Source: Pocillopora damicornis (Eukaryota). Taken from it: 64,000 nucleotides of DNA. The stretch is taken from positions 62,001-126,000 of the forward strand of contig NW_020844152.1 in the NCBI RefSeq assembly GCF_003704095.1. The letters run 5' to 3'. A program made the position numbers and the translations under genes. Below, in pieces: positions 1 to 64,000 of this stretch (within the stretch, counting starts at the first letter, position 1; every line of letters begins with the position of its first letter). The notes below the pieces were generated by a model. That model was given only the letters and a program-made list of their open reading frames with translations. It did not search any database and was not told the origin of the DNA.

Positions 1-64
1 GTTCTGTTTAGCTTTATCAGTGGTCATTCAATGATAACCATACATCCCTCCCATTGCAGACTTC

Positions 65-3000
65 TTAGCAAATGTTCTTAAAAGTGCTTGTGACCAAGAT
101 TATTGTTATTGACCTCAGAGGCTTCAAAGACAGAAGTCTATTGCTTTTACTCACCATGTTTCTGAGAGGTGCTTGACCATTGGTACGTGCCAGAGGTCCA
201 AACAATGGACCAGGAGGGCCGTAGTTCATTTCCCTCTCATGTAACACTCCCTCCAAGGACCCTCTCAAGGGAGCATCTTGATTTCCTCGCATAGACCCAG
301 GAGGATATGGTTGAGGTAAATGATGTGGTGTCATGTCACGTGGACTTTGAGGTGGCTCAGGTGTTCTTGGTCTTTCAAAAGCACTTTCAAGAGCTTGGCC
401 CTCTGGACATCTTCCCATCCAGGGGCTGGTTGGTGATACCTCAGGAGGAGCATGCCTCCGAGGCCCTAAGCTTACATGCTCCCAAGGAACTGGCCTTTTC
501 CCATGAAGATCTAAAGCACCTAATTTGGTGACACCAAGGGGTCCCAAACTAGCAGGATTAAGGGGTGGAACATTGGCTCTAGGAGGAGGGAGGGGTGATG
601 ACAGCTCTAATTGTCCTTTCTGTTTCTTCTTTTTAGCTTTGTCCTTTTTTTTCTTCAAACATACAGCACGATTTTCTTGATCACCTTCAGTATTGTTGTG
701 AGTGGTAATGATACGGGTGTTTTCTGCTTGAACATAATTTAGCTGCGCCAGTTTTGATGGATACTTTGGAGGTGTAACAGTTTTTTCTGTATTCTTGTGA
801 GATTCTGCAAAGAACTGCCGAACAAACCTTAACATCAAATACACTATGTCATTAAAACTCCTTTAATTTGACTTACAGTCAGTGGTTGTCAAGCCACCAC
901 CCATGGTGATAAGGAAAATAGCAATGAACTAAAGGACATAAATACAATCAAATCATTAACAATGTGTACCAATTTACCTGAGGTTGAGAATCACAAGTAT
1001 CTTCCTGCCATTGTTTTTTCTCCTTGTCTCCATCTGGGTAGTCTGTTAAGTCATCACCATGAACTATGTCCTCATTATCACTGCCAAGACTTGACACACT
1101 AAGTCCAACACTAACACTGCAATTATCAGCATTATCAGGTTCACTGTGTACACTTGATGCACTGCCACGTCCTTGCTGTAAGCGTGCACTGGAATATTCC
1201 AACTTTTCCTCACAGTCAATCTCTATATCTCCATCTTCCATGTCAATAATTTCCTCTTGCTGATCTTCAGTGTCAAGGTTACTGACTACAACTAAAATAT
1301 CTCCATCCCCAGTCCTCAGGTCAAAACTTGCAGCTTCATCCATTAAATGTCTTGAATCACCATCATGATGAAATTTGCTTTGCCTTGTAAGTGTACTCTG
1401 ACGCCGTTTTGGGTTTGATGGCCTACTCTGCTCTACCCTGTTGTCTGCTTTGTCTAAGGCCTTGGCATCATGATCTGAAAATTTTTCTTTTTCTTCATGA
1501 CTTGCCTCATTCATTGCTGAATCCCCAAGGTGCCCTGACTCCCCCTGTACATCAAAACCATGAAGGTCAGACACATCACAGTTCTCCGCACCAACAGATG
1601 CCTTGTGAGGTTCTTCTGCTGTTGCAGCTGCTTCATCTGTAGACGGAGGCTGCCATGAGTTTACAGGATCCACATTTTGACTATAAAAGGAATAAGTTCT
1701 TATTTCATGAAATCTGGTTAACACCTTGTTCATTTGATGATTAATTTCTCTTACTAACTTTCTACTGAATAATTTCATTATTTTAATATTGATAGCTCAT
1801 ATGACAAATTTGCGTCCAGAACAACTGTAGATTTCCTGGTTTCAATGAAAAAGCATCTTGTTATATCACATACCTATAGTTTATATATGTTTAATCTTAC
1901 TAAATAAATAATCCATTTCATTTGTAATATTTTCTAGAGTTAGTTACCAGGGATAACTTTCATTTTCAAAATTTCTTCAGTAACAGCTACTATAGGAGAC
2001 ATACTCCCATTGAAACACAAGGTGAAGTAAATATAGCATCAAAATTCACTTCAGTTTGTTTCACTTTTAGTTTGACTCATTCAGTCAATGAATCCTTTTT
2101 AATTAAGTAAGTTACCTGTCAGGACTTGATGGTGTTGATACAAAGGCAGCCTTTCCTGTGTGCTTGTCATTGTGTTGTGAATGAGCTCTGATCACCATTC
2201 TACAATAATTGAGCTGTTTGTTGTGGATGTAATCAACTGCAGTTGCACCAAAACAATCTCTTACCAGGAGGTCTCCTGCAAAATGAAATTTGAAGTGTTG
2301 TCAGTCTTGAGCTGACACAATTCTTTGTTCTTGTCTGCCATTCCAGCATTTCCCTTTCCTTTTATCAGCTTTAATATGAACTTATTATAACTTCAGTGAC
2401 ACTGCTAATGATACTGCCACTATCAAAACATGGCCATCACAATCAAAAGTACACTAGAAAGGCTAACAATGACCTTTGGAAGCACAGAGGGAGGGGAGGG
2501 ACGAGAAGCACTAAATAGTGAAATGGGGGCACTGCAAAAGTAGCAAGAGAAGCCTTGGGAGAGGATATATGACCTTATTTGGTTACTGCCATGATGGGTG
2601 ATGACAATGTTGATGATAATTGACAGTCCTACAGATTTCCTTACCTCCTCTTTCAAGGAGAAAGTTCACAACTTCTGCTTGTCCACAGATAGCAGCAAGA
2701 TGAGCTGCAGTTCTTTTTGAGTTATCTGTATCCTTTAGTCCTTCCAAGTTTCCTCTCACTTTAAGAATCATCTCACAAGCAGCTGCAATCCCTGCCAAGG
2801 AGTGTCAAATAATTTATATTTAATTATTAAACATAGCATCATCATGCAAGTCAACATTTTGAAAATAGTAAAGGATTAGATAGCTTTGTAGCTGCCTTAA
2901 ATGCTAAAACTTGCACCATTTACTATACCAAATAGATCAACATTTTCCATATTAAAATCCAATAGTCCATTTTACAGTTGTGTACTTGGTTGCCAGGTCT

Positions 3001-6000
3001 TTTAACAAGAGTGAAGCTAAGGATGACCTTGTTATTATACAAACCTTGCTACTTTCAAAGGTAAATTACCTTGTTGTTATGCTAACTAGGTACTGGTCTC
3101 TATCACAGCAAGACCACCTTTAGCCTCACTCCAAATCAAAGGCTTGACAACTAAGTACACAACTGTAAAATGACCCATTCATAAATATCTATATCATTTC
3201 CATTTATTTTTAAGCAATTATGTGACCAAGCAGACTGAAAAGAAACCATAGGGCTTTTCGTTCAGGTTAACTATTCAGTATTTTTTAAAAATATTATCAT
3301 GAGAATTACTAGATCTTCATATAAAGTAAAGTAATTATAACTTATGGATATAGTCTGCTAAAGAATTATCAAAATGACAAAAAATTAAAAAGGCAGGTTA
3401 ATTAGAATGATGAAATTCAACTTATGAGAGTTGAGAGTCCTTTTCAGGCAGTAACCAGTAACATTTAGCACCTGTAGTACCTCTTATTACCGTTTAAAAT
3501 TGCTTGGAATTCTTGAAATTCAACAGGTAAAAGGATAGCTTTACCAGTTTGAAAATTTATTTAACCTGTCATGCTTAAAATAAGGAAGAACACTGTGAGA
3601 GTACATGACACAAGACTCGTGTAATATTATTTCATTTCATACATTGACTCAAACAGGTGTAGTCCTTGCCTTTTTCTGCTGCTGTGTGTAATACTGTTTT
3701 GCCTTCATTGTCCCTTAGAACTGCAGACTGAGGGGTTAATAGAGCCTAGATATTTTATAAAAAAAATTGTGTATCAGTAAATTGAAGAACAATAACTACT
3801 GTAGGCAATTATTAAAGTGGCAATCAATGAGGGCTTTGGTTATCTATTACAATTAACTGACAGTCATTTGTGACAGCTAACATATGAAATGATTATCTCA
3901 GACTATAGATTGATGTAGAGAGCAATCCTTCTTGAGAGATTATAGGTCAAAGTTTTGTCAACAACTTAATAGTACAATGGTCTGAAATGCTGCCTAGCTC
4001 AAAATATACAGCAGTCTTTTATAGTGGTAAAGCCATCTGCATAATTAGATAATTGCATTTTAAAACAACAATTCAAACAATAAACACAGATACTTTCATT
4101 TACCTTTAGACACTCCAAAGATCCCATGCCTTTGACAGCCCAGTGAATCACAGACTGACCATAACAGTCTGTATCTCTGAAGATTGCATCTTCTTCAGGA
4201 TCAGTTCTTGCCAGTGCATTTTGTAACATCTGTAGATTGCGAAGCTGGTCAAAGTAACATGCCCACATGGTTGGGGTTAAACCTTCACTGTCTGCAGCAT
4301 CCAACTTCCCTCCAACCTGAAGTAATAACTGTAAAGAAATAAAAATGGATCATTCTCAAACATAAGCTCTTTATAGTTACATCCTACTCCCTAGCTAATC
4401 AAAGATCAGAAAATCAACTTTTTAAATTAAAGCCAACAGGCATCTTCACTTTTTTCTTTCTTCTGAATTTATTTCAAATGATGTTTGAATGAACTCCTCA
4501 CAACTGAAATCACCTATTATGCCACCAGCAGCCAACTATAAAAAAGGGTCATTTTAAACCTTTCAAATGATAGATATCACTTGTAGCTGCTAAACCTGTG
4601 TAGGGAGACAGCAAGTCATAACTCCAGTCTTATTAAGCCCTTACCTTTATTTTCAACTTAAAAAAAAAAGTGACCCTGTGCTCAAGTGGACCCTTTTCAG
4701 GTCTTAATGCGTCATTTTTTGGCCTGTCAACCTGGCCTAGGACAGGGATATCTGCCTGTCGAAGATACACACTGTTTTTGACTTCCTGAAGCCTGCATTA
4801 TCATTCATAAATACTTTTTTTCAGCCACAGCCAGACCAAGTACCTTGGGTGTGCCAAGAGAGGGAGACATTTCCATTTTTGAGATAAAAATGTGTTTGTT
4901 ATGTTACCTTTAAATTATCCTCTGATGGATTTGCTGCTGCCCAGTGAAGTGGTGTCCTGCCTTGATTGTCTTCAACATTATGAGAAGCCTATACAAAGAG
5001 GAGAACACCATCATTCCCATAGTGCTGGATTTGGGTGAATCAAAAATCTAATAGAAATGGTAAGAAGTTCCAGCAGACCTGTGAGAAGAACATTATAGTC
5101 ACCTTATTACGAAGCAAAAGAGGCAGGGCAGCTGTGTTATTGATGTATGCAGCCACATGAAGTGCTGTTGTGTTATCTGTGCAACAAAAAAAAATAGAAA
5201 TAATAAATATCACTTCTTTTAATGAAATGTACTCCAAAATTGAACGATAGGAAATACAAAGTAGATATCAAGTTAAATTATACCCTACCCATTTCCCAAT
5301 AACAAAAAAAATACCCAAAACAAGTGGTGGTACCCCAACATATTCCTAAGGCAAACATTAAGGTCCTTGGAATCTCATTTATGTTTCACTGATCCCAAAA
5401 AAATCCTCTCCCAAGAGTTACTAGATAGTATACTTGTACATGAAAATATGCTTTTCATATGCAAACAAGTTAAAAGAGGGCAAAAAGACATTAAGCACTG
5501 GTGTGTACCTACTGTAGGTCAATTTAAGAATTACTTTAAATCATGTAAAAGTTACATTTATAGTTACTGTAGTATTTGTAATATATACAGTTTATATCTG
5601 ATACCATTTGCTTTGAGATCCAGATCACAGTCAGCTCTTATCAGTACTTCCAGGCACTCTGTATGGGCAGGTGTGTTGCCATGAACACAGTACATTGCAG
5701 CATTACGTCCTAAGCCATCCACTTGATTGACAACTTCGGAATCTTAAATGTAACATATTTTAAGTAACATATGGTCAGTGACATACAGTCAGCTGGTTGT
5801 AGTTTTGTGTATCAGGTAAGATCACTTTTGTTTGGAGAAAAGAAACTTTCCTTCAACAGTGACCTAACTTTTTTGATGGAATGATCTGACTTTGGCTGGA
5901 GATATCTGACTAGGGCCCATATGACAATAGGGTGAAACAAGAAGTTACGTAATTGTTGCTCGTGAAATTGTTATAAAAAAATATAGCTTAGGATGAGTCT

Positions 6001-7021
6001 AGAGCGCCATGACCATAATCAACTTAACCGTCATTCAAAATGAGGAGAAACGTCACTAGAAGCCTAAGAGATCTTACAGTGGGAGTAAGCAAACAGCTTA
6101 GGGTGTGGAAAAACAGTTTTGTATCTAATTGGTCCAAGAGGCACAAGTTTGCCATGTCGGTCACAGAATTGGAGGAAAGTAAGGCACAACCAAATTGCAA
6201 TCCTGGGGTTGTTTTGACACTGTAATGAAAATGGGTAGTCACGACAACCTGTCATTCATGAAAATATGACCAGTTTATCAATATCTCCGATCATTGAAGC
6301 GCAAATTAGCTGAATTACAAGGCGAGGACTAAGAACTGTACGATACTAATGCACTTGACTTCTGTTTTTATTTCAAGATAATTTTATTTGATACTTCGAA
6401 CATTTGTAATAAAAGTGTACTCGTTAAGTACTACGTAAACATGAAGTTTTCATTACTCTGCATAGAAGGTAAACAATGGCGAAATAATTTCTTGCTTAGC
6501 ATTCAATTAGCAATTAGCGTTACCTTTCTCTATGAGTTCCTTTAAAAGCTGTGAATCTGCAGACTTTGTAGCTTGCAGGACGAGAGGCAATGAAGAAAAT
6601 TCATTTGTACCGAGGCTAGCAGACAGCCTGGGTGATTCCAAATTGTACCACTTCCATTCGAACTGATCAGGTATTCCACAAGCTGGACTCACTGGGCTCA
6701 CACCCCCATTAAAAACAAAGCTTCCACTCAGCGATTTGCCATTAAATCTTGGTGATGCACCATTTGAAAGACTTCTGCTACGAAGTTTTTTGTAGTATTT
6801 TTGCAAGTAGAACAGGACAAGATGCATAGAATCCCTAAGTTCAGCTGTCGATTCCTCGCACGAAAGTTTCGAAAGAAACTCCTGAATAAGCCCCGCTGTT
6901 TTCTGGAAGTCTGTGACAACAAAACATGGCAAACATGACCCAATATTATTGGAAAACTGATTTGATCCAATTAACAAAATATTGAAAAGCAGGAAGTCTT
7001 ACCTCGTTTTTTTATAGCCAT
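65..7021 (-). CDS. Multi-exon ankyrin-repeat protein (ANKRD55/inversin-like layout: ankyrin repeats then a long acidic/Pro-rich low-complexity tail)
   Basis: Spliced model: ATG at 7021 (MAIKKR), exons ~6910-6524, ~5745-5605 (DGLGRNAAMYCVHG), ~5177-5102 (TTALHVAA), ~4989-4909 (GRTPLHWAA), ~4330-4104 (GLTPTMWAC, GQSVIHWAV), ~3746-3670 (GKTVLHTAA), 2793-~2646 (RTAAHLAA), 2275-2116, 1680-978, ~814-65. The phases I checked were consistent. The 3' end is uncertain and may splice further out of the window. Confidence 0.8.
2962..3178. mobile_element. MITE with long terminal inverted repeats (intronic)
   Basis: Left end CCATTTTACAGTTGTGTACTTGGTTGCC and right end GACAACTAAGTACACAACTGTAAAATGACC are near reverse complements. 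A related right-arm fragment lies at ~57445-57514. Confidence 0.7.
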
Positions 7022-7324
7022 CGTTTGGAGGCTTCTAATTACGTCCTCGAGCGCTTTACGAATGTCTGATCGCGCGCGAAAATAAAATTATATTCAGCAA
7101 TATTTTTACAGGCCACCATTTTGGACTTACTTTAATCGTGACCACGAAATACGATATCTGAATACAAGAACCCTTTGTCAAATCGACTAAAGGCAACAAA
7201 GTCAAATCTGCGCCAGACATGCAAAGAAAATAATGAATTGTGTACCTGATTACTTTCCCCCTTAAACGAGGAAGAAAACAACATTGAGATCGCATTGAAC
7301 TATGGGATAATTTTTATTTCTAAG

Positions 7325-10973
<3,649 letters not shown>

Positions 10974-11547
10974 ATACATTTGAAATTTGTGAATAAATAT
11001 TGTGATCTTTTATAATTGTTGACTTCATTTTTTATAACATGACCATCTCGAATGAGGCATAACTAAATGTGAAAGATTTTCAACATATGGCTTTGCAGCA
11101 GGATTTGATCCAAAAAATTCAGATGGAGAGGGTTGAAAAAATTATTTTTAAAAGACAAACCATAACACAATTGGGGCAAACTTTAAAATAATTTATTAAA
11201 TCGAAACTATATTTGAAATAATATAAAGCAAAGTCAATTTTAAAGTCCAAATTCTAAGCATAGCAACTACAGATGAACAGAAGGTTTGCATTAAAAAAAA
11301 AAGAAAATTGTTTCTGCTCTCTTAAAATAATATTCCAAGAGCTTGCATTGATAGTATGGTGTATAATAGCTAGTGTTAGGTACAACTTGCTTAGGTGTGT
11401 CTAATAAGACAGTGGGAATATATATTAGCTAACTATTATGGTGACAAGATTTAATACAACATAGCAACCTTCACTTTGTACAAACTCTTAAGTTGTAAGT
11501 CTCTACAAGGCATTTTATATGGAGATCCAGCGATCTTTAGAGTCAAA

Positions 11548-11841
<294 letters not shown>

Positions 11842-14127
11842 TTAGTTTTTCTCTCCACGCGCTCATCACCCTTCCCGGTGACCACGCCTATGGGGTAATC
11901 GAGGAAAGAGGCGAAAAAGAAGAAATAGATAACTTACCCTGTCTAAAAACAGTTTTCCGCAACTATCACAGATCTTCGCCACCGAAATTCTCTTTATCAA
12001 ACACCTTTCTCAAACAAATACAACATTGCTTCCTTGGTGTCTTAGACCCACGCCGTGGAACACCTAATTTACTATAATGCGTATTGTTCATTGGATAAAT
12101 TCCGTAGCTTTTTTCGGTAGCCTATATCAACCCAGGGTACATTGCGAGAAATGCCTCTGTTTGCGTGATCAGGTCACACGCCTAGTTCACACTCTTTCAT
12201 ATGACGATTCAAGTCACGCAGTAAATAAGCTTTACTTTTTTTGTTAGATATCGGCAGACCGGGTTAGTCCTCAGCCTGGAAAATAACTCAAAACTGATTT
12301 TAATCGAATTCGAATCAACGATCTTTACTACACATTTTTTCAATGCGTGACCTTTTTTTTTTTTAGTTTAAAAGATGGAAACAGTAAGTAACAGCCGAGA
12401 GGCAAAAGCCCAACCTTTCCACCCCTTTCCTAAATTTTGCGGAAGTTGTCTCCACATCTTTAGATTTGTAAAACTGCACATTAAAGCGTCTTTCACGACT
12501 GTCGATGTGTACCTTAGAGAACTATCTGTGGTAAAGCTGTGGCCCGTAATTACATTAGGAATGTAGTTTATCGTAATGTAAAACTGAGAAGAGATTAATT
12601 TAATCTAGATCATGTGTAACATGCCCTTACAGATCCACAAGTCTGTCTCCTCTGCGTTATAAATCAGACCGGTAAGATTTTGTATAAATGTTACAAGAAC
12701 TTACATGTGCTCTCTGGGTTTGACTCTGAAAGGTTTCGAGAGGAAATTGCTCCATTACCGAGCCACGAATCGAGGATAATTTTAAGGAATTTTCTACTGT
12801 ATGATAAGTGTGGGGCTGGTGGCACCGGCTAATGCAGATTTCCCAATTTAACCTCTGGGATTTAGAGAGTATTATGTCAATAAGAAAGTAGGTAAATAAG
12901 TAAATAAGGTTTGACAGTGTCAGTCACCTGATTGCATTCTTAAATAAAATTCTTAAGTCAAGTTTTGTAATTAAGAGTTGCGACGCTGAGAGGAAGTCGA
13001 TGGAGATTTATTGAACTCCTCCATTATATATTGAGACATTTCAAGTGTTATTAGAATTTTAGAGCAGCAAGTTTCCTGAATTCCTGAATCGAGTTTCCTT
13101 GCACTTGAATGAAAAAAAATTAATAAATCCCACTTGAGTTTTGTAAATATTGCCCGACATTTGCGGAACGGGTCTTCGAACTCTGAATTATGTTCTTAAA
13201 ATTCACCCCATTTCCGGCCACTCTACGTGCACGGAATAAAGACAAAAATTCCAAAAAAAAAATTGCAAGGGGAGAAGAAATTTTCAGAATTTAAAAATTT
13301 CGGAAAAATAAAGACAAGCTCGAAACACAGGTATTCCTATAACTAAATGGGCTTGAGTCAGGTCTGAATACTACTTTGGAAAATGGCATGTTTGGTCTGA
13401 ATGATAGTAAGGATTTATAGAACAAGGCAGCACACTCACACTGAAAATTCTGGTGTATTCCCTGGGAGAGGGAGAGTACATCTTAATTATCATGGACTTC
13501 CTTTTCACTTGTTGAAATTATATGATGACATGCTTACTCATCAAATTGTTAGTATAACAGAAAACAGGGCATGGGAGCTATGTCCTTCATTCCAAGACAA
13601 ATTTGTTCCATGGTTCACAAGTACAAGAAGGTTTGTGTTGATCCAGTTTTGATGTAAGGTCAGATTGTAAAAACACTACTCAACTCACCCAGAGTTAACT
13701 TTCATATTAAACTAAAATAACCTTGAAAAAATGTAAGGTTATGCTTATTGACATAGTCAAGAGAAATTAAAAAGCCCTCTTTGACTTCTTCCTTAGATGA
13801 CCAAGGTCTGCTCACAAAACAGATTAAAAAGACAGAAATAATCAGAGAACATGAAATGTTACACACAGAATGATAAATAAGTTTATTTCTCATTTAAGTT
13901 AAGGACTCTCCACTTATAAATAAAAAATTATATTAGTTAAACCTTATATTTGGAAAAGGAATATCAAAAGTCATGTCTCACACCAAACATCCTTATATTA
14001 GTATTTGCAACACACAAAAAAAATTAAATAAAAATGAAAATATATTTACACAATGGAGATTTAGGATATATATTTTAGTCCCTTTGTTCCTTGAAGGACA
14101 ATCTCTCTTTTAGGTAGCTTCATATTC

Positions 14128-14397
14128 TCAGCCAGACTTGAACAGAAGAACAGCAACCTGTCCAAGGTAAAAGTAGATGAAATGCTTTGTTTCATGGGTG
14201 ACATAGGAACCAAAGTTTCTCCCAACAATACAGTGCCATGTAGGGTTGTACTTCTTGTCAAACTCTTTCTTGATGTATGCTGCTATGTCTTTCTCAATGT
14301 TGAACTTTTCCATGGCTTGTGTGACACACTCTATGGCATCTGCCTGCATGTCCTCAGACATGTCTGCATTTTTAACCACTGCCTTCCTGTCCGACAT
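14128..14397 (-). CDS. DYNLL: Dynein light chain LC8, copy B (89 aa); non-coding first exon ends ~15102
   Basis: [18 protein letters not shown]...LFKSG. Same intron-before-ATG structure as copy A; donor AAG|GTGAGT at ~15101. Confidence 0.97.
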
Positions 14398-14765
14398 CTG
14401 AAAATAGAACATAAATCAAACATTAACCCTAAGAGTAACTTGTATCTAATTTCTCTTTATAGCATCACCTTTCAATCACACATTTAGGTCACAAGAATGA
14501 AAGAAACCAACACCAACTAAACAAACTCCTGATTGTCAAAAAAATTCTCCTTGTCAGAACCTTTAATAAGAAAGATGTGGTGAACAGTATAGAGAATGAT
14601 TCCTTTGCTTGCCAATATTCTTCAAAAAATCTGACTTCTAGTGAAGTTTGTTGACAAGACAAGACAACAACATTATAAGAATTCCAAATACCATAAGCAC
14701 CAGAAAATAATAAAATTCCCTGGTCAATGCAAATTAAAAAATCAACAAAGTTAATTATAGTTTCT

Positions 14766-14779
14766 GTTTCCATGGCAAC
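14766..14779. promoter_or_regulatory. RFX X-box in the 5'-UTR intron of DYNLL copy B
   Basis: GTTTCCATGGCAAC matches the canonical X-box near-palindrome. Confidence 0.6.
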
Positions 14780-15475
14780 CAAGAAAACAAAATTAGAAAA
14801 TTAGCCTGTCTAGAAATGCAAGGTGGCTGTTTGCTTTATCAAGTGCTAATTAAAGAATAAACCGAACCATATTACATTAAGTCAAAACAATGTTCATAAA
14901 AACAGAATGTCTGCCTGCATACTGATCTACCTTTCACATTTACTGTCCAAATTCTTTTCATTTATCGATCATTTATGGTTAACACGTTAAAAAGCCTAAA
15001 TACGAAAAAGACAGCGAGTCATCGATCGATAGGCAGCATCCAGCTGATGATTTTCCTTCGCTCAAAAATGTCATGAGGAAATATAATGAGATATAACTCA
15101 CCTTGACTATTTAAAAAAATATTCTATGAAAATATTGAGGGAATTGTCGAAGAAACAAAACTCTCCTTCTTTGATCAATTGCTGAAAAAACTCAAATATT
15201 AGAAGGATAGCATCTGAAAAGTGGGTTGCTTCCTGCTTAATTTCGATTGGATACGAGCCTCAAAGCTGAAGATTTGATTCGTCAATAATTAGAATTATTT
15301 CCACAGCCTATATCAACCCAGAATCCTACGCGTTTCTTTGCGTCACATTAATAAAGCCCCTGCTATCTCACAAGGACTCCCTTAATCATTGGACGCGTGG
15401 TCAGCCATTTTCGAAAGAACTTAGGCGTCCTTCTTGTGTGGCTCTCGTTTTCGAGAAAAGTTACTTGCTTTACAA

Positions 15476-16879
15476 ATGATGAACCGAAGTAATAACAACA
15501 GTAGGCGAATTTACGTCGGAAATTTACCATCTAATGTAGATGAGAGAGATCTGGAGGATATCTTTTACAAATACGGCGACATTTCTGATGTTGACTTGAA
15601 GATTCCTCGATACGGAACTGGTGGCACGCCGTTTGCCTTCGTCGAATTTAGTGATCCAAGGTATGGAGATCTGACATGATGTCTTCAGTGACCTAATACA
15701 ACTTTTTTTATCGACAGTTCTTGTCAGCACTCAAACTCTCACTTTGCATCAGTCCATTTTCGATGCCAGGATGGGTTTGACTTCCTTCCCGGAACCTTTC
15801 TTTTGTTCTGCAATAAGCTCCTATCTCTAAACTTTGTTTCTTTTTTTTTTCCTTTTTCCTTGTTCTTCAACCTTCGCCATTCAGAAAAGATTATAAGTCT
15901 GGTATTTTCAACGTGACTGTTTACACAGCTATGCTGTTTATAGTGGGTCAGTAAATGTGTTTAGTGTAAATGGCTTGGCAAAAATGAAGTTGGAGATTTT
16001 TTCGAATACACTCTTTCCTTGAATTATTTTGCGGGTTTTTTCTTTTAAGATTTTCCGTTTTAATTTTTATTGTAGTTAGAACCATAGAAAATTCCAGGAG
16101 GTAGAAAATCGTTGCTTTATTTTTATTTCTCTAATGTCACTTTGTACAGAGATGCAGAAGATGCAGTGAGAGGGAGAGACGGATATGAAGTTGATGGACA
16201 GAGGATCCGTGTAGAATTTCCTCGTGGTGGCCGTGGTGGAGGTCGCTCTGGAGGTGGAGGGTTTGGTGGTGGAGGAGGAGGAGGAGGCTATGGTGGTGGT
16301 GGTGGTGGAGGTGGAGGTGGTCGTGGTCCTCCTCCTAGGCGCTCTGATTACCGTGTTATGGTCTCTGGTTTGCCACCGACTGGTAGCTGGCAAGATCTCA
16401 AGGATCATATGCGGGATGCTGGTGATGTTCAGTTCACAGATGTTTTTAAAGATGGAACTGGCATTGTGGAGTTTTCTCGGTATGATGACATGAAATATGC
16501 CTTGAAACATCTGGATGATTCTAAGTTCCGCTCACACGAGGTACACAATTTTAATTGTTACAACTGCCAGTCTTGTACAGTACTTGGTTTGTCTTTTTCA
16601 GAGAAAAGTATGTATAATTGTTTTCATCATTTTTCTCTCTTTCTCTAGGGTGAAGTTGCATTCATCAGAGTCAAACCTGACAATCCAGGACGTGGTTCAC
16701 GAAGTCGTAGCAGATCACTTTCAAGGAGCCGATCCCCAAGAAAAAGATCCCACTCTCGTTCCCACAGTCCACGTCGGTCTTATTCACCAAAGAAATCAAA
16801 GTCACCCTCAAGATCGCCAAAGAAGAGGAAATCAGTCTCTCCAAGGCGTTCCAGATCCCGTTCTCGTTCCCGTTCATAG
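15476..16879 (+). CDS. SRSF1: Serine/arginine-rich splicing factor SRSF1/9 (ASF/SF2) ortholog
   Basis: Exons 15476-15660, 16150-16540, 16649-16879. RRM1 ([14 protein letters not shown]), Gly linker, pseudo-RRM (SWQDLKD) and RS domain ending RSRSRS*. Confidence 0.95.
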
Positions 16880-18623
16880 ACATAAACTGTTTGCTGTGAT
16901 GTATTATTTGTGTTGTATTACCACCAAGAAAAGGCTTTCACTTTAAACCCTTAGTTGTAGAAAAAGGACTCTTTTAATAATTCTATATTGTATGTGGCTA
17001 GTTAGATCTTTTACTTTTCCATGGTATTATTTTCAGGACAGCACAAGCACTTTCTGATATTGGAAAGGAAAGCTAGGAATGAAACATGTTTCAACAGTTA
17101 TGTTGCTAAAGAAATCAAACTGGATAAGGAAACAGTGGAAATAAAATGACTCTTGGAACATTAGGACATGTTCTTTGGACATGGTATGCATGGTTTTAAG
17201 CTACAGTGATATTTCTTCAAGACCAAAATACCCCTTTTTAAACAGCAGACATTGTTTTGCACTTGTATTAGAAATACAACTTAGTTTTAAGGAACACCAC
17301 AAGTTTGTTTTCTTTTCACTTATAGTTCACTTTGTATAAATTAGTTACTCTTTATGGCAACTTATGATTAAAAGATGAATAAGTTAACAGATTTGTTCAA
17401 TTTTCCTAAAATTCATAGTCAATTAATTACAAGCCAGTAGCAATTTTCCTCCAGCACACTATTAAATGTTTGGGAAATTGAAGGGAAAAAGACTATTTTC
17501 AAGCGATTTTCATTGACAAGTTGACTTCTTTACAATCTTGTGACAGATAAAAAGCTGTCGTCCGGAGGAGTCCGGAACATCTCATGTCAGTCAGTGATCA
17601 CGGATCATTAGGATAGGAACTGGAGGTCAGCTCCAGTACAGTTTTGGGACAGAACACCGGAAACAATCAGGAAATCAAACAATCAGGAGTCAGTTTTTTG
17701 GAACTCTTTCAATCATCTGGATAAGGATTTGGATCTTAACTCATTTGGTAGTTGCCAACAATTTTGGAGGAAAATCACAGTTTGGAATGGAGGAATAGCA
17801 ATCACTATCTTTCATACAAAATGGTCTTATACAGTATTCTTCTTTGGAGGGTAACCTAAATCTGGTATGAATTTTAAACATTCAGTTTTGTTTGAAAGAC
17901 CTCAAATTTAGCGGAGTGAAAGCTGATCCCCAAAATTTCCTGATTCAAATTTGGACAAAATCACTAATTTTTTAAGTTTTCAATGAAGTTTTTTTGTTTT
18001 TCCCCAACCTTTCTGTCATAGTTATCTTGCTTGTTTTGTTTTTTACTACTGACTTTCTTGCTTCAGGTGCTGGGTATGCTATGCATTTGTTTCTAGCATA
18101 GAAATACAAGGGATTTTAGCAGACACAGCAAAAGTGCTTTTACATTTATCATTTAGTTTTCCATGCAAAGTGACAGCACATTGTGCTCTTCACTGAAATA
18201 AATTTCTTTCTGACTGAAGTAGTGGTTGATTGTGTGTGATCTTACTGCTAGTGTTGTTGTGGGACTAAGAAGCCTATTTATATTGCCAAGTGCATTGGTT
18301 AGGTAAGGGCATCTTGAAATTTCCAGGAAATAAGGCAATGCAAGGACATATTTCTTAACTAAAAGTGTGGCAAGGCAAGTTTGGCCTGAAATATTAGTGC
18401 TATGTCGCAATCCTCACCTGTTTAAATAGTGGATTTGATGGAATTTCATCCTCCAACTCAAGCAGACTAGAAATAAGCATATATGCTCCAACCGTAGAGG
18501 GCAGCATCATAGTATTAAGTGGTCACCCTTTCCAAAGCAGTCACTTATCAAATTCACTTCCCTCATTCTCTACAATTAATTACACCTCTTTCCTATGCTC
18601 ACCACCATGCAGAATTGCAAATG

Positions 18624-19200
18624 CAGAAGTCTACAGAAATGCAAATGAATGCCTAGATGTTGATATTGATCCTGTTTCCCTTTATTCCATGCCTTTCCCT
18701 CTGATAATAAATGGACCCTTCACACCCTGCTCTGACAACTTCAGTGGACCATTCTTCTTCAAAGAAGAGATGGTCACCCTCTGGAATTCTCACTTTCAAG
18801 TTTGTTTTGATCCACCTACTAAACCCTGAGTAAACATGTCACTACGCAAAAATCTGAGTGCGGAGTAACAAAGTATCTTAATGCATTCTGCATGAGCACA
18901 ACTTAAGTACATCTTGTACTTGTACAAGTCAAGTACAAGGAAAGAATCGTCCTAGCGCATATTAAGGGAAAGTGACAACAATAGGTAGTACTGGGGATAG
19001 ACAAATTCCTTTCAACAGCTATGTCCAGACAAAAGTTGAAAACCCTTTCACGAGACTTTACTCGTGCCATGCGAAAATTTACATCCAGAAGTCAACAAAA
19101 CGCAAACAAATGCCTAGATGTTGATATTGATCCTGTTTACCCCTATTCCATGACTTTCCCTCCAGTGACGAACGAACCCCACCTTGTTCTGATAATTCCA
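18624..19200 (+). repeat. Imperfect direct repeat of ~120 bp (copies ~18624-18750 and ~19086-19210)
   Basis: Both copies share AATGCCTAGATGTTGATATTGATCCTGTTT(C/A)CC(T/C)TATTCCATG(C/A)CTTTCCCTC and flanking similarity. Confidence 0.8.
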
Positions 19201-19258
19201 GTAGCCATTTTAATGGTTATCAGCGAAAGACTGGGACTCGAGGCTTCGATGTTTCAAG

Positions 19259-22200
19259 ATGGAGGTCGGCGACGAAATCCGCGAGAGACAGTATGAAAGC
19301 AGTTTGTTGCTGTTGGCGGACGAACTAATTGACATGGTGCTATCCTGCCCTTTAATAGATCATAAGGACTTATGCTGCTGTGCTCAAGTTTGCACACGTT
19401 TGAACACTATTGCAACTGGAAATGAACTGTGGAAGAGGAAGGCCCTCTCTAGGTAATTAGCTTACGTAAGGAAAATGTGTACGTGTAATTGGAACAAAAA
19501 TGAGAAACTTGGTTTGCGTGGAAAATCAAAGGTATTCTCCGACGTAAAGCTGTTATTTCTCAACCTAGATATGTCCCATGACTAAGTAAAGACTCGTATC
19601 TTCGTCTCTTTTTTTTTTTTTTTTTTCTCTTTCGCTTGTCCCAGCTGTGTTATTCTACGCATGAGTTGACAATTTATCGAGTTTTGGTATCAGCTACTTG
19701 AGTATGGGATATAAGCCAGTGCTCCACACTTGTTCCTTCTCTTTCCTGGGAGTATCACTCTGGACCAGACCATCTCGCTGACTCGGTGATCATGATTGAG
19801 TTCAGAGACCATCTCCTTGGGTACAGGAAGAGAGCCAGCGCTACTCCTGGCTCCTCCTGTCTCTGGGGAGAATCAAATACCAGGCAGGCTCAAGAAATTA
19901 CCTGGAATTCTAGCCTGGCTCCATGAGTGGACGAGATGAAGTGAATTTTGTGTTTTGATTGGCTACTTGGTTGGTTAAGAAGGTTCCATTGCTTTACATA
20001 TCAAATTTAAAAAACACGATTGACTTTTAATACTTGTCTCCTACAGATGGCGGTTTTGGAAAAGCATGCCCAAAGAAAACTGGTGTGCAGTTTACAGAGA
20101 CAGGCTGTTAACTGAACTTAAAATCCTTTCTGCTTTAGAGAGTATGTCAAAGAAATATTACAACAACCCTGAGGTTCACAGGAGAGAGTTTGACACATTT
20201 GTGTATTTAGGAAATGAAAATCCTGTCATGTCGTGTCATGTAAACAATACTCTGAGTGAACTTTTACAAGGAAATGATTGGTAAGAGACACAGTTATCAC
20301 AATGTCGTGACAGCTTTAATTAACTTGCAGTTTTTTTTTATCAGTTAATACATATTGTATGAGTGATGTTTTCATGCTTACTGAACTGTATAAGAATTCG
20401 TTTCCCTCAAAGCTGTTTTTTTTTTTGTTTGTTTTTTTTTTTGATAGATATAAAATGTTTCAAAACAGATGAAACATTGGCTTAATTTGCACTTTTTAAA
20501 GAACATCATAACTACTGTGCCACTTTAAATATTGGTATGGTAGACATGTCACTAAAGAGACTGATATTTTGCAGCTGTTTTTGCTTTATAGTGAAGTCAA
20601 TTTGACACACAGACACTATGCCAGAAAAGTACAATCCCAGCTGAAAATTTTTTCTATTAAGGACGAGTGGAAGAAATTTCTGGCATTACAAGAACAACAA
20701 CAACATCTTGAGAAAGGTGCATACCCTTTTTTTTTTTATTTGGTGAACTTTTCTTTTTATAATTTTCAATCATTAATCAATTGATAATAATTGATTCTTT
20801 AAATATTAATCACGATTGGGTGTTTATGGTTTGGTCTTAAGCAAGACATATACCTCTTACTGTGTCTCCTCTGACCTTCGATTAACCCTTTTACTTCCAA
20901 GATCTCATCAGTAATCCTCCTTACTGTCTGCTATGCAATTCTTATTATGTTACTTTAGAGAATGTGGTATTGAAGCAACTAATAATCCCTTAAATGATAT
21001 TTTTCTTTATTGTTATTACTTGTGTGATTAATATTGTATTGATATTGTGAAGATAATTTATTTTTTTAATCACTAATGGGAGTTGAAAGGTCAAGGTAAA
21101 GGAACTGCAAGCTTTTAAGCTGCTTATCAAGTTGAAGAGATGGGCATCTTTTCCTAATGGTCTTATTGATGTTTAATGCGGTAGAATTTGGACTGAGCTG
21201 TAGCAGCAGTAACACTTACTAAACTTTCTCATGTTTTTATGTCAACCTTCACGTTAAATTTTCTGGTTACAGGTGCTATGTTGGTTGTAAGATGGATTCT
21301 CAATGAAGAGGATATAAATGAGAATGAGACTTTCTCAGAACTTGATAGAATTGCACAGATGGTAAAGGAGAATCTGCATGGCTCCAACAGCAGTACACAC
21401 ACAGCACCCTTAATCCCGCTGGAGGAGCAAATGACACAGAGTAATGAGGGGCTGACCTCAGTTACACATCCTGCAGCTTGTTTGAGAATATTGGCTTGTC
21501 TGAAGCAAGTTTTGTATCATCAGCTTCAGTTTAAAGGCTGTGTGGATGAATATTATAAAAAGGAGAACTCGATGCTCTTTCAGGTATAGTTGTCAACTCA
21601 GGTGGAATAAAGCCAACCTCCATTAGGAGGAAAACTGCCATGGAATCTCTTCTCTTAACCCTTTAACTCCCAGAAGTGATAAACATGTCATTTCTCCCTA
21701 TATTATCCAGCAAACAGGTAATAAGAAACTCAAACTTATCAGTTAAAATTTGTTATCTTGATCAAATTTTCCTAACTAATTGATAAGGAAATGTGTTGCA
21801 GCTAGTAGGGAGAAATAGCTATCAGATCTTGTGTGTTAAAAGGTTAATAGACAGGTATTTCAAGATAAAGCAAAGCCATTGTGAAGCTGGATAATTTTCT
21901 TGGCCTATTTCCTTAAATTGTTTCTCTTTGTTGTTTATTTTTTACAGGTTGTTAAAAATAGAACTGGTAATCCCATCACTTTGTCAGTTTTGTTCACTGC
22001 TCTTGCAAGGAGACTTGGGGTTACATTAGAACCAGTGAGTACATAAAGTTTCTCTTTTTTGAGATTATACTGGGTAATTTTGTCATCATTCTGAATGAAC
22101 AAGTGAAAGCTATTGAAGTGCTTTGAGGTACAGACTGAGATGGAACACAACACCCAAGAACAAGTGTTCAACCTCTAGTAGCTATGACCAGAAGCCCTGT

Positions 22201-25200
22201 CCCTCTCTTTCTTCATTTTTGAAAGTCAAAAACTGTGTTGCTAAATGCTGCTGTTTAAACTTACAAGAATGGAAATTGAGTAGTAGTGTATTGTTAAAAG
22301 CTTGGGATATTCTGGGACGGAGCTACCTTCCATACATTCTTATAAATGAAATGGAAACAATGTTCTCGCAACTTGCAGAGCAGTCTCACTGGAAATTGTC
22401 AGGGAACAGCTCCATTGCAGAAGAGCACTACTTGTTTACAAGGAAAAACATGGCTGGTTATGTAGTAAAGATCTGAAGACGCTTTCCATTTTGTAACTAA
22501 CTTCAGGCCAGGATCAATACTTTAAGGAAACTTTCCTTAAAAAAGGACAGGAAGAATGATGGCAACTAAATATTCCCCACTTGTAAATAACTAGCTGAGG
22601 TATATGAAGGGTTTGACAGGTTATTTTAAATTACTTTCCTCAACAAACCCCTAATTTAAAGTGACCACAAGTGCACTTAGTGGAGGTTTTTTTTTTGAGC
22701 TGCAACTTACACTTCCTGATGAACACACTTCCCACCTGAACTTGCATTTGCTTTTTGAAGTTACTGACATCCTCAAACAGGTTTTGCCAAAGAAAAATCA
22801 ACAAACAGGCAAAGGAATGAGCATATCCATAATATTCAGTTTTATTAGGGAGGCCGCTGACAAGCCAGTGAATTGTCTATTGTGCAAGTTGTGAGATCAT
22901 TGTTCCTCAGTTCCTAACCTTGTTGCTTCCTTCCCATCCTGGGATATTCATTTATTTTTATGGTATAAAATTTTTTTGTTTTAATATTTTAAATTATCGT
23001 AAATCTGTTTTTACAGATAAATTTTCCAAATCATTTCTTGTTGCGGTGGAGATCTAACATGGACCCAAAGTATGTCTTATACAAGTTTTTTATTACTTCA
23101 TACTGGTAGAATGATAAGTATAATAGAAGTTCCTTGGTGTGTCATTTCTTTCCTCATAATTATCTACGTTTAGGACTTGATTTAACCCTTTAACTCCAGG
23201 AGGTGATAAACATGCAGCTTCTCCTTATGATATCTGCACATTATCCAGTAAACAGGTGATGAGAATACTTAAACTTATCAGATGAAATTTGTTATCTTGA
23301 TCTGACACTAAATTTCCACAACTAATTGACAAGGAAATGTTTAGCAGTCAGAGGGGAGAATGGTGACTACTAAATCTTGGGAGTTAAAGGGTTAAGTTCA
23401 TCAGATATTACAATCAATTTAGTATCTCCCTTACCAAGCTCAAGTACTGAAACTTCTGTTTTGGATAAGAGAATTTCAATGCCTTTTATTTTTAAGGGCA
23501 GATCCTTCTACAGTATATAGGTACATTGACTGCTTCAATGGTGGAAATTTCTTAACTGAAGCTCAATGTGTGGATATGCTTTTATCACCCTTGGCAAATG
23601 TACGAAGTTTTGGTAATGCACTGTTTGTTAGGGCTTCGCCTACACAGGTACTTTTGATAGTTATTGTTACCACTGTAACAGTAGTTACTTTTAACGTAAG
23701 ACACTGTTAAGTTGATTTATAAAAAGCATAGAGTTCACAGAGCAAATACATTTCCGACCCTTCAGTCTTAGCAATCATGTTATTTGAAAAATTTGTTTAA
23801 CTTTCTGGACAAGTATTGATAAAACCCAATTAGTACTTTACACATGTCAACATCTGACACATACCAAGTTTTCCTTATGTGTGTGTGTGTCATGTTTTTA
23901 GGTATTTATTCGCATGGTGGCCAATATCATAAATAGCTACAGAATGGAAGAACACCCAGGTGGTCGGTAAGACACATGTTATAATTAGTGTTTTCCCCTT
24001 ATTTTGAGCATGACATGTGAAAGCAATTTTAAAAAATTTTTAAAAAATTGTAGAGTCTGATTTTGGATACTAGTATTCTATTGTGGCCACAAGTTTTCAT
24101 ATTTTAGATGCTAATACCTTATTTTAGACACTAGAATCAGATTTTAGACTCTAGTGTCCAATTTTAAATGCCAGTGTCTGATTTTGGACACTAATATCCC
24201 TTGTGTTTGTGTCCCTTCAGGTCATTTCCTGTGTACTGGTTCTTTTTTACTCTGGGTAATTCAAATCATGTTCATAAATTCAGGACATTAGTCACAAATC
24301 AAACAGTCATTAGTCCAAAAATCTAGTTGATCTTGAAGTATCTGCGTATTTTGTGTGTTTTTCAGTCTGTTATGTTATCTTTACTTATAAACCATCCAAT
24401 CTTTGCTCATACTGCAACTCACACAGAAACAGATTCAATTTTTCAAATAATTAACCAATAATCTGGGGTGGTATATTTGACCTGGAATGACTACAAGCTC
24501 TTCATTAAGAGAAACACAGTAGAAGAAGACAACAATTCTTTAACCATAAGTTGAGCTCTTGGTCAGACTGATTATCACTCTAATTTCTTCTTTAGATTGA
24601 GTGGTCTGCATTCTGCTCTTGACCTGATGCTGTTTCTTGATCCTAATGATGAAGACAGCAGACTGCTGTTGGCCAGAATACAGGTTCATCTAGGTATTGA
24701 CTTAGAAGAGGTTTGTTTTATTTCACAATTTCCTTGATTTTATTAATACTTTTAGAAGGCTTCTTGCTAATGGGCATCCATGTATAAGTGTTATTAACAA
24801 AATAGTATAGAGGTCTTAGGACACCTTAGCAGCGGCCAAGTTAAATGGCCCAAGAAAAACTACAAAGAAGTTTTTTGTGTGTGTGCTCAAAATAATAATA
24901 TTTGGTGTTTTACAGCAACTTTTCAGTAACTTTATTTTTATTTAATAAAAACTCTACTAATAATTCTGAATTACAAAATGGTGAAAATTCTAGGATAAAA
25001 ACAAGCTGGCTATGGTTTTATCTTAACCCAAAATTCATTCACAGGCAATTGACAGTCTTCAGATCCTACAGAGCAGTGCAAACCAAGTGCGTAAGGGAAT
25101 ATTGGATAATCTCCTTGAACGAGCCAATCAGAAAAAGAGAATGCAGGATTTGGGAGAAAATCTTCCCCCTCCAGTACGGCAAGAGATGTTAATTTACAGC

Positions 25201-26802
25201 AGTACATTATTGTCATGGCTTTTCATCCAAATCTTTTATATTTAAGAGTTGGAGAAGTTACATGATGGCTTCCACAACAGGGTACTTAATGATCTGTAGG
25301 ACCCAGCAGGCAGAATGTTCAAGTTACCATCATTTTACCATACAAGCCAAACAGGGAAAATCATGGCTCTGAGATTTGAAGGGTGTTAAGTTATAAAACA
25401 CTAAAATCCCTGAGTTCCATTAGACAGTTGGAGACTGAATTGGATATTATTTGACTTCACACTTTCTGTTAGCATTCACTTGAAGTAAACACAATTATCT
25501 TGTGAAGTTGGGTAAATTTTTGTAACAAAGTTATTGACTTTCCCTGAGGTTTTTTTTCTTCTAACAGCATGCAATGTCTAAACTGTTGTAGGGTTGATAA
25601 TATAGCTTCTTCCAGGAATGTTTTGTTGTTTCGTTTTGCATAGAAACTAAGATCTGATCCAAGGAATTCTCAAGTTGGATTTAAAGTTGGAATGGTGATG
25701 AGGCACAAGCTGTAAGTTATGACTCAGCACAGTATGTATACTGAGTAGTTGTTCAACAATGCCATTGACTAAAGGCAAAGGGTCGCACTTGTGATACAAG
25801 TTGATGACATGACAAGGGAAACCAAAGCAACATCTAAGCAAAAGATGCTAGATCACTAAAGAAGTTGACAAAAGAAGGGGGTGGGGGCTGAACCCTTATT
25901 CCAAACACCCTTTCCTCCCCCACATGTCTATGCAGACTAACTTATTGTCATTCTTGAACATTCTCCTCAGGTATCATTATGGTTGTGTTATTTATGGATG
26001 GGATCCTGTTTGTGAAATGGATGAGTCCTGGATTCAGCGAATGGGTGTTGATCAATCACCTGGTGGCCGCAATCAGCCTTTTTACAATGTGCTGGGTGAT
26101 GATGGCTCACAAAGATATGCTGCACACAGTAAGCTGAATTTCTGGTTAATCAACGTAATTTTCAAAAAAAGTTAGTGGAATTTCTATAAAGTGGAAGGAA
26201 AAAACAATGTATGATCTAGCTGGCCATTAGGTAGTAAGAAGAAATATCAGAAGAATTTCAATGATCTTCGTCGCGTGGGTTGGTACACAGGTAATTTTTT
26301 TTGGTCAAGTATGTGCCCCAACAGCTTAGAATTTAAAACTCATTTTAGAAATAATTATCATTCAAAATTATACCCTGTTTTGCAAAGAGGTCAATTTGTA
26401 GCAACTCTCACTAGAAAGTTAGTTGAATCTGATATTGTGATGCTTTGTTCTTTTGAAATATTTCACCCAGTTTTTAGAATCACCTGTAGATGGCACACTT
26501 TTATGGTGTCTCTGCCTTTCTCCAGATCAAGGCCATTACCTAAGCCATATGTCATTCTGTTAAATATTGATGAAGTCTTAAACTAATGAAAATTTAAATT
26601 CTGTGACACTTTCCCTCTTCATGCATAACATAGTGGGATTGTTAATTACTTCAATTTCCTTGCAGTTAATCTGAAAGAAGATCCTAATCAGCCTTTGAAC
26701 CCCCATCCTGAACTTGGAAAGTACTTCAAAGGTTTCACCGGAACCAGATACATTCCAAATGAATGTCTTCAATGCCAGTACCCTGAGGATGTTGACAATT
26801 GA
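19259..26802 (+). CDS. FBXO21: F-box only protein 21 (F-box, transglutaminase-like core, YccV/hemimethylated-DNA-binding domain)
   Basis: About 13 exons. F-box (LLLLADELIDMVL), RTGNPITLSVLF, INFPNHFLL, YIDCFNGG, FKVGMVMRHK, GCVIYGWD, NQPFYNVL, HPELGKYF...YIPN; stop TGA 26800-26802. Confidence 0.9.
20882..21095. mobile_element. TTAA-CCC-type MITE (second subfamily)
   Basis: TTAACCCTTTTACTTCCAAGATCTC ... GGGAGTTGAAAGGTCAA; internally similar to 37285-37496. Confidence 0.7.
21655..21847. mobile_element. piggyBac-like MITE
   Basis: TTAACCCTTTAACTCCC ... GTGTTAAAAGGTTAA; internal similarity to the 23182 and 59307 copies. Confidence 0.8.
23182..23395. mobile_element. piggyBac-like MITE, best-preserved copy
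   Basis: TTAA-CCCTTTAACTCC ... GGAGTTAAAGGG-TTAA: perfect TIRs with TTAA at both ends. Confidence 0.85.
24052..24197. repeat. Degenerate ~20-bp minisatellite, ~7 units (FBXO21 intron)
   Basis: Units such as GTCTGATTTTGGATACTA, CTTATTTTAGACACTA, CAGATTTTAGACTCTA, GTCTGATTTTGGACACTA. Confidence 0.7.
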
Positions 26803-26949
26803 TCTAAACTTAACTATTCATTTCAACAAAACATATTTTCAATGAAATATCTGTGTACTTAAGGAAAACACTCTCATCGATATGATGTTATGTGCAATAT
26901 TATATCCCTACACAGATTGGTTTTTATAAACCATAAATTCCAAGATTTT

Positions 26950-27035
26950 CTCTGGTGAAGGGCTAACACTCAGCTTTCATATTCTTTATGGTGGCCAATT
27001 TATATTACCCTATTATACTCTCCCACCAACACAGT

Positions 27036-27066
<31 letters not shown>

Positions 27067-27068
27067 AT
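26950..27068 (+). mobile_element. Degenerate copy of the hammerhead-bearing repeat family
   Basis: Shares GAAGGGCTAAC, GGTGGCCAATTTA and TATACTCTCCCACC...GTTTCTTTAGAAACTTACCCCCTT with 46622-46818. Confidence 0.7.
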
Positions 27069-27540
27069 TCATAAACTCTTATGTTTGGTTATACTCAAAC
27101 TGTACACTTTAACTGTTGCCGAAAGTTGCAATGTAACCACTGTATTATAAATGTGTAATATTTTTTATTGACTCAGGAATTAGAGTGCCATGGACTCAAA
27201 TGTTATACAGTAATAGCCTATTTATTTCCTACATTTTGGAGTTAAGAAACTAAAACAGCTACTCCTTATCTACAGGAATGATATTTATGCTTGAAGGAAT
27301 AAGTTTGAAGAGAACCCCTTTAGGCACTAAGCCCTCTCACCTCTAGAACTGACCAACAAATAATTTCTTGTACCAAATCAAAAAGACAGCTGATTGGATA
27401 AGGAAAAAATGTCAATTTGATTAAAATTTCATCTGATAATTTAGGAGATCTATGCCAGAAAGTAAGAAGATTTGGCAGTAAAAGGGTGATTTCTACAACT
27501 TGTTGCTCTCTGTTTGGTGGAATCAAATATGTATTTTAAT

Positions 27541-27640
27541 AGGTAATTTAGTGTTAACAACTGAGTTGAAAACGTAAATTAGCCACTGTAATGGGTAAAA
27601 AAGCTGACGTTTCAAGCATTAGCCCTTTGTCAGAGCAATT
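27541..27640 (-). mobile_element. Copy of the hammerhead-bearing repeat family
   Basis: The reverse strand reads GCT-CTGACAAA-GGGC-TAAT-GCTT-GAAA-CGTC-AGC. Confidence 0.7.
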
Positions 27641-28440
27641 GGAGGAATTGTAGGTTGTGTGTGGGTTTATATGCAGAAAGTGGAGCTATGCCATTGGTGG
27701 GAATAGGGTGATGAGAAAATGTATGTATTTTATGTATGTATATGTATTTTAATACTCATCTTAAGAACAGAATTATAGCCTTTGGACAGTTCCTTATTTC
27801 ATCATCTTTAAATTAATTGTACTAGAAAAAGATAAGGAATATATAAGCAAAAGGATAATTTTGTATTGGAAATACTGTGAACCTCGCTATAGTGTGTGTT
27901 ATGTAAGATGCTGCATAACTGTCTACAACACCTTTATTGTCTTTGATTAAGGAGTTCCTTGGCTTCCAATGTGATAGTTGTTGATCATTTCGTTAACATT
28001 GGACAAGGTTGTTACAGACAACTATTTGAATTTCATTATCATGCAGTGTAAAGAAAATCGTCACTTTGTACTGTATAGAACATACATACAAAAGAGATCA
28101 TGTAAACTAGAAAATATTCATTTGGTTTAAAATGAATTTATGAGCAGAGAGAAATAAAGAAACACAACAAAGTTCTCTCTTGTTTGGATGAGAATGATGT
28201 ATTGCATTATACAAGCTATTTTTGTTATGTACTTAATATATTATTAGTCATGTTGGCAGATTTTCTATCAGCTAACAATTTAACAACCTTGTCCCCACCT
28301 CTCTTTTTTCCCTTCAGCTGGTACTGAGAAATGTTCTACCCTTATTGGCAAAGCTAACCTTGCCCCTCTCCTCTTCAAATTTACTTTTTTATGGTACACT
28401 TTTTGTTATCAGGTCTGCCTTAGACCAAAAGGGTGTGCGA

Positions 28441-29461
28441 TTAATTCTTTTCTATCATATCTGGAGAAGCTCGCTGTCCCCACTCCACCCATGACCCATC
28501 ATACACCATAGTGTCCCTCTTTCCACATAGATGTGCTCCTAAAGCTATGATGCAAGCTGTGATTCCTGACCCACAGGTTGTAACAAGTGGGTTTTGAAGA
28601 TCAATTCCTGCTTCATCAAATACTTTTTTCAACTCCTCTGGATCTTTCATTAGCTTTGTTTCGGGTTCTAAGAATTTGGCATAATGGAGACTTTTTGAAT
28701 GTGGAATATGACCAGATGGAAAGTTTGGGCGTGGCTCTGTTTCAGTTCCAAGGAACCTGCCAGGAGATCGTGCATCGGCTACTTGTATGTGTGGGTCTGA
28801 AAAATTGGCCTTCACAAAATCAAAGTCACAGAACATGCCTGGATTTAAGGTAGCTTTGAATGGTCCACCATCTGCTGAAAGGAAAGCGAATTTATTCATA
28901 AGTATAGTTTCCCAAGTTTTTTAGAGCGGATGATACCTGTGCAGCTTATTAACGAGAGTACACTTGCAGGAGAAGAAAGGAGAATTTACATACGAGTTAC
29001 GTACTAACGAATTCACCTTCAATTTCGACTACATCCTCTGGACCTGATGAAATAGGGTAATCAGACTCGGCCTTCCACTTTAAAAATCCACCATCCAAAA
29101 TCGATACCCGATCGTGCCCAAATGCACGAAACATCCACCAAACTCGAGGAGCCGAGAATAACCCAACTTTACTGTGATCATAAACAACAACATGGCTATC
29201 GTTGTTAATTCCTAGACTTCGAACGTAATTTGAGAAATCTTCGGTTTTCGGTAACGTGTGCTCATAAGGTGATGACTTGTCGACACATTCGTCTATGTCA
29301 AAAAACTTAGCCCCTGGGATCCGATGAGCTAAAAATTCGTCCTTTGGATTACGATTTTCTGATGGGAGATGCCAGGACGCATCCAAAAGCCGCATATATT
29401 TTGTGTTTTGAAGCATCAGTTGGCGAAGCCCCTGGGCTTTAAGGAGGGTCTGCACAGACAT
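28441..29461 (-). CDS. MPST: 3-mercaptopyruvate sulfurtransferase / tandem rhodanese
   Basis: Two exons (29461-29017; 28871 or 28874 to 28441, NAGNAG acceptor). Motifs RIPGAKFFDID, RVWWMFRAFGH, GHIP, active-site loop CGSGIT (MPST-type rather than TST CRKGVT), YDGSWVEW. Confidence 0.9.
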
Positions 29462-29601
29462 AGTGACGAAGAGAAAACAAGTACTCCAACTACAATAAAA
29501 TTGATTCGAGATTTACACGGCGTTCCACGTTCTAAACTTCGGATAAGGAAAAGAAATGCTGGTGACTAGTCCCCAGACTCTACGCTAAGAGACGTGTCAA
29601 A

Positions 29602-30363
29602 ATGGCTGCGTTGGAAAAGGTTAAGATTTTAGTAGTTGGTGATTCCGGAGTCGGAAAAACGTCTTTGGTTCATCATATATGTCACGATGAATGCCTTTCA
29701 ACTCCAGGATGGACAATAGGATGTACTTCAGAGGTAAAATTGTATGACTACAAAGAAGGAACGCCAGCGACGAAAAGTTTTTTCTTGGAGTTCTGGGATG
29801 TTGGAGGCTCTGCAAACCATGAAAACAGCCGGTCGATATTTTATAATGGCGTCAATGGATTGATCCTTGTTCATGATTTGACCAACAAGAAGTCATTCAC
29901 AAATCTAAGGCGTTGGTTAGCAGAAGTGTTAGGGTCTGGGAAAGAAGGGAATGGCTCCTTCAGCGCTAAGCAGCCACAAAAACAGCCTTCAAACAGAGAC
30001 AGTTGGTTTGAGTTCTCAATTGACATAGGAGAAGGTTATGACTCAGAGCAGTTTGCTGGAAACCAAATTCCTGTCATAATTGTGGGTACTAAACTAGATC
30101 AGGCAGGAACTGCAAGAATTCTTACCTCATCCAGGGGATTGAATCTTGCAGAGGAAATTGGAGCCGACATGATAAATCTGAACTCTACTGATATAAGACA
30201 ACTTAAATCTGGATCTCTCAATGCCAGAAAGCTGAATGCTTTCTTTGATAAAGTAATTGAGAGGCGATTCTATTCCCGTGAAGTGCCACAAGTCCAGCAG
30301 TCAACTGGTCTTGCAGAATCACCTAAATTTTATGATCGTTCAAGTAAACGTAAAATGGTCTAA
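29602..30363 (+). CDS. RABL3: Rab-like protein 3 (single coding exon)
   Basis: KILVVGDSGVGKT, WTIGC, EFWDVGGS, VHDLTNKKS, VGTKLD, FFDKVIERRF. Confidence 0.93.
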   Translation: MAALEKVKILVVGDSGVGKTSLVHHICHDECLSTPGWTIGCTSEVKLYDYKEGTPATKSFFLEFWDVGGSANHENSRSIFYNGVNGLILVHDLTNKKSFTNLRRWLAEVLGSGKEGNGSFSAKQPQKQPSNRDSWFEFSIDIGEGYDSEQFAGNQIPVIIVGTKLDQAGTARILTSSRGLNLAEEIGADMINLNSTDIRQLKSGSLNARKLNAFFDKVIERRFYSREVPQVQQSTGLAESPKFYDRSSKRKMV

Positions 30364-30966
30364 ACACTCTTTCAGGAAGAAGACCGCAGTGATTAGATTA
30401 CATTTAATTGTAAATTCCTCAAGAAGAAGTTTCTTTCAACAAACCTAAAACTAGCCTCTTTTTTTCCTTGCTTTGTCAAATATATTTAGCCCCTCAGCTG
30501 ACTGCTTATCAAGGGCCACTGAATTTAATGTAACTTGTTGAGCTAGATGGATTTATTTTTAGTAACCTCTCTGTTTCCTAGATTATGTTTTGAAAATTCA
30601 CATAGATATATGACTGAGAATTGGGTTGTACTGAAATTCTTTTATTTTGTCATTTGCAATTTCTGTGGTTTTCCTGACCTTCTGATTGTGTAAAAGGGTT
30701 GTTTATATTACCTCATTACAATGTACCTGACACCTTGATTAGGTGATATATATATATGTGGGGATTCCAGGAAATAAATTGTGGTTTAAATTGATTGCAA
30801 ACCAATGGTTAAACAAAGACAAAGGTTTCATTCTTTTTGCTGAACATGTCATCTTATAAATAACCCAAGATCCTTTAATCCAATGGATATACCAACCAAT
30901 AACTAAATTAAATGGTATTTTCCTTTTTCAAAGAGAAGGTAAATATGACATGACTGGATGAACGAA

Positions 30967-31680
30967 TCATTCATCATCTTCTGTTGGTTTCCGTTCACGC
31001 AATCCCTTGCGAACCTTGACCTTTCTTTTCACAAATGATCCTTCTTGTTTTTCTGTTGCAGAATCAGATACATTTTCTGTCTTCTCTGTGGAATCGTCGG
31101 AAGCTTCCTGGTCTTGCAAGTGATCAAGTTCGACCGAATCCTCGGAAGACCGAAATGGGTTTTCAGCTGAAGACAGTTGTGTTTTGGGAACTTTGGCCCG
31201 AGATCGTCCAACTACATATTCCGCCATAACGTTCACACCCTCCACAATCTGTGAGCGGGGAGGTGTTTCATCGACCTCCATTTTATGCTTAATGGCTGAT
31301 TTCGAGAACACATGTTTTTCAGTCATCTCCACATCGGACTCTGAATTTTCTTTTGGAGCATTTTCTTTCCTATTGCGGATCTCATCCATAAAAGAGAGAG
31401 CAGCGTGTCTATTTAGTGCATCACCAGACATTCCAGGAATCTTATCACTTCCATCTTCCTCCAGACTGTATTTGGTCCATTTCTCAGGGTGCAAAATATG
31501 ATCTGGCACACGTCTTGGCCGACTCGGCAGACGAGCGCCATGTGGTTTACGTTCGATTTCACTATCATCAGTTTTTTGTTCTGGTTCAAGCTTGTCTAGG
31601 CATCCAAATATGGAATTACTGCGACCCTGGAAATCACTATCCCCAGATATTCGTAGAAAATCTTCCTTTTTCTCCGCCAT
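30967..31680 (-). CDS. TSSC4: U5 snRNP chaperone TSSC4 (single exon)
   Basis: FQGRSNSIFGCL, VPDHILHPEKWTKYSL, NRHAALSF, MAEYVVG and VELDHL motifs. Confidence 0.9.
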   Translation of the reverse strand: MAEKKEDFLRISGDSDFQGRSNSIFGCLDKLEPEQKTDDSEIERKPHGARLPSRPRRVPDHILHPEKWTKYSLEEDGSDKIPGMSGDALNRHAALSFMDEIRNRKENAPKENSESDVEMTEKHVFSKSAIKHKMEVDETPPRSQIVEGVNVMAEYVVGRSRAKVPKTQLSSAENPFRSSEDSVELDHLQDQEASDDSTEKTENVSDSATEKQEGSFVKRKVKVRKGLRERKPTEDDE

Positions 31681-31838
31681 TACACTATCCTTGAGATCAC
31701 CGATCGCACGTCCTTTCCGCCATATTGGATTCCAGACCTCCTCGTTTTCCCTCGCTTGGAAACAACCGCCTCGTTCTTGAGTGTTTAGATGGCAACCAAA
31801 AATGACGGACAGAATTTAAAAATAGTTATAACACTAAC

Positions 31839-34800
31839 ATGACCGAAAGCTTTCCCTCCTTTAACGTTACTGCTGCGTTTCACTCGCAGCTCAACACTTT
31901 ATGCATCCGAGAATTTCCTTGTGGCTATGGAAGTTGGGTGAGCAGAAATTTGAAATTGTATTGGGCTTAAAAATAACATGACACTCTGTTTCTAAATTGA
32001 TAGATTGCACATTTTGTAGAGAAATGTTTGCGTGAAGATATGATCTGAGACTAAACTATTTGTTTCATTTTGATATAAGAGAGCGCCTAATGTTAGCAGT
32101 AATATAAGTTTGAAGAGCACTGGTATACTGAAGGGCACAAGATCATCTGCAACAGTACCAGCCATTTTAGCAGGTAATTAGCTACGAAGTAAGTACGTGT
32201 AAGAGATTTTGCAAACTTGGTAGGGAAATTTGGGGCCGAGAAATCAACAATTTTTCTACTGGAAAGTCCTCTTGTCCCAAATCTTTACCATTGCCAGCAT
32301 AATTCATATAGTTCATGTACTTCTTTTGAACAGAAGGATATTCTTTATACATGGCTGCTAAAATAGATCAACTGTCTACATAATTATGTACATGTACGTA
32401 CCAAACTGTTGGTTTTCTTGACTCTCTCTTAAACATGAACTTCTGAAATCCCTTTCCTCTTTTTAATACATATACCTCCAAAATACTTTTTCTTTCAAGC
32501 TACATTTTCATTAATTGCATCAATGGAAGGCACTGTAACGCGTACGTCAAAATCGTAATTGCAGAAACAACTTCAGTACATTTTTAACAATTCCAGCCAG
32601 TTTCACTATAAACTAAAATAGTTAGATTTTGTTTTTTTCTATGTAGGATGAACTGTCCCCATTCGGAGATTTCATCACTGCTTTATAGTAGGCACAAGCA
32701 ATAAATGAAGGGGGCAAGTTTTTAGAGAAACTGTGGAGTTGCGTCAGTGGGAGATGTTACACAGGGTAATTTAGTGCTATCAACCCAGTTGATAATGCAA
32801 ATTGGCCACCGTAAAGATTTCAAAAGCGGATGCTTTGAGCATTAGCAATTCAATCGCTCTGACAAAGGGCTAATGCTTGAAACATCAACTTTTAAACTCT
32901 TTACAGTGGTGAATATATATTACCAACTCATTTGATAATACTAAATCACCCTGTTCTACAAGAAATAAATACTGACATTCATTCCTTAATTAATTTATAT
33001 GCCTATAAATGAAAAAATTCACTTATTCATTCAGAAAAAAAGTAGAGGTCCTGTATCTTGCAATTATTTCTTTTTTTTCCTGTTCCTTGATAGAAAACAG
33101 TGCTCAGTTGGAGACAGTTGAAAGTCTTCAAGAGCTGGCTGTAAAGAGTCCTTATGGTGTGGACTGTACATGGAGCAGTGAAGCTGAGAGTTTGCGTGAA
33201 ATTGCTGTCAAGACACCAGATAAACTTACAGAAGCCTTTATTCTGAAATTCTTTAAGTCCCTTAGAATTGTTGATAAAAAGGTGGTTACATCATGTCTTG
33301 TCATTTAATTTACCAATACCTGTCAACTTGATAATGAAAATGAAATTAAAACAATTTTTTTGAATATCCAGTGTAAGTACTGCCTGTTTTCTACTGATAA
33401 TTTACTTTTATTGAATGATCAAAGCCACTGCTAAGATCAGCTCTGTAGTAATAGACAATTTATGTTTTTTTTTAGAGAAAATTTCATTTGATTACTAGTA
33501 ATATTTTAGTAGTGTTTTTAAGCCAAAAAATCATTGCTGGTCAATTTCCATTCATAAGTCATACTGTGTCTATTTAATCAGGTCACTGAAATTGATGATG
33601 GTCTTCTTCAACTGAGAAATCTAAAACAACTTACCTTGAGTGCAAATTTAATCAGGAATATTGATTCAAAGAGACTTCCAAAGGGATTAGAGGTATGTTC
33701 CTTATATTCACCTCATAATGATTAAGAAATATGGTTAAATATAAGAAACCAAAAAATATTCTCTATTTTTACCATTCTACTTTATCTCTAAGTTTAAAAC
33801 TGATGAAAAAATGAAGAACATCATGAAAGCTAAAGGTCTGTGGAAGTTGAGGATGTCGTAACAGTGTAATTTTTACTTAATAAATTGAAATCGAGAGCCT
33901 AAAATTCATACTATTCACTGTTTTCTATTTCCAGGAGTTGGAACTTGCAGCCAATCAAATCTCAGACATCAGTCCTTTGTGTGTATCCCCCCCACCCCTT
34001 ATCCATCTGGGAATCAGCTACAATCTGATTTCTTCTATCACAGGACGTATGAAAGCAAATTCATGGTACTTATCACAACATTTTCACATCTAACTATATT
34101 AGATACTGGACAAACTCTTTACCCAATGGTTATCAATCTCTTCGCAAACTAATACTGGCTTCATGCTCTCGCTTGAAGCCACTCTCACTTTAAAAACAAG
34201 TAAATCACAACCTTGTCCACATCTGTCCTAATTATTAGTTTACTGAACTTAGGAATAAGGTACATGTTCATTCCCCAGCTGGATCATTGTGGTTCTTGGT
34301 TAGGAAACCTGACCCTGACAAGTGCCTTTTTTTCACCCAGGGGGAACACATCAATATATATTTAAAAAAAGAATTTTTGTACATGACTCTAGGAATTTTG
34401 AAAGTTACTCAATTCATATTTAGTCTATGTGGTCATCAGATGAAAACTACAGATAAACTGCTTTTAAAAGATAATTAAAACTTTTTTTTCTTGATTTCCT
34501 ATTTAGGCCACAACTCTTATCTCTGGATTTAAGCTTCAATAATCTTGCAGATTTATACAACACCATCAATGTACTCAAAACTCTACCAAAACTGAAGAAC
34601 CTTGTTCTTCAAGGAAATCCTTTAGCAGTAAGTTTTCAAATATTTGCTATTCTACCTTCCCTGGGTATGACTCTTGTAGAACAGCATTTTGAGAAAAAAA
34701 AATTGATGTATTTCATTGCTAGGTATATTTTTATAAAATTTTGCCATCAATTTGTTAACATTGGCACGTAAGAGGCATTTTGATTTTAAATCAGAAGGGT

Positions 34801-37800
34801 CCTTAGGAGAGACAAGCTTCAAGTTATCAGGAAAACACAGTTCTCTGGGTTGAACTTACACAGCTGCTTAGCAGATGATGGTGTCATTTGATTTTCAATT
34901 GTTTCCTAAACTAAGTGTCTTGCATTAATTTTTGCAGCTTGTGCCAGGTTACCGTGGTTACACAATCGACTCCATTCGTCAACTGACAATTCTGGATGAT
35001 ATCAGAATATCAGCTGATGAAAAGCATTTTTTTAAGGGGCTCTCAAAACTGAAAGGTAGGCCTCTGTTTCTCTCCATTTGAAAGGTATGGATCATTAAAT
35101 TTTAGAAGTATTACCATAAGTGATAGTATTAAAAGTAAAGTAACATCAAGCATATGGCATTAGGTAAATCTTAAGAATACTCATTGATCTTTTTCAGATG
35201 TTCCAGTTGATGATGCTCAGATACTGGTGTCCATTAAGAACATTAAAGGTGTTAAAATACCTCCAGAGATTGAGGTCAGTTTAAACTGACTGCTATTACT
35301 ACTGGTTGGAGAGGGTGTATTGAATAAGATTGCTCTATACTGAAAAGTTTAGGGTTTGAACCCAGACCTTCTCAACTTCAAGGCCAGCTCACTTATCACC
35401 CAATGATTTTACTTCCTCCAGATCAAAATACATTTTTAATCCTTTAACCCCCATTATCATAAAACTTCACCTTGTGGTTTGAATTTGTTATCTTGGAAAA
35501 TGTTACAAAAACAGACAAGGTTATCAACTAGAAGGTGACCACAAAAATTGTTTTGTGATATTGAGCATCTTTTTTAAGTTGACATGCTGGTATTAATTTG
35601 TTTTAAAATGGGGGTTTAGTGCAAGACACTCTATCAGTTAGGAACAGCTATTGTGTAACCAGTGCTACTACCATTACATTTCAAATGACTTTTGTTCTAC
35701 AGGATCCTGAAATAAATACAGACTACCCCAAGACTGAACACAAATATCATGTAGAATTCCAATTCCTTAAAAGTGCACCCACAACTGGGTTGTGTGAATC
35801 ACCTGCCCTGTCAGTACCAACCATCTCCATCACTGCAGATGATGCACAGAGCGAAGTCCAGGAAGAAGGTACAGTTGAAGAAAATGAACCTAATGAAAAC
35901 TCTGGTAAGTTAGTTTGTTGATAATTATAGTTAAACTGGAATGTTTTTAATTTGGATCATAGCTCTAATGGTCCATGAGTCAATGACTTGCCAACATTGA
36001 CAAGTTTTTTCTCCTTACTTGGCTGTATTAGTAATTGCTTCTCTCTCTCCCCACCCTCAGTACAATATTGATTTTTCTCTATCTGATGTAACAGTTGTGG
36101 CTGTTCAGTACTGTTTTTTTCCTCAGTGAGGGTACCCAGTTCTTTTGCCTCTGATGGTAAGATTAGGTTATTGATCTTGCATGGGAATTTATTTTACACA
36201 AAAATAGGCAACATAACTGATGATCCTTTGCAACCTAACCTATTACTGCTCCCTAAATATTAATCTCTCAAAATTAATTCACTTGAATGTCAGAAGTTGG
36301 AAGCAGTTCTATGCCAGAGAATCATCCCATGGTTGATATATGGAGCAATGGGCAGAAATGCTGAATCTTAATGCAATTTACAGGCATTCTAATGATGTTT
36401 TTCTTTGCATTAATTCATTATCAATAATATATTATTCCTTACAGGTTTGTTCCAATCAGTAGCAACAACAAGTTTACCATGGAATGAGGACTGTATAGAA
36501 CTTGACTACAGCAAGAAGTTCCACACTCGTTTGTTGGTCCCATTGAGAGACTTCATTAAAGATGGAATAACTTTCACTGTTGTTAAAACCAAACACATGT
36601 ATGTTGTGGAGGACCCTAATGCAACAGCACAGAGTGAAGAAACCAAGCTACCAGCTTCAGCCAAAAGTAAGATAACACACTTCTTTGTGGTGCTACTACC
36701 GTGAAAAAATTTGCACTTCTCAATCTCTCTTGATTTCCAATGCTATTTTCAGCTAAGAGGCAAAATGCAAATTATTACAACTCAATTTAAAAAAAGGAAG
36801 CCTGTTGAGGCAGTGCTCTGGATGCTGGTGTGAGGTTTTCATGGCAACATGCTCTAATGTGCTCTTTTTTTGTGAGTGGCATATATATAACTTCAAAATC
36901 AAGTTGTTGTTAGGAAGATTTATCACTCAAACCCATCAGTATTAAACAAACTTAACTTAGTAATGAATTATCACAATGTATGAGTATTTTGGATAATAGT
37001 CAAACAAATATTTTCTCTCCTTTCTACCCAGGTCGACCAGGAAGTAAAATGCAGAAAGTTCCCAGCAAGGAGAAGAGAAAAGAGTCAGCAAAACCAAAAG
37101 AGAAGGTTTGTAATTCAATCAACTATTCCTCAGAAAAAATTTCATAACTAAGGAAAGAAGTTTTTCCTTCAAGGTTGTGTGTGCTTTCCATATTTAGTTT
37201 GATTATCCTCCATTGGAATATTGGTTATGTTCTGATGTGTGAACCTGAAAAGCTGACTTTCAATGGGAATTCAAAGCCTCTTTTTTAACCTTTTAACTCC
37301 TAAGATCTCTTGAGTAATTCTCCTTACTGCCTGCTTTACAATTAATATGGTGTTAGTTTGAAGAATTTGGAATTGGATCTACCAATAATCCCCCGATTGA
37401 AATTTTTCTCTATTCTCATAACTTGTCTGATTGATATTGTACTGATAGTGTAAGGAGAAATTCTCTCTGGGTCACAAGTGGGACTTAAAGGATTAACGCA
37501 AATGTGAATGTTTATGGGACGAGTGCCTGAATTAAATCTTCCAAACAACACAATGTAAATTTTTAATTTAAATTTCCAGGCCAAGGATGGAAAAGGCAAG
37601 AAAAATAAACAGGAAGATATTGAGTTATTTGAGCTTCCAAGAACTCGCTACATACTGGGATCTTGTCAAGTTCCACTGAATTCTTTACTGGAAGGAGAAC
37701 TGGAAGTGGAAACAGAGAGTGTATGTGAAGGGGGAGAGGAGACCGGAGATAGTGATAGAAAAGATGCAGGATCTGGTTCCAAGTCTGATGTTAGTGACAA

Positions 37801-38288
37801 GAAGAGGCAGAGCAAAGGTTAGCTAAAACTTGGTGTGTGGTGGTTTTCAGTGATATGTAGTGGCCTAAAGGTTAGTGTGCATGAGTCCAGATTAAGAACT
37901 CTAGGTAGAGCCCTGACATGGTCCCTTTGTTGTGTTCCTGGGCAAGACACTTTACTTTCATATTGCCTCTGGTTTTGTTATAAATATGACTTGTGAGAAA
38001 GTGAGTTTATTTTTCTCTTTAGATTCTACTGATAAGCCATCAAAAGGGAACCAACGTGCAGGTACTCCAGGAAAAGCAAAAGGCGGCCAAGGAAGGTCAA
38101 GTAAAGATGATAAAAAAACAAAAGAAAAAGATAAACAGGAGGAAAACGTGGAAGGTGAGGAAGAATCAACTTCTCCACCACCATTGACAATACAAGTGCA
38201 GATCAAACTTCATTACTGGAAATCTGCCAGGGAAGCTGCACAAGAGTTTTTACCACAAGGCATCCCTTCTCACACAGAACAAAACTAA
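31839..38288 (+). CDS. LRRC43: Leucine-rich repeat protein 43 (ciliary)
   Basis: Exon 1 contains [13 protein letters not shown], which resembles my recollection of the LRRC43 N-terminus. LRR exons ([37 protein letters not shown]), LRR cap ([10 protein letters not shown]), Lys-rich C-terminus ending at TAA 38288. Confidence 0.82.
32764..32951. mobile_element. Palindromic copy of the hammerhead-bearing repeat family
   Basis: Arms GGGTAATTTAGTGCTATCAAC...GGCCACCGTAAAG and CTTTACAGTGG...GATAATACTAAATCACCC flank the core GCT-CTGACAAA-GGGC-TAAT-GCTT-GAAA-CATC. Confidence 0.7.
37285..37496. mobile_element. TTAA-type MITE (second subfamily)
   Basis: TTAACCTTTTAACTCCTAAGATCTC ... GGGACTTAAAGGATTAA. 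Confidence 0.75.
37857..37972 (+). mobile_element. tRNA-derived SINE 5' fragment
   Basis: A-box-like GTGGCCTAAAGGTTAG followed by TGTGTTCCTGGGCAAGACACTTTACT, a typical SINE core segment. Confidence 0.55.
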
Positions 38289-38866
38289 GGTCACCTCCTT
38301 GTACCCCACCAAAGGAAAGAATCATTAACAATTAATTTAATTAAAAATGTATTTAATTTTTTACACCCAACTGTTCAATAGTTGTATTTTTCATTATATC
38401 AACACAGAATTGTGAAGCACATGTCTAAAAGTGTAGGTTTTGTACATAAAACTATCTCAACTTCGTTTTGTTTTATAAATAAATTACTGCCCTCCATGTT
38501 ATCAGATGCTACTCCATCACTTTCATGAGCCTTGTTTACCAGAGTCAAGAATAGAAAAGAATGAAAGAATTAAAATTCTGAAATGTACAATGACTTAAAT
38601 TTTCATAAAGTTGATGCTTTTAAACTTACTTTGGGAAACATTTTGTGAAGTTTGAGAAGTGTTATGTACAGTTCTGATTGCTGGCCAATGATTATTGCAG
38701 TGCTTATCAAACAAAGACTTGCACAACTCATCAGCACCATCACCAGATTGAATGGGCTAATAATGTTTCTGAAAATCCTTGGTCTATTCCAGTTCATTGA
38801 TGTTAACTGCCAGAATACTATTGTTATCAACCAGCAAATCTCTATTTTATATTCTATTTTACTTTA

Positions 38867-41800
38867 TCATTGCTCATATTCTTTTAAAAGTCTTGCAGCA
38901 ATGACAATTCTTTGCACTTCACTTGTTCCTTCATAAATCTCTGTGATTCTTGCATCGCGATAATGCCTCTCAGCAGGCATATCAGTAACATAACCCATAC
39001 CGCCAAGGACTTGAATGCACTGGAGACAAAAACATCAAATGATCATCTTTGCTTCAGGTTGCAACCATCCAGAATTATGTGTACTATACAATTGGAGATT
39101 TTTTTTTCCAACGTAAACTGCACTTGTTGACATTTCAAATACCTCCCCAATGAAAACACACCAAAAAATAAGCATAGTGCAGAAAAGTTAGGCTGTTATT
39201 TAAGGAAACCATCACTAAGGGTATATAAGATTGACAAAAGACTTAATTGTGATGATGTTCATTACAAAACTTTTATGGGGATTAACCTTATGCTGAGAAT
39301 TTAATGCATTCTGTACTGAAAGGGTCTATGGAGTCAAACAAAATATGAAAAACAAGTGGTTTTGCTTTTTGTTTTGTCTGACAATACAACAAAACCCAGT
39401 GTGATTGAAGCTATGAATAAAAATCAATGTGAGCTAATACTTCAAGTTGAGTTATTAATTATTTAAAGGATATTGAAAAGTGTATGGAAAAAATAAAAAA
39501 TACCTGATGAGAAATGTAAGTAGCAGCTTCAGATGCTGCAAGTTTTGCCATTGCTGCCTCCTGAGAAACAATTTTCATGATTACAGTTACTGCAAGGTTG
39601 AACCATTGTGTTAATCCTTACCAGCATCAGACCATAAGGGTCCAAGGCTTAAATCTTTGTTTTTACCAAAAAACGATTTAAAAATTGACCCATCTTGATA
39701 TGTTTATCAAGCACACCTTAGTGAAGTTTTCTCCTGCATCTTTTAGCATTGCTGCTTTCCAAGTCAGAAGTCTAGCACTGTCTAACTTTACCTCCATATC
39801 AGCTAGCTTCATCTAGAGAATACAGTAATTAAAAAAAGACAGGAAATTTGTGTTACAGAGATGTACTAAATGTAATTCTGTCTGTTTAAATATTATAACT
39901 ACATCTATTGATACTCGAGTTTTAGTATGGCTATCAAAATGATCTGTTTTCCTTAAAATACCAGTAATTACCTGAATTCCCTGTAAACTTGCAATTGGCT
40001 GTCCAAAGGCACTCCTTTTTTGAGCATAGTCAATTGCACATTCTAATGCAGCCTAAAAAACCAGATAAGTTCTTTGATCAGTGCCAAGACAATTGCTTTA
40101 ATTACCGTATGTTACTTAATGTTATAAACTTTTCATGCCATACTATACAGACAGCAAATTCCAAGCTTAAAACTCTGATTGAGTCGTCAGCATCTTCATT
40201 TAATTAGTTACTCTATTACCTATCATGAAAACAAAAACTATGCATGCTAGGTAAGTGATATACATGTGCAGTATTATTACCTGGGCTATTCCTAATGCTT
40301 GCCCTGCAATACCAATACGACCTGCATCAAGTGTGGCCTAAAATTGAACACATACATGTCTAAAATGTGTATTGACTTATATATATATATATATATATAT
40401 AACACTTTCTGTGCAGAAAACTGTTTTAACCCCCATAACACCCTACTATAAGTATTCATATTATCACTGATTTCTCTATATTTCCTATGGTGATGATATG
40501 GAAAATTTGTTTGACAACCATGAGTTTCTTAAATTGGTGGTTATTTCCATTAATCTCAGGACATATACATTTAACATAAGGGTGATACTGCACGGAGAAG
40601 TTCGAAGCCAGTCACTCTTAGGGGTTAAAGGTAAAGAAATGGGTGGGAGTACATTCTTAGATTGCCAAATTTAAGAGCGAGTCCTAGAAAAAGGTTTGGT
40701 AAATATTTTACTGCCTTTGGTCTGTCTCTAGATATTTCAAGATAACTGAACAATAAGGGCACATACTTTTGGATCAAAAAAGTTCGTTGAATTTTCCATT
40801 ACAAATAAAATATTGTATCTTTTACATTAAATATTATATAAGCAAACAAAAATCAAATTCTTGAATTAGAAGAACATTCTAACCATTGCTATCTTGAATC
40901 CTGCTCCAAGTTCTCCAAGAAGATTTTCCTTTGGAATGAGGCAGTTTTCAAAAATAAGTAAACAAGTAGAAGAGGCTCTTATTCCCAACTTGTCCTCTTT
41001 CTTTCCAAGACTCAGCCCCTCAGTAGGTTTGGGTACAATGAATGCACTGATTCCCTTGTGTTTCTTTGATCTATCTGTTGTGGCAAACACTACTGCTGCT
41101 TCAGATTCATAACCATTAGTGATCCAGGCCTTTGTTCCATTTAAAACCCAATGATCTCCTTCTAAGTAGGCAGTGGTCTTAGCAGCACCAGCATCACTAC
41201 CATTGTCTGGAAATGCAATCAAGACAAAACTTAGTTATCTGAGTCCAACAAATTCCAAAGAGTTAATGGTTTGAACCCAGGGGTAACATGTGATACTGTA
41301 GTCTGGTCATCCAGGTGAGTGTAGTCCTGAAAAGGACTGTTGTTTGTAGTGGTGACTGACATTCAACAACCTGAGCAGTATTCATCATCAGAGTCAAGTA
41401 AGTGATTATGACTTCCACTCAGGTGGTCTACAGTTCCTCTCATATTAACCACACCCACCCGAACAATCATGTGATCCCAAACTATTACTTACCACTCACA
41501 AATAAATACTATACCATGGTGAGTGCCTATCTTGCTGTTCTAACCAGTTGTTGCTTCCCATGGAATATAACAATAAAGAGAGTTTTCTGAGAGTGTGAAA
41601 CATTTTGATTAAAGGAACATTACAGTTATTTCACACATTCATTAATTCTTAAAATAAATACCTGGTTCACTGAGAGCAAAACAGCCAACTCTTTCTCCAG
41701 AGCAGAAAGGTGTAATCCACTTCTTCTTTTGTTCCTCTGTCCCATATTTAAGAATAGGACCCAGATAAAGGGACTGAAAAATAACAAACCACAATTGATT

Positions 41801-43152
41801 TCCCTTTAGCTTTCATTAAAATACTGTGATACAATTCACCAGATGAAACAAGAATTCTAACTTAATAAAACTGTTAACACATTGTCAGTTATTCTAGTTG
41901 TGATGTGACTGTTACTAGTAATTTCCAAGGTTGTGATGTCAATGTGATAGTTCCCATCAATTTTATCCAACAAAAAAAAATTATAAACATTGCCAACTTG
42001 ATTAAAACCCCATCTCTCAATCCAGAGTAAATTGCACTCTTTGCATAATTATATAACCTATGGATGATATAACTGGCCCAAAAATACCTTGTTTTACACA
42101 TTACGTATCATACATACATTATTCACACTCATGATAACCCCTGTGGATGCACAGCCACGACTGATCTCCTCCATTGCTATAGAATACGCCAGATAATCCA
42201 GTCCTGACCCTCCTAATGATTCAGGAACTTCCATTGAGAGAAGACCAAGTTCCCCAATCTGTTTGACCTATGAAAGAGAGATTTAATGGTAAGTGGACAA
42301 ATCTTATTGCACTATTATTTTTAGAGCCATGGTTTCATATCTTATTTAAAGTTGGGCAGGAGAGAGGAGGGGATAGGAGTAAGGAAAGTGGGAGGGGGTG
42401 GGGGAGGGGGAGGGGAGAGGGAGTGTGGGGGGGGGAGGAATGATACTATGCAGAGTTTCCAATTGCCTGACTGAATACAAAAAATTAAAATATGGTACTA
42501 ATGTGGCAACAGTTTGGTGAGACATGTCCCTCCTACATACCTCTTCTTATGTACAATTTACATAATTGACCACTAATAAGTCTAATTATGTAACTCACGC
42601 AATCTGTTACGCAACCATCTCATGAGTTAAAACCAAGAAAATGTGCATTTTCATCCAAAGCAAAGTTCAAATTATGGTGGCAAAAGACAGATTTTCGCAT
42701 GAATTCTTCAAATAGTAGCCTCATACCTTTACGGTCTTTACTTAACGAGGTCTTCAAAGGAAAAAAATTTAAATTTCATTTCCGTGACGTATGGTGCAAT
42801 GCCAAACTACAGTTTGCATCGTACACCATTAAGAGTTGATGTTTAAAATTAAAATTGAATTTCCTTTATAAATTCAAGATAAAAAAATAGACATTTCAAA
42901 TAACTCTACCTGTTCTGTAGGGTATCTATGATCTTTATCCAGATTACCGGCAATGGGTATAAGTTCGTTGTCTGCAAAATCTCGACAAGTTTTTCTCAAC
43001 ATTTCATGCGTTTCGGGAAGTCGAGCAAGACTGGCCACATGTCTTCTCAGTGGTATACATTTATCAATTCTCGACCTCGGTAAAAGGCCGTAAAAAGAAC
43101 TTTTGGAAGAGATAAGAGAAGAGAACAGTTTTCGAGACATCTTCGTCGCCAT
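38867..43152 (-). CDS. ACADS: Short-chain acyl-CoA dehydrogenase, mitochondrial
   Basis: Nine exons. [93 protein letters not shown]; stop TGA 38869-38867. Confidence 0.95.
40379..40401. repeat. (AT)n microsatellite
   Basis: Perfect AT run. Confidence 0.9.
40426..40634. mobile_element. Degenerate TTAA-type MITE (third subfamily)
   Basis: TTAACCCCCATAACACCC ... CAGTCACTCTTAGGGGTTAAAGG; related to 56572-56768 and to 44430-44637 in reverse orientation. Confidence 0.65.
41296..41470 (-). mobile_element. Second hammerhead-bearing (Penelope-like) repeat, degenerate
   Basis: The reverse strand at 41396-41353 reads TGACT-CTGATGA-...-GAAT-GTC-AGTCA: 5-bp stem I, intact CUGAUGA, decayed GAAA. Confidence 0.55.
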
Positions 43153-43314
43153 CTTTGTTGACCTTTGGAACCAGGCCGTATAGGTATGTTATGCGTGGAT
43201 GTGATGTAAGAAACCATCATATGAAGTGCATTGAAGTTGTGTCTGTCTCCTTTCTCTTCCGATCCATTGCTTACTGCGTCGTCCAATAAGGTTTGCTGAG
43301 AATTAGGGAGCAGC

Positions 43315-45840
43315 ATGTTTAGCGGAAGATTTATTTCATCGTTTTCTGTTTTAATACCAACTGCTTCCTCGAATTCTAATGTTGCAAGAAGAAAATCATG
43401 GCTTCTTTTGGTACAATTCAACAACTATGCTAGCAGCGTCAAAAACAAAAGTCAAACAGGAAGTAGACGTTGCTGGAAGTGCAACAGTGAGATAAGATCA
43501 GGGGTAGAGTTCTTCTGCCCCTCTTGCAATATCATTCAAATGCCACCGAGGAAGGTGACTTATTTTGAGCTAATGGGGAGGTAATGAAATGTCAGCTGTT
43601 AATTCACATGTCATTCTTCCTTTCAGCCAATCACATTTTAGATAATGAAAGTGTAAAAGGTCAAAGGTGAGAATAAAACAAATATTCCCTAGGACTGGGA
43701 TACTGTGGGCTGAGAGAATTTTTGTGGCTCCACCAAAAATCTTGAAATTTTTTCTTTTTTAACAACTGAAAGTGAACAAAACGGTGCAGATGCATGGTGC
43801 ATCTGGGCTCCTAGCTGTCTTACTTAAAACTTGATACAGTACCTTGATGATGATTGTCTTGGTATGAATTGGTGAATGCCACAACAGACCCAGAATATCA
43901 TATGTTGTCAAGCAGGCATTTATAGGGAAGTGGTTAAAACTTCCCTTTCACAACTTTCAGAGAGGATAGAGAGATACAGGAGATATAAAAATGAATATCT
44001 CAATTTTGTGTCCCTTTTGTAAGCCTACTCAATACAATATAATGTGTGATCCTGGGCTTGTGCTTGAAATACTAACAAGTTATAATTATTTCTGTTGATG
44101 CAGTCCCACATCATTTGACATTGATACCAGGCAGCTGACCCAACGTTATAAAGAATTACAATGGAAACTACACCCTGATAAATTTAGTGATCTATCCAAG
44201 GTATTTTCAATGACTTTGACAAACAAAGCTGATCAAAAAACGTGTGACAAAATTTTTAGTTTCTAATTGAAATCAATGTGTAATTTATAATTATATCAAT
44301 TTACTTTGATTTCATCACAGAAAGAGCAAAGCTTATCTGAGGAACAATCATCTTTGGTAAATGAAGCTTACCAAACTCTTCTAAAGCCACTTACTAGAGG
44401 GCTTTATCTGGTACGTTCATGTGATGTATCAACCCTTTGACCCTAAGAGTGACTAACATCTAATTTCTCCTTACAGTATCACCCCTGAATTACACATTGA
44501 AATCATGAGAATAAAAGAAAATGATCAGGGACTAAAGCAGCTCTTGATTGTTATCCAGATTCTCCTTGTCACCTAAGGAAATGTACAGAGAACAGTATGG
44601 AGAATATGTATACTGATGTTAGGGTGTAAAGGGTTGAGTTCACTTGTCAACATACAATACCTTAACCCTTCTGCCTCCCCCCCCTCCCCCTCAAGATATA
44701 GGTATCAATTCACTTCATTGTCTGTCATACATTTCCAATAACTTTAGCTCTTTGAATATGGTTCTGTATAGAATCAAAGAAAATTACTTAATTTAAATTC
44801 AAATTTCTTGTTCTAGTTAAATTTAAATGGAATACCTATAACAGAAGATGAAGCCAGTTCTACTGACACAAAATTCTTGGCTCTAGTAATGGACAAATAT
44901 GAAGAAATTTCATCAAGTGAGAAAAAGTTAAAGGAAATCAAAAAAGAAAATAATGGTAAGGACTTTTGAGAAAAATGGAATAATGTAAGTCCATGACACT
45001 TCTTCAGTTTATCTCCAAAAGAGGCACTTGTCCCAGCCATCATGTGGTACAGTTACTTACGAACTTAATTTTTCATTTTTAGGCGACCTGGAAAAGTCTG
45101 TTAAAAAGGTTTCAAAGGCTTTTGAGAGAGGTAAATAAAGGTTTTGGGGGGATTTTAAATTATTTATCTCTCTGCAAATTAGACAGACTCAGTATTATTA
45201 TCAAGAATTCATCAGTAGAAAACGTTTTTTTCATTTGATTTTTGTCAATTTTGTCTGCTGAATTACTGAACAGTTAAGCACCATAAAGGATTATAGTACT
45301 TAGTGAACACATAACAAGTTCCTCAGCCAATCAGATACAGTTCTACTCTTTTGTGGCAGACATAACTGGATGTAGCTGACTGTGGGCCTCAAAGAAAACA
45401 AATGCTTGGCATTAATTTCGGTCTATCAATTAAGACTTCCTTCATCATGATGATAAAACAAGGTTAGGTCTGCATGGAGGAATCTGTATGCAAAAACTGT
45501 CCAAAGGACAAAAAATTAACTCAGTAAGTAAAGAATCTGACCACAAAATTAGAGGGCTTAGTTTCAAATTCTCACAGATGACTTGGATCTTCTCTTTTTC
45601 CCTCACTTTTGACAAATACTAAAGGGGTGTTACTTAAAGAAAAGATCAGAAAACTCGTATTCATATTTATGTTTATAGGCTTTGTTTAGGTGCTTATAGA
45701 AATGTCTGTTTGCCTTCAACTTTATCTCGTGCATCTTGTTATTTTTAGGAGACCTAGAGACAGCAAGGAAGGAGGTGGTGAAGCTTAAATATTTCTCTAA
45801 AATTGATGAGTTTATTAAAGACAGAGAAGGCTGGGATTGA
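43315..45840 (+). CDS. HSCB: Fe-S cluster co-chaperone HscB
   Basis: CWKC...CPSC zinc motif, J-domain LHPDKF, SSLVNEAYQTLLKPLTRGLYL, KLKYFSKI; six exons. Confidence 0.93.
44430..44637. mobile_element. TTAA-type MITE
   Basis: TCAACCCTTTGACCCTAAG ... TAGGGTGTAAAGGGTTGA terminal inverted repeats. Confidence 0.7.
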
Positions 45841-46621
45841 TACGACAAACAGAAAGAAATACCGAACAAGAACAGGCAGCTTGCCAAAAAGGAAATTCAA
45901 ACTGCAAACTGAAGAGAGACACTACAAAGGAGATTACTCTTGTAGAGTTGCTGTTCTCTAACGCAGTTTATCATCTAAAACTTTCCAAAGAGTGGAGAGG
46001 AGACAAGAGTGAGGATTCTCTCTGCGCTAGTTTTTTGATCGAAGTCAAACGGCTCAGGCATGAAATTTATTTTATAAAAGAAGTTCAAATATGAGGATAA
46101 AGATCCAAAAGAAACGTCAGTACTTTTGTGATCTAAGTTGTTGTTAAGACTATGCAAAAACCACTACTAAAAATCTCCCATACAATTCCACACAATAGAT
46201 AAACTGAAAGAGCATTTTGTAGTATGCTGTTGGTATAAATCACTCAAATGTCGTTTATCTTAACTACGGAGACGTTGAAAGGGAATATTGGATAGCCTTA
46301 TTTCCTTGTTATTTTATCATAGTACTTGAGTTATTAAAGAAGAGAGGTCGAAATGGGTATGAAATCTATCGCTGGTTAGCCACGTTTGTAGCCTCTGTAG
46401 GTTTATAGCAATATCCAGCGCGCGCAGTCCTAACACATTACCAATTCAAATAACTTTCCTGTTTTTAATGGGAGGCGTGTCAATCTCTTAAAGAGAAATA
46501 AAAAGCGAATACAAGGAAGTATTTGTAGATAAACATTTGTGAAAGCAGTTCCTAGATTGACTAACATTTTTGGGTCGTTTCTCAGACCCTAAGATTCATG
46601 CGCGCGGCATGATTGACAGCT

Positions 46622-46818
46622 GTAAGGCTGTAAGGCTGACGTTTGGAGCGTTAGCCCTTCGTCAGAGCAATTGACAAGGGGCTAACGCTCGAAACGTCAG
46701 CCGTTAAACTCTTTACGGTGGCCAATTTACGTTTTTAACTCAGTTGATGACACTAAATTATCACGTTATACTCTCCCACCGACGCATCACCCCAGTTTCT
46801 TTAGAAACTTACCCCCTT
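46622..46818 (+). mobile_element. Short retro-type insertion with a head-to-head pair of minimal hammerhead-like motifs and a 14-bp target-site duplication
   Basis: Flanked by CATGATTGACAGCT (46608-46621) and CATGACTGACAGCT (46819-46832); inverted repeat at 46635-46701. Confidence 0.75.
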
Positions 46819-46834
46819 CATGACTGACAGCTAA

Positions 46835-46849
46835 CCAATTATGACGTCA
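46835..46849 (+). promoter_or_regulatory. CCAAT box plus perfect CRE upstream of the EF-hand gene
   Basis: CCAAT at ~46835 and TGACGTCA at 46842-46849 in CpG-rich sequence ~90 bp before the first ATG. Confidence 0.5.
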
Positions 46850-46933
46850 GATGATTGTTTCGGTCGCGCGAGTTTTGGTGAGAAATGTATTTACTCAACG
46901 AAGATGTGAGTTTTATATGGTTATCGCCCTAAA

Positions 46934-49298
46934 ATGAGCATGGGTTGCGCTCCTAGTTATCCCATTACGAGAAGCCCCGTCGTTTATGAGCCAATCACGT
47001 ATTTTAATAGAACGGGTGAGTTCTATAGATCGGTTTAGGCGTGAATGTCGGCAAGTTACGTTCCAAGTTGCAAAGGAAAGAATATCGATTGCGGTAAAGT
47101 ATTTATGTACTTAAAAAAAAAGCGATCGCCAATCATTTTTTGCTTCGAACAGTACATTAGTGTAATGGGTTCAGCGAATGAAGAATCGTCATTTCATAGG
47201 GTTAACTTTTACTCCTCCGACAAAAAAGGTGTTTTCTTTTAACTAGCAACTGCCTCTCTATTTCTACATGTAATTCAGAGTCCATGATAGCTTTCATTGG
47301 GTATTTCCCACAACTCACATGGAGAAGAAAGTATCAAACTTTGTGAATGATAATAAATCAACATATTCCAAAACATGGAATTTTTTACTTTTTCTGATTC
47401 TTCCAGGAACAAGGAAATCACACGGCGAAAACGAGCTAAAAAATACGGAATTTCAATCAATTCAAGAGCAGTACTGGGGAAAACTTCTCATGGAACGAAG
47501 ATTATCAGCTATGAACAGGAAAAAATTTCAAGGTATGGTGTATTTTGTTTCATGATCGAATTGGCTCCAGGAGAATTCGACTCGTATTGACATCGAGCAC
47601 TTTTGTTTCATCTTAGCCCTTTGCATCTACTTGTTTTCAGAAATGGGTGAAAAAGATTTCAGATCGTTGATAGAAGAATTTCCAGAATTTAAAGAATCCG
47701 ACATATCGGACTTACGATTACAATTTCAGACGTTTGATTTAAACCAAGATGGAATAATTGATTTTAGAGAATTGTAAGTATCCAGACTATTTAATGTGTC
47801 GTAACATGAACTTACTTTATAATCGTTTGCGTGGGTCTTAAGTCCTTAAGTTCCTTTTTACTGAACACAGCCCCCTTACGTAAACCCCTAAAATCATGCA
47901 AACCAAGACAGAATAATTTATAAATTTTTCATCGCACATCGGTAGGCCTGCATCGTAAAACAAGGTGATTATGATATACAATTTAAAACCACGCCAACTC
48001 CAACTCCCAATGGAGAGGAAAATGGTTCGACTCAGCAGGAGATCGAGTCATTAGGATTGGTGTTGAATTTCAATTATCCTGTTAATGACTTTAATTATTA
48101 AAATAAAGAATCACGTTTATACCATTCTTGTCTGGAGCCCATTATGGGCTCCTGTTCTTGTACAATCGAGTTAACTGAGTTCGGGTTAGCTGTTAGTAAA
48201 TGACTGAAAAATGGGTTCAATTTCAAGGGAAATCGGATCTTGTTCGAATCAGCGGGATTCTACTGTATTTTCACCTATAATTAAGTACCCCTTTCAGTTC
48301 AAGTGTCCCTGACCGCGAGTACTGACCACAAATCTTCATAAGAAGAGACAACCAAAATTTTTCGCTTACCCTTACGCCCCCTCCTCGCCCTCCTCCGCCA
48401 CCCTTAGGGCCTAGAAATTATTCCTGACCACTTTATTGGACAGCAAAGAAAAACCACTTTTCGAGTCAACCCCACAGTAAACACTAATTCAGTACTGGTA
48501 TCTTTCATTAGAACGCAGGTCCTCGATGACCTAGGGGATAAGTCTGAGCCTGCCGTACGGGAACAGTATTTCAGTGACATTGATAAAGATGGATCCGGTG
48601 CTATTGATTTTGAGGAGTTCTTAACGGTAAGAAACAAACTTTAGATACAACGGCTGAGTTTTGTCAAGTAGCATGGTCCCTTCTTACTCAAAGATGGTTT
48701 CAATATGGAGGAAGGGGGGGGGAGTTGGGGCCCTTTTTAATAATCGACGACTGAAGATATGTCGTTTTGATAGTCGACGGTAAAGTGCTCGGAATAGTGG
48801 TCTCACCTCATCCATCTGGGCCAAGTTGTCCATAGAACAGATAAAGCTGTCCAACAGCTAAATCACTATCCACCGGGTAAATGTTAACAAAACGTACTAC
48901 GATATCCTTCGTATAGAGATTTTTCAAGTGGATGGCGTCACTCATCCTCCACCCTTCGAACAATCGGGGCCTGGTATCGATTTTCTTGCTCATATAGGGT
49001 TCAATAGGTAAGGACTCATTGTGACGAGACTCAATTGAACATGCAGTAAACGTCTCTCACGGTAATCAAACGTTTTTCAGCGGCACAGAAACGGCTTAGA
49101 GAAAGATTTAATAATCAATTTAAGGATCAAAATGTTTTCTTTTTGCAGCTCATTTATCAGCTGCGAAAGACCAATGCAGATTTTCTCCGGTCAAGCGAGT
49201 TGGGTCAGATAGGAAGCTTGTGCAAACGTGGCACAGACAATATTCAAAGAGTCAGAAAACTTAGTGTGGCTAAGCAAATGCTCACGGGGCTGTTTTAG
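46934..49298 (+). CDS. Two-EF-hand calcium-binding protein (AIF1/EFHD-like core) with alternative N-terminal exons
   Basis: Exons 46934(46940)-47015 or 47045-47093, 47408-47532, 47641-47773, 48512-48626, 49149-49298. EF loops DLNQDGIIDFRE and DKDGSGAIDFEE. The core from Met 47643 is secure; the upstream exons are inferred. Confidence 0.8.
48816..48974. mobile_element. Degenerate MITE
   Basis: CTGGGCCAAGTTGTCC ... CGAACAATCGGGGCCTG termini with internal CTATCCA/TGGAT motifs. Confidence 0.5.
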
Positions 49299-49935
49299 GG
49301 GAGACTTCCTAACAACAACGTGCAAATTTCAAAACATGAATGACAATGTGATGCAGTTTACTTTGACTATAGTTCAGAATGAATGAAATGTTCTTGTTAA
49401 TGGTAAACATTTCTATGGTTTGATTCATTCCCCACGATTCTCATAGCTGTGTTTGTATTACGATGCGCGAATTGTATATGAAGCGTTTTTCGGAGCTCCT
49501 TAAGGAACTTCTCTCAGTAATCTTAATAAAAAAAATTTTCAGTAAACCATGCGGTACTCTTTCTAAATCCATTCAAGATTAACTCTTAAACTATGGAATG
49601 GACGCAATTAAGGCAGCCAAACGGGGTGCGACGGTTTACTCGTAATGCTATCTAATCTTGTTTCACAGGTGTACTATGGATAATCATAACTGCTGTCTGC
49701 TGGTAAGAAGGTTCTGTGCGTAAGAAATTTTTGCAATCTTTATTGGAGACCTCCCCCCCTCCCCCCCCCGAAATGGATACCTTGTTATAGAGCAAGGGTT
49801 CCGAAATCATGAACTTGCAGTTTTTGTTTGTTTGGTTTTTTTTTGGGGGGGGGGGAGGGGGGGAACAAAAGTATTCAGGGTAGATAGTCCCCCCCAATGG
49901 GCGAAGGAGACAAACAATATCGTGCATTTATGGAG

Positions 49936-49938
<3 letters not shown>

Positions 49939-49981
<43 letters not shown>
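49939..49981. repeat. (CA)n microsatellite
   Basis: Perfect AC run. Confidence 0.95.
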
Positions 49982-49983
<2 letters not shown>

Positions 49984-50835
49984 GGCAAAGGTTGTAAAAA
50001 GGTTTTTTTTTTCAATAACTAATGTGAAACGAAATAAATTTTCGTATCAACCACTGGAAAATTTCGCCAAACGCGAATTGTTGTCAACGTTAGATGTCTA
50101 ACACGCCATAAGGGCGTTATCTTACAAAAAAATGTCGAGAATTTTAGGCGACTTCTTAAAACTATTGGGATGGAATTTACGGCAAACTTCTTAAAAACTT
50201 ACTTGAGAACTTTACTTTTAGACTTAATCAATAAGTTAACCATAGGAAAGTAATACAATAACAATTCCTCTTCTATAGAACGAAATTCAAAATTACTTAA
50301 TACTACATTCACTTGCATGCTTTTATATCTGATAAATAGCAAAAGAGTCTAAATAAATTTAATTGAGATAATCAGAACCTGAAAGGGAACTATAAAAACT
50401 CCTTGTGAGAAAATATCACAGAAAAAGACTACAAATGTAAGAAAAGGCATGGTCTTCTTTCAGCGATTCCCCCTTGTTGTAACTTTTGTGAACAACGTTT
50501 GTAAGTGGTATGAAAATAACTCATTAGCAAGGGTCCTTGTTTCAGCTTTTGAAAGGCTCTGCCACTTTCATTCCTCAATAAATACTGTATGTCAATCCTG
50601 CCAAAGAACTGTTGATAAATACCTTCATTCTCTTGTTGAGCCATAAACCCCTCCCAAAAATCAACAAATGGTCTGAAAGAGATATTATTAAACTTTTCTA
50701 CAATGATCTAAGTTATTTGACTTTTACAGCTTTGAAGCTCAAATGGTGAAATCCCAAACCTGAAAGAGATCCCACTATAACCTAAAAAAAATTTAACCTC
50801 TACTAGAACAAACATGTTATTCAGGCTCGTTGATA

Positions 50836-53800
50836 TTAGAAATTCACTGCTTCTGTAAAGGAATACCTTAAGAGTACTAAGAGTACTTAATAAATAAAAC
50901 TTCCTGAAAAACACTTTTTAAATATCTGTTCTAAATAACTCTTCCTTGACTTTTGCTTTGTTTTTAAAAAATTTCATCAACACCCTTGTGGAGGAATGGT
51001 CATGGAAAAAGTTTGTTGAATTTTTTTATATTTAAATACCAGTTCTCACATTGAACAACACCACCACAATGTTAGTTTGTTTCCTTTGAAATGGTATCAA
51101 ATAAATGCCTTGTTGCAGCTTGACAAGCTGCAAGTATTCTCAATAAAATGGTTAGTAGGATTTGACAAAATAATTTTTCATTTTTAATAAAGAGAAATAA
51201 CTCCGTAGCTACTCCTGAGAATAAAAGATGAACTATTGTAAAAGTGGTTGTCAGTCTCTATCCTTGAACATTTTCCTTCCTCTTATATTTTTGTTTAACT
51301 CTGGTGTTTGCCTAATCTAGCCAACTATTGATTTTAAGTTCCCTTCTTGAATAACTTAATTTTCTTAAGTGTTTAAAGACTCTAATTGTCTAAGGCTGGC
51401 TGACCCCTTTCCCCATTACCCCTCAAGAGATGTGGTTGTGCCCAATTATCCCCAAGGGGTGCAATGGAAACATTTCAAACTATCCAAAATGCTAGTAATA
51501 AAGTAGCCTTTTACATGCAATTGAGAATGTTTATATTTTTGAATGTGAAAGACTTGTTGAAGATCAGATTTGAAAAAACAAGCAATGTTTGTTAATTAAC
51601 AATTTTCTGCTGAGTTAATCCTTTGGAAGAGCACTTGAATACTGTCACTTATACCTGACAGCTCTTGAATAACTTTTTCAGATGGGTGTTGTTTACTCAT
51701 GAGATCATCCAAGTTCTGAAGTCCTGTTTTCACAGTGTTTACTGCCTTCATGTAGGCATCTTCAATCTATGATAAAATTAAAAAAGAACCTTTTTTTGTT
51801 GTCCGCTGACAATAAAAACTAGTAAATGACCCTGACTATTGAACACCTCTGCTGGAAACTCTCAAATTTAAAGCAATCCAACTCAAATCAACTTCCAACT
51901 GAATTCCAACTGAATTTCCAACTGAATTAAATATCTCAGCTTAGGATGTAACTTTCAATAAAAACCATAAAAATAACATACTGGAATACACTATATTTCT
52001 GTGAGAGGATATTTCTGTAAGGTTGGTTTTCTTCTGTGTGTCTTAGGCTTTCAATAAATTTAGTTTTAAACTGGTTTTACATTCTGAACCTTTCATTCTC
52101 TACAAACACTGAGAGGTGCTCTCTGTTCTCACATTTTTGAACAATTAGTTTGTGTCTCACCAATACATTAAATGGTCAATTTTCTAGCTTAGAGACAGTA
52201 AAAAATGTATGAAAACTGGCAAACTTTCCCTCCTTTTTGTCATTTTACAATAAAATTAATATCTTAAATGAGCTAATATTTCATCAAATAACACAATCCT
52301 ACCTTGGATGACTCATCTTTCAACACATCAGGATCCCTGCAAAATCTTTTTGGTTCTGGCTTTTTAAAGTAAAAATAATACTACATTAAATTCCATCTTC
52401 TTCCACAGCTAAACAATAAAATTCAGTTTTATATATGAAACCTAAATACCTGCTTTCGACCAGATCTGCTCTGTGGCTGTTGCATATCTCTGATCTGTGT
52501 CACTTCACCATTAACATGTGGTTGACCTTCTGTTTTGCTTGGTTCTTTCACAATCACAAGTGCTTCACCTGAATTTACAACTCTAACAATGTCATTAATA
52601 TTCCATTGCTGAGAAATACAGAACACTTGATGCAAGTTCTGAGCAGGGTTTGAATGAGGAATGTTGTCTAAAGGATTGCTCACATTGCCAACAGTGCTGA
52701 CTTCTCTTGAAGTAATGTTAATATGATTTGACCCCACACCAGGGGCAACTCTATGATTTGCATCAAAATTTCCTGCTGCTGCAGCTGGAATGTGTGAGTT
52801 TAACAATGGAGGAGGTCCTGAGCTATTCAAAGCAATCTTGTTGTTTAGAATTGCACCATTCACAATTCGTGGAGGTCGTAGTAAGTCTTCCATGGCCTTG
52901 TAGAGCACTATAGGAGGTGTAGCCCGCAGGTTGTGATTAGAGTAATCAACTGGTAAGAGAGCCTCATGCGACATATCCTTTAACATTCCTGACAGACAGT
53001 TTAGTCCAGCAGCTTGTGACCTGTACCAAACTCCACTTGTAGCAAAATCACGGTTTGGTATTTGAAAAAATGCAGAGCAGGATGGGTTTCGTCTTTGAAG
53101 GAATAACTTCAATGCTGCAACAGGGCACTGTAAACTTCCAGGTACACTAAACATTTTCCTCCCAATGCCCTTATATTTTTTACTCCTCAACTGATTGGAT
53201 GATGACTCACTTAGTTTACAAGCTGCATATTCAAGTCCAGTGGTCTCATCAATGTGAAATTCAAACATGTCAGGTGTCAAATCACGCAAGTCATCTCTAG
53301 AGGTAATCCCAAAATTGATTCCCACAGCCAGAAACACCAATCTCTGCAGAGATTTTGGAGTCTTGATTCCCACAACTCCAGTGGCCCACAGTTTACGGAT
53401 CTCTTCCACATTTAAAGCTGAAGCGGTAGAACCACATTCAGAGGAATCAAGGTACTCTTTCTGGGCTGCTTCCAGGTCATGCAATGTCGCATTAGCTTTG
53501 CTAAATTCTGGAGAGTGAGTGAGGCTGTAGGACTTGCAATATGGTTCACTCTTAAGATGATGATCAATGGCTGAGCGTATGATTCTCAAGGAACTGGCCC
53601 TCTTTGTACCACCATGTTTTAGGTGTGATTCCTTGTAAAACTCGGACAACCAGTTGCTAATCTCTCTTGGTTTCCAATCCTCAAATTCATCCTCCATTCC
53701 CTTGCACTTTAACCACTCTGTGAACAAAGACAAAAACATTGATTTGACCCTTTTATTCAAGATCTAAATACAAATCCTCTTCACTGCCTGACATACTGTT

Positions 53801-54788
53801 CTTTTAATTTCTCAAGGGGAAAGTTTGGTGTTCAATCAAACTTAATATCATAGTTGATATTTTTCTTTCTTCTCATACCCTTACAATTGAAAGTGTATCA
53901 AGACTCTCTGAAAAAATTCAACTTTCCTTGAGATAACCCTCATGCTATGAGAATATTGCCAACAGAGATTTTTGTGGACATTACTATCTGCAGTTTAAAG
54001 TTTTATACATACAACCTGCTAAAAATATTTCTTTCACTGGAAAAGACATCCCAAAACCAAATACCACATGTATGAGCTGTCTGAGGAGTGAAACTTATGA
54101 CTATACAATTACTACTTCAGATGCCCTACCATTGAGCTCTAAAGGATTTATGTAAGCAAATTTGTTGCCCTCAATGAAGACAAATGCTAACAACATGCAA
54201 TACATAGCATTATTTTATTCTTTTCTTTTAATGCAGGGTTGTTATTCCATCTAAAACCATTGTCACCAGTGAGATTTCTGCACATAGCCATATTATACTC
54301 TGAAGCTGTAGTCTCAGAGACAATCTATTGTTTTTTGGCACTGTTTTCCTTATACAAGAACTATATGCATAATGAAGTATGGGATTAAGGAGAAATCTTA
54401 CCACATCCTCCAAGTAATAAATCAGCTTCAAGCAAAAAGACTAAAGTAGCGGACACAGTAAATATCAATGAAGTGTGATACCTTTGAATACTCTGACGTG
54501 ACTGGCGTAATGCCTTGATGTGAGAGTCGAGATGTGTTTACGACCATGGTTTTCCCTTTGATTACTGTCTTCTTCCTGTGCCTCTACGTCGCCAAAAGAA
54601 GCATTCTCGTCCAAGTGAAATTCATCATTTTTCTCTTTCTTTATTTCAATATTGGTGTTGTAATTTAAGCGTTCGACAGTCACATTAACACTCTGATCAA
54701 TGATATTGGAAATGTTAGCGGGGTTCCTGCTTATCACCTCGTCATTTTCGCGATGGTATTCGTCATTAGCTTCTCTGTGATTATCCAT
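50836..54788 (-). CDS. DUF3504 / Crypton tyrosine-recombinase-derived protein (ZMYM/KCTD1/QRICH1-like)
   Basis: Exons 54788-54482, 53717-~52450, ~52360-52303, ~51766-51655, last exon probably 50852-50836. The spliced junction gives SRHYASHVRVFK|EWLKCKG; motifs SSLRIIRSAIDHHL, TPKSLQRLVF, CPVAALKLFLQRR, FFQIP, WYRSQAAG, YSNHNLRAT. Confidence 0.8.
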
Positions 54789-54977
54789 ATTATTTTCTTC
54801 TGCTCTTTAAGAAGCCAAATTTTCCATGATACTAAAAAAAATCTTCATAAGCCTTCATATAACTCCACTACACAGATGAAAACACGAAACCACTTCTCCA
54901 TTTTCCACCAAAACAAAAGGCCCTGACAAGTGTTACTTAGTAGCCACGCGACCTTTATTTGGTAGCCAGGCTCACAG

Positions 54978-57069
54978 ATGATATCCCTGGACCACAGCTG
55001 GATCGTATTGCTCTCTGTGTTTGTTGTTGTTTTTTCAAGTCTTATTCTCTTTTACCGTCGACAACTTGACTTCCAAAGAGACAAAAGGTCCGAATTTGAC
55101 GGGAAAAGTGTCCTTGTGGTCACTGCTCACCCAGATGATGAATGCATGTTCTTTTCGCCCACCATTATAAATCTCCAGCGATTAAGCAAGGTTCATCTAT
55201 TGTGCCTTTCGACTGGTATGTGTGTCGAGGCTGACCTTTATATTATGACATAGCCAAGTAATATTGTAGATAAGTGCAAAAGCAAGTATATGCCTTTCCT
55301 CCTTAGTTTATAACTCTACCCACCCTCCTCCCCCTGGGGAAAAATTTACTTTTCAAGGGTGGGTGGGTACTCTTGTTATAACACATACATTACCACCCCT
55401 CCCCATATGAGACTTATTGTTAATTCTACTTTAACTTAGATACTGTGTGTACTTGAACTCTTTGTGTCCATTGTGTATGTACACGATAGGTAACTTTTAC
55501 AAACAAGGAAGTATTCGGAAAGAGGAGTTATTGTCAAGCTGTAGCATTTTAGGGATTCCACCGAAGCATGTCACTGTTATTAATCATGGGTAAGTCTTTA
55601 AATATGTTTGTGTGAACTTAATTTAATTTACAAGCAAGAGATAGCAAGTTCTGTGACAAGCAGTGAAGCTAAGTGGCCCATTTTTACCAGCAGTTAGTTG
55701 AAAATCATTCCAAACTGAGTTTTAATAAACTGTGAATCTCTTTTTATACTTAAATTATTATTACTCTTTTAGTGACCTTCCTGATGATCCTAAAGCAGAT
55801 TGGGACACTCAGATTGGAGGACAAATAATCACTGAATATATCAAACACAACCAGATTCAAGTGGTAAGACATTCTGTTTACTCAAATGTTAAAACTCTTT
55901 CACCCCTGAGATCTGAATCATTATCCTCCCTTCCAGCTGCAATGCATTCCCTTGTTAAAAAAGTCTAGAGAATTTGGTGTTGCATCTGGAAAAATGCCTC
56001 CAGCTGATAAGTTCGTCAAATTCTTATCAACTGTTACTGGATAGTATATTGAAATTGTAACAAGAACTTATTTGCTGATCACTTTTAAGAGATAATTGTT
56101 AAAAAAAGTACTAATACGTTCATGATGAGAAAATCATCATTCGTCCTATGTACAGGTTCAACCACTTTCTTGGAACTGAGCCATTAAAAAATAATAACAA
56201 TACAAAAGATATTTGTTTCCATTTTCTTGGTTGTTGTGTTAATTACGTTTGTATTTTTGTATTACACTGCAGGTCATAACCTTTGACTCTTATGGAGTAT
56301 CTGGCCATACAAACCATATTGCTATCTTCAAAGCAATAAAAATACTTCAAACTGAAGAACTCCTTGGAGATGTTAATTGTTATGTGCTCACAAGTGTTGG
56401 GATTTTGAGAAAGTACATCTCACTCTTTGATCTTCCACTAAGTGTTTTTTCACAGTAAGTAACCAATAAGAGAAACTATATATACTTTTGAAGTTCTGGG
56501 TTATGGCCACATTACCTCCTTTTCTGCAGTATGGTGCAATTTACCGATTTCAGAGAAAATATTTTTAGCCTTTAACCCCTTACACCCCAACATCAATGTG
56601 TAAATTCTCCTTACTGTTCCATGGTGATGACAAAGAGAATTTGTTCAACATTGAGTTTCTTCAGTTGTTTATCATTCCCTTTTTTCCTGTAACTCTTCTG
56701 TTTGTTTCAGGGGTGATATTGTAAGGAGAAATTAGACACTAGTCACTCTTAGGGATTAAAAGGTTCAAGAAGGATGTAGGATGCTGGAAAACTAAATTTT
56801 TTGGTTCATTTGATTCCTTCTCCTTCAGGCAGATGTTTCTCCTTAGTCCTCAGGATATGATTTTAGCCCAGGTTAGATCTTTTAAAGGATTTTAAATTAA
56901 ACTAAATTTCTCACTCATGTTTTGTATAACTTGTTGTTTATTTCGGAATAAATGTTTCTGTCAACAGAAGGCCATGTATGCTCACAAAAGTCAGTTGCTG
57001 TGGTTTCGGAGGCTGTACATCATATTTTCCAGATTTATGCTGATAAATACAATTGAAGAACTGAAATAA
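54978..57069 (+). CDS. PIGL: GlcNAc-PI de-N-acetylase
   Basis: N-terminal TM segment, [40 protein letters not shown]; six exons. Confidence 0.95.
56572..56768. mobile_element. TTAA-type MITE (third subfamily)
   Basis: TTAACCCCTTACACCCC ... AGTCACTCTTAGGGATTAAAAGG. Confidence 0.65.
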
Positions 57070-57546
57070 GATAGCTCCAAAGAGATGATTCAGCAGTGCT
57101 ACCAAGACACTCAGCAGTCTCAGATAATCACTGAGAGTGATCAAGATCTCAATATTCTCTTGAACAAAGTATGTCATGATATAAGAATAAAGATCAAGTC
57201 ATAAAGTATAGTGGCTCATAACTGGCTGGCATTTTCTCCTCAGTGGATTGTTGTTCACATCACAGTCAGACAGTCCCCAGCAGTTTTTTTTAAGTTTCCT
57301 TGCCCTTGGTCAGGGCTCGGATGTAAACCTCTCAATCCAGAGTCATTGGCCTAGCTTTTCAAAGGGCAGAAAATGCTATCCAATGGATAAATCAATAAAT
57401 ACTAATTAAGTGTTAACAAAATGCAAACATTGCTGCTTTTCACAACAAGGACACCTTCAGCCTCACCTCCCCTCAAAGGCTGGGCAACTAATTACAACTG
57501 TAAAATGGCCTATTGAGAAAGATAGCTTTAAACTGCCCTTTTCTAG

Positions 57547-58166
57547 TCACCACTTCAAAATCTTTTTATTTTTTCTTTTCTTGTTGCCAAGCCTTTTCAA
57601 ATTATTTGTCTTGTTGATTCTCTTGAGGGCTTTCTTTGTGAGCTTTTTCTGAGGTCCATCTTCTGTTGTCATCACAACATCCTCAGTACCCTGTTCTGTT
57701 GATGTGGAAACACACACAAGAAGAGTTAATAACTTGTTCCTTCTGACTTGTCGTTCAGATTTTAATGCATACGTACATAGACAGTAAACATTTTAGCCTT
57801 ATGTTGTAACATAATCATAAGATTTGGATCTCACATAATGCGAGATGTCAAAAAGAGCTCAAAATTTTCCTCTCTGTAACATTCTGTATGAAATGAAGAA
57901 CATTTAAACTGATTTAGATGTGGTTTAGTTGTATCATTCAGTGTATCATACTCACCTGCAGCTGCGTTATTCATGATCATTGAGTCTTCCTTATCAAATG
58001 TTTCTACTTCACTTTTGTTCTCTTCGTCTTTTTGTATGTCAACGAGCATCTCCTTGTCACTTAGCCCAAGTGTCTTCTCAAGCTGCGCTTTTACCCTTGG
58101 TTTTAACTGTTCTCTTCTCTGAGCTCGAAGTTTTCTTTTCCTTTTAGACCGAATGCTTTTCGCCAT
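57547..58166 (-). CDS. LLPH: LLP homolog (small basic nucleolar protein)
   Basis: N-terminal MAKSIRSKRKRKLRA; two exons (58166-57956, ~57696-57547); Lys-rich C-terminus ending KILKW*. Confidence 0.85.
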
Positions 58167-58284
58167 CTTGTTGCAAAACACACGTGTGCGCGGTGCGAGA
58201 CTTGGTACCGAGGTTATGAATTTAGTGTTTTGTGTATGAGGTTTGACGTGTACCCACCGAAATGCAAATCACGGGCTATCCAAG

Positions 58285-61200
58285 ATGGCGCTAGCTGCCA
58301 AAACTGCTAGGTTAGCTCTAGGAAGAACCATAATTGATGCGCAATACCTGGCGGACAGTGTGCTTTTCATGAATAGTAAGTATGAGATAAATAGCTGTAA
58401 AATATCTCTTCATTTCAATTTGGAGTTAGTTTTGTACTAAGAAGTACTCTATAATTCAGTGCTATAGAGATTATACAGGCTGTTGTAGAGGCACGTGCAT
58501 GTAGTTAGGGCTGACTGGTTTGCCAGCTACCTTGTGTTTGCTTTCTTTAATTTTTTACAGGTGAAATTATAGCAATAAACAAACCATATGGACTGCCAGT
58601 ACATTGTAAGTGGACATAACGCTTTCATAGTTCTTAACTTTAACTCCCAGAAGTGACTAGCATGTAACTTGTCCCTATAAAATCTATACATTATCCAGCA
58701 AACAGCTAATTAGAGTACTTCAAATTATCACGCAGAAGTTTTTGTCTTTATCTAACACCAAATTCTTGTAGCGTTTTTTACAAGGAAATGTGCAGCAGCT
58801 AGAGGAGAGAACAATCAGATCTTGAGAGTTTATGGGCTAATGACTTAATTATGATGTATATCGCTTGTGTGTCAAAAAATCTTTGTGTAGAACGCATTGT
58901 TTTGATTTGCTGTTATTTTTCATGAGACTATATGCATTTATAGCAGCAGTTGATCATGACTTCGAATTTGAAGTGGCAAATCTCCTTTAACCCCCCACCC
59001 CTGTCCCCTCTTCTCCTCCCTCATGATCATGGGAAAGGGTCACATAAAGGGAACTACTGATACTTCAAGATTTTTCAGGTATTTGACTAATTAAAAATCC
59101 TTTTTCTTTTTTTACTTTGTTGTTTTGAAGCTGGTCCTGGTGTTAAGATGTGTGTGATGAATATGCTTGATGAATTTACAGAAATAAAAAAGTTGAAGGA
59201 AAGACCAGAGCTTGCACATCGAATTGATAAGTGTGTAACTATATGCAGTTTTCTTACTTTGATGATATTGTATCTGTTTAGTTTTCCAAGGTTCAGGTAA
59301 CTCTTATCAACCCTTTAACTCCCTCAAGTGATTAACATGTAACTTCTCCTTATAACACCTACACATTATCCAGCTAACGTGTAATGAGAATACTCAAACT
59401 TATCAAGAAGAAGTTAGTAGTCTTGATCTAACACAAAATTCTTGTGATTTATTTACAAATGTGTAGTAGCTAGAGGGGAGAATTAAAAATCAGATCTTGG
59501 GAGTTAAAGGGTTAAGTAATAGCTGATAAAGTTTGTATATTACAATGGGAGAGAACCCTATATGGTGGCCAGTTTGAAATTTTAACTTAATTGATTAAAC
59601 TAATTGATTTGGTTGAATGCTCTCTTGGCCAAATAATAATTGTTCCAATCCACAGTGGTCCCACTGAGGGCAACCAAAGACAAAAGATGCATCCATTCAT
59701 GAGTTGTAAGGCTAACTCTGCCAATCCACAAATCCCGTTTCATTTCTTTGAAGAATTTAGTTATCCCTAACACAGTATTTCTTCTACCTGTAAAGAATAA
59801 TTTAAATTTGAAACTAGAAATAAAAAGATTTTGACATAAAATCAAATAGCTCTTATGCCAGTCTCCACGAGCCATTTTCACCTTGAAGCCTTTCTTTCAA
59901 GCTGACAACTGATGAATTTTTATAAGAACTTATTTCTAAAGCAATAAGATCAAAATGATATTCCCTTGAAAACAACATAAGGATAGGAAAGACTTAGGGA
60001 AAATGTAGCTCGAACAAGGTTTGAGGATGAAGTGTGAGCAATTTACATAATCATCAATTCAAGTACACTGATAGGTACATATGATTACTTAATTACAGGG
60101 ATTGCAGTGGAATTCTGTTACTTACCAGGTACTCATTGTTTGCTTATGTTTTTAGAGTGTCAATTTTGTTTAAAAAAAAAGAGAAAAAAAATTAGCGCTT
60201 CTGAGATATGACATGCTTATACACAATCTTGGGATCTTAATCGGTTAAAAAAATATATATAAATTGCCCTTATTTTTAACATTTTGCTATACATAATTTT
60301 TGTTAGTTTTTTTTTCTTCTTCTGCACTGAATGATACTGAAAATCCCAATCAAGGGCAACACACTTGACATATTTATAGCAAATGATTTGTGTACTCTAG
60401 GTCAAGAACTGCAGCCACTAAAGTTGCAGAAATGTTCTCAGACAAAACCATTGGTAAACAATACTGGGCAGTGACTGTTGGAGTTCCGACATTTGAAGAA
60501 GGAGAAATTAACATTCCTATTGGGGAAGCTAAACTTGCTGGAGGATATCGAATTGCCACCAAACAAGACCTGATTGGAAAGTCTTCTGAAGTAAGGCAAA
60601 AATTAAAAGATAAATAAATAAATTAGTTGATCAAAGACAGATTATTTCTGTGCTTTGACTCAAACAGCTTAAAACAACTCAGCATGTCTTTTGCACTTTT
60701 TAAGGACAATCCTAGTAGCAGATGTTCATGGCTTAAGTCTAAGAACTTGTATCAATGGGAGAAACCATACAACTCAAGAGAATAACCTTTTCAAAGTTAT
60801 ACCTTGTCTTAAGAGAAGTTCTTCAGAATTGAGAAGACTGAATACTGAAGAATACTGTTGGTAGTAGCGATGAAGTTCAGGTTTTCATTCTACAATTTTA
60901 GTATAAACTATTTATTTATGTATTTTTTTATTTAGATATTAAGAGCTGCTGGCTTTAAACATGCAAAGACTAAATTCAAAATCTTGGATGCAAATCAGAC
61001 TACATGTGCTCTTTTACAAGTGGAACCAATCACAGGATTAAAGCAGCAAATTAGAGTTCATACAGCAGAAGGACTGAAATGTCCAATATTGGGAGATCAT
61101 AAGTTCTCTTCTGACATTCGACAACCACAGGTATACTAAGTTCAATAATAAGTGGGTAGGGGGAGGCAGATACTATTTTACTTAGAGAGGTTTGTGCCAC

Positions 61201-61859
61201 AGCACTGAGGTATGTATGAAGTTTGGATTTTGAGTGGTTAAAAGGCTATGCAGTTTCATTTGTTAGCATCTTGAATGAAGTATCTGTCCAGACCAGAAAC
61301 ACTGAAAACTTGCAGCAGCCCACCAACCTTTCTTGATCACCCTCCCTCCCTACGCTGTGGGAAACTGTGGTAGGGCATTATTACCAGTCAAGGGGAGTTA
61401 CCATTCTTGTCATATTCAATACTACTGTAAAATGAATAGCTTATGGTATAAATTTGGCAAGATGGCATAATTATGTTTAGTAGCAAGGCAAACAGGTAGT
61501 CCCATTGTTTAACAATCATCATCCTTTTTTTCTCAAAGGTTTTACCTCTGCGTTTACTACAACTTCTTCAAATTCAAGGTGTAAAGAATAAGGAAAACCC
61601 CACAGCAAAAGGAAAAATTAGACAATGGCAAAGAGCACTGATTCCTCTTCACCTACATGCAAGACAATTAACTTTACCCAACTTTTACAAAGGAAGAAAT
61701 ATCATAATAAAAGCTCCTCTACCTGACTATTTTGCAGAAACTCTACACAAATTGAAACTTCATCCAAAGAGAAAAAATATGGTGCAGGCTGAGGATATAA
61801 CAGAGTATAACAGACTGAAGCAGCTTGGAAAGTCAACAAAAAAAATTGTTGGATTTTGA
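58285..61859 (+). CDS. RPUSD4: RluA-family pseudouridine synthase (RPUSD4-like, probably mitochondrial)
   Basis: Seven exons. INKPYGLPVH, catalytic HRIDK-DCSG, KQYWAV, ITGLKQQIRVH, PILGDHK, LHLHARQL. Confidence 0.8.
58634..58840. mobile_element. piggyBac-like MITE (degenerate ends)
   Basis: Internally similar to 23182-23395 and 59307-59515. Confidence 0.75.
59307..59515. mobile_element. piggyBac-like MITE
   Basis: TCAACCCTTTAACTCCC ... GGGAGTTAAAGGGTTAA. Confidence 0.85.
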
Positions 61860-62561
61860 AGAAAACTGATAAGAGGAACCTAGGAATGAATAAAGCCGCA
61901 GTTTCAAGGAGATTCTGTTCCATCTTATCCATGATGCCTGCTTTTCCATGTGCAACATCCCCAAAACATTTGCAGAAAACTTTTCACCATCAAGGCATTT
62001 TTAAACCTTTCCCAATTGAACTAAAATTAAAGGATTCCCTCTCCTTCACCCCTTGAGAAGGGAGTGGCCTTTTAAGATAAAGCAGGTTATTTAAATTGAA
62101 ACTGAAATGTGGTTAATATATTAAGTCTCTTTGACTCATTTATAATTGTCCAAAAAATGAGATAAATTTCTCACAGTTTTTCACTTAAGTCAAACCTATG
62201 CCACATTGCTACAGACATACACAATAAATGTTAATGCTATACTTATTTTCCATACGAAAAGTCTTATTAGTACCACCTTGAAAAGAGGTTCTATCAGAAT
62301 ATATGGCTGGATGACATGGCTGGAAGCTGGTATAAACTACGGTAATTGATATCAAAGTAAAATGGAAAACTGCTCCTAAGAAATTACAGTAGTAGAAAGG
62401 AATTACAGTTTGCTAATATATGTTACCAAGAACTGCAGTGGGTTGACTGGCAGAGTGCCATTTCCAGGTCTGAGAATAACCAGAGGAAAAACTTAAAAGA
62501 TCCATTGAAGTAATAATGCTCAGTAAACTAACATCAAGTACAAACTTGGATGTCTTGTTGT

Positions 62562-63832
62562 CTATTCCACATAATCAAAGTCTTCTGGAATTCCAAAGCT
62601 TTTGTCGATCATTTTCTTTTCCAGCCCAAACTTGCGTTCACACCAGGATTTGATTGTAAACACGTTGTCAGTCCAGCGATTGGTACCTTCCTTCGACATC
62701 AGTGTTTCCTTTTGTAAGTTTTCTAGCACTTCTGGGTCACATTCACGATATCTCTCAAGCTCTTGTTCCAGTTCTTTACAAAGTTTTTCTTTTTGAGTCA
62801 GCTCTTCAAGAATCAAATTTCTTTCATCCTATTTTGCAAAAATGATCCATAAATAATTATCCTCATGAAAGGATGTTTTAAAATTTACTGAGTCTTCCAA
62901 TTTTTTAAAATTCAATTAAATGAAATGAAATTTCATTAGGCCAAACATCTGAGATTGTTTTATTCAAGTGCATAACACAATCAAATAGTAGACAATTACA
63001 GGATAACAAATGAAGTCATAAAAATGCAAGCTACAACCTATTGACCAATAGACAAAAGATTTATAATTTGAGGTCTAATTAGATTGCTAAACAGAAGGTT
63101 GGTGATACTCACAGACTGTTCTCTGCCACTGCCTGCTTGCTTTAGTAGTTTTGTTGTAGAGGCAATTTTCTTTTCACACTCATTGACTTGCTCTGTAAGT
63201 TGTGTCAGTTTTTGTTGTCTCTGGGTTTAAAAAAGGAGTGTAGTTTGGAACTAAACTGTGCAATGGGGGTGCGTGGATGTAAATCTTGGAGTAAGGGGGG
63301 GAAAGGGGAAAAACATCACAACAGGAGCTTGAATGTCAGCAAGCCAGTGACAAGGATAGAGTGGGAGGTATCTCCTAAAAAATTTTGTTAGTACCAGGGA
63401 GAGAAAAGGTAAGAGACAAGAATTGATGATGATGATGATAATAGAGAGGAATGTACCCCTGTCTACCATAACCCTTCTGTTTATTTGGAACTATTTTAAT
63501 CAGTCTCTTGGGGGCCTCTGATATTATACTCTTCACAATATTTCTGATGCCAAATCTATTGTCAACTTACTGTATGTATTGCTTTGCTTGGATAGGCCCA
63601 GAAATAAACAGAGGTACCAATTTTATCAGTATCCACTAGATTGTCATCCACCAAGCTTTGTACAACTTCCTTGACAGACATGGAAGCTTAACAACAACAA
63701 CAAAAAGTTTAACATCAAATCTACAGATGTCAAAGACAACAAAAGACATTTAGATGCACTGCATTTTGACTTACTAATGCCTTTCTCTTTTGGAGCGATT
63801 TTCTCCAACTCCTTGAGTAGAAAAAATTCCTT
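62562..63832 (-). CDS. MND1: Meiotic nuclear division protein 1 (5' end outside the window)
   Basis: [59 protein letters not shown]; four exons visible. Confidence 0.93.
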
Positions 63833-64000
63833 CTGTTGATGTGAAAAAAAAGGAAAGTCTCGGAAACTTGAAGTTTTAAATTGTTAATAATTTTGGAAAC
63901 AAATTATTTTGGTAGATATCAGGAGCCCATTTGTTGCCTAAAGAGTCTACAGCTGTAATCGATCAACCAGATTGAAATATTCTGTAACGAAGCCAGATAA

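Follow-up and report, generated by a model that had tools for sequence, protein, structure and literature searches.

A probable head-to-head pair of hammerhead-bearing Penelope-like element 3' ends upstream of an EF-hand gene in Pocillopora damicornis

We analysed a short insertion next to an EF-hand gene in a 64,000-nt stretch of coral DNA, hereafter the window. The insertion very probably consists of two short 3'-end copies (pLTR with a minimal hammerhead, plus tail) of an abundant Penelope-like element (PLE), likely of Neptune type. The two copies lie head to head within a 14-bp target-site duplication (TSD), likely arose in one integration event and have been decaying since. Direct evidence for this reading comes from family membership, the linkage of longer copies to RT and GIY-YIG sequence, the family-wide duplications of 12-17 bp, the short and long 3' ends of each inverted copy and the rare variants common to both arms. 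The window locus alone matters little: the element class is known, its ribozyme motif is published, and decayed copies of it number many hundreds. The family, in turn, is a usable fossil record of PLE integration, a poorly understood step. In that record the 3' ends are fixed at two places, the stagger measures 12-17 bp, both arms appear to come from a single template, and the 5' ends lie at the ribozyme edge and not at its cut site, in agreement with an in vitro PLE study (PMC11167929). The features of the insertion and of the adjoining promoter are as follows.

46608..46621, plus strand: left TSD copy, 14 bp, containing TGATTGACAG, an exact Pbx/Prep 'DECA' consensus
46620..46638, plus strand: 8-nt tandem duplication of ~2.4 units at the left junction
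46632..46673, minus strand: short inverted arm (copy L001), family positions -4..+37, where position 1 is the first base of hammerhead stem I
46635..46668, minus strand: full minimal hammerhead outline with one private core change, G12C
46672..46821, plus strand: long arm, family positions +5..+151, comprising a 5'-cut hammerhead, the remaining pLTR end and the tail
46672..46701, plus strand: hammerhead remnant truncated by the junction, which took away C3 and the 5' strand of stem I; private changes G8A and A9.1G
46766..46821, plus strand: PLE 'tail' of ~55 nt on a single arm only; its boundary is approximate, as the family has two 3'-end classes
46819..46832, plus strand: right TSD copy, overlapped by the last CAT of the tail and adjoining CCAAT
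46835..46849, plus strand: host promoter motifs CCAAT and ATTATGACGT(CA)
46835..46839, plus strand: CCAAT, left intact downstream of the insertion
46842..46849, plus strand: TGACGTCA, likewise left intact
46868..47015, plus strand: first exon of the EF-hand gene, with the 5'-most RNA contig base at 46868 and the likely start codon at 46940

A preliminary description of this DNA had reported an inverted repeat with a minimal-hammerhead remnant on each strand, bracketed by a direct repeat, and both were recovered. The arms of the inverted repeat (46634-46664 and 46672-46702) are 31 nt long, 90% complementary and separated by a 7-nt spacer. As DNA they form a hairpin of -31.4 kcal/mol (z -9.7), a value that none of 200 shuffles equalled, and the 20-nt core motif has three matches in the window against 0.00 expected from 100 shuffles. 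The direct repeat lies where it had been placed, at 46608-46621 and 46819-46832; its copies are identical at 13 of 14 positions and 211 bp apart. The long arm is 85% identical to a real long copy and differs from the family majority at 14 of 147 positions, three of them subfamily sites. The two arms meet at a -4/+5 junction and overlap by 2 nt. The short arm stops at family position +37, compared with +88..+104 in 56 of 70 inverted copies, and lacks the distal ~55-60 nt. We infer that it was shortened by deletion or an early stop, plus slippage.

With the insertion as query, the source genome returned 2888 first-look candidates, of which 40 were scored. The intact 33-nt motif occurs exactly 474 times in the genome and its reversed control 0 times, and the tight head-to-head junction is present at at least 156 loci. 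We fetched 165 loci of this genome and placed them all on the coordinates of a real long copy, in which position 1 is the base that opens stem I. Removal of duplicates and edge-cut copies left 138 elements: 70 simple head-to-head pairs, 61 single arms and seven others. This sample is enriched in inverted copies, since two of its source searches select for them. Exact-match counts along the element were 157 at the ORF end, 220 just upstream of the motif, 474 at the motif and 916 at the pLTR end; the patterns were of unequal length, the motif pattern being longer and CpG-rich, and both arms of inverted copies were counted. These counts suggest a step at the 5' edge of the motif.

Some individual loci have features of their own. 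The window holds a second copy of the same family at 27540-27722 on the minus strand, a single arm spanning -82..+95 with a decayed hammerhead and the core 20-mer at 27604-27623. One locus (L047, 1234-1647) has about seven tandem 19-nt repeats of the antisense hammerhead 5' half at its inversion junction, as if the polymerase had re-primed repeatedly. Another (L062, 1480-2462, minus strand) is the 3' end of a different PLE, with a weak GIY-YIG match and its own distinct minimal hammerhead outline. Immediately after it comes a fragment of the window-copy family that stops within the hammerhead.

The copies that reach further 5' identify the element. They enter the end of a GIY-YIG-type endonuclease frame with a C-X4-C-X2-C linker (Pfam E 0.01, below the curated cut-off), and translated linked copies show RT motifs on the 5' side of the endonuclease, among them DKG and YIDD (for nomenclature, see PMC8557442). 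Locus L093 preserves the order RT motifs, endonuclease, hammerhead and tail, the stop codon of its GIY-YIG frame lying ~93 nt before the hammerhead. When loci were picked by coding sequence, a hammerhead followed downstream on the same strand in 12 of 19 and was absent from seven. The latter include L094, which gave no hammerhead match; its single 432-aa frame has two Pfam matches, to RVT_1 (E 1.1e-6) and to GIY-YIG (E 0.0026), that narrowly miss their curated cut-offs. No full-length copy with direct pLTRs at both ends was found among the fetched loci, which had 1.5-kb flanks and in many cases assembly gaps.

Between RT and EN, the CX2-5CxxC zinc-finger linker takes the form C-X4-C-X2-C in P0001 and L094. 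Such a linker is given for Neptune and Nematis in PMC8557442. An identical hammerhead with a pLTR location is listed for Acropora digitifera in Fig S3 of PMC4209133, and Table S1 types this element as Neptune, with motifs ~3 kb apart. Going by the published label and the linker motif, the coral element is likely a PLE of Neptune rather than Nematis type. The linked Penelope RT/GIY-YIG coding sequence that the preliminary description had proposed looking for is thus present in the family (12 of 19 loci, L093 among the copies that show it). Family linkage and the published motif match bear out its retro-mobilised minimal type I hammerhead of the Penelope kind. Its separate non-autonomous ribozyme element found no support, the window copy being the 3' end of an RT/GIY-YIG-encoding PLE with long copies in the genome.

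We compared the ends of the insertions across copies. Whether copies were short or long, their 3' ends clustered near either +95 or +150. Of the 70 head-to-head copies, 56 carried one 3' end of each class, and long inverted copies whose junctions are arbitrary follow this rule too. Allowing one mismatch, duplications of at least 10 bp flanked 47 of these 56 short-plus-long copies versus 55 of 3080 mismatched flank pairs used as controls, and duplications of at least 12 bp flanked 40 of 56 versus 3 of 3080, with a mode of 14. The 14-mer in the window is therefore a typical TSD, because the duplications of the family peak at 14 bp, and the direct repeat is a true target-site duplication, as previously proposed. 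Among short single-arm copies, only 4 of 18 had a duplication of at least 10 bp.

The junctions between arms are recurrent. The commonest, an arm from -4 joined to an arm from +5, was found in 26 of 70 head-to-head copies and in both subfamilies, the cut hammerhead lying on the long arm in 17 and on the short arm in nine. A hand count gave the 7-nt spacer in 29 of the first 50 listed of 156 junction loci. Such over-representation of one junction is not predicted by random truncation. We also examined 29 loci chosen by the tail alone (the best of 1227 candidates): 18 start at -6..+6, six at +7..+25 and five beyond -30. None of the 29 has its 5' end at the ribozyme cut site, which suggests that the inserted RNAs were likely uncleaved. 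None of the papers retrieved by our searches on this subject, which covered largely open-access literature, described a recurrent junction at the hammerhead 5' edge.

The two arms of a copy resemble each other more than they resemble other copies. The overlap sufficed for a comparison in 53 copies. Divergence between arms was 7.1% inside a copy and 12.0% from one copy to another, the partner was the nearest arm in 21 of 53, and at the seven subfamily sites 44-52 of the 53 copies had the same base in both arms. Rare variants were common to the partner arm in 21 of 141 cases, compared with a mean of 2.0 (maximum 10) in 2000 permutations. Gene conversion could also account for variants common to both arms. 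Together with the occurrence of the junction in both polarities and both subfamilies, the likeness within copies is better explained by arms copied from one template at integration than by one amplified palindromic master.

We propose that the element endonuclease would have cut the target with a stagger of ~14 bp and that uncleaved element RNA would have been reverse-transcribed from two internal start sites. Priming of the second arm may have come from the opposite target strand, or the first cDNA may have folded back on itself. The arms would then have been closed by 2-nt microhomology just 5' of the hammerhead core, and the left arm would have lost its distal part later. In PMC11167929, the RT of another PLE started at two sites in vitro and both target strands were extended, while self-priming is argued for PLEs in PMC3846280; our data fit two-strand priming and self-priming and separate neither from the other. 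An inverted 5'-truncated copy with a one-sided tail is described for PLEs in PMC3846280 and PMC8557442.

At each of its 34 positions, the majority sequence of 58 arms not chosen by motif is that of an intact minimal hammerhead, in line with the CUGANGA/GAAA consensus expected in the preliminary description. It has CUGANGA, an unpaired 9.1, a stem II starting from G-C, GAAA, a palindromic 15-16, NUH and a short stem I. Individually, 29 of the 58 arms keep the core. Because positions 1-34 form one master motif without subfamily variation, no covariation can show in the stems. Motif positions are kept at 0.79-0.97, lowest at CpG and not better than the tail, in a sample that was partly picked by tail similarity and so favours the tail. 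This gives no sign of selection after insertion, and selection on the ribozyme at that stage was rejected.

The window copy has no intact core with stems on either arm: G12C affects the minus arm, and C3 and the 5' strand of stem I are missing from the plus arm. The core changes listed in the preliminary description (G12C on the minus arm, U3/A8 with a disrupted stem I on the plus arm) are thus present, but not all of them arose as mutations. U3 and the missing stem I there stem from the inversion junction, which is common to many copies, and not from point mutation. U3-A8 is a covariant core published in PMC4209133 and so need not inactivate the ribozyme by itself, which leaves the loss of stem I as the relevant damage. 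Since the cores lie on opposite strands, one transcript holds one core and its antisense and cannot form a dimer. In predicted folds of a transcript of the insertion, stems I and II had a pairing probability of 0.0 on either strand, and the whole insert folded at -82.3 kcal/mol. Read-through RNA is thus predicted to fold into a plain hairpin, and neither core is predicted to self-cleave. We agree, as a prediction, with the earlier suggestion that these copies are probably inactive. The pairing of the cores, previously read as a dimer arrangement, appears instead to be a by-product of the known inverted-pLTR structure.

Model searches and folds of intact copies were also considered. An Infernal-type hammerhead search, proposed at the outset, returned nothing of the kind: an Rfam scan of 45500-48000 at E<=10 gave six matches, none of them a hammerhead and none near its gathering score. 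In an intact single copy an alternative helix is preferred over stem I, whose predicted probability is 0.03-0.16. Such a weak stem I would fit published accounts in which motifs of this kind cleave poorly or depend on protein. In PMC4209133, low dimer cleavage was measured and minimal hammerheads are proposed to act as dimers. Within -60..+155 of one intact copy, the search for extra loop II pairing gave two 5-bp candidates and none of at least 6 bp. At L093, a predicted 6-bp helix between CUGACG of the core and CGUCAG competes with the hammerhead fold of the intact motif and could be an off state.

The insertion lies in the proximal promoter of the EF-hand gene, immediately upstream of the CCAAT/CRE, as first described. 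RNA contig X20 (depth 5.1) covers 46868-47014 and is joined to 47406-47507 over a GT..AG intron, placing the end of the insertion ~35-36 bp upstream of the 5'-most spliced RNA contig base, although contigs cannot fix the start site. The first exons read in frame towards later exons with EF-hand matches. We found seven distant orthologous loci, five of which reach the promoter; ATTATGACGT is kept at the matching place in all five, and the element, DECA and CCAAT are absent from that place in all five. The spliced contig and this conserved motif both support a promoter position. The duplication copied a Pbx/Prep-type decamer (the 'DECA' motif of PMC6023610) without disturbing the proximal motifs, and we predict that the core promoter downstream was likewise spared. 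On position alone, the insertion could affect regulation of the EF-hand gene. A random-primed RNA contig, X17 (depth 3.3), enters the 3' end of the insertion; it may be DNA and was not counted as evidence of transcription.

Occupancy of the site was assessed in DNA runs. The filled site was present in five of five runs examined, under three organism labels, with contigs crossing the left junction in X1, X3, X8 and X10 and the right junction in X1, X3, X8 and X14. The preliminary description had suggested searching for an empty-site allele, and no base-exact empty site emerged from DNA runs or metagenome contigs. No joint skipping the insertion was among the 15 listed of 84 joints from four DNA runs, and the exact empty-site pattern had 0 matches in metagenome contigs. 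In the distant orthologs, which lack the element, the sequences are too diverged for a single copy of the 14-mer to be visible.

The window contains further features around and beyond the EF-hand gene. The gene itself spans 46940-48644 on the plus strand from its likely start at 46940 and encodes an MGC N-terminus, which we take to resemble a lipidation signal. The orthologs either lack an upstream ATG or have it out of frame. RNA contig 9 of run X15 covers 47113-47530, over intron 1 and exon 2, and continues for ~586 letters that were not placed on 47531-48750; it may be an alternative isoform or a chimeric contig. An intron of the gene holds another short dispersed repeat (48166-48256) that is matched by many unrelated contigs. 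Elsewhere, 52429-53763 on the minus strand is a 444-codon intronless frame with a DUF3504 match (E 4e-11), DUF3504 genes being, we presume, derived from tyrosine-recombinase transposons. Within 39800-43600, a minus-strand gene for acyl-CoA dehydrogenase (Pfam E 3.5e-24) and a plus-strand frame lie head to head. The latter presumably encodes an HscB co-chaperone, and that exon has no Pfam match.

We weighed three other accounts of the insertion, one of which is compatible with the main reading and differs from it in the template. Short copies, that of the window included, might mostly derive from a ~155-nt RNA starting at the hammerhead 5' edge, made from a pLTR-internal promoter and mobilised in a SINE-like manner by PLE protein acting in trans. 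The 18 of 29 tail-chosen loci that start at -6..+6, with none at the cut site, and the rise of the exact-match counts from the ORF end to the pLTR end both speak for such an RNA. However, the same pile-up would result if RT paused at the structured hammerhead or if fold-back were frequent there, and the counts come from patterns of unequal length and include both arms of inverted copies. We therefore regard this account as possible but on balance unlikely. More tentative, and in our view rather unlikely, is a combined proposal in which the coral PLE makes RNA starting exactly at the hammerhead 5' edge, this uncleaved ~155-nt RNA is the main template of the family and is copied from both nicked target strands, and the palindromes are two-ended integration products. 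If that were true, the ribozyme would mark a transcript start or a protein-binding site and not a cut.

It is very improbable that the palindrome is a self-propagating, non-autonomous, retrozyme-like element whose cores work as a dimer. The tight head-to-head junction at at least 156 loci, many with the same spacer, would fit such an element, as would the proposal in PMC4209133 that minimal hammerheads act as dimers, with low dimer cleavage. Yet the cores lie on opposite strands, the read-through RNA is predicted to be a hairpin without hammerhead stems, and no head-to-tail array of whole units was found among the 138 elements. Within copies, moreover, one arm varies along with the other, the short-plus-long rule extends to long inverted copies whose junctions are arbitrary, and the junction in both polarities and subfamilies points to repeated de novo formation. 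Equally improbable, in our view, is co-option of the insertion for regulating the EF-hand gene, whether by a duplicated Pbx/Prep-type site, a DNA hairpin or other means. Its position ~35 bp upstream of the 5'-most RNA contig base, the filled site in all five DNA runs, the exact DECA consensus in the left duplication and the right duplication adjoining CCAAT would all suit co-option. Against this, the copy has decayed like others (14 differences in 147 positions and a deleted arm), DECA and CCAAT are absent at the matching place in five of five distant orthologs, and any insertion that is old and fixed should be found in all five samples.

The motif, the element class and the insertion structure have already been published, and the insertion is not a new ribozyme element. 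The closest known motif is the Neptune minimal hammerhead of Acropora digitifera: in PMC4209133 its stem I, core, unpaired 9.1, stem II, loop and cleavage triplet are the same as in our family motif, the GAAA column being printed apart in the supplement text, and it likewise lies in the pLTR of an RT/EN element. Its flanks differ at several positions, and the window copy is mutated on both arms. The paper also describes dual motifs on opposite strands and mostly single, truncated copies, but its opposite-strand pairs are 100-700 bp apart, whereas the window cores abut. EN+ PLE units, as described in PMC3846280 and PMC8557442, share with the window copy a head-to-head inverted copy, a tail at one end only, a palindromic junction and a TSD. 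In contrast to these, the coral tail is ~55 nt and not 30-40, the duplication is 12-17 bp versus 8-10 bp in rotifers, one junction recurs and the window copy has no coding sequence.

The Poseidon PLE of Anolis, studied in vitro, belongs to a different clade, and its ORF start overlaps the hammerhead. In PMC11167929, two internal RT starts delimit its tail, both strands are cleaved and extended, and uncleaved RNA is the main template with no reads ending at the cut site; the coral family likewise has two classes of 3' end and 0 of 29 5' ends at that site. Coral non-LTR retrozymes, as presented in PMC7229834, are similar in having a type I hammerhead, a short non-coding unit, long duplications and a coral host. 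Unlike the coral family, in which no head-to-tail array of whole units was present among the 138 elements, they are arranged as head-to-tail tandem units of 220-240 bp, and their hammerheads are canonical and cleave efficiently. The window copy, by comparison, carries a minimal motif in a dispersed head-to-head insertion.
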